A stretch of DNA of 64,000 nt, from positions 14,012,001 to 14,076,000 of the forward strand of contig NC_086108.1 in assembly GCF_963921235.1 (NCBI RefSeq). Reading direction: 5' to 3'. Position 1 is the stretch's first letter. Each line of letters begins with the position of its first letter. Below are positions 1 to 64,000 of the stretch, piece after piece. The position numbers and the translations under genes are program-made. The notes below the pieces were generated by a model that was not told where the DNA came from, ran no database searches, and saw only the letters and a program-made list of their open reading frames with translations. Source of the DNA: Mobula hypostoma (lineage: Eukaryota).

Positions 1-1656
1 CTGGGACCCTGTATCTTACTGGGGTTAATGGACCACCCCTGATCCCTCAGGGAGGTAACGAAGTCACCTAATGCTTGCTGCACTGCCTCCTGCGAGGGCC
101 CCTGTAACAACACGTTGTCTATGTGGTGAGACACAGAGACACTAGGATCTAACTGTATCTCCTGTAAGTGGGACATGTGGACATACCCCTGGGGGAGGCA
201 GCAGAAAGTGACCTTCCCATGTAAAGGCAAACTGGTCCTGCTATTCGGGACTCAGGGGAATGGAGTAAAAGGCATTGGCCAATTCCACTACTGCATACCA
301 ATGCTTCCTCCTTCTACCCCCTATGTCCTCAGTGAGGGTAACAGCACTTGTGAGGGGCTGTTTATCCAATTGTCGATAATCGACCATCAAGCACCATGTC
401 CCAACTCCCTTCTGCTCTGGCCACACCGGACTATTATAAGGAGGCACGACAGGGTGAATGACTCCCTCACGTGATAGAGCTTGTACAGTCTCCCAAATCT
501 CTTTGGTGCCTCTTGGGATCTGGTATTGTTCGGTGTTGACGTCTTTCAATGGGAGAGAATCACCAACACTCCCACTTAGCCAATCCCACCAACACCTTCG
601 CCCGGGCCACCCCAAAGGAAAAATTGCCCTTAGATCTGCCCCTCAACACATTCATGCCCAGAATACATACAGGAGATGCTGCACCTCAGACAATCATGGG
701 TCCTGTTCTGAGGGCTACCCACAAAGTAACCTCCCAGGCAGGAAGAAGGTAACCCCTCAAGCCGTCTATGGTAACCCAGAGACACTGCCAAATGTCAGGA
801 TTACCCAGAATGAGTGCATGCCCGGCGCTGGTATCTACCAGTGCCGTCCATCACTGCACATTCCCCTCACCCCAATGCATCACAATAGGTATGTAAGGCC
901 CTGAGTGCCCCCAGCAGGGAAAGGGCAGGCAAGCATAACCACCAGGAGTCCTGACCACACCCCAACAGGAACGAGACAGGGGCACGCCACCCATGGGTGG
1001 GCACCCACTGCTGCTGGAGGTCAGCTGTGGCCCTTTACAATGACTCCAGCACAGGATATATGGAATCCTGACCTTCAGACGTGGAAACTGGGGCTTGATC
1101 AGGCAAGCTTCTGTCCGAGGAGAGGTTAGATAATGAGACCCCTCTCTTGGCTTTTGTAATGGGAGCCCACTGGTGGAGGTTCTTAGATCCTCCCCCTACT
1201 GTGCTCCATTCCACCAGGGCTTTAAATCCCATTCATGGAGGGGAGCATACCTGACCATAACTGCAGCTGCCACTCATTCCCATAGCACTAAATTTGCCTC
1301 CTGGGAACCTCAGGGCATTATTAATCATATGTTGAAATGATAAGCCCCTAAAATACCCATCTCTGCACTAGATAGGGTCACTCCTGTACATCCCTCATCC
1401 CATATCCTCACATCTTCGTGGCCAGAGACTCCACAGACCTCTGCCTGTACCGATCTGCTAATTCCATCAATTCCTTAGCGGAGAACTCCCTGGTCACTGT
1501 GATCACTGTACTACGACTGACCCATTCGTGACCAACCTCCTTGACCTCTGGAGTGGGAGAGGCTGCTTGCCGAGTATAGAACCACGTGGTCACTGGCCTG
1601 GCCTATAAGGACTTCAGTGTGGGCAATCTTTTCAAGAGGAAATCCCAGAACTCCAC
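1..1656 (-). mobile_element. Degenerate ERV-L-like (class III) endogenous retrovirus: gag C-terminal part, protease and RT N-terminal half; continues beyond the left window edge
   Basis: Minus-strand translations. Gag-like TREFSAKELMELADRYRQRS (1408-1593). Protease RPYIPIVMHWGEGNVQ*WTALVDTSAGHALILGNP (~800-905). RT QYQIPRGTKEI..PYNSPVWP..WCLMVDYRQL..VELANAFYSIPL (241-615), then QDQFAFTWEG, LPQGY, HHIDNVLLQG (decayed YIDD) and GWSINPSKIQGP (1-240). These follow ERV-L pol motifs in order, with stops and frameshifts. Confidence 0.85.
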
Positions 1657-1669
1657 TCTATCCTCTCTT

Positions 1670-2528
1670 TCTTTCTTTCTTTTTCAATCTTTTTATTAAT
1701 TTCATAGAATGAAAATATAACATAGCAATAATACAAATAGTAGGAGATACATTGTTACACTTAAAATGAGTAATTGTAAGACCAAATAGTATAAATTGAC
1801 AAAGCTCCCAATCATGTAGAATAGCAATACAAAGCAAACAAAAAATACAAAGCAAAAAAAACTGAAGAAAAATCATGAAAAAGAAAAAAAAATAGAAAAA
1901 AAAGCAAACCCCATCCCCCCAAAAAACTAAACAAAACAGAATTAGTCAACTAAACTAAAAGACTTGGGAAATACTAACAACTTAAAAATGGGAAAGAAGA
2001 AAACCTTAGTGTTGACGACTCCATTCCTCTCAACCAACAGTACAGAGAGATAAAACAAGTTTGGAAATGGTCAAATTACATCGAATGAAAATGCTGAATG
2101 AATGGCCTCCAAGTTTTTTCAAATCTAATGGAAGGGTCATAAACCGCACTTCTAATTTTTTCCAAATCCAAACACACCATAGTTTGTGAAAACCAATGAA
2201 ATACAGTAGGAGGGTTAATCTCTTTCCAATTCAGCAAAATGGATCTTCTAGCCATTAAAATAAGAAATGCCATCATCCTACGTGCTGAAGAGGTTCAACA
2301 ATTTGAATCTATCATTGGTAATCCAAAGATAGCAGTAATTGGGTGAGGCTGTAAGTCTATATTCAAAACCGTTGAAATAATGTCAAAAATATCTTTCCAA
2401 TATTTTTCCAACAAAGGACATGACCAAAACATGTGAGTTAAAGAAGCTATCTCGAAATGACATCTATCACATATTGGATTAATATAAGAATAATAACGAG
2501 ATAGTTTATCTTTGGACATATGAGCCCT
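1670..2528 (-). mobile_element. 5'-truncated L1/Tx1-type LINE inserted into the ERV gag
   Basis: ORF2 C-terminal cysteine motif CDRCHFEIASLTHMFWSCPLLEKYW (2295-2519) and MMAFLILMARRSILLNWK (2076-2276). The element strand ends AATAAAAAGATTGAAAAAAG(AAAG)n. A 13-bp TSD TCTATCCTCTCTT sits at 1657-1669 and 2529-2541. Confidence 0.88.
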
Positions 2529-2541
2529 TCTATCCTCTCTT

Positions 2542-3070
2542 CCACATCGTCACCTTCCAGCCAGACTTCCCCATTCCATATCCCCGCGTAGAGATCATTG
2601 CCCCGCCTCATCATGGCTCAATTCTTAACGGGATCTGGTTGTCAGTTAGCCCTTTGAGCGGCCTCTAAACTCTGTACCTTCATTAGCCGACAGGATATCT
2701 CTGTACCCTTAACTTCTAGCGCTGTGGCCCAGATCTGTGCAGTTGTGGCGGCTTCCCCCATGGCAATACAGCACTCACGCAACTCTGCAATCTCATCCTT
2801 AAGCTGCTTGTTTTGGTGCTTTACCATAGCTGCAAGCAGTTAGAAAGCATCCCTTTGACTCCCTTTTCCCCTGGGAAACCCTAAAAAGTTAAGTATGGAT
2901 GGGATGTGGTGTCCAGTTTCAGCGCCAGAGAAATCCAACTGATCTGACTAATCCACAGGCGGTCCGTAACCCACATTAGGTTTGCGAGGCTACCAACTCT
3001 GTCCACCCAGGGAATCTGCATCTCTCATGTGCGGTTTTTCTCTCTTACTTATCCATCTAAAAATACTCAT
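2542..3070 (-). mobile_element. 5' part of the same ERV (gag N-terminal, coiled-coil-like segment)
   Basis: Resumes after the L1 TSD. ORF 2642-2827 MVKHQNKQLKDEIAELRECC..LEVK..LMKVQSLE is heptad-like. The assignment rests mainly on contiguity, and no LTR or primer-binding site was recognised. Confidence 0.55.
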
Positions 3071-3139
3071 CCTCTGTCCCAAATGCTGGATTGTGCCACA
3101 ACCATGTCAAACATAATGTAGGAGAGCAGGTTCAAGGAT

Positions 3140-5105
3140 CCAGTGACTGAAACAGGACACACAAATTTAAAATCAAAAAGGGTGAATACAGGACTGAAGG
3201 TGTTATATCTGAATGCATGCAGTAAACGGAATAAGGTAGATGAACTAGTAGCACAGTTGCAGATTGGCAGGTATGATGTTGTAGGTATCACTGAATCATG
3301 GCTAAAAGAAGATTATAGCTGGGAGCTTAATGCTGAAAGGGCAATATTACAATAATCATGGTGGATTTCAATATGCAGGTAGATTGGGAAAGTCAAGTTG
3401 GTGCTGGATTTCAAGAGGGGGGATTTCTTGAGTGCCTATGTGATGGCTTCTTAGAGTAGCTCGTGATTGAGCCCACTAAGGGATCAGCTATTCTGGATTG
3501 GGTGTTGCACAATGAACCAAAATTGGTTAGAGACATTAAGGTAAAAGAACCCTTAAGAGGAAGCGATCATAATCTGATTGAATTCACCCTGAAATTTGAG
3601 ACAAGAGGAGCTAAAGCCAGATGTATCAGTGAAGTAAAGGAAATTACAGAGGCATGAGAGAGGAGTTGGCCAGAATTGATTGGAAAAGAACACTGGCAGG
3701 GTTGATGGCAGATCAGCAATGGCTGGAATTTATAGACATAGACATAGAAAATAGGTGCAGGAGTAGGCCATTCGGCCCTTCGAGCCTGCACCGCCATTCA
3801 GTACGATCATGGCTGATCATCCAACTCAGAACTCTATACCTGCCTTCTCTCCATACCCCCAATCCCTTTAGCCACAAGGGCCATATCTAATTCCCTCTTA
3901 AATATAGCCAATGAACTGGCCTCAACTGTTTCCTGTGGCAGATTCACCACTCCCTGTGTGAAGAGGTTTTTCCTCATCTCAGTCCTAAAAGGCTTCCCCT
4001 TTATCCTCAAACTGTGATCCCTCGTTCTGGACTTCCCCAACATCGGGAACAATCTTCTGACATCGAGCCTGTCCAATTCCTTTAGAATTTTATACATTTC
4101 AATCAGATCCCCCCTCAATCTTCTAAATTCCAGAGAGTATAAGCCTAGTCGATCCAGCCTTTCATCATATGAAAGTCCTGCCATCCCAGGAATCAATCTG
4201 GTGAACCTTCTTTGTACCCCCTCTATGGCAAGAATGTCTTTCCTCAGATTAGGGGACCAAAACTGCACACAATACTCTAGGTGTGGTCTCACCAAGGCCA
4301 TGTACAACTGCAGTAGTACCTCCCTGCTCCTGTACTCGAATCCTCATCTAAGTCATTAATATATATTATAAACAACTGGGGTCCCAGCACTGAGCCTTGC
4401 AGTACCCCACTAGTCACTGCCTGCCATTCTGAAAAGGTCCCATTTATTCCCACTCTTTGCCTCCAGTCTGCCAACCAATTCTTTATCCACATCAATACCA
4501 TACCCCCAATACTGTGTGCTTTAAGTTTGCACACTAATCTCCTGTGTGGGACCTTGTCAAAAGCCTTTTGAAAATCCAAATATACCACATCCACTGGTTC
4601 TCCCCAATCCACTCTACTAGTTACATCCTCAAAAAATTCCATGAGATTCATCAGACATGACTTTCCCTTCACAAATCCATGCTGACTTTGTCCGATGATT
4701 TTACCACTTTCCAAATGTGCTGTTATCACATCTTTAATAACTGACTCCAGCATTTTCCCCACCACCGATGTCAGGCTTACCGGTCTATAATTCCCTGGTG
4801 TCTCTCTCCCTCCTTTTTTAAAAAGCGGGGTTACATTAGCCACCCTCCAATCCTCAGGAACTAATCCAGAATCTAAAGCAATTCAGAAGGTACAGGATAT
4901 ATATATCCCAAAGAGGAAGAAGTATTCTAAAAGAAAGATGACAAAACCATAGCTAATGAGAAATCGAAGCCAACATAAATGCCAAAGAGAGGGCATATAA
5001 TAGAGCAATAGTGGGAAGTTCGAAGCTTGGGAAGCTTTTAAAAACCAACAGAAGACAATTAAAAAAGCAATTAAGAAGGTAAATATGGAATATGAAAGTA
5101 AGCTT
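3140..5105 (+). mobile_element. CR1 LINE ORF2 endonuclease fragment, split by a younger minus-strand CR1
   Basis: LKVLYLNACSKRNKVDELVAQLQIGRYDVVGITESWL and EPTKGSAILDWVL..GSDHNLIEF are APE motifs. The sequence resumes at ~4877 (GCAATTCAGAAGGTACAGGAT...). Confidence 0.85.
3732..4876 (-). mobile_element. CR1 LINE 3' portion (RT and 3' UTR, with an internal deletion)
   Basis: [46 protein letters not shown] (4289-4843) and LVRPHLEYCVQFWSP (3834-4307). A (TCTATG)n-type tail lies at ~3732-3750. Confidence 0.92.
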
Positions 5106-6530
5106 TCCCATAATTACCGTGCATTCTAACTCCTCTTTCCTAATCACATGTCCAATGAAGTTACGTTGCCTTTTCATGATCTCATACATTATTTCTCTTT
5201 TTGTGTTTGCTCTGTTCATGACATCCTTGTTAGATATTCATTTCATCCATGATATTCTTTGCGTCCTCCTCAAAAACCACATTTCTGCTGCTACAATTTG
5301 TTTCTTCATGTTACTAGATATTGTCCAATATTCTGAGCCATATAACATAACTGGATAAACATAGCATTTCAGTACTCTGAGGCAGGTTGTCATGCCTAGT
5401 TTAGTATTGGTCAGTATACTCTTCGTTCTTGTAAGGGTGTCTTTTGCCATCCCTATTCTTCTTTTGATGTCCAAGTTGCACCTGCCATCTGATGTCACCC
5501 AGCTTCCTAAGTAGCAAAAGTACTTTACTTGTTTTATGTCTTCCCTTCTTCTTCTTTTTGGATATCACCATACATTCTGTCTTTTTGCAATTGATAGATA
5601 GACCCATTTTTTCACTTTCTTCGACAATTATATCAATTAAGTTTTGTAGTTCTTCCTCCATACTTGCAATTAACACAGTCATCTGCATATCTGAAATTAT
5701 TGATGGTTTCACCACCAACTTTGATTCCCAAGATATCTCTTATTTTTTGTAATATTGTTTTGCTGTACACATTAAATAAATCAGAGGAGAAAATGCACCC
5801 TTGTCTAACGCCTCTCTTGATTTTCGCAAACTGACTCACTTCTCCATCTATTCTTACAGCGGCAGTTTGTTCCCAGTACAGATTTCTGATTAGGCGGAGG
5901 TCTTTTGAATCTAGATCTAGAGTTTTCTGTAATATTTCAAATAATGTATTGTGCTTCACTTTATCAAATGCTTTTGTGTGTCGATAAAACAAACAAACAA
6001 ATCTTTTTGCACTTGAATAGCTTGTTCTGATAGTATCCTTAACATCAATATTGCATTTCTTGTACCTTTGTCTTTCACAAAACCACATTGTTCTTTGCCT
6101 ATTTCAGCTTGTATCTTATTTTTAGCTCTTGTCATCAAAATTCTTAGAAGTATCTTGGTGATATGACTCATTAAACTTATGGTCCTATGTAATTCACATT
6201 CTATTGCTCCAGCTTTCTTAGGAAGAGTGATAAATACTGATTTTTTCATCTCTTCTGGTATTATTCCAGTCTCATAAATGTCATTGATCAAATCAGTAAG
6301 TTTTTCAATTCCATAATCTTCAAAGGCAATAATTTGTTCTATTACTAATTCATCAGGACCTGCTGCCTTTCCTTTCTTTATCTTATTTATTGCATTACGA
6401 ACTTCAGATTTTAAAATACTTGGACCTTCAATGTTTTTCTTAATTTCTGGTTTTTCGCCTCAATCGTCTTCAAACAATTCCTGAATATACTCAGTCCATC
6501 TGTTCATAATCTCATCTTCTTTCATGATAA
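5103..6530 (-). mobile_element. RTE-clade LINE, RT fragment
   Basis: IPEEMKKSVFITLPKKAGAIECELHRTISLMSHITKILLRI..EQCGFVKDKGTRNAI, KRGVRQGCIFSSDLFNVY..INNFRYADD and LKCYVYPVMLYGSEYWTI..AAEMWFLRR; frameshifted. Confidence 0.88.
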
Positions 6531-6733
6531 TGTGGTCATACCTTTCTTATTTGCATCAAATAGTCATACAGCATAGAACCAAGCCCTTTGGCCCACTAAA
6601 TCCATGCTAATGACTGCATGCATTTGCATATGCCTTACATTAATTCCATTCTATTTTCCTCACATTTCCAAATTCTCCCCCCACATTCTGGAGCTGTGAG
6701 GTAGCGGCTCCACCAGCTGCTTCTCCTGCAGCA

Positions 6734-6875
6734 CTCACTGTGTAGACCAGCTCATAGGATATAACACAGTAGGTGATAAACCAGCAGCTCCACCAGGCTA
6801 CGTTCACTGTATAAACTAGCTCATAGGATATAACAGGGGAGGTGATAAACCAGCGGCTCTGCCAGGCTACGTTCA
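6734..6875. repeat. Tandem duplication of a ~69-bp unit (2 copies)
   Basis: TCACTGTRTARACYAGCTCATAGGATATAACA...GGTGATAAACCAGC..CTC..CCAGGCTACGT occurs twice head-to-tail. Confidence 0.8.
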
Positions 6876-7239
6876 AAGTAAGTGATAGATCAAGGAAATG
6901 CTGTTAGTTAACCTGGCATCAATGGTAGGAAATGTGAGAAATTTTGGTCTTTTTTCCTAAAAAGTTGATGTTCTTGACATAGAGAAGGTGCAGTGAAGAT
7001 TCATCAGACTGTCTCCAGGAATGGTGGGTTTGCTGTATGTGCAGAGGTCCAGTAGGCTGTGACTCCATTCACTGGAGTTTAGATACATGAGAAGTGATCT
7101 CGATTGAAATATACAATCTTCTGACAGGGCTCGACAGGGTTGCTGAAGGGAGACTGTTCACTTTGGCTGAGGAGTCCACAAGGAGAGGTTAGCAAGCACT
7201 GAAACAAAAACATTTCATTACACAGCCAGTGTCCTGCCC

Positions 7240-9012
7240 TTGTCTGAGAAAGGCAACAGGAAACTATCAGGAAACTATAGGCAGGTGAGTTTTACAGCAG
7301 AGGTAAATTATTGGAGAAGATTTTTTTGGGACCAGTTTTACTTGCATTTGGAAGCATGGATTTAATTGGGATCATCAACATTGTTTTGCATGGGCGGTCC
7401 TACCTCACAAACTTGAGTTTTTTGAGGTGACAACGATGATTGGCGGAGATAGGGCAGTGGATGTCGCCTACATGGACTTTAGTAAAGCATCTGACAGGGT
7501 CTCTAATGGTGGGCTGATTAATTCACTTGGGATCCATGGTGAGATGTTAAATTGGAGTGATAGAAGGATATTATTCCGACTGAAGGTCTGCGACAAGTGA
7601 CGGTCTGAGAATATCAGTCCTGGGACCTCTGCTATTCGTTAGTTACCTGGAAGAAAATGTAGATGGACTGATAGTGAGTTTGCAGATGACACAGGAAATG
7701 TTGGTGCTGAGGATAATGAAATTGAAGATTTGTCAAAGGATACTGCAGGATATTGATTACTTGGAAGTATGGGCAGAGAAATGGAAGGTGGAGTTTAATC
7801 TGGACAAGAGTGAGGTGATAAACTTTGGAAGATCAAATGTAAGAAGCAAGTATACAGTAAATGGCATGACACCAAGGACTCAGGTATACAGATTGTTGGG
7901 GTGTAATTCCATAGCTCCCTGAAAGTGGCAACACACGTCGATATGGTAATAAAGAAGTCATATAGCATGCGTGCCTTCATCAGTCTAAATTGAGTATAAA
8001 TGCTGGGAAGTCATGTTGCAGCTGTACAGGCCACATTTGGAGTATTGTGTGTATTACTGGTTACTGCTCCCTAGAAAGCATGTGGAGGCTTTGGCGAGAG
8101 TGCAGGAGTGGTTTACCAGGATGCAGCCTGGATTGAAATATATTGGTATGAGGAGAGGTTGGAGCATTGAAGAGACCTGATAGAGGTTTATAAAATGAGA
8201 GTTTATACAACTATGGTTTATAATTAAAAATAAATTATAATTTATTGATAGATTTATTGATAGTTTTATAAAACTATGATAGCATAGACAAAGTTTTTTT
8301 CCTGGAAATGTCAAATACCAGAGGGCATTGCTTTAAGGTGATGGATGGGACTAGTTTAATAGAGACTTGAGTGTCAAGTTTTTAACATGGAAAATGGCTG
8401 GTGCCTAGAATATACTGAGAGTGCAGGTACTGGAAACAGATACAATAGGGGATTTAACGGGCTTTTAGACAGACACAGACAGGTGGGGAATGGTGGGATG
8501 TGGGTCATTTAGACAGACACACAGACAGGTGGGAAATGGTGGGAAGTGGGTCATTTAAACAGACACACAGACAGGTGGGAAATGGGGGGATGTGGGTCAT
8601 TTAGACAGACACAGACAGGTGGGGAATGGTGGGATGCGGGTCATTTAGACAGACACACAGACAGGTGGGAAATGGTGGGAAGTGGGTCATTTAAACAGAC
8701 ACACAGACAGGTGGGAAATGGGGGGATGTGGGTCATTTAGACAGACACAGACAGGTGGGGAATGGTGGGATGCGGGTCATTTAGACAGACACACAGACAG
8801 GTGGGGAATGGTGGGATGCGGGTCATTTAGACAGACACACAGACAGGTGGGGAATGGTGGGCCGTGGGTCATTTAGACAGACACATGGACAAGTGGCAAA
8901 TGGGGGTTATAGATCATGCACTAGATAGAACTAGTTTGTTCTGGTTCCTGGTTTGTGCAGACAATGGGGGCCAAAGGGCCCGTTCGTGTGTTGTACTGGT
9001 CTATGTTCTATA
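7240..9012 (+). mobile_element. Degenerate CR1 LINE RT/3' end carrying an internal minisatellite
   Basis: AYMDFSKASDRV-like, FADDT, QDIDYLEVWAEKWKVEFNLDKSEVINFG and PHLEYC segments, ending in a ...CTATGTTCTAT tail. Confidence 0.8.
8464..8915. repeat. Minisatellite of ~10 units of 44/46 bp with a 136-bp higher-order period
   Basis: Unit TTTAGACAGACAC(AC)AGACAGGTGGGRAATGGTGGGATGTGGGTCA. The ORFs at 8546 and 8682 have identical N-termini 136 bp apart. Confidence 0.95.
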
Positions 9013-10854
9013 TTCACACAGAGAAAGTGGATCCTTAATAATCTCTTCCTAGGTGGTTTGTGAAAAGCTAGTCATTGAGAGCTGGATAGATGACCAGATG
9101 TCTAAAGAATGAAGACATATGGGTACAATGGTGGAAAGCTGCACTGAGATTGCAGATCTGCCAGTGTCCTGATAAAGTGCAGAGCAGGGGTTGGATGTCC
9201 AAATCCTACTTTCATTTCTTGTCCTGATGATCAAGGGATTGTCAATTTACTCATTTGTGGAAGAAACAACATAAAAGATGGTTGAAGGTCAATTCTGACA
9301 AAGGGTCTTTGAGCTGAACCATTAACTCTGTTTCTTTTCCCAGAGATGTGGCTTGACCTCCTGTGTATTTTCAGCACCATAACAAAAAACCCCCGGTGTG
9401 TTTATACACTAACCTTGAAAGTGGTGACGTTCACCAGGAATCCTTGTCATTGCTAGATGTTCCAGGGATTCCCTCAGTGAGGGAATCCACAGACGTGTTG
9501 TGATTGTCTTCCATTTATAAAAATGGACTTGCATACAGTATATTGCAGCCTGGTTCCCAGGTTTTGCCTGCCCTTTAGAATTCTCCCACGTAGCAAAGAG
9601 CCTAAGTAGCACATGGTAATCAGATACTTGGTCTTTGGTCCTAGTTGGCCAGTGCATTGTGGGAGTGAGATTTGAAAAAGTGAGTGGAGCCAATTGGGAC
9701 ACTCTGCATGCCTGACTGCAAGGAGCCTTTGGCGAGCGCATTGTGGAAGTGAGATCTGAAAAAGTGAACGGGGCCAGCCAGGACATTCTGCACGCCTGAG
9801 ACTGTGGGGTAATTAGGCACTTGGGAAAGCCATTAGAATTAAGTCAGCCGCTGTGGGAGCAGCCTTAGTGTGAGTGGGCTTGTGTTAGAGTGAGGGTTTG
9901 AGGATTTGCCTCAAAGAAGGTTTGGCAAAGGCTAAGGTTGGTTTCTTCCTTACGTTGTCCGTCACTGCCTAGCTAGCGTAGTGAGAATGGGTCCAGAAAC
10001 CTGGTGAACTTCATGTCAGATGTAGGAATTCTGGCGGACCTGCTGTCTCCTTGATAACTACATCTGCGTAAAGAGTATCCAGCTGCAGCTCCTTACAAGC
10101 CATGCTAGAGAACTGGAGCTGCAGCTGGATGACCTATGGCTCATTTTGGAGATAGATAAAATTGACAGAGAGGTAGTCACCCCTAATTTATAGGAGGCAG
10201 GCAGCTGGGAGACTGTCAGGAGAGGGAAACGGAATAGGCAGGCAGTACCGCTTTGGATACTGTTGCGGCGAGGGGGAGAGGGGGAATATCAGGGGAAAAC
10301 CGTAGCAACCAGGTATCTGACACTGAGTCTGGCTCCATGACTCAGAGGGGAAGGGAAGACAAGGAGTGCAGTGGTGATAGGGGATTCAATAGCTAGGGGA
10401 GCCGACAGGAGATTCTGTGAATGTGAAAGAGACACGCGGATCACATGTTGCCTCACTGGTGCCGGGGTCTGGGAAATCTCTGCTCGGGTCTACATCATTC
10501 TACAGGGGAGGGTGAGCAGCCAAAAGTCATGGTATGTATTGGCATTAACGACATAGGTAAGAAAAGGGTTGAGGTCCTGAAGAGAGAATCAAGGGAGCTA
10601 TTCAGAAGCTGAAAAGCAAGACCTCAAGGATGGTAATCTCTGGATTGCTGCCTGTGCCATGTGCCAGTGAGAGAAAGAATAGGATGATTTGGCAGCTGAA
10701 TGTGTGGCTGAGGAAATGGTGCAAGGGCAAGCGTTTCAGATTTGTGTATCATTGGGATCTCTTCTGGTGAAGGTATGACCTGTATAAAAGAGCAGGTTAC
10801 ACCTGAACTTGAGTGGGACAAACATTCTTGTGGGCAGATTTGCTACAGCTGTTA

Positions 10855-10947
10855 GATAGATAGATAGATAGATAGATATACTTTATTAATCCCGAGGGAA
10901 ATTGGGTTTCGTTACAGCTGCACCAACCAAGAATAGAGCATAAATAT
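10855..10947 (-). mobile_element. Short LINE 3'-end fragment with a (GATA)n tail (probably Rex1/Babar-type)
   Basis: (GATA)~5 followed by TACTTTATTAATCCCGAGGGAAATT. A related end with a (TAG)n tail occurs at ~29484-29715. Confidence 0.55.
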
Positions 10948-11350
10948 GAGCAGGGTTTAAACTAGTTTGGCAGTGGTGTCAGAACCAGAGTGATAGGTCA
11001 GAGGATGGACAGTTAGTGTAAAGATAGATGCAGTTTGTAGAGAGACTGTGAGGAAGGATAGACAGCTGATAGGGCAAAATTGCAGTCAGGGGATGGGTTA
11101 AGGTGTATCTATTTTAATGCATGAAGTATCAGGAACAAGGGTGATGAACTTAGAGCATGGGTCAGTCCATGGAACCACAATGTTATGACCGTTACAGAGA
11201 CTTGGCTGTCACAAGGGCAGGAATGGCTGCTGATTGGGAGGCAAATTTTAGAAGCGTGCAAAAAATAACAGGGTTTTTGTCAGAGTTAACTTCAACTTTC
11301 CTAATATTGATTGGGATCTTGTTAGTGCAAAAGGTTTAATTGAGGTGGAA

Positions 11351-11474
11351 ACACGAGGAATTCTGCAGATGCTGGAAATCCAATCAATGAAGGGACTCGG
11401 CCCGAAACGTCGACTGTACCTCTTCCTAGAGATGCTGCCTGGCCTGCTGCGTTCACTAGCAACTTTGATGTGTG
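11351..11474 (+). mobile_element. Short Penelope-like element insertion (pseudo-LTR end with an inverted 5' tail)
   Basis: 15-bp TSD TTAATTGAGGTGGAA at 11336-11350 and 11475-11489. It carries ..ATGAAGGGACTCGGCCCGAAACGTCGACTG..GATGCTGCCTGGCCTGCTGCGTTCAC, shared with the PLE ends at 57206 and 63397. Confidence 0.85.
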
Positions 11475-12114
11475 TTAATTGAGGTGGAATTTGTTAGGTG
11501 TGTCTGGGAAGGATTCTTGACTCAATACCGACACAAGCCAATGGGAGGGGAAGCTATGCTCGATCTGATGCTAGGCAGTGAACCTAATCAGGTGTCAGAT
11601 CTCAGCGGGAAAGCATTTCGGAAACAGTGACCACATCTCTCCGACTTTTAGTCTAGCCTTGGAGAGAGATAGATGCAGATGATATGGGAAAGTAGTTAAT
11701 TAATTGGGGAGGGGGAAATTATAATGATATTAGGCAGGAACTGGGGATTATAAATTGGGAATGGATGTATCAGTGAAATGCAAAACAGTAAGACAGAGGT
11801 TGTTTAGGGAGCACTTGCCTGGGGTTCTACATATGTCTGTCCCATTGACGCAGGGAAAGAATGATAGTTTGAAGGAACCAAGGTTGATGAGATGTGGAAC
11901 ATCATGTCTGGAGTCAGAGGAGGTAGGGAAGGGTTGTAATGAATACTTTGTTTCAGTAATCACCAATGAGAGGGACCTTGACATTTGTGTGGACAGCATA
12001 TAACAGGCTAACATGTTAGAATCCGTTGATGCTAAAAAAAAGAGCATGAGCTGGAACTTTTGAAAAAGAGTAGAATAAATAAGAACCTGGGGCCAGACAA
12101 AATATACTTTAGGT

Positions 12115-13314
12115 CACAGTGGTCCCCAACCAGCGGGCCGCAAAGCATGTACTACCGGATCGTGAGGAAACGATACGATTTGGCGATATGAGTCAGCTGC
12201 ACCTTTCCTCAATCCCTGTCACGCCCACTGTTGAGCTTGAACGCACGCGAGGTCATTACCCGCGCGTTGTCCATGTCAGCGCGGGAAGAAGATCAACTCC
12301 TCGAGCTTGGAAATGATGGCGCGCTGAAAAGTATGTTTGACATAACATCTCTGCCGGCATTCTGGATCAAAGTCAAGGCTAAGTATCCTGAGATAGCCAC
12401 GAAAACACTGAAAACATTGCTTCCATTTCCAACATATCTCGGCAATGAATGCAACGAGAACTAAACTGCAGAATAGACTGGACATAAGGAACTCCCTTCG
12501 AGTATCGCTGTCTCCCATCACCCCTCAATGGGACCGTCTTGTTGCAGGAAAACAAGCCTAGGGCTCCCACTGATTCAGCGATATTGGTGTGTTGCAATGA
12601 TTTTATATGTTCATACGAGGAAAATATGTGCTGTGTGTTTAATATCCAAACGTTACTTAGAATGTTATGATGCTATTGACTTATAAGTGACTTATATAAC
12701 CATATAACAATTACAGCACAGAAACAGGCCATCTCGGCCCTTCTAGTCCGTGCCGAACGCTGCTCTCACCTAGTCCCACCGACCTGCACTCAGCCCATAA
12801 CCCTCCATTCCTTTCCTGTCCATATACCTATCCAATTTTTCTTTAAATGACAATATCGAACCTGCCTCTACCACTTCTACTGGAAGTTCATTCAACATTT
12901 ACTTCAAGCTCCCCTGTCCTCCCCTGATAATTGACTTATCACTATATTCAGACGAGGAAAATATGCGCTGTGTGTTTAATATTAAATTCGTTAGATAACC
13001 CCTTTTAGCAACAAAATTGAGTGTATTAGCCACTTATCACCTATATTACGGTCGTGATTAACACTCCCCCCCCAAACAGAATCACCAAAAACGATTTGTA
13101 GAAAAAAATTGGCACCTACATGCATGCACACACAGGTGCTTGCGCAAGGCTTTATGGTCATGGTAGTCTTTCTCGAGGTAAACACAACGTATTCGACTGC
13201 TACTCTTGTCCTTTGGCAACCCTACTCCCCCCCCCACCGCCCCGGTTGGCCAGTCCGCAAGAATATTGTCAATATTAAACCGGTCCGCAGTGCAAAAAAG
13301 GTTGGGGATCCCTG
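12115..13314 (+). mobile_element. Internally deleted hAT (Buster/Charlie-type) DNA transposon
   Basis: TIRs CAGTGGTCCCCAACC (12117-12131) and GGTTGGGGATCCCTG (13300-13314). 8-bp TSD CTTTAGGT/CTTTAGGA with a central TA. hATC dimerisation relic EEDQLLEL..SLPAFWIKVKAKYPEIATKTLKTLLPFPTYL..RTKLQNRLD. A CR1 3' fragment lies inside at ~12697-12897. Confidence 0.9.
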
Positions 13315-14329
13315 CTTTAGGATACTACGAGAGTTGGGGGAAGAGATTGCTGTGCATTTGGCAATGGTCTTTGGATCCTCACTGGCCACTGGAGTAGTAC
13401 CAAATGATTGGAAGGTGGCAAATGTTATTCATTTGTTCAAGAAAGGGAGTTGGGATAATCCTGGGATTATAGACCAATGAGTCTCACTTTAGGAATGGGC
13501 AAATTTTTGGAGAAGATTCTTAGAGACATGATTGACAAGCATTTGGAGAAGTATAGTCTGATTAGAGATAGTCTGCATGATTTTGTGAGGGGTAGGACAT
13601 GCTTCACGAGCCCAATTGAATTCTTTGTGGACCTAACAAAGGTAAAGTGGTGGATGTGGTGTATCTAGATTTCAGTAAGACATTTTTAAGGTTACCCATT
13701 GTAGATTCATTCAGAAAGTCAGGAGGCATGGCATCCAGGGAAACTTCACTGTGTGGATTCAGAATTGACTTGTCCATAGAAGAGAGAGCATAGTAGTAGA
13801 TGGAGTGTATTCTGCCTGGAGATCAGTGACCAGTGGTGATCCACATGGATCTGTTCTGGGATCTCTGCCTTCACAATTTGTATAAATGGCTTGGATGAGG
13901 AAGAGTGGGTTAGTAATCTTGAAGATGACACGACGGTTGGTGGAGTTGTAAATAGTGTAGAGAGTTGTAGATTGCAGAAGGACATTGACAGAATGCAGAG
14001 GTGGGCTGAGAAGTGACAGATGGAGTTCAATCCAGAAAGGTGTGAAGTGATATTGCAGGCAGAATACAGGTTAATGGCAGGATTCTTGGCAGTGTGAAGG
14101 AACAGAGGGATGTTGGGGTCCATGTCCATTGATTCCTCGAAGTTGGTAGGATGATTAAGAAGGTGTATGGTGTGTTGGCCTTCATTTTTGTTGGGGGATT
14201 GAGTTCAAGAGCCACAAGGTAATGTTGCAGCTCTACAAGACTGGCTAGACCACACTTGAAATATTGCACTCAGTCTGGTCACGTCATTATATAAAAAATG
14301 TGAAAGCTTTAGAGAGGGTGCAGTGAAGA

Positions 14330-14810
14330 TGCGTCTACTTCATTAGGAGCTTGAGGTGATTTGGTATGTCACCAAAGTGCCTTTCAAATTTCTATAGATA
14401 TATGGTGGACGGCATTCATCACAGCTTGGTATGGAGGCTCCATTGTATCGAATCATAAGAGGGTGCAGAGGGTTGTAGACTCAGCCAGCTGCATCACAGA
14501 CACAACCCTCCCCACCATTGAGGCCATCTTCAGCAGGCAATGCCTCAATCCTGGACATGCCCACTTCCCATTATTACCATGAAGGAAGAGGTAAGGGAGT
14601 CTGACGACCCACGCTCAGTGATTCAGGGACAGCTTCTTCCCTTCATCATCAAATTTCTGAATGGTCCATGAGCACTACTTCACTATTCCTTATTTTTGTG
14701 CTGTTTACCTATTTGTAATTAATACCAATTTTATGGCTTAGCACTACACTGATACCACAAAATAACAGATTTCACATTATCTAAGACAGTGATAATACAT
14801 CTGACTCTGA
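14330..14810 (+). mobile_element. Rex1/Babar LINE 3' fragment
   Basis: YFIRSLR*FGMSP..ITAWYGG..KRVQRVVDSASCIT..PGHAHFPLLP, followed by the Rex1-type 3' UTR. Confidence 0.75.
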
Positions 14811-16089
14811 GGCCTTGGAAAGGAATGAAGGTGGTATATGAGAGTGTCACCAGTGATAGGAAACACAGGGAATAAACTGGATTTGGTTTCCTTTGAGCCT
14901 GAGCAGAGACGATGGGTCGAAGGGTAAACATTTTGAGACAAGGTTCTGTGCAGCCACCAAAGAAGAAGTCTGTATTTCTGAAAGGTTTCTGTGAAAGAAA
15001 TTAAGTGTATTGTATGGAAGTATTTTCCTGGCAAGCATTGAATTCAGATCCATTTTTTTTAATTGTGTCAAATTGTCATTACGTCCGATGCAACCTCTGA
15101 GTTCAGTCAACATAATCTGCTCTGTATAAATTGTTCTCACTCACCCAGCCATTATGATTCATTTTGCATCACATTCGAAGCTAAAAATAACCACCACTGC
15201 TGTGATGACAACTGCTGACTCTCCTGCTGTTCACTTCAGTTTTACATATAAATGCTGTGGCCTCATAAGGTCCAACATGCCTCATCACCCCACCTTCCCT
15301 CTCCCTCTGCCATGAAGACCCCATCTTTCCAGACCTGTCTCACTCCCTTGCACCATGCACATATTCCCTCTCACAATTGTTGAGGATGACATGGTGCAAA
15401 ACATAATTCAATGCACACATCCTCTCAGTAGAGACCTATACCTCCTAACCACATTCTATGCTCTAAATCATGAAACTAGAGATGTTACACCGCTGTATTG
15501 GTTAACGTTCTGCACATAGTTAACTGCAAAAATAAAAGACTGAATAAATCTTGCATTATGTTGATAATTGGTTGATACAGAACACAGAGGTAAAGGAATC
15601 CCCACTGAGTGGCAGCAAATCAAAACAAACTTCAGCTTTGTGTATGACACATGTAGATGTCTTAGATGAAGATAGTGTTTTATACCTAATTCTGGACTTT
15701 TTTTGTTGGAGATACATTAACTGTGTGGATACAAGACAGAGAAATGAGTTTAAGACTAAATGCTTGACCACAGTTGGGGGTTTTAAGGAACACATTCAAA
15801 TAGAAAGGCAGAGAGAATTTGAGCCAAGCAGGGTCTTTGCAAGAGAGAGTTTGAGACACCACGAGGAGGAAGCATAGAGGCCAGTGGAAGGTTTATGGAG
15901 ACTTTAGGTGTGTAAGAGACCAAGTGTGAAAAAAAAAGAGATGTTTCAAGGATCTCCGAAATTGTAGATCTTGTAGAAAGCAAAAGAGTTGAATTGATGA
16001 AGGGGGCGTAAAAATGGAATTTAAATTAGGAATTTAAATTCATGAAGGGGGCTACAAAAGGGAATTTAAATTAAGAATTTCAATTTTGG

Positions 16090-16810
16090 GGAATCTGTGC
16101 AAATATGAGGTGGTGTACTTTGGAGATCAAATGTAAAGGGAAGGTACTTAATTAATGCCATTGATGTTCTGATGGTTCATGGCACCTAAGTTCATAGCTC
16201 CCTGAAAGAGGCTTCTCAAGTCAGTTGGGTGGTAAAGAAGGCATATGGCACTGAGTTCAAGAAAGTCATGTTGCAGCTTTCAAAAACTCTAGTTAGGTCA
16301 CATCAGGAGTATTGCAGCCAATTCTGGTCACCACATTATAGGAAGGATGTGGAGCCTTTGGGTGCAGAAGTGGTTTATCAAAATGCTTCTTGGATTAGAG
16401 GGCATGTGCTACAAAGAGAGATTGGACAAAGCTGGATTGTATTCTCTTGTAATTGAAGGGAGACCTGACAGAAATTTATAGGTAAAATAGCTAGCCAGTA
16501 CCCTTTTCTCAAGATGAAGTGTCTAACTCCAAAAAGTATGCATTTGAATTGGAAGGAGAAAGTTCAAAGGAAATGTGTGAGGCAAGTTTTTTTTCATGTA
16601 GTGAGTGGTGGGTGCCTGGAAGGAGTGATATTAGAGGCAGAAGTGGTGACTGTGATTAAGAGCCCCTTGGAGAGCCAAGTGAATTTACAGAGAATGGAGG
16701 GACGGGGATTATGTGCAGCCAGAAGGGATTAGGTGCCTTTAGTTTAATTTGCTTGGCATTACATGGTAGGTTTAAGCACCTATTTCTGTGCTGTGCTGTT
16801 CTGTGTTCAA
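16090..16810 (+). mobile_element. CR1 3' fragment
   Basis: VVKKAYG..VMLQLSKTLVRSHQEYCSQFWSPHYRKDVE, ending in a GTGCTGTTCTGTGTTC tail. Confidence 0.8.
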
Positions 16811-16999
16811 ATTAAAGCTCTATTTACAGAGGACTCAACAGGAAACAATGTAGACCAACCAACCCAGAGCTATGAGTGAACAGGGTGGTGTGAGGAGTTT
16901 GGTTGAACTTGATATGAACGAATGGTAGACGAGCTCACTCCTTGAAACAGTCTGTCTTTATGTACTCTATCAACTCCTTAAGATCTTCATGTACATCAA

Positions 17000-18180
17000 T
17001 TCAAAGTAAATTTTATTATCAAAGTACAGATATGAAGAAGGATTGAGTGCTTTCCCAGCATATATGACGAATAAACTCTTCTTGGGCATCCAGCCAGGAA
17101 AAGTGAAATTCGATTGTAAACAAAGTGGGGCAGCGGAAACCTGATTTTATGAGGACTAATCAATCAGGAGGGATGGACGACAAAAGTATGTATACCACTG
17201 AACTAGATATGCCCAGACATCATCCCTGATGAACATGGCAGAGTTTGTCATCAAAATGTTGGCTAAAATCGATACCTATACCTGTGTGGAACCTAGAGAA
17301 GAGTTTATTCGTCAAAGTACACATATATCACCATATACAACTCTGAGATTCATTTTCTTGTGGGCATACTCAGCAAATCTATAGAATAGTAATTATAACA
17401 GGATGAATGAAAGATCAACCAGAGTGCAGAAGACAACAAACAGTGCAAATGCAAAAACAAGTAAACAGCAATAAATAATATGAAAATGAGATAATAAGAT
17501 AAAGAATCCTTAAAGTGAGATCATTGGCTGTGGGAACATTTCAATGATGAGGCAAGTGAGTGTAGTTATCCTATTTTATTCAAGAGCCTGATGGTTAAAG
17601 GTTAGTAACTGTTCTTGAACCTGGTGGGGATCTCTGATGATGGGTGACAGCATTTCATATAGGTGTGTTCAATGATTGGGAGGGTTTTACCCATGATGTA
17701 CTGGGCCAAATCCACTACCTTTTGCAGGATTTTCCATTCAAAGGCATTGGTGTTTCCATACCAGGACATGACGCACTGAGTCAATATACTCTCCACTACT
17801 CATCTATAGAACTTTGTTGAAGTTTTAGATATCATGCTGAATCTCCACAGGCTCCGAAGGAAGTAGAGGTGCTGGCATGCTTTCTTCGCAATTGCAATTT
17901 CGTGTTGGCTCCTGGACAGATCCTCTGAAGTAGTAACACTCAGTGATTTAAAGTTGCTAACCCTCTCCATCTCTGATCCTCCAATGAGGACCGGCTCATG
18001 GACCTCTGGTTTCCCTCTCCAGAAGTCCACAATCAATTTCTTGGTCTTGCTGACATCGGGTGAGAGGTTGTTGTTATGGCACCACTCGGCTAAATTTTCA
18101 ATCTCCTTCCTGTATACTGATTCATCACCACCTTTGATTCAGCCCACAACCGTGGTGTCATCAGCAAACTTGTATAAGGT
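17000..18180 (-). mobile_element. Rex1/Babar LINE 3' part, interrupted by a PLE-derived insert
   Basis: YKFADDTTVVG, MIVDFWRGKPEVHEPVLIGGSEMERVSNFK and ESILTQCVMSWYG. Confidence 0.85.
17031..17314 (+). mobile_element. Second PLE family: short element with terminal inverted repeats and a decayed hammerhead
   Basis: Perfect 18-bp inverted repeat TGACGAATAAACTCTTCT (17065-17082) / AGAAGAGTTTATTCGTCA (17297-17314). CTGATGA-ACATGGCAGAGTTTGTCATC-AAAATGTTGG lies at 17226-17262. AAAGTACA flanks both sides. Confidence 0.6.
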
Positions 18181-18394
18181 ACAATTGTACATGATCCTTG
18201 AATTCCTCATAAATAAAGTTTCCAGTCTTGAGGGGATGAAGCAAAGAATATTGAAAGTCTTAACAAGTGTAGCATCTGAGGACAAAGCGCTTCCTCTGTT
18301 TCTGTTTCTGTCTGATCTGCCCATCATCTACACTTCCTGCCTCTCTTTCCATTGCCCTCTCTTGATGCAGTCTCCACTTCACCCTATCCCCCTT

Positions 18395-19170
18395 CAGAGT
18401 CACAGAGTCGTACATAATGGAAATATGTCAATCAAACTGTTTACCTAAGCTAGTCCTATTTTGCCCATTTAAATCTTTCCTAACCAAATGTCCTTTAATC
18501 ATAATGGTACCTAGCTCTACCACTTCCTCTGGAAGCTCATTCCATATGCTCATCATACATTTGCCTCTCACCCCCTCTTTTAAATCTTTCCCTTCTGAAC
18601 TTAAACCTATATCCTCTTTTATTAGGCTCCCTTATCCTAGAAAAAAGACAATGACCATTCATTTTATCTATGCCCCTCATGATTTTATAAAACTTTGAAC
18701 AGTGACTACTCAATTTTGTTCCTGGGAAAAGAACCCTAGCTATCTAGTCTCTCCTTAGAACCTGACCCTCAAGTCCCAGCACCATCTTCTGCACTCTCTC
18801 TAGTTCAATCCTACCCTTTCTATAGCATGTTGAGCAGAACTACACATGCTATTCCAGGTGGAGTCTCACCATGAACAGGTGTAACATTGCATCCTTACTT
18901 TTGTTCTCAGTGTCCCATCCAATGAAGACAAGCATGCCATATACCTTCTTTATCATCTTGTCCACCTCTGTCTCCAGCAAACTATGTACCTGTATCCCTT
19001 GGTCTGTCTGATCAATGACACCCTTCTGGGCTCTGTCATTCACAGTGTATGGTTTAATATTACAAAATACATCACTTTCCACTTGTTCAAGTGAAATTCC
19101 ATCGCCATTCTCTTGCCCACTTTCCCAGTTATGTAGATTCTGTTGTAATCATTGACAACCTTCTTCAAAT
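18395..19170 (-). mobile_element. Old CR1 3' fragment
   Basis: YTVNDRAQKGVIDQTDQGIQVHSLL..VDKMIKKVYGMLVFI..MVRLHLE. Confidence 0.75.
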
Positions 19171-19764
19171 TGCCCTTGCCGCATCTCCCTCAATTCTCCC
19201 ACAGCCCAAACTCCCTTCTCCTCAGTCTTTTACCTCCCCTTCCAACTCCTCCCCTTGCTACATCCTCTCCCCCGGCCTCTTACTTTGAATTGTTCTCATT
19301 CACCCCATATCCACAACATGTCTCCCCTGAAATGAAAAGCCAGAGGAGTGGCAGAGGTCTTCAAATGATAAAAAGGTGCAGTGAGATAATGAGAATATGG
19401 ATACTGATATTTATCATCTCAATGAATGAACAAATTCAGGAAAAGCATCAGTATGTAGAGGAGTGAGAACGTGACATTGGTCCCCAAGGGAACGCTTAAG
19501 TGGAGAGGGAAGATGCATTCAGGAGGAAACTGTGCAAATAGGTGAGGGAGGAAAGAACACAAGGGCAAGGGCAAAGAAGGAAGTGTGGAGTGAGGTATGA
19601 GTGGAGGGTGACTCCCTCTCACACTGCTCCTGTGTTTTCTTTAGCTATAGGAAAGGAAGGTAGATCATGTGCTTCCTTCTGCTGGTGAATAGCAGCAAGA
19701 AGTTATTAGTATAAATTGGCACAACACAGTGCACCAAATGGCCTGTGCAGTGCTGTGTTTTATG

Positions 19765-21920
19765 ATCTGAGCGATGTGATCAACATGCATGAAACAGCAC
19801 ACCCTGGTGCCTTCACCATCACTTTGGGGGATTTTAACCAGGCCAGCTTGAAAAAGTCACTAAATAATTATTATCAACAAATCACTTGTCGTACCAGTGG
19901 AAGCAATACTGTTACACCGCCATTAAGAATGCCTACTGTGCTATTCCGTTCCGTGCCCACGTTTCGGGGAGTCTGATCACCTGACTCTGCTATAGGCAGA
20001 GACTGAAGACTGCAGCACCAGTAGTGAGGATCAAGAAGGTATGGACAAGGTAAGCACGGGAGCGCATACAGGACTGCTTTGAATCAGTAGACTGGACTGT
20101 ACTCAGGGAATCATCTTCAAATCTGGATGAGTGTGTGCCTACGAAAACTTGCTGTACATTCCCAACCCAAAAGCCATGGATGAGCCAGGAGGTATTTAAA
20201 TCTGGCGACCCAGGTCTGTACAAGAAGACCAGGTATGACCGACAGAGGGCTATTTCAAGAGCAATTCCGAGCGAGGTTGGCATTAGAGGTGACATTAGAT
20301 ACACATCAACACTGGCAGGGTTTGTAGGACATTACTTCCTACAAAGCAAAACCCAATAGCATGAATGGCAGCAATGCTTCACTACTAGATGAGCTCAGTG
20401 TCCTCTATGCCCACTTTGAAAGGGAAAATATAACTACATCTGTGAAGATCCCTGTTGCATCTGGTGACCCTGTGATCTCCATCTCGGAGGCTGATGTCAG
20501 GTTCTCTTTCTGGAGGGTGAACCATTGCAACGCGGCAAGCCTCAATGGAGCACCTAGTAAAGTTCTGTAAACTTGTGCCGACCAACTGGCAGGAGTAATC
20601 AAGGACATTTTCAACCTCTCACTGCTACGGTCGGAAGTTCCCACCTGCTTCAAAAGAGCAACAATTATACCAGTGCCCAAGAAGAGTAGTGTGAGCTGTC
20701 TTAATGACTATCATCCAGTAGCACTCACATCTACAGTGATGAAATACTTTGAGAAGTTGGTCATGGCTAGAATCAACTTCTGCCTAGCAAAGATCTGGAC
20801 TGCAGTTTGCCTATTGCCACAATAGGTCTACAACAGACACAATCTCAATGGCTCTTCACATGGCCTTAGATCACCTGGACAGTAAAAATATTTATGTCAG
20901 GATGCTGTTCATTGACTATTGCTCAGCGTTTTACACCATCACTCCTACAGTCCGTAGATAAGTTACAGAACCTGGGCCTCTGTACCTCCCTCTGCAATTG
21001 GATCCTCGACTTCTTAACGGGAAGTCCACAATCTGTGCAGATTGGTGATAACATATCCTCCTCGCAGACGATCAACACTGGCACACCTCAGGGGTATGTG
21101 CATAGCCCACTGCTCTACTCCCTCTATACCTATGATTGTGTGGCTGGGCATAGCTCAGGTGCCATCTATAAATTTGCTCATAATAGAATTATTGTTGGTA
21201 GAATCTCAGATGGAAAACAGAGGACATACAGGAGCGAGATATACTGGCTAGTTGTCGCAGCAACAACCTTGTTCTCAACGTCAATAAGACGAAGGAGCTG
21301 ATTGTGCACTTCAAATAAGTTAAGACAAGGGAACACAAACCAATCCTCACAGAGGGATCAGAGGTGGAGAGAGTGAGCAATTCCAAGTTCCTGGGTATCA
21401 AGATCTCTGAGGATCTAATCTGGCACCAACATATTGATACAAAGACAGTGTCTATATTTCATTAGAAGTTTGAAGAGATTTGCTTTCTCACCTAAAACAC
21501 TCAAAAACGTTGATAAACGTACCATGGAGAGCATTCTGACGGGCTGCATCACTGTCTGGTATGAGTGGGGGGGGGGGTGCTACTACTGCACAGGACTGAA
21601 AGAAGCTACAGAAAGTTGTAAAATTAGTCAGCTCCATCTTGGGTACTAGCCTCTTTAGTAGCCAAGAAGTCTTCAGGGAGAGGTGAGAGGTGCCTCAGAA
21701 AGGCGACGTCCATTATTAAGGACCCCATCACCCAGGACATGCCCTCTTCTCATTGTTACTGTCAGGAAGGAAGTACAGAAGCCTGAAGGCACACACTCAG
21801 TGATTCAGGAACAGCTTCTTCCCCTCTGCCATCCAATTCTTAAATAGAATTGAACCCATGAATACCACCTCAAATTTCATGACACTTGCCGGTGATAATA
21901 AACCTGGTTCTGACTCTGAT
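19765..21920 (+). mobile_element. Rex1/Babar LINE (EN end, RT, 3' UTR), frameshifted
   Basis: [78 protein letters not shown] and ESILTGCITVWY, with tail AATAAACCTGGTTCTGACTCTGA. Confidence 0.9.
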
Positions 21921-22261
21921 TCGATACTATGAGCCTGAACCTACATCAAACTGCTGATGGCTTTCCTGTCTGCTACCAGCATCTACCACAATTCTCCAAC
22001 AGTAGTACTCTCTACTACCAATCCCTCTCCATGAACCATTCTGCTCCCAGTCTATATCAGTGATCCTGACTGCTACATGGCTCCTACCATGTTCTTGTCC
22101 ATGACTACTGTACTTTAATGGTCCTGTCCATTATCACTGTCTGCCAGTAACTTTATTATCACACAATTAGTGTCCTGGTGCCCTAACTGTTGTTCTCAGC
22201 TCCCCTGTCAGTGTTAAGGAACAACCGTGGATATGTGGTGACTTAATTTGCAAGGTTCTAT

Positions 22262-22556
22262 ACTGAACCGTGCACGATGGCGTGGAAAGTTGCCTTTGAT
22301 AATGACGATGTCGGCTCAGACCTGAGAGGCCAGCATCGGGCATTTTCATGCCTTACAAGGCGCAGTTCGAAAGGCTGTGTGGGGCGCCAGTCCTCGCACA
22401 GACATTTCACAGTATTATTTTACGAGGCCGAGTTGCGAGCTCGACATCAACCCGACACGGATGGAGAGAACGCTCAGGGGCGGTCTGTCACTGGATCGAA
22501 CTCAGGAACCCCCGTTCTTGAGCCCGGTGCTAATTTCACTGCACCACCAGCTGACC
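22262..22556 (-). mobile_element. tRNA-derived SINE
   Basis: The minus-strand head GGTCAGCTGGTGGTGCAGTGAAATTAGC...GAGTTCGATCC has an A-box-like motif (22536-22547) and a B box (22493-22503). The ~295-bp body is CpG-rich and I see no full cloverleaf. Confidence 0.75.
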
Positions 22557-22914
22557 ATAGTTGGGTCAAATTCCATCATGATAGTTTGGTAATTTAATTT
22601 TAGTTCATTAACTTAAAAAGCTTGACTGAGAAGCTGGTGTTGGTAATGGTACTGAGAAGACTCGAGATTGTAGTTAAAACCAATTCAGTTCACAAACATT
22701 CTTTAGGAAGGAAAATTCTGCTTTATTAAGTGAGTCAAAAAAATTACCCTACATATGCATGCAGCAAGACGGCGACAAAATCCAGCGTGAGCTGAGAAGT
22801 GTCTGAGACAGAATCACGGGAAGGTTACAGTGTGGAACGGCAGTGTGTGTCAGAGCAATACCAGTCCTAGGACACTGAGATCACTAGCGACCGGTACCTC
22901 AACTGAACCAGTCA

Positions 22915-23570
22915 CACAGAGTCATGGAATATAACTCAATACCAGGCCTTTCAGTCCAACTAGTCCATGCTTACCACAGTGCCCACTCAGCTAGTCCCAA
23001 TATCCTACATTCAGCCCATATCCTTCAAGCTCCATCCCTCCATGTACCTATCCAAATACTTCTTAAGTGATACTATTGAACCTGCCTTAACCACTTCCTC
23101 TGGCAGCTCCATATACTCATCACCTGTGTAAAAAAGTTGTCCTCAGGTCCCATTTAAAACTTTCCCTTTTCACCTTGAACCTATGACCCCAGTTTTGGAC
23201 TCCCATGCCTTGCGAAAAGAGTGACCTTATCTTTGCCGCTCAGAATTTTCAACACTTCCAGAAGGTTGCCTCTCATTCTCCTACCTTCCAAGGAAAAGTG
23301 ACCTCGCCTACATACTGTCTCCCTTTTACTCAGGTCCTCCAGTCCTGGCAACATCCTTGTAAATTTTCTCTGCACTCTTCCAGTTTAACTATGCCTTTCC
23401 TATAACAGACTGTCCAAAACTGTATGCATTAGTCCAAGTATGGCTTCTTCAACAAGATAATATCCTAGCTGTTGTACTCATTACCTCGAATGATGAAAGC
23501 CAGTATGTTAGGCACATTTATGATCACCCTGTCTACCTGTGATACCACTTTCAACAAACTATGCTTTTGT
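22915..23570 (-). mobile_element. CR1 3' fragment
   Basis: MQRKFTRMLPGLEDLS..FSLEGRRMRGNLLEVLKIL. Confidence 0.8.
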
Positions 23571-23639
23571 ATTCATTAAATAAACACCATAGTTACAAGA
23601 TAAGGAGCATGGCTGGGTGTCCTGTGTTCAACAACTCAC

Positions 23640-23965
23640 CTTCGGACACACCAATCTCCATATTGTATCCTCCGACTACACCAATCTCCATACTGTAACC
23701 TCCAGACACACCAATCTCCGTACCGAATCCTGCGGGTACACTAATCTCTGTACCGTATCCTCCGAGTACACCGATCTCCATACCATATCCTCCGAGTACA
23801 CCAATCTCTGTACCATATCCTTCGGGTACACCAATCTCTATACTGCATCCTGCAGGTACATCAATCTCCAGACCGTATCCTCCGAATACACCGATCTCCA
23901 TACCGTATCCTCCAAGTACACCAATCTCTGTACCATATCCTGTGGGTACACCGATCTCCGTACAG
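23640..23965. repeat. 30-bp tandem repeat with ~11 diverged, indel-free units
   Basis: Plus-strand unit approximately CCTCCGAGTACACCAATCTCYRTACCRTAT. The minus strand reads (T/M)EIGVxGGYG repeated 11 times. Confidence 0.95.
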
Positions 23966-24009
23966 TATACGATGCACAATGTAGGGGATTCTGAATGTTC
24001 TCTTACGGC
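23640..24009 (-). CDS. Candidate internal exon encoding a Gly-rich 10-aa repeat (unverified)
   Basis: Acceptor TTCACATGCAG|G at 24010/24009 and consensus donor GAAG|GTGAGT at 23640/23639. The 370-bp frame is open. I recognise no homologue. Confidence 0.25.
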
Positions 24010-24554
24010 CTGCATGTGAAGCTCAGAAGTATAGATAATTGTTTGGATAAAGGAATTTCCTACTGTCCATACTGGCCAAAGTGGAATTAAATTAATCCCA
24101 TTTCCCTGTTTTTAATCTGGAGATTACAGGTCTTCAAGTAATTCAACACCACTCAGGACTTGACTGGCACCTTGCCCAGCATCTAAAACTTTTTTCTGCA
24201 TTACCTGAAATGTGTGTCCCCTACAAAACACACTGGCCAGTTAGGGCAGCAGCCTAGTTCCCCATCACCCTAGTTCCCCGTCACCCTCTATCAAGGAGTC
24301 ACACCTCATATTGTACCTTCCAGCTACAGCAACGTCACCTGAGAAAGCTGATGCGGCTTACAGAAAAATTGATTTTGCTGTTCGTGTGTCTAAAGGGCCA
24401 CCCCATTAGAAGGCAAGAGCCCCCCTTCAATCACTGGAACCAACTGTGACTAGTTGTGCCCATTCCTGAAATTGTGGGACAGTCCAACAGACGTAAACAG
24501 GTCATGACAATGACCCCAGTAAATCTGTAGTGATCTCTACACCGACTCAAACGG

Positions 24555-25272
24555 AGGTTGATGAAATTCAGTCCAGACAATTATAGGGCAAAGGGAAGTT
24601 ACCTTCAATGGGAGGAGCTGAGTGTTGAGGAACTACAGGAGGACTTTGGAGGGTATATCCCCACGTCTTGTAGATGTTAAGACATTGAGTTCAAAAGTCT
24701 GTAAGTCATGTTGCAGTTTTGTAAAATTCTACTTAGCCCCACCTGGAGTACTGTATACAGTTCTGGTTGCCCCATCACAGGAAGAAAGTCAATGCTTTGG
24801 AGAGGGTGCAGGAAAGGTTTACCACGATTTTGTCTGAATTAGAGGGCATGTGTATAAGGAGAGTCCAGGCAGACTTGGGCTGATTTCTTTGGGAGGCAGA
24901 GGCTGAGGGGAGATCTGATGAGAAAGGCACAAATGGAGTGGACAGGCAATATCTTCTTCCCAGGGCAAGGTATCTAATACTGGAGAACATGCATTCGAGG
25001 TGAGAGGGGGTAATTTCAAAGGAGATGTGAGGGAGGAATATTTTACACACAGAGTTGTGGGTGCCTGAAATGCACAGCCTGGGGTGGGGATGGGGACATT
25101 TAAGAGATGCTTGGATAGGCACATGAATGTGAAGAAAGTGGAAGCATATGGACGTTGTGTAGGCAGAAGTGAGTAGTTTAATCGGCCATTTGATTCCAAA
25201 TGTAATTGGTTCAGCGTGACATTGCGGGCCGAAGAGCCTGTTCCTGTGCTGTACTCTTCTATGTTCTATGTT
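24555..25272 (+). mobile_element. CR1 3' fragment
   Basis: PHLEYCIQFWLPHHRKK-like segment and tail CTGTACTCTTCTATGTTCTATGTT. Confidence 0.8.
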
Positions 25273-25753
25273 AAATCTTTAAAGGGGACTGGACATGTCA
25301 TGAGGTTGCTCGAGAACTACAGAGGGTTCCTGGACAAGGAATAGAATATGAAAAGAGAGGATTATGCTGGAACTGTATCCACACAGTTTAGTCCACAGCT
25401 GGAACGCAGCATAGAGGTAAGATTACCAGGCTGCAGGGAAGACGTGATCGCACGAAGAGGATGCAGATGAAATTCATTAGCATATTGCCAAGGCTGGGAA
25501 TCTGTCCTCGAGCAAAATTAGAAGGACTGCAGTTGTTTTCCTTGGAACAGCAGAGGCTGAGAGGAGAATTAAATGAAGTGGATCGAGATATGAGGTTAGA
25601 GTAAATAAAGAGGACCCATTTCCTTGAGCAGATGGTCATAACCAAGGAATTGGTATACAGTAGAGGAGAGTTGAGGAAAGGATCCCTCACCCAGCGTCTG
25701 GTGGGGAAAGAAACTCATTGCCCTAAAGTATAATGGAGACAGAAAACCCCATC

Positions 25754-26399
25754 GCGTGAGGCGGGAGAAGATGGCAGCTCGACGCAGCACGCGCAGTTCT
25801 CCGGTGAAATGATATTGTATCCGTTAAATAGGGGCCGTGGACAATTCTGATTTGATGAAGACAGACGTGAGAAGCAGAGGAACATCTGGAGAAATTTCTG
25901 AAATGCCTGGTTCGCTGCTGTTGTTACTGTGCGATCAAGAATCTCCGGAGGGTAGGCCCCAAAATCCCCAGCTTTGCCTGCTGCTGGCAACCGAGGCTGA
26001 GGTTGAAGCGTTCGGATAGAGATGGTGCTCGGTACTCAGTGTCGGAGGGCTGATCAGAGCTCAAAGTTTTCGGACGACTCAGAGTCGGAATGCGGTCGGG
26101 CATGGCAGGGAGAGTTTTCTTCCTTCTCCCGTCTGTGTGAGACGTGGGACTTTAGAGAAACTTTGAACTTTTTTACTGTGCCATGGTCTGTTCTTCATCA
26201 AGTTATGGTATTGTTGCACTGTTGCCACTATATGTTATAATTACGTGGTTTTGTTAGTTTTTCAGTCTTGGTCTGTCCTGTGTTTTTGTGATATCACACC
26301 GGAGGAATATTGTATCATTTTTTAATGCATGCATTACTAAATCACAATAAAAGAGGACTGTGTGTCCTCATAATCTAATCTAATCTAATAATCTAATCT
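25754..26399 (+). mobile_element. CpG-rich non-autonomous retroposon with a (TAATC)n tail
   Basis: Starts GAGGCGGGAGAAGATGGCAGC.., has no long ORF and no tRNA boxes, and ends AATAAAAGAGGACTG..TAATCTAATCTAATCTAATAATCTAATCT. It interrupts an old CR1 3' end. Confidence 0.65.
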
Positions 26400-26829
26400 C
26401 ATAGTGCCAGGATATTTACCGGAGGGACGATGGGCGAACGCTGGGAGGTGAGGGGGCAGAGTGGTTGTCTGTCTTTTTAAACTAGCCTAAGAACCTAAGG
26501 ACGATTGGTTGACAATTGTGTCAAGAGTTTTCTATGAGTCAGCAACTAATTGTTTAACATTCAGAGAAAAAGTATGATGAGTTAGATGTTCAACAGTGGG
26601 TAAATTATTGGATTTTTTTTATGGAATGTACACCAAAAGTTGTGAAACTGATGTAGGAGATATGATTGGAAAACGACACTGGTGAAACAAGGCAACATGT
26701 TACAGGCAGCTTACAAAATCTTCTAAATATACTTCTGAACTACTCTCACCACAATCTGCAGCCTGTAATTTCCCATTAAGTAACATACTTTTGAACCATC
26801 TGAATGAACTGGCGATTTCACTACTTTCG

Positions 26830-29800
26830 AGGGGACTGACTGGACTTAACTCTCAAGCTTGCAGGTGTGGCACCTTTGAGTGAACAAATGAGGAATTGCT
26901 AAAAATCTGTATTTCACTCTGGGTATGCCACTTATGCTTCCTGACACACCAGAGAAGGAAGTAGGTGGGGGGGGGGGCGATCTGTGTTTAATGATATAAA
27001 CTTTGTGGTGCTCAGATGCAGTGGTCTTGTCACATTCTTGTTACCCCGACCTGGCACATCTGCTGATTAATTGCTGACCATTCTACTTACCTGGAGAGCT
27101 CTCCTCTGTGATCCTAACTGCTGCTCACATGCTGCCAAAGGCCAATGTTAAGCAGGTGCTCAGGTAATGAATGCCACCATCAGCAAAGAAGAAATCATTG
27201 TTGGGGACTTCATTCAGGTTGTTCGAAGAAATCTCTGCCCAATTATCATCAACGTTATCATCTGCAGCACCAGGGGGTCCCAACACAGTCGACCACTGCT
27301 GTACTATGATTGGAACTGCCTACTGTTCAATCTGATCACTTAGCTGCCCTCTTTTCTCTTCTTTTTTCTCTCCAGCCCTGATGAAGGCCCAAAACGTCGA
27401 CTGTACTCTTTTCCATAGATGCTGCCTGGCCTCCTGAGTTCCTCCAGCATTTTGTGTGTGTTACTTGCATACAGGTAAAATAAATACACCCACAATTGTC
27501 ACAGGCTTTATAAAAACACAAGTGTGTCCCCACAAAATCATTCAGAGTCTTCCCTAATCAGAAGTCCTGGATAAACCAAGAGATCCACAATCTGTTGAGG
27601 GCCAGAGCAGTGGCATTCAGGTCTGGTGACCAAGTAAGATACAAGAGGTCCAGGTATGATATCAGGAAAGCACCTCGTGTTGAGCGGCAATTTCGGACCT
27701 AACTCGAATCACCAAAGGATGCTCAACAGCTGTGGCAGGGCTTGAATGCTATCACCTCCTACAAAGTGAAACTAGGCAACAAGGTTTAGCTCCCAGGTGA
27801 GCTCAATGCCTTTTAAGCTCGCTTTGACAGTCAAAACATGGAGGCACCTTTGCAAACTCCCACAGGCCTCGATGACCCTGTGATCTCAGACTCTGAGGCC
27901 GACATGAGAGCATCCTTCAGGAGGGTGAACCCACAGAAAGCATCTGGCACAAATGAAATACCTGGCCGAGTACTAAAGACATGTGCTAAAGAGTCCTTCG
28001 ATACCTCTTGCTTCAACAGTCTGAGGTACCCACCTGCTTCAAGCAGGCTTCAATTACACCAGTGTCTAAGAAGATCTCTTGCTTCAACAGTCTGAGGTAC
28101 CCGCCTGCTTCAATTACACCGGTGTCTAAGAAGAACATGGGACCTTGCCTCAATGACTGTCATCCAGTAGCACTTACCTCCACGGTGATGAAGTGTGTTA
28201 AGGGGTTTGGCGATGAAACATATTAACTCCTGCCGGAGAAGCAACTTTCATCTGCTACAATTTGCCTACCATCACGACAGGTCAACAGCAGATGCCATTT
28301 CACTGGCTCTTGACTCAATCCTGAAACACCTGGACAGCAAAGATGCATGCTTCAGGATACTCTTCATTGACTACAGCCATGCATTCAATACCATCATCTC
28401 CTCAAAATTAACTAATAAGTTTCAAGACCTATTACTCAGTACCCGCTTGTGCAATTGGATCCTTGATTTCCACACTTGCAGACCCAGTCAGTTCACATTG
28501 GCAACAACATCTCCTCCACAATCTCCATCAGCACTGGTACACCACAAGGCTGTGTGCTTAGCCCCCTGCTCTACTTGCTTTACACTTACAACTGTGTGGC
28601 TAAGCATAGCTCCAACGCCATATTTACGTTTGCTAATGACGCCACTGTCACAGACTGAATCAAAGGTGGTGACAAATCAGCATATAGGAAGGAGATCTGG
28701 TTGAGTAGTGCCACCAGAACAACTTCTAGCTCAGTGCCAGCAAGACCAAGGAGCTGATTATTGACTTCAGAAGGAGGAAACCAGAGGTCCATGGGCCAGT
28801 CTGCATCAGGGATCAGAGGTGGAAAGAGTTAGCAACTTAAAATTCTTCAATGTTATCATTTCAGAGGACCTACCCTAGGTCCAGCACATAAGAGCCATTA
28901 TGAAGAAAGGATGGCAGCACCTCTACTTCCTTGAGGTTTGCGAAGATTCAGCATGACAGCTTAAACTTTGACAAACTTCTCTAAATGTGTAGTAGAGAGT
29001 GTATTGACTGGTTGCATCACAGACTGGTATGGAAACAACAATGCCCTTGAATAGAAAATCCTACAAAAGGTAGTGGATACAGCCCAGTCCACCACGGTTA
29101 AAGCCCTCCCCACCATTGTGCACATCTTCACGGAGCAATGTCACAGGAAAGCAGCATCCATCATCAAGGACATCCACAATCCAGTTCATGCTCTCATCTT
29201 GCTGCGGGAAGAAGGTACAGAAGCCTCAGGATCCACACAAGCAGGTTCAGGAACAGTTATTATTCCTCAACCATCAGGGTTTGAGCCAGAGGCATAGCTT
29301 CATTTGACTTCACTCCTCCCATCACTGAACTGTTCCTGCAACCTACAGATTCAGTTTCAAGGAATTTTCATTTCATGTTCTCAATATTTATTGCATGTTA
29401 TTTATTATTATTATTATTTCTTTTTATATTTGCACAGTTTGTTGTCTTTTGCACACTGATTGTTTGTCCTGTTGGGTGCATTCAGTAGTAGTAGTAGTAG
29501 TAGTCGTCATACTTTATTGATCCCAGGGGGAAATTGGTTTTCGTTATAGTTGCACCATAAATAATAAATAGTAATAGAACCATAAATAGTTAAATAGTAA
29601 TATGTAAATTATGCCAGTAAATTATGAAATAAGTCCAGGACCAGCCTATCGGCTCAGGGTGTCTGACCCTCCAAGGGAGGAGTTGTAAAGCTTGATGGCC
29701 ACAGGCAGGAATGACTTTCACTGGTTCTATTGTTCTTGTACTTACGTGCGACTGCCTGCAAGGGAGTGAGTCTCAGGGTTGTATGTGGTGACATTTACGC

Positions 29801-29830
29801 ACTTTGATCATGAATTTACTTTGAATTTTG
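26830..29830 (+). mobile_element. Rex1/Babar LINE, long decayed copy with nested PLE and LINE-tail inserts
   Basis: EN PFYLPGELSSVILTAA (~27078-27125), [32 protein letters not shown] and TGTPQGCVLSPLLYLLYTYNC..FANDATV. Confidence 0.88.
27338..27463 (+). mobile_element. PLE pseudo-LTR end fragment with a damaged hammerhead
   Basis: CAGCC-CTGATGA-AGGCCC-AAAACGTC-GACTG (27373-27403), then GATGCTGCCTGGCCTCCTGAGTTCCTCCAGCATTTTGTGTGTG. Confidence 0.75.
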
Positions 29831-32610
29831 AACCTTGAAGAAAGAAATTTGCAAATGATACAAAAGAATCCTGATAAGGATTTCAACACAAAGCATCCAC
29901 AGATGTTGATCAACTCGCCTTGTTCCTCTAGCAGATTTTTGCTGCTCCAGATTCATCTGTGGTCTCTTGTGATATTGTAGAAGAGATTTGGACTGTAAGA
30001 ACTAATCAATGGAATAGTCGTGTGGGAAAGATAATGTAATCCAACACAGGGAAGGGTGAGGTAATATGTTCTGGGAGGCCAAAGAAGGGAATGGTCGTAT
30101 GTTTAACTATAGGCAAGAGCATTCTGATAGTGTTTATTTTCAATTCCCTGAAGGAAGCAAAACAAGTGGTAAATTCAAAAGCGAAAACCCGCAGATTAAA
30201 GCAGAAATGCTGGAACTGCTCAACAGTTCAGGCAGCATCTGTCAAAAGTGAAACAGTCAATGCTTCAGATTAATGATTCTTCAACAAAGAGAGAAAACAA
30301 GTCAGATTTTAGTAGAAGAGGTGAGGGAGAGATGATAGAACAAAGGAAACACCTCAGATAGGATAAATCCGGATGCCCAAATGCAGTTAAGTAGCATATA
30401 ATGCTTCTTTGTTTAATGAGTTGTTAATGTTGGCAATACACAGGTCTCAGTAAATAAATAAGTTTCATAAAAGATAAGGTAACAAAGAGACAGTCTGAAA
30501 TGATTTTGGAATTCTGAAGGCAGAGACGGTCTGAAGCTGAGGTGAAGACTCTTGGCTGAAGAAACAGGAACAGCTCAATGAATAGATCAACAACCTGGTC
30601 ACAAAGTTTTAGAGTGACGTGGTTAAACAGCATGGAAAGAGGCCCTTCAGTGCAACTGGTGCAAGGTTTATCTAAGTGAGTCTCACTTCTCCACATTTGG
30701 CCCATACTCTCCTATCCTATCCATCTGTCTGTCCAAGGGCCTTTTAAATGTTGTTATTGTACCTGTAGCCACCACTTCCTCTGGCAACTCATTCCATGTA
30801 CTCGCCACTCTCTAAATGGAAAAAGTTTTCAAAGTCTCTCCCCTCTCACCTTAATCCCATACCCTCTTGTTCTTGAATCCCTAACACAGGGAAAAAGACT
30901 AAGTGCATTGACCATTATAATTTTATAAACCTCTATAAGATCACCCATCATTGTCCTTTGCTCCGGTGAGTAAAATCCCAACCTACTCAACCTCTCCTCC
31001 ATAGCTCAACTTTCAAGTTTTCTCTTTCCAATTCTGATGAAGGTTCCCAGACCTGAAACTCTATCTCTTTTTCCATACCCAAACTGCTGAGTGTCTCAAT
31101 TCATTTTATTCTTTTATTAGGAGTCAGTGTTGGGTGTCAATGCTCCCTCAGACAAATGGCATTTCTCTGCTACTATTTTGTGATTCGGGACTGAGACAGC
31201 ATAATCCGGGTGCTTCCCTGACATATAGCATAGCCACAGCAGACTCCAAACATTTCAAAAGTAATTATCTTTGCCAAGTAGCACCAGTTCCTCACAGCCA
31301 ACTCTTTCTCCACTCACTGCCTGATGTTGATGATCCTCTGTCAGCACAGGTGGGACAGGGGCTGGGGGGGTGGGGGGGGGAAACGTTTCATACTGCTATC
31401 TCCTGAATTTTTCATGTGAGCTGAACACATGGTGCTCGCAGGATGGAAGGCCAATTGTCAACAGTGAAACGGTGGCGCCCAACCAGCACTGATTAACATG
31501 ATAAGCTGTTTAGTTTGAGCACTTTCAGCAGGTGCAGCCCACTTCCTCCTCAACGTGACAGAAGGTGCCAGACGGGCTGAAGACGTGCAACTACCACTCA
31601 AAACCTTCCATCCAAGTGGACTTGGGAGAGCCTACTTTATGGTTATACAGATGGCATTGGGGTATTTCTCTAGAGCAGTGGAGATTCAATAGAAGTATAT
31701 AAAATTATGTGAGGCCTGGAGACACAGACAGTGTCTTTTACCCAGGATTGAAATGTCTAATGTTCAAGGGTGAGAGAGGAAAAGTACAAAGAAGATATGC
31801 AAAGCAAGTTTTTTACTCAGAGTAATGGGTGGCTGGATTACTCTGCCATGGGTAGTGGTGGTGGGAGATCGCATAGGGGCTCTTATGAGACTCTTAGACA
31901 GGGACATGAATACACAGAAATGGGAGTGATATTGTCACTGTGCAGAGATAAAGGACTAGATTAATTAGGAGTCATTGATCTAACTCGTTTACCACAACAT
32001 CGTGGGTTCTGTGCTATACAGATCTGGTCACATAATACATTTTGGGTTTCTTCTTTCTCATTCAGTCAATGAACATGGGCAACGAGGCCCATCCCATCCT
32101 CCCTGGAGAAGGCGGTGCTGAGGTTCTGTAGACCTTGTGCTCTCACAGTGCTGTTACTTGCCTGGTGATGGAGCAGGTCTGCAAAAGAGGTAATTGCAGG
32201 AGGTTTTATCCTATTGTCCCGTTCTGAGTGGTGGAGGTGACAGGTTGGGGAGGTGCGGCCAGAGCAGGCTGCTTGAGTAACTGTGTGCCAGTGTTTAGGC
32301 AGGGGGCAAGTGTCTGGATGAAGGAGAGCTTCTTGAGTGTGGATCCTCTATACTCCAGAGCAAAGCATGGCAAAAAGAATTTAATCTTAATAGATGCAAG
32401 GTGATGAAGTTTGGGAAGTTTTATAAGGGTTGATAGGGCATACAGTTGAAGTATATTAAGGAGCTGGGGAACCTTGGTGTACAAGTTCACAGATGCCCAA
32501 AGCTGTCAGCACAGAAAAGACGTAATGCTTCAAACGTAAACAATTACAGCACAGGAACAGACCCTTTGGCCATTGATGTTCTACCAAACTAGTTAAACTA
32601 GTAATTAACT

Positions 32611-33134
32611 TTCTTTCTTTATTAATCTTTTTATTGTTTTAAAAGGAGCATAAATACAATCAAGAGGAGAATTATCTCAAATATATATATCAGTAACAAT
32701 ATAAACCGAGATTAAGATAGACATTGTCAAAATGATAGATATTGTTAAACTAGTATAAAATATACAATAAAAATGAAAATAGCAATTCTCCTCTTATCAG
32801 TTTATGGAGAGAAAAGGAAAAACATTGAGTTTTAAACGAAAAGAAAAAAAACCCCACTACACTATAGAAAAAAAACACACAAAAAAGGGACTGGGCAGTC
32901 CATTTTGAGGATACAACCAAAAAAAAAAAGAAAGAAAGACTTTCCGATCAAATCTAAAACTTCTGGAAAAAAAAATTGAGAGAGTAATAAGTCAAATTAA
33001 ATGAAAATATTGGATAAAAGGTCGCCAGGTTTGCTCAAATTTAAAGGATGTATCAAATGCCCGACTTCTTATTTTCTCTAAACTTAAACAGGACATAATG
33101 GAGGCGAGCCAATAAAAGACCGTAGGTGGATTAG
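32611..33134 (-). mobile_element. 5'-truncated L1/Tx1-type LINE (related to 1670-2528)
   Basis: 17-bp TSD TAAACTAGTAATTAACT at 32594-32610 and 33135-33151. (AAAG)n tail. The C-terminus reads LSLEKIRSRAFDTSFKFEQTWRPFIQYFHLI*. Confidence 0.88.
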
Positions 33135-33714
33135 TAAACTAGTAATTAACTGTTTAACTAAACTAATCCCTTCTGCCTACGTGATGTCCATAACCCTCCA
33201 TTCTCTACAAATGCACGTACCTCTCTAAGAGCCTCTACCAGCCCTGGCAGCACCTTCCAGACACCCACCTCTCTCTGTGTATAAAGAAAAACCCATTAAT
33301 AGATGCTTGCCTTCACAAACTGGTGCATGGACGTAAGAGCAGAGGGGTCATAGTGCAGCTTTCAAAAACTTATGCTCAGCCACTATGGAAAGGATGTGAT
33401 TACACTGGAGAAGATGCAGAGGAGAATCGCCAGGATGTTGCCTGGAATGAAACGTTTCAGTTATGAGGAGGAGACTGAAGGCTAATCTGATAGGGGTGTA
33501 TAAAATGATGAGAGGATTAGATAGTTTAGAGAGTAGTAAACTCTTCCCCTAACAGAGGCATATAAAACCAGAGAAGTAAAAGATTGACAATTGATTTATT
33601 ATTGCTACACCTACCAAGATAAATAAAAGCTTATGTTTTGCATGCCATCCAGACAGATCATGCTATACGTAAATTCATCAAGGAAGGAAGGAAACAAATA
33701 ACAGAATGCAGAAT

Positions 33715-35130
33715 ATAGAACAGAGAACATTACGGCACAGTACAGGCCCTTTGGCTTATGATGTTGTGCTGACCTTTTAACGCACTCTAAGATCCTCCAT
33801 TGCCTTTCATTTTTCTGTCATTAAAGTGTCTATTTGAGAGATTCTTAAGTGTCCTGAATGTATCTGCCTCTACCACCATCTCTGTCACGTGTTCCATGCA
33901 CCCACCACTCTCTGTGTAACAAACTTCCCTCTGACATCCCCCCTCTACTTTCCTTCAATTGCCTAAAAATTATGCCCTCTGTATTAGCCATTTCTATCCT
34001 GGGAAAAAGTCTCTGACTGTCCACTCAGTCTATGGCTCTTATAATCTTGTACACCTCTACCAAGTCACCTCTCATCCTCCTTCACTCCAAAGAGAAAACC
34101 TATAGACTAATTTCATAAGGCATGCTCTCTAATCCAGGTGGCATCCAGGTAGATCTCCTTTGCACCCTCTCTAAAGCTTTCACATCCTTCCTATAATGAA
34201 GCAACCAAAACTAAATACAATATTCCAAGGCTGGCTTAACCAGGGTTTTATAGAGTTGCAACATTACCTCACAGCTCTTGAACAAAATCACACAAATAAT
34301 GAAGACCATCACACCATACAATCTTCTTAACAATCCTATCAACTTGCATGGCATGTTGACTTGGACCCCAACATCACTCCGTTCCTCCCTCCACACTGAC
34401 AAGAGTTTTGCCACTAACCCTGTATTCTGCCTTCAAATTTGACCTTCCAAAATGAATCTATCGCTTCAGAATTTTACAGGTTGAACACCATTTGCCACTT
34501 CTCAGCATACCTCTGCATCCTGTTAATGTTCTGCTGCAACCTGCAACAACCCTGCACACTATCCACAACTCCACCAACCTTCGTGTCATCTGTACCCACA
34601 CTTCCACTTCCTCATCCAGCTCATTTATAGATATCACAAAGAGCAAGTGTCTCAGATCGGATCCCTGAGGAACACAACTGGTCGTCGGCCTCCAGACAGA
34701 TGATGCTCCATCTGCTACCACCCTCTGCCTCTATGGGCAAGCCAATTTTGAATCCACACAGCTGTTTCCCTGGATCCCACGCCTCCTGACTTTCTCAAGG
34801 AGCCCACTATATGGGACTTCTATCAAGTGCCTAACCAAAATCCATATACACCTCATCCATCATTGTATTGTCTTCAATGTGCTTTGTCACATCCTCAAAG
34901 AATTCACTCAGACTCCTAAGGCCTGACCTGTCCCTCACAAAGCCACGCTGGCTATCCCTAATCAGACTGTGCTTCTCCAAATGCTCGTAAATCCTGTCTC
35001 CAAGAATCTTTTCCAATAATATGCCCACCACTGAAGTAAGACTCACTGGTCTATAATTCCCAGGGTTAGCCCTACTCCCTTTCTTGAACAAAGGAATAAC
35101 ATTTTGCACCCCCCCCCATTACCTGCTGCT
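33715..35130 (-). mobile_element. CR1 RT and 3' end
   Basis: [53 protein letters not shown] and VMLQLYKTLVKPALEYC. Confidence 0.88.
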
Positions 35131-35924
35131 ACTTCTGTGTTATAGTAACAGAGGAAGTGAAGAGCAGCTAGACAACATGGATGTTGAGAGTTTATCTTTG
35201 CCATATAAGAAATCTATTCAAGAGTCTCATAACAGTGAATAGAAGCTGTCCTTGAACCAGATAGTACGTATTTTCAGTCTTTAGCATTTTCTACCCAATA
35301 GGCAGTGGGGGGAATGACCAGGGCAAGGGTGAGCTTTGATTATGTTGGCGGCTTTCACGAGGCAGTGGGGAGTGTAGGTGGAGTCAATGGACGGGAAGTT
35401 GTTTTTGTGCTGGGCTGGGCTGCATTCACAACTCTCTGTAATTTCTTGTGGTCTTGAGCGTACAAAGCTGCTGTGCATTTGGGTAGATGCTTTGTATGTT
35501 CACCAGTAAAAATTGTGAGTGTCATCGGGGACTTGCTGAATTTCCTCAGATTTATAGAAGATTTGAAAAATGATATTTTCACCCAGGATCGAATCCGCTT
35601 GAGAGGTGGCGGAGGTAGGTACTCTCACAATATTGAAAATGATAGGCATGAGTATTTGAATCACGGGCTGCAGACCAAGTGCTGGTACATGGTATGAATC
35701 TAGATAAGTACTTGGTGATTGATGATATGAAGGGCCAAATGGCTGGTTTTTGTGCCGTGGGACTGTAACTGCTGCGAACTCTCTGCTGTAACCTGCGTTG
35801 TTCTCTCTCGGGAGAATGAATGGAATTTGCTGAAGGCTGTTTTTTCTTTGATGTTGGGACTGCAAGAATCTCAAGAGGGAAGCTGGTTGCAGTTGCTGTA
35901 TCCATCTTTCATACTCATCTGATT

Positions 35925-36140
35925 CTGCAACCATTCTCGGTTGTAGTCATCAAAGTTCACCTCTCAGTACATCTTGTGTCCTCTTCATTCGAATGTTGTT
36001 CAATATGGAGGAGTAATGACTCATTAAATGAAGGAGGCAGGAAGATGATAATCAACAGGAGCTTTCTTTGCCAGTGACTGTGAAGGTGTTCTTCAGGATA
36101 TTGGCCTGAAGGTAGGATTCTGTGAGTCTGACAGCACCTG
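35925..36140 (-). mobile_element. Highly decayed LINE APE-endonuclease fragment (CR1 group)
   Basis: KLLLIIIFLPPSFNESLLLHIEQH, and in another frame VNFDDYNREWL, resemble the YRPPS...GDFNxHHxEWL endonuclease motifs. Confidence 0.55.
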
Positions 36141-36399
36141 CCTCCTGCTATTCCATGAGTAGGAGACCTCTGCATTAGGGCAGGTCCATTGAAGGTCAAG
36201 AAGATGAGTTTCCAGGACTGGCTGGGCTTGGTGTGCCTTTCGTGTGACACTGAATCTAATGCTACGTGATCTGATTCTTATGGTTATTTACTTTGGCAGA
36301 AGTTGTTTGAAACAAAGGTTGAAGTTTGTGAGGCAGAGGATCTGGATCTTGAGGGCGGGGCAGCTGTAGCGGTCCAATTGGAACCAGAGCACAAGGACA

Positions 36400-38085
36400 G
36401 CTCGGGAGAGGGTCAGACCACTCAAGGATAGAGGTGGATCATTTGATTGTATGTAGAGAATGTAGTGAGTTCATTAATCAGTACTTTACAGCACCATTTG
36501 CCAAGCAAAAGGATATTGAGGATAGGGAGATCAGTGCTGAGTGTTTTGATATGCGAGGGCATTTCGAGGTAAAGGAGGAGGTAATGTTGGGTCCCTTAAG
36601 GAGCATTAAGGTGGATAAGTCCCCAGGATCTGATGGGATATTGAGAAAAGCAAGGGAAGAGATTGCTGGGACCTATACCAGTATCTTTATGTCCTTTCCA
36701 GTCACAAGTGAGGTCCCAGAGGACTGGTGATAGGCTAATGTTGTTCCATTCTTCAAGAGGGAACCAGGGATAATCCTGGAAAATATAGATGGGAGATTCT
36801 CATGTCAGTGGTAGAGAAGTTACTGGAGAGAATTTTTAGGGACAGGATTTATGAGCATTTGGAAAACCACGGAATAATTAAGGAGAGCCATATGACTGAG
36901 TTTTTTCATGAGATGATGAGGGTGATTGATGAAAATAGAACAGTGGATGTCATCTACGTGGATTTTAGTAAGGTGCTTGACAAGGTCCCTCATGGGATGC
37001 TCATCCAGAAGATTAAGATGCATGGGATCCATAGTGAGTTGGCCATTTGAATTCAGAATTGGCTTTCTCACAGAAGGCAGAGGGTAGTGGTTGAAGTGAC
37101 TTATTCCAGCTGGAGGTCTGTGATTAGTGGTGTTCTGCAGGGATCTGTACTGGGACCTCTGCTGTTTGTGATGTATATAAATGACATGGATGAAAATGTA
37201 AATAGATGGGTTAGTAAGTTTACAGATGATACAAAGGTTGGTGGTATTGTGGATGGCAGGTAAGACTGGCAAATAATACAGTGGGATATAGATTATCTGA
37301 GATATGGGTGGAGAAATGGCAGAAGCAGTTTAACTCATAAATGTGAAGTCTTACACCTTGGTAGGTCAAATGTAAACAGACAGTACACAGTTATGGTCAA
37401 GAACCTTACCAGCATTGATGAGCAGAGGGATCTTGTGGCCCACTTTCATAGCTCACTGAAAGTTGCTAAATAAGTTGATAGGGTTGTTAAGAAGGCATAT
37501 CGCGTGTTTGCTTTTATTAGTTGAGGCACTGAGTTCAAAACTCGGGAAGTTATGTGGCAGCTTTATAAAACTCTAGTTAGGCATACAGTTGTGGTCACCC
37601 CATTACAGGGTGGATGTCGGGGCAATGGAGAGGGTACAGAACAGATTTACCTGGATTAGAGGTCATGAGCTATAATGAAAAGTTGGACAAACTTGGTTTG
37701 CATTCTCTGGAGCAGCAGAGGCTAAGTGAAGATTTGATAGAGGTTTATAAGATTATGAGAGGCATAGGCAGAGTAGACAGACAATATCCTTTTCCAAGGG
37801 TTGAAATGTCTAATACCAGAGGGCATGTATTTAAGGTGAGAGGGGCTAATTTCAAAGGAGATATGAGGGGCAATTTTATTTTACACAGAGAGTGGTGCTG
37901 AAAAGCACTGCCTGGGGTGGTGGCAGATGCAGAAAGACTGGAGACTTTTAGGAGATGTCTAGATAGACACATGGAAGGATATGGACATTGTGTTGACAGA
38001 AGAGATTAATTTAGTTAGCCATTTGATTCCTAATTTACCAGCTTTAGCACAACATTGTGGGCTGTGCTGTACATTTTATGTTATA
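36400..38085 (+). mobile_element. CR1 RT and 3' end
   Basis: IKVDKSPGSDG..AREEIAG..VPEDW, VIYVDFSKVLDKVPHG and LGLHSLEQQRLSEDLIEVYKIMRG. Confidence 0.88.
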
Positions 38086-38469
38086 TGAATACTGGTGAAC
38101 TAGATGGAATTTTACAGCACAATAGTTTCATGGCATCCATTAGGGACGCCAGTATTATCGTCAGATTACTTAATTAACTGAATTTAAATTTCCTACTAGC
38201 TGTGTGGGTTCAGATTTATAATTCCAGCTTATTATTCTTGGTCTCTGGATAAGTTGTTCAGTAACAAAATCACTGTTGCAATAAATTGGATTATAACACT
38301 TCTGTACATAGAAGAAAGTATATTTTTGAGCAATATTTTTCTGGATACAGCACACAGGTGTAAAAATCCAGTGAAAACAGAGCATTTAAGAAAACACTGC
38401 ATGTAATGCACAAAGCTCACAGTGTAAACAATTGCAGGAAACAAAACACACCAACAGGGTGGTCTTCAA

Positions 38470-39725
38470 TAACTGTGAGCACTCGCTTGTTGGAGGAGTG
38501 CGGCAAGTTTTAAAAAGAACTTGGGACCTTTCAGGATTTTTCAGCAGACTTCCATCGCTGTGAGCACTCGTTTGTTCGAAAGGTGGTAAGAGGTTTAAAA
38601 GGAGATTGGGGCCTTTCAGGGCTTTACAGCAGACTTCAATCCTTGTGAGCACTTGCTTATTGGAGAGGTTGTGTGAGGTTTAAGAAGAGCTTGGGGCCTT
38701 TCGAGACTTCAATTATCGCGAGCACTCACTTATTGGAAAGATGGCGTGAGGTTTAGCCCATAAGGCATAGGAGCAGAAAAAGGCCATTCAGCTCATTACG
38801 TCTGCTCCGCCATTCCATCATGGCCAACTTACAACCCTTTTCAACCCCATTCTCCTGCTTTCTCCCCGTGACCTTTGATGCCTTGACTACTCAACCTCCT
38901 CTTTAAATGTAACCAATGGCTTGGCCTCTACAACTGCCCATGGCAGTGAATTCCACTGATTCACCACCTTCTGACTGAACAAATTCCTCCTCACCTCTGT
39001 TCTAAAGGAAGGTCCTTCTATTCTGAGGCTGTGCTCTCTGATCCCAGACTCACCCACTATAGGAAACATCCTTCCACAATTGCTCTATCTCGCCCTTTCA
39101 ATATTTGATCAGTTAGAATGAGATCCACCTTCGTTCTTCTGAACTCTGGTGAGTACAGACACAGAGCCATTTAATGCTCTTCACGTATCAACCCTTTCAT
39201 TCCTGGATCATTCTTATGAACCTCCTCTGGACCTCCCCAATGCCAGCACATCTAAACTGCTCACAATACTCCAAGTGGTCTGACGAATGCATTATAAAGC
39301 CTCAGCCTTGCTTTATATTCTTGTTGTCTTGAATTGAATGCTAACATTGCATTTACATTTCTTACCACTGACTCAACCTGCAAGTTAACCTTCAGGGAAT
39401 CCTGTACAGGGACTACCAAGTCCCACTGGTGCCTTTTGGAACTTAACAGCAGACTTCAGTCCTCACGATCTATTAGGCACTTGCTAAAAGCCGTAAAACT
39501 AAATTAGTTGAAACGGAGATGCCATAGTATGATTGGAACAATGTTAGAGTGATCACTGTTTGGCTCAAGAAGATTAGGGAAAAAGAGGTGAAAGCTCTAA
39601 GTAACTTTCTCATAACTTTCTTTCTTTCCCTGTTTTTTAGTACATAGCTAATGTGGTGAGAATGGGTCCAGGCTCAGTGGTATGTTCTTTGTGTGAGATG
39701 TGGAAACGCCAGGAAACCTCCAGTC
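38470..39725 (+). mobile_element. CR1 5' UTR with ~85-bp tandem monomers and the ORF1 start, split by a minus-strand CR1
   Basis: About 3.5 monomers starting TGAGCACTCGCTT.. (38476-38756). The sequence resumes at ~39430 and leads into ATGGGTCCAGGCTCAGTGGTATGTTCTTTGTGTGAGATGTGG (MGPGSVVCSLCEMW), comparable to the ORF1 start at ~9987. Confidence 0.65.
38757..39428 (-). mobile_element. CR1 3' fragment
   Basis: MFPIVGESGIREHSLRIEGPSFRTEVRRNLFSQKVVNQWNSLP. A sister fragment lies at 39725-40362. Confidence 0.82.
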
Positions 39726-40426
39726 CATAAGACCATAAGACATACATAGGAACAGAATTATGACATTCAGCCCATTAAGTCTGCTTACTATTCCATCAAA
39801 GTAGACGTATAATCCCTTTTAACCCCATTCTCCTGCCTTCTCCCTGTAACCTGTGATGCCTTGACTAAGCAAGAACCTATCAACCACAACTTTAAATATA
39901 CCCAATGACTTGGCCTTCACAGCAATGTGTGGCAATGAATTCTACAGATTCACCACCTAAAGAAATCCACCCCTCTCCCTGCCCCCGGCCTTATCTTTGT
40001 TCTAAATGGATGTCTCTCTATGCTGAGGCTGTATCCTCTGGTCCTAGTCTATAAGAAACATTCACTCTGTATAGGCTTCAATGGGGTCCATCCCCATTCT
40101 TCCAAACTCCAGTGAGTACAGGCCTAGAGCCATCAAATGTTGACCCTTTCATTCTTGGAATCATTCCTGTGAACCTCCTCTGCACCTTCTCCAATAGCAG
40201 CACATCTCTTTTATAAGCAGCTGAAAACTGCTCACAATATTCCATGTGGTCTGATGAATGCCTTACAAAACCTCTGTCTTACATCTTCCTCTTTTACTCT
40301 AGTCCTTTTAAAATGAATACGAATATTGCATTTGCCTTCCATACCACCATCTCAACCTACAAGATATGGTAGCTGGTCATTGCGTCCGATGATGACAGGA
40401 AACCTGTGGTAGAGTTTTTAAAGTGG

Positions 40427-41160
40427 AATCAGAATCAGGTTTATTATCACCAGCAAGTGATGTGAAATTTGTTAACTTAGCAGCAACAGTTCAATGCTAT
40501 ACATAAATTAGCAGAGAGAAAAAGATAAATGAAATAAAACATAATAATAAATAAACAAGTAAATCAATTACATATATTGAATAGATTTTAAAACATGTCA
40601 AAAACAGAAATACTGTATATTAAAAAAAGTGAGGTAGTGTCCAAAGATTCAACGTCCATTCAGAAATCGGATGGCAGAGGGGAAGAAGCTGTTCCTAAAT
40701 CACTGAGTGTGTGCCTTCAGGCTTTTGTATCTCTTACCTGATGGTAACCGTGAGAAAAGGACATGCCCTGGGTACTGGAGGTCCTTAATAATGGACGCTG
40801 CCTTTCTGAGACACCGCTCCCTAAGGATGTCCTGGGTACTTTGTAGGCTAGTATCCAAGATGGAGCTGACTAAATTTACAATCTTCTGCAGCTTCTTTCG
40901 GTCCTGTGCAGTAGCGCCCTGCCCCCCATACCAGATAGTGATGCAGCCTGTCAGAATGCTTTCCATGGTATAACTATAGGTGTTTTTGAGTGTATTTGTT
41001 GACATGCCAAATCTTTTCAAACTCCAAATAAAGTATAGCCACTGTCTTGCCTTCTTTATGTCTACGTCGATATGTTGGGACCAGGTTAGATTCTCAGAGA
41101 TCTTGACACCAAGGAACTTGAATCTGCTCACTCTCTCCACTTCTGATCCCCCTATGAGGA
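40427..41160 (-). mobile_element. Rex1/Babar 3' end (young subfamily, same as 50000-50710)
   Basis: EVERVSRFKFLGVKISENLTWSQHID..ARQWLYFIWSLKRFG..ESILTGCITIWYG, with a (TTCTGA)n tail. Confidence 0.9.
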
Positions 41161-41161
41161 T

Positions 41162-41538
41162 TGTCCCGTTGTACTGGGGCAGTTCCACTCTTTCGACCTC
41201 AGACGTCTGGGTCCAGTGGTACGAACCAGCATCACGAACTGGGGTATTCCTTGGTTGCAGTGGATGACCATAACGTTTTCTGTGCCATGTCATGCCCATC
41301 ACTCTCCATGGTGTGTGGTAGAACTGCACTCATGACTGTTGGATCTCACTGTAGATCTCATCCGCCCTGTCCACCAGAGCTGACGTCGCATGCTGGGCCA
41401 GGCATGTCCCTACCTCTCTGAGGTATGAGGCCCACTGGCTACCCTCACCTGGTTTAGCCCACCTGTCAAAGCAGTGTACCAGGGTGTGACCGCTGTCACA
41501 AGCAAACAGCTACGTATTTGTAGCCACAAGTGAGAGCT
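41162..41538 (-). mobile_element. GC-rich repeat fragment, probably an RTE-type LINE 5' UTR or derived SINE
   Basis: The minus strand contains GGTGGGCTAAACCAGGTGAGGGTAGCC and hairpin-rich sequence resembling RTE 5' ends. Assigned by resemblance only. Confidence 0.4.
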
Positions 41539-41539
41539 A

Positions 41540-42178
41540 CACTCCACTTGTATCTGCCAGATAATCTTCCGGGAATCCTGCACATGGACTCCCAAGTCCC
41601 TTTGTACCTCTGATTTTTGAATTTTCTCCCCGTTTAGAAAATAACATACGCCTTTATTCCTCCTATCAAAGTGCATGACCATACACTTTCTATCTGTCAC
41701 TTCTTTGCCCATTCTTCCAATCTATCCAAGTCTTTCAACACTACCTGCCCCTCCACCTATTTTCATATCGTCTTCAAACTTGCCATTCCCCTAATGGGCT
41801 CAACTGCAAAGCTGCTCTAAAAAAAAGATAGGCATTCAAAATATTCCCTTTCTTGGAATCCAGCACCAACCTAATTTTCCCAATCTACCTGCATATTGAA
41901 ACCTCCCACTAGGAGAATGGCAATTCTAGATTGGGTGTGTATGTGACTTTTCTATCTCCTATTGTCATTTATATCCCACATCCTGGCTACTGTTTGGAGC
42001 CCTGTATATAATTCTCATTAGGTTCTTTTCTTACCCTTGCAGTTTGTTAACTCTACCTACAAGGATTCTACATCTTCCAATCCTGTCACCTCTTTCTAAG
42101 GATTGCCTTTAATTTTTTACCAACAGAGTCACCCTATCCCCTCTACCTACCTGCCTGTCTTCTCGGTACAATGTGTAT
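41540..42178 (-). mobile_element. Older CR1 fragments (EN region plus an RT piece)
   Basis: CMVMHFDRRNKGVCYFLNGEKIQKSEVQRDLGVHV, plus an EN segment homologous to 46083-46480. Confidence 0.75.
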
Positions 42179-43674
42179 CATAGAACATAGAATAGTACAG
42201 CACAGTACAGGCCCTTCAGCCCACAACGTTGTGGCAACCCTTAAACCCTGCCTCCCATATAACCCCCCACCTTAAACTCCTCCATATACCTCTCTAGAAG
42301 TCTTTTAAATTTCAGTAGTGTATCTGCCTCCACCACTGACTCAGGCAGTGCATTCCACGCACCAACCACTCTCTGAGTAAAAAACCTTCCTCTAATATCC
42401 CGCTCAAACTTCCCACCCCTTACTTTAAGGCCATGTCCTCTTGTATTGAGCAGTGGTGCCCTGAGGAAGAGGTGCTGGCCGTCCACTCTATCTATTCCTC
42501 TTAATATCTTGTATACCTCTATCATGTCTCCTCTCATCCTCCTTCTCTCCAAAGAGTAAAGCCCTAGCTCCCTTAATCTCTGATCATAACCCACACTCTC
42601 TAAACCAGGCAGCATCCTGGTAAATCTCCCCTGTACCCTTTCCAATGCTTCCACATCTTTCCTATAGTGAGGCGACCAGAACTGGACACAATACTCCAAA
42701 TGGGCCTAACCAGAGTTTTACAGAGCTGCATCATTACCTCGTGACTCTTAAATTCTATCCCTCGACTTATGAAAGCTCACCCCATAAGCTTTCTTAACTA
42801 GCCTATCTACCTGTGAAGCAACTTACAGGGATCTGTGGACATGTACCCCCAGATCCCTCTGCTCCTCCACACTACCAAGTATCCTGCCATTTGCTTTGTA
42901 CTCTGCCTTGGAGTTTGTCCTTCCAAAGTGTACCACCTCACACTTCTCCAGGTTGAACTCCATCTGCCACTTCTCAGCCCACTTCTGCATCCTATCAATG
43001 TCTCTCTGCAATCTTCAACAATCCTCTACACAATCCACAACACCACCAACCTTTGTGTCGTCTGCAAACTTGCCAACTCACCCTTCTACCCCCACATCCA
43101 GGTCATTAATAAAAATCACGAAAAGTAGAGGTCCCAGAACCGATCCTTGTGGGACACCACTAGTCACAACCCTCCAATCTGAATGTACTCCCTCCACCAC
43201 GACCCTCTGCCTTCTGCAGGCAAGCCTATTCTGAATCCACTTGGCTAAACTTCCCTGGATCCCATACCTTCTGACTTTCTGAATAAGCCTACAGTGTGGA
43301 ACCATGTCAAATGCCTTACTAAAATCCATATAGATCACATCCACTGCCCTACCCTCATCTATATGCCTGGTCACCTCCTCAAAGAACTCTATCAGGCTTG
43401 TTAGACTCGATCTGCCTTTCGCAAAGCCATGCTGACTGTCCCTGATCAGACCATGATCCTCTAAATGTCCATAGATCCTACCTCTAAGAATCTTTTCCAA
43501 CAGCTTTCCCACCACAGACGTAAGGCTCACTGGTCTATAATTACCTGGACTATCCCTACTACCTTTTTTGAACAAGGGGACAATATTCACCTCCCTCCAA
43601 TCCTCCAGTAGCATTCCCGTGGACAACAAGGACATAACGATCCTAGCCAGAGGCTCAGCAATCTCTTCCCTCGC
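42179..43674 (-). mobile_element. Young CR1, 5'-truncated (left arm of the inverted pair)
   Basis: ORFs 43078-43695, 42823-43011 and 42241-42699 cover RT through the C-terminus. The tail starts CATAGAACATAGAATAGTACAG at 42179. Confidence 0.95.
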
Positions 43675-45972
43675 AGATCTAGTATTAGGTAACAAACCAG
43701 GTCAGGTCACAGATCTCTCAGTGGATGAGCATCTGGGGGACAGTGACCACTGCTCCCTGGCCTTTAGCATTATCATGGAGAAGGATAGAATCAGAGAGGG
43801 CAGGAAAATTTTTGATTGGGGAAGGGCAAATTATGAGGCTATAAGGCTAGAGCTTGCGGGTGTGAATTGGGACGCTGCTTTTGCAAGGAAATGTACTATG
43901 GACATGTGGTCAATGTTTAGGGATCTCTTGCAGGATGTTAGGGATAAATTTGTTCCGGTGAGGAAGATAAAGAATGGTAGGATAAAGAAACCATGGGTGA
44001 CAAATGAGGTGGAATATCTAGTCAGATGGAAGAAGGCAGCATACATGAGGTTTAGGAAGCAAGGATGAGATGGGTGTATTGAGGAATATAGGGAAGCAAG
44101 AAAGGAGGTTAAGAAGGGGCTGAGGAGAGCGGGTAGGGGGCATGAGAAAACCTTGGCGAGTAGGGTAAAGGAAAAACCCCAAGGCATTCTTCAATTATAT
44201 GAAGAACAAAAGGTTGACAGGAGTGAAGATAGGACCGATTAGAGTTAAAGGTGGGAAGATGTGCCTGGAGGCTGTGGAAGTGAGCAAAGTCCTCAATGAA
44301 TACTTCTCTTCTGTATTCACCAATGAGAGGGAACTTGATGACGGTGAGACAATATGAGTGAGGTTGATGTTCAGGAGCATGTTGATATTAAGGGAGAGGA
44401 GGTGTTAGAGTTGTTATAATACATTAGGATGGATAAGTCCCCAGGGTCTGACGGAATATTCCCCAGGCTGCTCCACGAGGAGAGAGAAGAGATTGCTGAG
44501 CCTCTGGCTAGGATCTTTATGTCCTCGTTGTCCATGGGAATGGTACCAGAGGATTGGAGGGAGGCAAATGTTGTCCCCTCATTCAAAAAAGGTAGTAGGG
44601 ATAGTCCAGGTAATCATAGACCAGTGAGTCTTACATCTGTGGTGGGAAAGCTGTTGGAAAAGATTCTTAGAGATAGGATCTATGGGCATTTAGAGAATCA
44701 TGGTCTGATCAGGGACAGTCAGCATGGCTTTGTGCAGGGCAGATCGTGTCTAACAAGCCTGATAGAGTTCTTTGAGGAGATGACCAGGCACATAGATGAG
44801 GGTAGTGCAGTGGATGTGATCTACATGGATTTTAGTAAGGCATTTGACAAGGTTCTACATGGTAAACTTACTCAGAAAGTCAGAAGGCATGGGATCCAGG
44901 GAAGTTTGGCCAGGTGGATTCAGAATTGGCTTGCCTGCAGAAGGCAGATGGTCATGGTGGAGGGAGTACATTTGGATTGGAGGGCTGTGACTAGTGGTGT
45001 CCCGTAAGGATCGGTTCTGGGACCTCTACTTTTCGTAGTTTTTATTAATGACCTGGATGTTGGGGTAGAAGGGTGGGTTGGCAAGTTTGCAGATGACACA
45101 AAGGTTGGTGGTGTTGTGGATAGTGTAGAGGATTGTTGAAGATTGCAGAGAGACATTGATAGGATGCAGAAGCGGGCTGAGAAGTGGCAGATGGAGTTCA
45201 ACCCGGAGAAGTGTGAGGTGGTACACTTTGGAAGGACAAACTCCAAGGCAGAGTACAAAGCAAATGGCAGGATACTTGGTAGTGTGGAGGAGCAGAGGGA
45301 TCTGGGGGTACATGTCCACAGATCCCTGTAGGTTGCCTCACAGGTAGATAGGGTAGTTAAGAAAGTTTATGGGGTGTTAGCTTTCATAAGTCGAGGAATA
45401 CAGTTTAAGAGTCACAAGGTAATGATGCAGCTCTATAAAACTCTGGTTAGGCCACACTTGGAGTACTGTGTCCAGTTCTGGTCGCCTCACTATAGGAAAG
45501 ATGTGGAAGCATTGGAAAGGGTACAGGGGAGATTTACCAGGATGCTGCCTGGTTTAGAGAGTATGCATTATGATCAGAGATTAAGGGAGCTAGGGCTTTA
45601 CTCCTTGGAGAGAAGGAGGATGAGAGGAGACATGATAGAGGTATACAAGATATTAAGAGGAATAGATAGAGTGGACGGCCAGCACCTCTTCCTCAGGGCA
45701 CCACTGCTCAATACAAGAGGACATGGCCTTAAAGTAAGGGGTGGGAAGTTCAAACGGGATATTAGAGGAAGGTTTTTTACTCAGAGAGTGGTTGGTGCGT
45801 GGAATGCACTGCCTGAGTCAGTGGTGGAGGCAGATACACTAGTGAAGTTTAAGAGACTGCTAGACAGGTATATGGAGGAATTTAAGGTGGGGGGTTATAT
45901 GGGAGGCAGGGTTTAAGGGTTGCCACAACATTGTGTGCTGAAGGGCCTGTACTGTGCTGTACTATTCTATGT
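43675..45972 (+). mobile_element. Young CR1, 5'-truncated (right arm of the inverted pair)
   Basis: [18 protein letters not shown] (EN end), then ORFs 44429-45007, 45143-45331 and 45374-45916. The tail ends CTGTACTATTCTATGT. Confidence 0.95.
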
Positions 45973-46480
45973 ATAGAAATAAGGTGGATGATTTTGTAGC
46001 GCAATTAGAGATTGGCAGGTACGATGTTGTGGGCATCACTGAGTCGTGGCTGAAAGATCATAGTTGAGAGCTTAACATCTAAGGATATACATTTTATCAA
46101 ACGGACAGGCAGGTGGGTGGAGGGGGTTGTGTGACGCTGATGATAAAAAATGAAATCAAATCCTTAAAAAAAGGTGACATGCGATCAGAAAATCTATAAT
46201 TCTACTGGATAAAGTTAAAAAACTGCAAGAGTAAAAAAAAACACTGATGGCAGTTATATTCAGACCTCTGAACAGTAGCCAGAATGTGGGATACAAGTTA
46301 CAAGGAGAGATAGAAAAGGCAAATGAAAGGGGCAATGTTGCAATAATCATGTGGGATTTTAATATGCAGGCTGAATGGGAAAATCAGGTTGGTGCTGCAT
46401 CCAATGAGAAGGAATATGTAGAATGCCTATGAGGTGGCCTTTTTAGATGAGTTTATGGTTGAGCCCACTAGCAGAATGCT
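45973..46480 (+). mobile_element. Older CR1 endonuclease fragment
   Basis: RNKVDDFVAQLEIGRYDVVGITESWLK and MAVIFRPLNSSQNVG..IMWDFN. Confidence 0.8.
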
Positions 46481-47439
46481 CCCCACTTCCCCTTCCTGAA
46501 GTTAACAATCAATTTCTTGGTTTTGCTGACATTGAGTGAGAAGTTGTCGCTGCGACACCATTCAACCAGTCACTGTGACAAGATCTTTTAAAAATTTCAC
46601 TGTTTTCACTGTAGACAAGACAAGATAATGGGAAGCGTTTTGGTTATCAGAAACCATCTGAGTATTCTTCTGTCCTGATAACGTGGGTTTTGAGGGGGAT
46701 GCAAAGAGGCATCAAAGAGGTTTTCATAGCCAAGAGAATGGAAATATACCGTGAAAACATGTTTTACATCTTTTACTTTGCCCGAGGATGTAGAAAGTTT
46801 GGGGATAATTTGGTGAGAGTTTGAAAGGTGTAGGTGTACAGAGTGACTTGGGTGCCAAGAGGTTAACAAGCAGGTATAGCAAGGAAAATAGTACACTGGC
46901 CTTTTTTGTAAGACAACTGGAGAGCAAGAAAGTAGAAATACTTTATTCCAAATATAAAGAGCTTTATGAATCAGCATCTGGAATATTGTGCCTAGGTCTG
47001 ATCTTTATCTCCGATAGAGAAAATGAATGAAATTAAATCCTGAGGGAAGGTGAAGTTGACTGGGACTTGCTCTCTGCAATCTTGATGAATGAAATGTAAA
47101 CTCGTTAAAATTCTTAAAGGGCTTGACAATATAAATGCAGGGATCTGTAGATTCATATGGCATGAAACAGGCCCTTTGGGAAGAAGATGCCTATCTAAGA
47201 TAATTGCATTTTACTATCTAAATATTTCCTATCTATGTATCTGTCCAAATGTCTCTTAAACATCGTATTAGTACTTCCGTCTACTACTTCTTCTGCCATT
47301 TACACACTCATTCTATTTTCACAGCATCCTCTTTGAAAAAATTTTAAAGATACTCCTTAAATCTTTCCCCTCTGACTTTAAATCTATACCCTCTGGTCTT
47401 AACCTCCCCTCTGATGGGGGGTGGGGGGGAAATAGGAAA

Positions 47440-48530
47440 AAATTAGCAGGATGGTGTCTGGGTTTGGGTGCCAGAGTTATAAGGAGAAGTTGTATAAATA
47501 TGGTCCATGACTTCATTGCTGTTCTGCCCATCTCCTGAGTAAATACCGATACAAAAAATCCATTTAAGATCTCCTCTGTCTCTTTCAGCTCCATGCATAG
47601 AGAACAACACTGATCTTCAAGTAGACCCATTTTGTCCCTTGTTATCTTTTGCTCCTTATACATCTGTAGAAGCTCCTTCACCTTTTCTTCCACAGCAAAA
47701 CTCTTGTCTTCTTTTAGCCCTCCTGATTTCCCTTTTTAGTTTTTTTTCTTGCATTTCTTATACTCCTCAATTACTTCATTTGTTCCTTGCTATGCACCTC
47801 CTCCTTCTTTTTAACCAAGACCTCAAAATCCCTCAAAAACCAAGGTCCCCTGTAAGTTTTGCCTTTGTTCTAACAGGAAAATATAAACTGCGTTCTGCCA
47901 ATATTTCACTTTTGAAGGTCTCCCACTTACCAAGCATTTTTTTGCCAGAAAAAAAACCCGTCCCAATTACACTTGCCAGATCCTTTTTGATACCTTCAAA
48001 ATTGGCCTCTCTCCAGGTCAGAATCTCAATTGAAGGACCAGGCGCATGCTTTTCCATAATTAACTTGAAACTAATGGAATCATGTTCACTAGATCCTAAG
48101 TGTTCCCCTTCACACACTTTTGTCACCTACCCTGTCTCATTCCCTGAAAGGAGATATAGTATCTCACTTTCTCTAGGTGGGACCTTTATATATTGATTGA
48201 GGAAAATTTCATGAACACATTTGGCAAACTCTATCTCATCCAGTCCTTTTACATTGTGGGAGTTCTAGTCAATATGTGGAAAGTTAAAATCATCTACTAT
48301 CACAACCATATTTTTCTCGTAACTTGCTATCTCTACAAATTTGCTCCTCTAAATCCCACTGACTTGTTGGGTGGTCTATAATATACTGCAATCCCATTAA
48401 CATGGTCTTCCTTTCCTATTTTTCAGTTCCACCCAATCAACCTCAGTAGATGAGCCCACCACCCTGTCCTGTCTGAGCACTGTCATGGGATTTCCCTGAT
48501 GAGTAATGCCACCCCTCCCCCTACTCCACC
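47440..48530 (-). mobile_element. CR1 EN/linker fragment
   Basis: VCEGEHLGSSEHDSISFKLIMEK..WREANFEGI and KITRDKMGLLEDQ..EILNGFFVSVFTQE. Confidence 0.8.
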
Positions 48531-48659
48531 CTACCTGTAGAACCAGCTCTCAGTGATTCAGGAACAGTTCTTCCTCTCTGCCACCAGATTTCTGAATGGC
48601 CATGAACCCACGAACACTACCTCATTATTCCTTTTCTTAAACTATAATAGTTATTACAC

Positions 48660-50710
48660 CAGTAATCGGTGGACTGGACTGTATTCAGGGATTCATCTTC
48701 AAACCTGGATGAGTATGCTGCAGTTGTTACCGACTTCATTAAAACCTGTATGGATGTGTATGTGTCCACAAAGACTTACTGTACATAACGAAACCAAAAG
48801 CCATGGATGAACCAGGAGGTACATCGTCTGCTGATGGCTAGATCTGTGATATTCAAGCCTGGCAAACCAGCTCTGTACCAGAAAACCAGGTATGATTTGT
48901 GGAGGGCTATTTCAGGGGCAAAGAGACAATTTTGAATGAGGTTGGAGGCGACATTGGATGCACAGCAACTCTGGCAGAGTCTGCAAGACATTACTTCCTA
49001 TAAAGCGAAACCCAATAGCATGAATGCCAGTGATGCTTCACTACCAGATGAACTCAACGCCTCCTATGCATGCTTTGAAAGGGAGAACACTACTACAGCT
49101 GTGAAGATCCCTGCTGCACCTGATGACCCTGTGATATCTGTCTCAGAGGCTGACGTTAGGCTATCTTTAAAGAGAGTGAACCCTCACAGGGTGGAAGGTC
49201 CAGATGGAGTACCTGGTAAGGCTCTGACAAACCTGTGCCAACAAACTAGCAGGAGTATTCAAGGACATTTTCAGACTTTCACTGCTACGGGCAGAAGTTC
49301 CCACTTGCTTCAAAAAGGCAACAATTATACCAATGCCTAAGAGGAATAATGTGGGCTGTCTTAATGATTATCACCCGGTACCACTCACACTGACAGTGAT
49401 GAAATGCTTTGAGAGGTTGGTCATGACTAGTCTAAACTCCTGCCTCATCAAGGACCTGGACCCATTGCAATTTGCCTATCGCCACAATAGGTCAACGGCA
49501 GATGCAATCTCAATGGCCACCTGGACAACACAAACACCTATGTCAGGATGCTGTTCATCGACTATAGCTCAGCATTTAATATCATCATTCCCACAATCCT
49601 GAGTGAGAAGTTGCAGAACCTGGCCCTCTGTACCTCCCTCCGCAATTGGATCCTCGACTTCCTAACTGGAAGACCACAATCTGTGCGGGTTGGTGATAAC
49701 ATCTCCTCCTCACTAACGATCAACTCTGGTGCACTTCAGGGGTGTGGGCTTAGCCCACTGCTCTACTCTCTACATACACATGACTGTGCGGCTAGGCACA
49801 GCTCAAATACCACCTATAAAGTTGATGAATTTATAACCATTGTTGGTAGAATCTCAGATGGTGACGAGAGGGTGTACAGGAGTGAAATGTGCCAACTAGT
49901 GGAGTGGTGCCACAGCAACAACCTGGCACTCAATGTCAGTGACGAAAGAGCTGATTGTGGAGTTCAGGAAGGGTAAGACGAAGGAACACATACAGTACCA
50001 ATCCTCGTAGAGGGATCAGAAGTGGAGAGAGTGAGCAGATTCAGGTTCCTGGGTGTCAAGATCTCTGAGGATCTAACCTGGTCCCAATATATTGATGTAG
50101 TCATAAAGAAGGCAAGACAGTGGCTATATTTTATTAGGAGTTTGAAGGGATTTGGTATGTCAACAAATATACTCAAAAACTTCTATAGTTTTACTGTGGA
50201 GAGCATTCTGTCAGGCTGCATTACTGTCTGGTATGGAGGGACTACTGCACAGGACCGAAAGAAGCTGCAGAAGGTTGTAAACCTAGTCATCTCCATCTTG
50301 GGTACTAGCTTACAAAGTACCCAGGACATCTTCAGGGAGCGGTGTCTCAGAAAGGCAGCATCCATTATTAAGGACTTCCAGCACCCAGGGAATGCCCTTT
50401 TCTCACTGTTACCATCAAGAAGGAGGTACAGAAGCCTGAAGGCACACACTCAGTGATTCAGAAACAGCTTCTTCCCCTCTGTCATCCAATTCCTAAATGG
50501 ACGTTGAATCTTTGGACAATACATCACTTTTTTTAATACACAGTATTTCTGTTATTGCACTTTTTTAAAATCTATTCAACTTACGTAATTGATTTACTTG
50601 TTTATTTATTATTTTTTTTCTCTCTGCTGATTACGTATTGCATTGAATTGTTGCTGCTAAGTTAACAAATTTCACGTCACATGCTGGTTATAATAAACCT
50701 GATTCTGATT
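48660..50710 (+). mobile_element. Rex1/Babar LINE (RT through 3' end)
   Basis: [81 protein letters not shown] and ORF 50022-50456, with tail AATAAACCTGATTCTGATT. Confidence 0.92.
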
Positions 50711-51339
50711 CATTTATTTTTGTGAGTTATTCTAATTTTATGTCTTTGCACTGTACTATTGCTGCAAAATAACAAATTCCACATTGAATGAGATAGTGAT
50801 TATAAATCTGATATTGATTTTGTTTCAGCTGGTATTTTTGAAAGTGAGTTCCATACTTCTAAAGCTCTGCGCAGAAGTGCTTCCTGTCTTTAATTCTGAA
50901 AGAGCTGCTCGAGTCAATCTTCACAGATTCATCAATCAAGAGAAATAAAGTTTCCCATCAGTATCTTACAAATTCAATCAAATCATCCCGTAACCTTTTC
51001 ACTTCCAGTGAATACAGTTTTGGTTTGTGTTTGTCCTCTCTGTGGGTTAACCCTTGGAGTCCTGGTATCTTTGATAAATTTGAGGTGCACTTTCTTGAGT
51101 CCAATATATACTGATAGAGTTGTGATGCCCAGAACAGTTTCTTGTACTCCAACACGGTACAACCAGAGCACGTTCTCTGCTCCTGTGTGTTGCAGTTTCC
51201 TGGTTATAAAGCCCAGCAATCCATCTGTTTCTCTGATTATTTTACACCTCTGTCATGCACAAGGAGTGGAACTGGAGTTTTTCTTCCTTCTCAATTGATT
51301 CAAAGTTCAAAGTAACATTTATCATCAGAGCACATACAT

Positions 51340-52586
51340 ACAAGAAATAATCGCCTAAGAGCAGGCTGGATTCAGAAGTGGAAAAAATATGACAGAACAG
51401 ATATTCAGCCTCTGAGTACTGTGCGAGAAATACAACCAACACCAACAGGACACCTTCCATGTGTTCATAGACTTCAAGAAGGCATTCAATAGGGTGTGGC
51501 ATGATGCACTCTGGGCCAAAATGAAGAGATACAACACGAGCCAGAAGCTGATCCAAATCATCAAGCAGCTCTACACCAAAGCTAGCAGTGTGGTACTTGT
51601 TCAAGGCACAGTTGGAGAGTGGTTCCACACATCAGTTGGAGTCTGACAAGGACGCCTCCTTTCACCCATGCCGTACAATATTTTCTTGGAGCAAGTAATG
51701 ACAGATACCCTGGAAGATCCTATCGGCACAGTCAGTATCAGAGGACAGATCATAACCAACCTTAGGTTCGCCAATGACATTGATGGGCTGGCAGGAGGTG
51801 AGGATGAATTGGCCTGCCTTGTGAACCATCTGGATGATACATCTACCAGATATGGCATGTAGATCAGCCCAGAGAAAACCAAGCTGATGAGAAACAGTGA
51901 GCAGCCTATCACGACAAAAATCACTGTCAGTGGACAAGGACTAGAGACTGTCACATGGTTCAAGTATCTTGGCGCCATCATCAACCAGGAAGGATCAAAG
52001 CCTGAAGTCCTTGCAAGGACAGCCCGGAAAACAGCAATGCTGGCTGAACTAAAACCAATCTGGAGAGGCAATAACATTGCTCTCAGATCTAAGCTGAAAC
52101 TCCTGCATGCACTTGTGCTTTCTGTCTTCTTGTATGCATGTGAATCATGGACTTTGACAGCAGAACTGCAAAAGAAGATCCAGGCAGTAGAAATGAGATG
52201 CTTCAGAGGTTCCTTTGGTATCTCCTATACAGACCATGTCTCAAACGACGAAGTATGAAGGACCATCACCCAGCACATGGGACACTACAAAGATCTACTG
52301 TCCAAAGATCTAAAGAAGAGAAAAATGAGGTGGTATGGCCACATAACAAGATCAAGTGGACTCTCAGAGACCATTCTTCAGGGGATGATGCGGGGGAAAG
52401 GAAAAAAGGGGCAAACAGAGGAAGAAATGGACAAACAACATTGCAGAGTGGACTGGAGAGAGGTTTGCCACAACCCAGGCACTTGCCCACAACCGTGAGA
52501 GATGGAGGCAACTGGTGCAGAGCTCATTGAGTACAGCGTCCCTACGGCCCAGGCGGGTTGCGGAATCCGTAACCATAATCATAACT
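51340..52586 (+). mobile_element. RTE-clade LINE, second family, 5'-truncated, inserted in a Rex1 3' tail
   Basis: EQAGFRSG.., FIDFKKAFNRVWH, ITNLRFANDIDGLAG and FKYLGAII..LYACESWTLTAELQKKIQAVEMRCFR. Tail AACCATAATCATAAC. The host tail (51300-51339) resumes at ~52587. Confidence 0.88.
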
Positions 52587-53105
52587 TACATGTCACCACA
52601 TCCATCCCTCAGGTTTTTCTTCCTGTGGGCGTGCTCCACAAAAAAAAAACAGTAACAGTAAACAGGATCAATGAACAACAAACTGTACAAATACAAATAT
52701 AAATAAATAGCAATAAATAACGAGAGCATGAAATAACAAGATAAAGAGTCCTTAAAGTGAGATCATTGTTTGTGGGAACAGCAGAAATTGAACAAGTGTA
52801 ATTATCCCCCCTTGTTCAAGAGCCTGATGGTTGAGGGGTAGTAACTGTTCTTGAACCTGGTGGTCTGAGTCCTGAGGCTCTTGTACCCTCTACCTGATGG
52901 CAGCAGCGAGAAAATAGCATGGTCTGGGTAGTCAGGTTTTCTGATGATGGATGCTGCTTTTCTATAACAACGTTTCATATAGGTGTGCTCATTGGTTGGG
53001 AGGGCTTTACCCAGTGAATCCACAACCTTTTGTAGGATTTTCCACTCAAAGGCATTGGTGTACCTTTACCAGGCCGTAATGCAGCCAGTCAATACACTTT
53101 CCACC
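52587..53105 (-). mobile_element. Rex1/Babar 3' fragment
   Basis: GKALPTNEHTYMKRCYRKAASIIRKPDYPDHAIFSLLPSGRGYKSLRTQTTRFKNSYYPSTIRLLN. Confidence 0.85.
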
Positions 53106-53116
53106 TCACATCCAGC

Positions 53117-53334
53117 GACTGTAGAGGGAAGGGGCAGAGGCCCTATAGAGAAGGTGGGGGAAGGCTGGAAGCTACCAGCCTTCTCCTTCCCACCCTCCCC
53201 CCACCTTCTTTATAGGGCCTCTGCCCCTTCCCTCTACAGTCCTGACGAAGGGTTTCGGCCCGAAACGTCGACTGATCATTTCCACGGATGCTGCCCGACC
53301 TGCTGAGTTCCTCCAGCATGTTGTGAGTGCTGCC
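53117..53334 (+). mobile_element. PLE pseudo-LTR fragment with an inverted 5' segment
   Basis: 53117-53160 is the reverse complement of 53198-53241 with one mismatch. The hammerhead motif and the shared PLE end follow. Confidence 0.85.
53237..53274 (+). ncRNA. Minimal type I hammerhead ribozyme motif with an intact core
   Basis: CAGTC (stem I), CTGACGA, A, GGGT-TTCG-GCCC (stem II), GAAA, CG, TC (predicted cut after 53269), GACTG (stem I'). Confidence 0.8.
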
Positions 53335-53339
53335 CTGGT

Positions 53340-53766
53340 GTACTCATTCAGGCCCTCAGATGAGTGCTTGAACGCGGCCCAGTCCAGTGACTCAAGGTAA
53401 TCCTGTCACCGCTCCTCAGCCTCCTGCAATCACCCCTTGTTTGTCTTGATCTCTGGAGCCTTGCATTTCGGGCTCTGTCCGTATGCAGGAGGTAGGAGTG
53501 CATCTAAATGATCTAACTTGCCAAAATACAGTCTCAGAAAGGAATGATAGTCATTGCTTATCGTGGTATAGCAGTGATCTAGTGTGCTGGGACCTCAGGT
53601 GCAACAGGTCACATGCTGGTGATAATTGGGCGGGGTTTTCTTCAAACAGGCCTGGTTGAAGTCACTGACTATAATTTGAAATGTGTTGGGATGGGCTGTT
53701 CCTTGCCTGCAGATGACATTCTGCAGTTTTGTGAATGCTTGCCTATAATTGGCTGCTATTGGTATA
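53340..53766 (-). mobile_element. Rex1/Babar EN fragment (3' side of the Tc1 insertion)
   Basis: IPIAANYRQAFTKLQNVICRQGTAHPNTFQIIVSDFNQACLKK continues ..FVILTTVY from 61539 onward. Confidence 0.8.
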
Positions 53767-54106
53767 CGGCCCCACCCCCCCACCCGATCATGTTTTGATG
53801 TTTTACAACATTGAATCACAGCGGATTTAATTTAGCTTTTTTTGACACTTAAAAAGACCCTTTTGTGTTGTAATGAAAACATCGCAACAAAGTGATCTAA
53901 ATTAATTACAATATAAAACACAAAATCATTGATTGCATAAGTATTCACCCCATTTAATATGACACACCAAATCATCACTGGAGCAGCCAACTGGTTTTAC
54001 AAGTCACGTAATTAGTTAAATGGAGATCATCTGTGTGCAATCAAGGTGTTTCAATAGATTGTAGTAAAAATACACCTGTATTGGGAGGGTCCAACTGCTG
54101 GGGTAA

Positions 54107-54162
54107 GGGCTGATGGGCTGATGGGCTGATGGGCTGATGGGCTGAAGGGCTGAAGGGCTGAA
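54107..54162. repeat. 8-bp tandem repeat (GGGCTGAT/GGGCTGAA) x7 in the LINE 5' UTR
   Basis: Read directly from the sequence: four GGGCTGAT units then three GGGCTGAA units. Confidence 0.9.
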
Positions 54163-57100
54163 CACTGGCTTTGGGACAATTGCTGTGTATGGAACTGCTG
54201 GGGTGTTGTGGGGGACATTCTGTGGGAATATTGACTGACGGCCTGTATAGGTCCGGAGTGATATTCACACATGGTTTCTTGCAAACTCTGATAGGATGGC
54301 AGGGAGGGAGACTGATGGTGACAGCAATAGCAAAGAGTTTGAGTGGGGAGAGGGACTCAGAACAGGAAGGTGATGGGTCGGAAGAGAAAGAAAAGAGGTG
54401 GGTCTAGTGCAGGTGGATCGGAAAGTGAGGGAAGAGAAGTTGAGGAGAAGGGCCCGAGGGCAAAATTGCTAAATGTAGTGGTAAGATTTGAGGGGGAAGG
54501 GGGAGTAAAGAAAACCGATCTGCTTTAGCTAACAAAAATCATCAGAGGACAAGTAGGGGAAGTGAGCCACGTGAGAATTTTAGGAGATGGAAACCTGCTG
54601 ATAGGATGTAAAACTGAAGAGCAGATGGAGAAGGCAATGAAGGTGACTAATGTTGGGAAAGTCGAAGTGTCCAGGGTTGTAAGAGTTGGAGCACAAAGGG
54701 TCAATGGTTGCAAGGGGGTGATCTCCAGGTTTCCCCTCAGTGTTAATATGAAGGAGCTAGTGGAGAACTTGAGGGTGAGGAATGGTTCAGTGAAGAGTGT
54801 GAAAAGAATGACAAGGGGAGCAGAGAAAAGGAGACTGAAACTGTTCTGGTAGAATTTGAGGATAAGGTGCCTCCAAAGGAGTTATATTTTGGATTTCTAA
54901 GATACAATGTAAGAGAATATATACCAGAACCTATGAGGTGTTTCAATTGCCAGGAGTTTGGGCATGTGGCCAAAGTGTGCAAAGGAAAGAGAAGATGTGC
55001 AAGGTGTGGTGGGGAACATGAATACGGAAAACGTGGAGAGGGAGTGAGGCCAAAGTGCTGTAATTGTGGAGGTAACCGTAGTGTAGCATACTGGGGGTGT
55101 GAAGTGTTGAAAAAAGAGTTGGAGGTGCAGCAGATACGGGTGAAGGAAAAAGTCTCATATGCTGAGGCAGTCAAGTTGGCAGGACAGAAGAAATTGAATG
55201 AGGGAGAATGTAGCAAAGAGCAAATGGCAAGATAAGAATGTATGGATAGAGAAGAAGAAATTGGTGACCTTTATAGCAGGAGTGGTAAACGCAAGTAAAT
55301 GGGAAGAAGTAAACAATGAACTCAGGGTACAGTCAAGTCAAGAGGCAGTATGTGTGGGTTGATATTACTAATAATGCTACTTCTTCAATGGAATGCAAGA
55401 AGCCTGATTGCTAATGGACAAGATTTCAAGCAGCTTATAGCTAGTAGGAGAGATAAGACAGATATTGTGTGTATCCAGGAGACCTGGTTAAAACCTAATT
55501 TGGATTTATATGGTTATGTGGCAGTAAGGTGAGACAGGAGAGAGGGGGGAGTAGGAGGACGTGCAACTTATGTAAAGCAAGGTATTCCTTATAGAATACT
55601 AGGTATAGGAAGTAAACAAGAGTATGTGGTAGTAAAAGTATGGGCTGAAAGGAAAGAGTTGGTGATTGTGAATTAATATAATCCATGCAAAAGACTAGAG
55701 TTAAACAAGCTTGAGGAGATAGAAGGGCAGAATAGTAGTAACGTTGTTTGGTGTGGTGATTTTAATGGACATAATGTATTATGGGGGAGTGACAGAACAG
55801 ACATCAATGGTCAGGTAATAGAGGAGTTGCTAGATGAGAAGTATTTAGTATGCCTAAATGATGACAGTAGTACTAGAATTGATGTTAATACAGGTAAAGA
55901 ATCTGTGCTTGATCTTACATTAGTATCAAACACCATTGCATCAGTGTGTGATTGGTTAGTATACCAAGAAGGAACTGTAAGGAGTGATCATTACCCAATC
56001 TGGTGCAAGATAAATATTTCTGCCTCATTGGTCACAAAGAATACAGGTGGGAAATGGATCCTTGAGAAAGCCAATTGGGAGAAATTTCTGGAAAAAAATT
56101 GATAGATAGCTAAGTCAGGTCAGTGATGGAATGGACATAGAAACACTTGACAGCATATTAAAACAAGGTATAATATCAGCTGCATTAGAATCCATTCCTA
56201 AAAGTAAAGGAAGAATAAAGAAGTGAGTAATACCATGGTGGGATGATAATTGAAAGGAAGCAGTGAGAAATAGAAATAAGGCATTTAAACTGGTTAAAAG
56301 AACTCAACTTCCAACATATGATTCAGTACAAACAAGCTCAGGCAGTAGTAAGGAGGACAATAAGACATGCTAAAAGGACGCACTGGAGAAAGTATTGTGA
56401 TTTAATCAGGAACACAACTCAAGTAGGGGAGGTGTGGGGGATGATAAAAAGGACAGGACGGGACAGGAGAGGGTGGAGGTGCCCAGCTCTGGTTGATGGA
56501 AATGTGACTGCAGTAACAAATAAGGAAAAGGCAGAGTTGTTGGCAAACACTTTTGTTACGGTACATAGTTCCCATAATTTGTCTGAGAAGGGAAGAAGAG
56601 GTAGAGAGAGAACAAAAGCTGAAAGCATGGAGGCTTTATGTTGGAAAACTAACCTTGACGGTGTGCGAGATGTTCCTTTCAGCATGGGAGAATTAAGAAA
56701 GGCACTAGATAAAACAGGAAAGACTGCGCCGGGTAAAGATGAAATGTGTTATAGTATGATAAAACACTTGAGTGAAGGAAGTCTGGAGAAACTACTGCTT
56801 CTGTATAACAAAGTCTGGGATGAAGGGAGAATATCAGGGAGCTGGAAAGAGGCAATAATTATTCCAATAAGGAAATCTGGGAAAGATGCCAGCAGGCCAG
56901 GAAACTACAGGCCAATTGCCTTGACGTCACGTATGTAAACTTATGGAACGTATGATAAATGAGAGGTTAGTGTACTTCTTGGAAAGCAGAGGTATGGTGG
57001 CTACGTATCAAAGCGGGTTCAGGAAAGGAAGGAATACTATGGATCCAGTGTTGTGTCTAGAGGATGAAATAAGAAAAGCTCAAGTAAATAAAGAGACAGT

Positions 57101-57205
57101 GGTTGCAGTTTTATTTGATGTTGAGAAAGCTTATGATATGTTATGGAAAGAGGGGCTCCTAATCAAGCTACATTTAATGGAAATCGGGGTGGGGGCGATG
57201 TTCAA

Positions 57206-58295
57206 GCAACACACATAAAAGTTGCTGGTGAACGCAGCAGGCCAGGTAGCATCTCTAGGAAGAGGTGCAGTCGACGTTTCAGGCCGAGACCCTTCGTCAG
57301 GACTCTTTAGACAATGGCCTGGTGCTCCTTAGTGGGGTCACGATCGGGGGGTAAATAAGAGGAGGTATCCGCGAGTTGTCACTGTGCCTCGGCAAGGTAG
57401 AGGTCAGTACGCCAGACTACAACAGCACCCTCCTTATCAGCGGGTTTAATAATAAGGTTAGGATTACTGCGGAGGGAGTGGAGAGCAGAGCGTTCCGAAG
57501 GAGTGAGGTTGGAATGGGGACAAGGTGCGGTGAAGTCGAGACGGTTGATGTCCCGTCGGCAGTTAGCGATAAAGAGATCCAGAGCAGGCAGAAGACCAGA
57601 GCGGGGTGTCCATGAAGAAGAAGAGGGTTGAAGACGGGAGAAGGGGTCATCGGTGGGGGTGGAAGAGTCCTTGCCGAAGAAGTAGGCTTGGAGACGGAGA
57701 CGGCGGAAAAAAAGTTCCACATCATGGCGAACATGGAACTCGCTGAGGTGTGGGCGAAGGGGGACAAAGGTGAGGCCCTTACTGAGGACAGCGCTCTGCC
57801 TCCGACAGTTGAAGGCCGGAGGGGATGGTAAAGACCCGGCACGGATGAGAGCTGGGATCAGAGGGGGCAGGGGGGAGGCTGGGGGTGTCAATGGAGAGGG
57901 GAGGGTTGGGGTCTCTGATGGAGCCTCTGAGGACCCAGGAGCTGACGATGGGATCTGAAGGAGATGGGATTGCAGAGTATTGGTCGGGGAAGGGGAGACG
58001 GGAGTCACAATAGCAGCACATAAAGACCCGGCCTGGAGTTCAAGGCTGGAATCTTGAGAGCTGGGATCAGAGGGGGGAGGGGAGAGGCTGAGGGTGTCAG
58101 TGGAGAGGGGATGGTTGGGGTGAGAGGAAGATGGAGCCTCTGAGGGCCCAGGAGCTGACAGTGGGATCTGAGGGAGATGGAGTTGCAGAGTGGTGGTGGG
58201 GGAAGGGGAAACAGGAGTCACAATAGCAGCACATAAAGACCCGGCCTGGAGTTCAAGGCTGGAGTCGCAGTTGGTGGTTGCGCAATCACTTCGAA
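57206..58295 (-). mobile_element. Penelope-like element, internally deleted, inserted in the Nimb RT
   Basis: 16-bp TSD TGGGGGCGATGTTCAA at 57190-57205 and 58296-58311. The ORF has VLSKGLTFVP..FFRRLRLQAYF..SNLTPSERSALHSLRSNPNLIIKPADKEGAVVVW (PLE pre-RT region). There is a ~209-bp internal tandem duplication, and the ORF is joined directly to the hammerhead-bearing end. Confidence 0.92.
57268..57304 (-). ncRNA. Minimal hammerhead ribozyme motif with an intact core
   Basis: Minus strand AGTC-CTGACGA-AGGGTCTCGGCCT-GAAA-CG-TC-GACTG. Confidence 0.75.
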
Positions 58296-60326
58296 TGGGG
58301 GCGATGTTCAATTGGGTTAAGGACTTTTTAAACGGGAGAACTATTCAGGTGAAGATAGGATCAGAGCTATCAAGCCAGTATGTTGTAGAAAACGGGATGC
58401 CTCAGGGGAGTGTAGTGAGTCCAACTTTATTCTCCATTTTGATAAATGATATATTTGTAAATATTCCAATGGAAGTGGGGAGGTCATTGTTTGCAGATGA
58501 AGAGGTGTGGAAAAGAGGGAGAAATATTGAACATATAGTTGCGAAAGTGCAAGATGGAATTAATCAAGTTGGGGAACAAAATGGGATATTAAATTTTCAG
58601 TGGAGAAGACAAAAGCCATGTTCTTTACAAGGAAAAAGTTCAGGGGACTTAATTTGAATCTGTATGGAAGTAACCTGGAGAGAGTTGAAAGTTTTCAGTT
58701 TTTGGGAGTGCACTTTGACTTGAGATTAATATGGAAAGAACATGTTAGATATGTAGTTACTAAATGTAAAAATGTGATAAATGTCATGAGGTGTCTTGCT
58801 GGATTGGAATGGGGCGCTGATTTTGCATCACTGAAGTATATTTATGTAGCATTAATAAGATCAAGATTAGACTATGGAGGTATTCTATACAGGTCAGCAG
58901 CAAAATCTGTGCCAGCAGAACTGGATATCGTACAAGCTCAGGCTCTGAGGGTGTGCTTGGGAGCGGTTAGAACTTCCCCAGTGTGTGCACTCCAAGTTGA
59001 AGCAAATGAAATGTCATTGGGGCTGTGGCGTAAACAGCTGGAGGCCAATTACTGGATTAATTTAAGGGGGCATGGTGATAGCCATCCTACAAAAAGGGTG
59101 TTGCAGACATGCTGAGAGAAGGAGAGGACACAAAAAGAAAGTGTTGGCTTGACAGGACAGCAAACAGCAAAAGATATGGGTGTATACGATAAAGAGTTTT
59201 GTCCAAGTGTAGTGTGGCCTGTCAGATCTTTCTGGGTATTAGAAAATCCCTCTGTAGATTTGGAATTACTTAAGATTAAATACAGTAATAAGACGGCTGA
59301 TATACTCAGTGAATATCATAGTTATAGGGAACGTAACATACAGATTTTTATGGATGAGTGGATCAAAGGATCCAGGAACAGGTGCAACAGGGTCTGCAAT
59401 TGTCGTGCCAAGTTATCAAGTGGAAATTAGCAAGAGAACACCTGATTGCTTGAGCGTATATGCAGTTGAAATGTTTGCCATATTGTTAGCACTAGAATGG
59501 AGTGCGCAGGTTGATTGTAATACTATTGTGATATATAACGATTATGTATCGGCCCTTGCAAGCATTAAGACGGGTACAGCTAGAGGTCATCAGGATCTGC
59601 TTTATGAAATCCTGTTTGCAAATTCAAGACTGGCTAGACAAGGCAAAAATATCGCATTCATGTGGGTTCCAGCACATTCGGGTATCATGGGAAATGAGAC
59701 AGCAGACGGGCTGGCAAAAGCAGCAGTCGAAAAAAAGGATCTGTAGAGGTCAATATTAAACTATCAAAATCAGAGGGGAAGAACATAGTGTGGAGAAGGA
59801 TAAATCAACAGCGGCAGCAGCATTGGGATAGAGCAATAAAAGGAAGACATTTACATTCAATTCAGAACAGAGTAGATATGGGAAGAAGTAGGGGAGTAAG
59901 TAATTATAAGTAGACTGAGAATTGGGCACAATTGCCTCTGGCACTCTGGCCATCATAAATAAGCATCCAACAGGTTTTTGCGATCTATGTCAGGAGACTG
60001 AAACAGTAGAGCAAATCCTTATTTCATGCAGGAAATTTGCACGGGAAAGGCAACAAATGTTACAACAATTACACAAAATAGGACTGGTAGAGAACAGTGT
60101 TAATGGTTTATTGGAATGTGGGGAGAGTGATCAGGGGAGGAAATTGTTGTTTAGTTTTTTAAGGGCGACGGGACTGGAAAGACGGCTTTAAAGTGAATGG
60201 ACAATGAGGGACAACAAATCCTGAAGATGGCAGTAATGCAACAGTGTGGATGCCAACTGCTGTAAAAACTCAAGAAGGAAGAAGAAGAAGGTCAAACTGC
60301 TGGTGAGTTAGTATCCTGGCTGTACC

Positions 60327-61335
60327 ATGAAGACAAAAGAACACTCTAAGCAACTTCTTGAAGAAGTTATTGAAAAATACAAGGCTGGAGATGGATATAA
60401 GAAAATTTCCAAGTCACTGAATATCCCTTGGAGTACAGTTAAGTCAATCATCAAGAAATGGAAAGAATATGGCTCAGCTGTACATCTGCCTAGAGTAGGC
60501 CATCCTCAAAACCTGAGTGACTGTGCAAGAAGGGGACCAGTGAGGGAGGCCACCAAGAGACCTATGGCAACCCTGGAGGAGCTGCAAACTTTAGTGGCTG
60601 AGATGGGAGAGACTGTGCATATAACAACTGTTGTCTGGTTGCTTCACTAGTCACATCTTTATGGGAGAGTGGTCACTGTTGGAAAAAACTCACATGAAAT
60701 CTCATCTAGAGTTTGCCAGAAGGCACGTGGGAGACTCTGAAGTGAACTGGAAGAAGGTTCTCTGGTCTGATGAAACCAAAAGTGAGTTTTTGGCCATCAG
60801 ACTAAACAATATGCTTGGTGTAAGCCAAACACTGCACATCACCAAAAAATACCAACCCTAGCATGACGTATGGTGGTGCCTGCATCATGCTGTGGGGATG
60901 TTTCACTGCAGCAGGCCCTGGAAGGCTTGTGAAGGTAGAGGGTAAAATGAATACAGCAAAATACAGGGAAATCCTGGAGGAAAACCTGATGCAGTCTGCA
61001 AGAGAACTGCGACTTGAGAGAAGATTTCTTTTCCAGCAAGACAATGACCTCAAGCATAAAGCTAAAGCTATACTGGAATGGCTTAAAAACAACAAAGTTA
61101 ATGTCCTGGAGTGGCCAAGTCAGAGTCCTGACCTCAATCCAATTAAGAATTTTGGCTAGACTTGAAAAAAGGCTGTTCAATCATGATCCTATGCAATCTA
61201 AAGAACTTGAGCAGTTTTGTAAAGAAGAATGGGGGATAAATTGTAGTGTCTAGATGTGCAAAACTGATAGAGACCTATCCACACAGATTCAAGGCTGTAA
61301 TTGCTACCAAAGGTGCCTCTACTAAATACTGGCTT
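60327..61335 (+). pseudogene. Tc1 transposase pseudogene (DD34E type)
   Basis: MKTKEHSKQL..GYKKISKSLNIPWSTVKSIIKKWK (paired-like HTH), VLWSDETK, FQQDNDLKH, WPSQSPDLNPIKN (catalytic E reads K) and AVIATKGASTKY; frameshifted. Confidence 0.92.
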
Positions 61336-61538
61336 GAAGGGGTGAGTAATTATTTTGTGTTTAATAATTGTAATAAATTTAGACCAATTTCTAGAAAATT
61401 GTTTTCACTTTGGCATGAAAGAGTCTTTTCTGTTCATCAGCATCAAAAAGCCAAATCATATCCACTGTGATTCAATGTTGTAAAACATGAATACTTCTGG
61501 GGCGGGGTGGGAGAGTTGAGTACTTTTTATGGGCACTG

Positions 61539-62050
61539 TAAACTGTGGTCAGGATCACGAATGAGAACTCCTGAGGCAAATAGAATGGTTTGCATTTGAT
61601 CGTTAAGTGCTCTAAGTCAGGGGAACAAGAACTCGACATAACCCCCAAGTCCAAACACCAAAGAAATTGAATAAAAAGCACACATCGCCACCTTTTTCCT
61701 TACCCGGGTGTGCAGTTTGATCTATCCTGAAAATCATAAAACATTCTGCTCTGACCACCATTGAGAGCCAAGTCTCAGGGCAACAAGCAATTGAGATGTG
61801 CTTCATCTAGAGATCATCAATCTCATTTTCCAGTAACTGCACATTTGCCAGCAAGATTCTAGGTAGACAAGGACTCGTCCCTCTGTGATTCAGCTTGGTT
61901 TGAATTCCACTTCTCAAGCCTCGTCTTCAGCCATGGCGTTGACCCTTAAAGGTGCTGCACTTAACTGCTCCGCATTTAATTGTCGATCATGAGATCTGAA
62001 GATCACTGATGTAATTTTGTAGTCTGTTAAGAGGAAATTTGTATGCTGCA
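61539..62050 (-). mobile_element. Rex1/Babar 5'/EN fragment (5' side of the Tc1 insertion)
   Basis: CCPETWL..FRIDQT..GKEKGGDV and CSPDLEHLTIKCKPFYLPQEFSFVILTTVY. Confidence 0.8.
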
Positions 62051-62529
62051 GATTGTGGTGAAAGTAACCCAGAAGAAGTATATTGCCCATGTAGTGACTT
62101 TGGTCAAAATGATTTTAGATCTTCTATATCAAGAAAGTATTGCCTAGAATTGTTATGCCTTCCTGTCCAGCATTAAACAAGTGCTGTGCACATCTCTATT
62201 CAGTCAGATCTAATTAAAAGATCTTGAAATACTTTTTAAAAACGTGCTTAAACAGGGTTATTGGAGTTCCTGTGGAAAACAAATCAGTACTTAAAAGTTC
62301 TCTCCCAATGCAGCTATAGCATGGCTACAGAAAGGTGACTCTTGAAGGAGTGGAAAAATGTGGAGTCACAGCACTCTCCAGTGTGTCTGGTCTGACCAGT
62401 TTCCACACCTCCCCCTCTGCTATCAGGGATGTTGTATGTTGGATGTTGCATATTACATTGGACCAAGGAGACAGACTTTGTTCCACATGTCCAAGCTGAC
62501 TACCGAGTATTTATCTATACTAATCCCAA

Positions 62530-63380
62530 TTACCAACCCTTGGTTCATCACTTGCAATGTTTTGACAATTTAACTGCTCCTCCAGATTTTCTTAAAATTG
62601 TGAGTATACATGCCTTCTCCCATGGTGAGTTCCAGATTGCAAACACCCTCAAGTGGAAAAGCTCCAATTTCCCTAAACCTCTCACTCCTCACCTTACACT
62701 TTTACCTTCTGGTCTTAGACACCTCAGACATGGGGAAATGTGCTTCACTATCTGCCCTATCCATGCCTCTCATAAACTTTGTACATCTTCACTGGGTTCT
62801 CTCTCTGCCTCCTCCACTGCATGGTAAAGAAACTCAGCCTTCATAACTGCATCCCAGGCAATATCCTGGTGAATCTTGCTGTTCTGGAAAGGGTTCATTC
62901 AGGTCCCTCCTATAATGTAGCGATCAGAACTGCACACAGTACTTCTGGTAGGTCCACACTAATGTTTTGTAAATGCCCTCTGTTCTTGTAGTCGAGTGCT
63001 TTGCCCAGTGAAGGCAAACAGCCTGTGTTCTGTCATCTTCTCTATCTGTGCTGCCACCTTCAGGACTTTTTATTCTTGTACATCAAGGTTCATTTATTCT
63101 TCAATTTTGCTCAGTTCCCTACTGTTCATGATGTGTGACTCATCCGTATTAACACTTTAAAATGCATGGCCTCACACCTACCGGGATTAATTTCCATTGT
63201 TCCACACAACTTCCCAATGACCAAAATTATTTTCCTCCTCATTCTCAAAAATGTTCAGGTCATCTTCAAAATTATTAATCATATTAATCACCGATGTATG
63301 CAACAAACACACGAGTCCCACGACTAATCTCTGTCATCCACAGCTGGTTACAAACTTCCAGTCATAAAGATACCTTCCTC
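62530..63380 (-). mobile_element. Old CR1 3' fragment
   Basis: The plus strand shows the typical antisense CR1 pattern (CCCAGGCAATATCCTGGTGAATCT..GATCAGAACTGCACACAGTACT). Confidence 0.65.
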
Positions 63381-63393
63381 CACCTCCCATTAT

Positions 63394-64000
63394 AAACACA
63401 AAATACTCTGCAGATGCTGGGGTCAAGGCAACACTCACAACACGCTGGAGGAACTCAGCAGGTCGGGCCGTATCCCTGGAAATGATCAGTCAACGTTTTG
63501 GGCCGGAACCCTTTGTCAGGACTGAAGAGGGGAGGGGGCAGAGGCCCTATAAAGAAGGTGGGAGGAGGGTGGGAAGGGGAAGGCTGGTAGGTTCCATGTG
63601 AAAAACCAGTAAGGGGAAAGATAAAGGGGTGGGGAAGGGGAGGCAGGGAGGTGATAGGCAGGAAAAGTGAAGAAGGAATAGGGGAAAACACAATGGGTAG
63701 TAGAAGGAGTTGGAACCATGATGGAGGTGATCAGCAGCTGGGAGAGGGCAGAGTGACATAGGGATAGGGGAAGGGAGGGGGAGGGAATTAACGGAAGTTG
63801 GAGAATTCTATGTTCATGCCAAGGGGCTGGAGACTACCTAGACGCTATATGAGGTGTTGCTCCTCCAACCTGAGTTTAGCCTTATCATGGCAGTAGAGGA
63901 GACCATGTATGGACATATCTGAATGGGAGTGGGAAGCAGAGTTGAAGTGAGTGGCTACCGGGAGATCCTGTCTGTTGTGGCAGACGGAGCGGAGGTGCTT
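63394..64000 (-). mobile_element. Penelope-like element 3' end (GIY-YIG C-terminus and pseudo-LTR), continuing beyond the window
   Basis: Minus strand KHLRSVCHNRQDLPVATHFNSASHSHSDMSIHGLLYCHDKAKLRLEEQHLI*RLGSLQPLGMNIEFSNFR*, a pyrimidine-rich UTR and a decayed hammerhead at 63487-63524. Confidence 0.9.

Follow-up and report, generated by a model that had tools for sequence, protein, structure and literature searches.

We find that the hammerhead motif at 53237-53274 (+) of the window, the whole stretch of 64,000 nucleotides of DNA that was analysed, is probably a passenger in the pseudo-LTR of an EN+ Penelope-like element (PLE), carried along in a young abortive insertion and most likely non-cleaving. 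The motif was read from the sequence, where it is identical letter for letter to the one spelled out in the original prediction, and it is composed of the following parts.

53237-53274, forward strand: minimal type I hammerhead, identified from the sequence, a structured descriptor compared with 300 shuffles, and the published consensus
53237-53241, forward strand: 5' strand of stem I, CAGTC, forming 5 bp with GACTG
53242-53248, forward strand: core CTGACGA
53249, forward strand: extra A between the core and stem II
53250-53253 and 53258-53261, forward strand: stem II, GGGT/GCCC, 4 bp, with loop TTCG
53262-53265, forward strand: GAAA
53266-53267, forward strand: CG, within the palindrome ACGT at 53265-53268
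53268 and 53269, forward strand: T, and C (position 17), after which the cut is predicted
53270-53274, forward strand: 3' strand of stem I, GACTG

The core CUGANGA...GAAA...UH is complete, and the cut site had been placed correctly after C53269, where the match to the core pattern stops. In the accessible part of the supplement to PMC4209133 the consensus of the PLE minimal hammerheads is given as CUGANGAH-G..C-GAAAN-palindrome-UH, and an extra nucleotide, a G10.1-C11.1 pair and the palindrome are recurring features of the class (PMC4209133); here they correspond to A53249, to the pair G53250-C53261 and to ACGT at 53265-53268. The identification as a minimal type I hammerhead in a PLE end is upheld by the agreement with this consensus and by a sibling copy that is tied to the end of a PLE ORF. 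The extra A, which had also been pointed out, is indeed present and is one of the features known to recur in PLE minimal hammerheads (PMC4209133). Likewise, the UUCG-capped stem II holds for this copy but is not the norm of the family, as C dominates at 53254, with 1.86M of 2.58M of summed contig depth (~72%, reading CUCG) in sequencing run X1; in runs X5, X9 and X15 its share is comparable or greater. The UUCG loop is a minority variant and no family trait. Its closing pair is U-G; the extra-stable UUCG tetraloop is closed by C-G.

The motif lies within an insertion of ~225 nt at 53113-53337 that has no ORF and consists of a 5'-truncated PLE end behind its own inverted copy. The insertion and its left flank are organized as follows.

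52590-53112, reverse strand: 3' fragment of an older LINE-like repeat that makes up the left flank and is 70-79% identical to copies elsewhere in the window
53113-53116, no strand: 4-nt filler between the LINE-like repeat and the inverted arm; the LINE match stops at 53111-53112
53117-53171, reverse strand: copy of 53172-53241 in inverted orientation, lacking ~15 nt internally, from the inverted repeat and folding
53157-53186, no strand: palindromic apex of the inversion, likely the fold-back point, arms 53157-53171 and 53172-53186 with a spacer of 0 nt
53166-53337, forward strand: 5'-truncated piece of PLE pseudo-LTR, 90.8% identity over 173 columns to 63596-63424

The PLE end on the forward strand had been recognized in the original prediction, whereas the adjacent inverted arm at 53117-53171 had been missed. 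The inverted repeat runs between 53117-53168 and 53190-53241 (52 nt, 94% identity); over 44 nt, the outer arm is mismatched at one position, and the outer end of the arm is the complement of the 5' strand of stem I and ends exactly there. The apex is centred at 53171/53172, with 3-nt self-complementarity around 53166-53177. The forward piece itself has no ORF, and it lacks both the ~29-30-nt tail found on the sibling at 63 kb and ~190 nt of upstream pseudo-LTR that the sibling has. No target-site duplication was found at the 53113-53337 insertion, the longest word common to the flanks being 6 nt and lying off the junctions. Inverted 5'-truncated copies, tails and an optional target duplication have been described for PLEs (PMC3846280, PMC8557442, accessible parts), and palindromes at the apex have been read as self-priming in PLE insertions (PMC3846280).

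The LINE-like fragment, which was compared with window copies at 17.3-17.8 kb and 29.0-29.4 kb (the latter with a weak RVT_1 match upstream, 28192-28701, E 8e-6, below the cut-off), is not continued to the right of the insertion. A jump of the LINE into the PLE was considered and rejected, as no PLE sequence is apparent to the left of the LINE and the LINE is far more diverged. Among the joints listed, from four sequencing runs, there was neither an empty-site joint nor a piece spanning the insertion, and the junctions are read from one allele. The degree of divergence indicates a young insertion: over 44 nt its arms disagree at one position, whereas the LINE alongside has 70-79% identity to its siblings in the window. 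The motif keeps five of five CpGs in its 38 nt, in a window with a CpG observed/expected ratio of 0.28.

Based on this anatomy, we propose the following course of events. According to the literature, the motif of a parent element would cut tandem RNA, either by dimerising or assisted by the element's protein. At this locus, reverse transcription would have begun near 53337 on RNA that was uncut at the hammerhead; the continuity of the sequence across the cut site implies that uncut RNA was used. Synthesis would have stopped ~170 nt further on, near 53166, and the new DNA end may then have folded back on the small palindrome and copied itself for ~55 nt, as far as the 5' strand of stem I, after which it would have been joined to the target via the 4-nt filler and without a target duplication. 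As DNA, the end of the cDNA is predicted to adopt another hairpin, a weak one at -2.5 kcal/mol, which does not reproduce the proposed fold-back exactly. The resulting solo copy would have no tandem partner, and its read-through RNA would form a hairpin of ~55 bp that holds the 5' strand of stem I. The intact core, finally, would reflect youth and not selection: the sibling has lost G8, G12 and C17 at CpGs and the motif keeps all five, so that no selection is needed to account for its intactness. With a motif so packed with CpGs, genomic copies should decay fast.

A local search returned six related stretches in the 64 kb, at ~11.4, 27.4, 30.2, 31.0, 57.3 and 63.5 kb, among which are the following features.

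11350-11490, forward strand: small PLE insertion in which an inverted tail precedes a forward piece whose start lies within the hammerhead core
27370-27465, forward strand: PLE end that has lost most of stem II and retains both core boxes in part
57200-58300, reverse strand: internally deleted copy of a second PLE subfamily, core at 57300, passing the descriptor
63395-64000, reverse strand: closest sibling, of the same subfamily, with broken ORF C-terminus, pseudo-LTR and ~29-nt tail
64000-63788, reverse strand: broken ORF C-terminus of the sibling, from homolog search
63524-63487, reverse strand: decayed hammerhead of the sibling, with G8, G12 and C17 lost, each at a CpG

The 11-kb copy is flanked by a target duplication of 14-15 bp. 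The 57-kb copy has a 16-bp target duplication, lies within a LINE-like ORF2 and contains a two-copy 213-bp tandem at 57846-58263. Its hammerhead end is joined directly, at 57310-57304, to an N-terminal ORF piece; relatives of this ORF piece carry RVT_1 in 3 of 17 cases and GIY-YIG in 1 of 17, and its atlas assignment is DUF8422 at 0.98. The same copy splits a broken retroelement at 54747-59746 (+), in which zinc knuckle, endonuclease, RT and RNase H follow in order. The window also holds minisatellite arrays at 8464-8906, 23648-23968 and 54107-54161, with periods of 46, 30 and 8 nt, respectively.

The position at which the inverted arm ends raises a speculative proposal, which we hold to be unlikely: the mirror hairpin of stem I in the cDNA may stall synthesis or prime fold-back, with the consequence that PLE junctions would cluster there and some insertions would silence themselves. 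The cDNA is predicted to form this hairpin at -7.2 kcal/mol, and two junctions fall at stem I, namely the end of the arm described here and the start of the hammerhead end at 57 kb, the latter after a short filler. Among the joints listed (15 of 266), only two join opposite strands and both have one side at 53238; the joints at 53238 among those listed were found in 7 contigs of run X1, 6 of X5 and 1 of X9. The shorter side of one of them measures 37 letters, the length of 53238-53274, as would be expected of fold-back priming on stem I. Finding two such junctions by chance among 6-10 has p 0.02-0.05, a rough and post hoc estimate, and the copies at 63, 27 and 11 kb, which have no junction at stem I, argue against clustering. 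If true, junction clustering would bear on why PLEs keep a hammerhead that is dispensable for insertion in vitro.

The activity of this copy was assessed from folding, predicted at equilibrium and 37 °C for RNA free of protein and Mg2+. In the bare motif, stem I and stem II are both predicted to form (p 0.93-1.0 and 0.9-1.0, respectively), with the core GACG pairing with CGUC, such that the open core has p 0.001. Opening the core would cost 4.2 kcal/mol in the bare motif and 10.1 kcal/mol in the insertion, and forcing stem I would cost 0.3 kcal/mol in the forward piece, 6.0 kcal/mol in the whole insertion and 8.1 kcal/mol when the flanks are included. A pair of closed monomers, at -29.0 kcal/mol, is predicted to be favoured over the active-type dimer, at -19.9 kcal/mol. 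The outcome depends on where the RNA begins. For RNA starting at or upstream of 53117 the arm pairs with the 5' strand of stem I and the predicted probability of stem I is 0.00, and for later starts it is 0.76 from 53120 and 0.68-1.0 from 53125-53237; as a shift of the start by 3 nt brings stem I back, the masking appears to rest on the last 3-5 bp of the arm. On read-through, 53117-53241 would be a near-perfect hairpin of 125 nt (~55 bp of dsRNA). The 64-kb window contains no intact partner hammerhead on the same strand, the only other match to the descriptor being on the opposite strand.

Self-cleavage upon transcription, as had been suggested for this copy, is thus not what the folding points to: the arm is predicted to displace stem I, the closed core is favoured and a same-strand partner is absent. 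Since the arm takes the 5' strand of stem I, the core of the monomer is closed and there is no tandem partner, this copy is probably unable to self-cleave. A monomer of this class showed no cleavage and dimers cleaved weakly (PMC4209133), and the hammerhead of the Anolis PLE required the element's protein for cleavage, and in vitro insertion did not depend on that hammerhead, as given in the accessible text of PMC11167929.

It is quite unlikely, by comparison, that the copy cleaves in vivo, from a transcript that starts within 53120-53236 or after editing or processing of the hairpin, with stem III supplied in trans. Every letter of the core is intact, stem I is predicted when the RNA starts at 53120 or later, and the protein-assisted cutting known for the Anolis PLE hammerhead could act in trans (PMC11167929); family sequence is also present in contigs of run X15, which we guess to be RNA, but these contigs can be tied neither to this locus nor to its strand. 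Against cleavage, the copy has no evident start site, as it lacks ~190 nt of pseudo-LTR upstream, and folding prefers a closed core even for the motif on its own. For Anolis, the RNA-seq data in the accessible text of PMC11167929 had no reads beginning or ending at the cut site.

The preferred reading, a non-cleaving passenger of a PLE, also draws on the family to which the insertion belongs. Via the sibling at 63.4-64.0 kb, the hammerhead is placed downstream of, and in sense to, an ORF whose relatives carry RT and GIY-YIG-like regions, and it is in sense to the ORF in both the 57-kb and the 63-kb copies. Pfam gave nothing on three short PLE ORF translations, and these were placed instead by homolog searches. 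The ORF end of the sibling is 93% identical to a stingray protein, and 10 of 10 matches are from stingrays and devil rays. In the 93%-identical stingray protein we observed a YVDN RT-like motif, a CKRKCYTC linker and a CxxC inside the GIY-YIG stretch; YIDD is found in two others. A CX2-3CxxC linker together with a GIY-YIG-like end with internal CxxC occurs in four of five relatives (P0001, P0003, P0005 and P0007), and the Pfam GIY-YIG matches, in four of five, have E values of 4.6e-4 to 2e-3, all below the curated cut-off. Neptune elements are defined by a CX2-5CxxC linker between RT and EN and by CCHH in EN (PMC8557442, accessible part). Both the linker and the CCHH are found in P0001, P0003, P0005 and P0007, the linker being common to Nematis, and from these motifs in database relatives we infer a C-terminal EN+ PLE family of Neptune or Nematis type. 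Annotated isoforms of ray host genes (P0001, P0004, P0006 and P0008-P0010) match the PLE ORF end with 74-93% identity, which suggests that they carry exonised or mis-annotated PLE pieces.

Contigs matching 52850-53700 numbered 64,116, 61,086 and 60,629 in three DNA runs and were deepest over the forward PLE piece, and 328 variable places were found in the contigs of four sequencing runs. Depth summed over the motif reaches ~2 million, compared with ~10 for a flank contig present in single copy, figures that do not amount to a copy number. These data suggest that the PLE family is very large and abundant in several related species; scans with the family pattern found no locus in either metagenome or viral contigs.

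The family link bears on whether the insertion could be a monomer of a non-LTR retrozyme and not a direct stump of a PLE, which we regard as very unlikely. Such retrozymes derive from PLE pseudo-LTRs and have been reported in one chondrichthyan genome, with an average consensus of 363 bp and often as monomers (bioRxiv 10.64898/2026.07.22.740005, accessible part). Here, however, the examined window has no tandem array at the locus, the closest sibling is joined to the end of a PLE ORF, and the inverted arm is a signature of PLE insertion. Domestication by the host as a regulatory RNA, for instance an intronic cleavage element or a microRNA-like precursor, is extremely improbable. The core is intact and the 125-nt hairpin over 53117-53241 scores against many microRNA precursor models, but all of these scores are below the gathering score, as expected of any long GC-rich hairpin, and the matches were rejected as generic. 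Moreover, the flanks are repeat debris, the Pfam matches among 51 of the 52 long ORFs of the window are to retroelement-type domains, and the insertion appears young.

The motif is not a chance arrangement. The bare core pattern alone is uninformative, being at chance level in the window with 13 matches, where 100 shuffles give 7.9 ± 3.6 and 10 of them reach 13. When the stems are included, a relaxed descriptor matches only at 53242 (+) and 57300 (-) in the 64-kb window, against a background mean of 0.02 per shuffled window (one match in 6 of 300 shuffles and two in 0 of 300), and a strict structured descriptor had 0 matches in 300 shuffles. The search with hammerhead models that had been put forward as a check gave no hammerhead match in Rfam at E<=10, on either 48000-58000 or 53225-53290. 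Rfam hammerhead models expect a fuller helix III. Across the seven window copies, several of which are decayed or truncated, 86% of 50 stem cells are paired, the covariation score is reached by 19 of 500 shuffles, and one of nine pairs has changed on both sides, a level reached by 234 of 500 shuffles. Although the bare core, the Rfam result and this weak covariation could speak for coincidence, its probability is negligible given the strict descriptor, the position at a PLE end and the agreement with the literature of every consensus feature that was not searched for (PMC4209133).

Hammerheads of this class have been known since 2014 and are widespread, with ~4,000 motifs in coelacanth and 9,000 in Xenopus (PMC4209133, accessible part), and this locus is one of very many PLE stumps. 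The single locus thus matters little; a family this young and abundant is well suited to testing PLE hammerheads for selection when CpG decay is allowed for. We found no description of PLE hammerheads in cartilaginous fish beyond the one genome of the retrozyme survey, in a search that covered few subscription journals, and Repbase or Dfam may catalogue the family.

The closest known system is the metazoan PLE minimal hammerhead of Cervera and de la Pena (2014, PMC4209133), which, in the parts accessible, is alike in being type I, in its extra nucleotide, in the GAAA-CG-UC palindrome in place of helix III, in the G10.1-C11.1 pair, in a helix I of 4-5 bp, in a pyrimidine-rich 5' flank and in occurring mostly as solo copies in truncated PLEs. 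The row for Ixodes scapularis(1) in its supplement has nearly the same layout as 53237-53274. Helix II has 4 bp here, whereas 5-8 bp are common in that set; the accessible supplement has no row for a cartilaginous fish, and the arm that is predicted to block stem I is particular to the copy described here. Complex insertions of EN+ PLEs (Arkhipova et al. 2013, PMC3846280; Craig et al. 2021, PMC8557442), as far as their accessible text goes, share the inverted partial pseudo-LTR by the 5' end, the palindrome at the inversion, the optional target duplication and the tail on some copies. By contrast, the present insertion totals ~225 nt, and its arm stops before the hammerhead core and not at the 3' end of the element. 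Poseidon-Ac of Anolis carolinensis (Frangieh et al. 2024, PMC11167929, accessible part) likewise has a minimal PLE hammerhead and inserts uncut RNA, but it belongs to another clade, as Penelope/Poseidon elements have no CxxC linker like that of this family's relatives. The animal non-LTR retrozymes (bioRxiv 10.64898/2026.07.22.740005, accessible part) are also short, non-coding, of type I and derived from PLE pseudo-LTRs, whereas the insertion described here is non-tandem, carries a PLE-type inversion and has an ORF-linked sibling.
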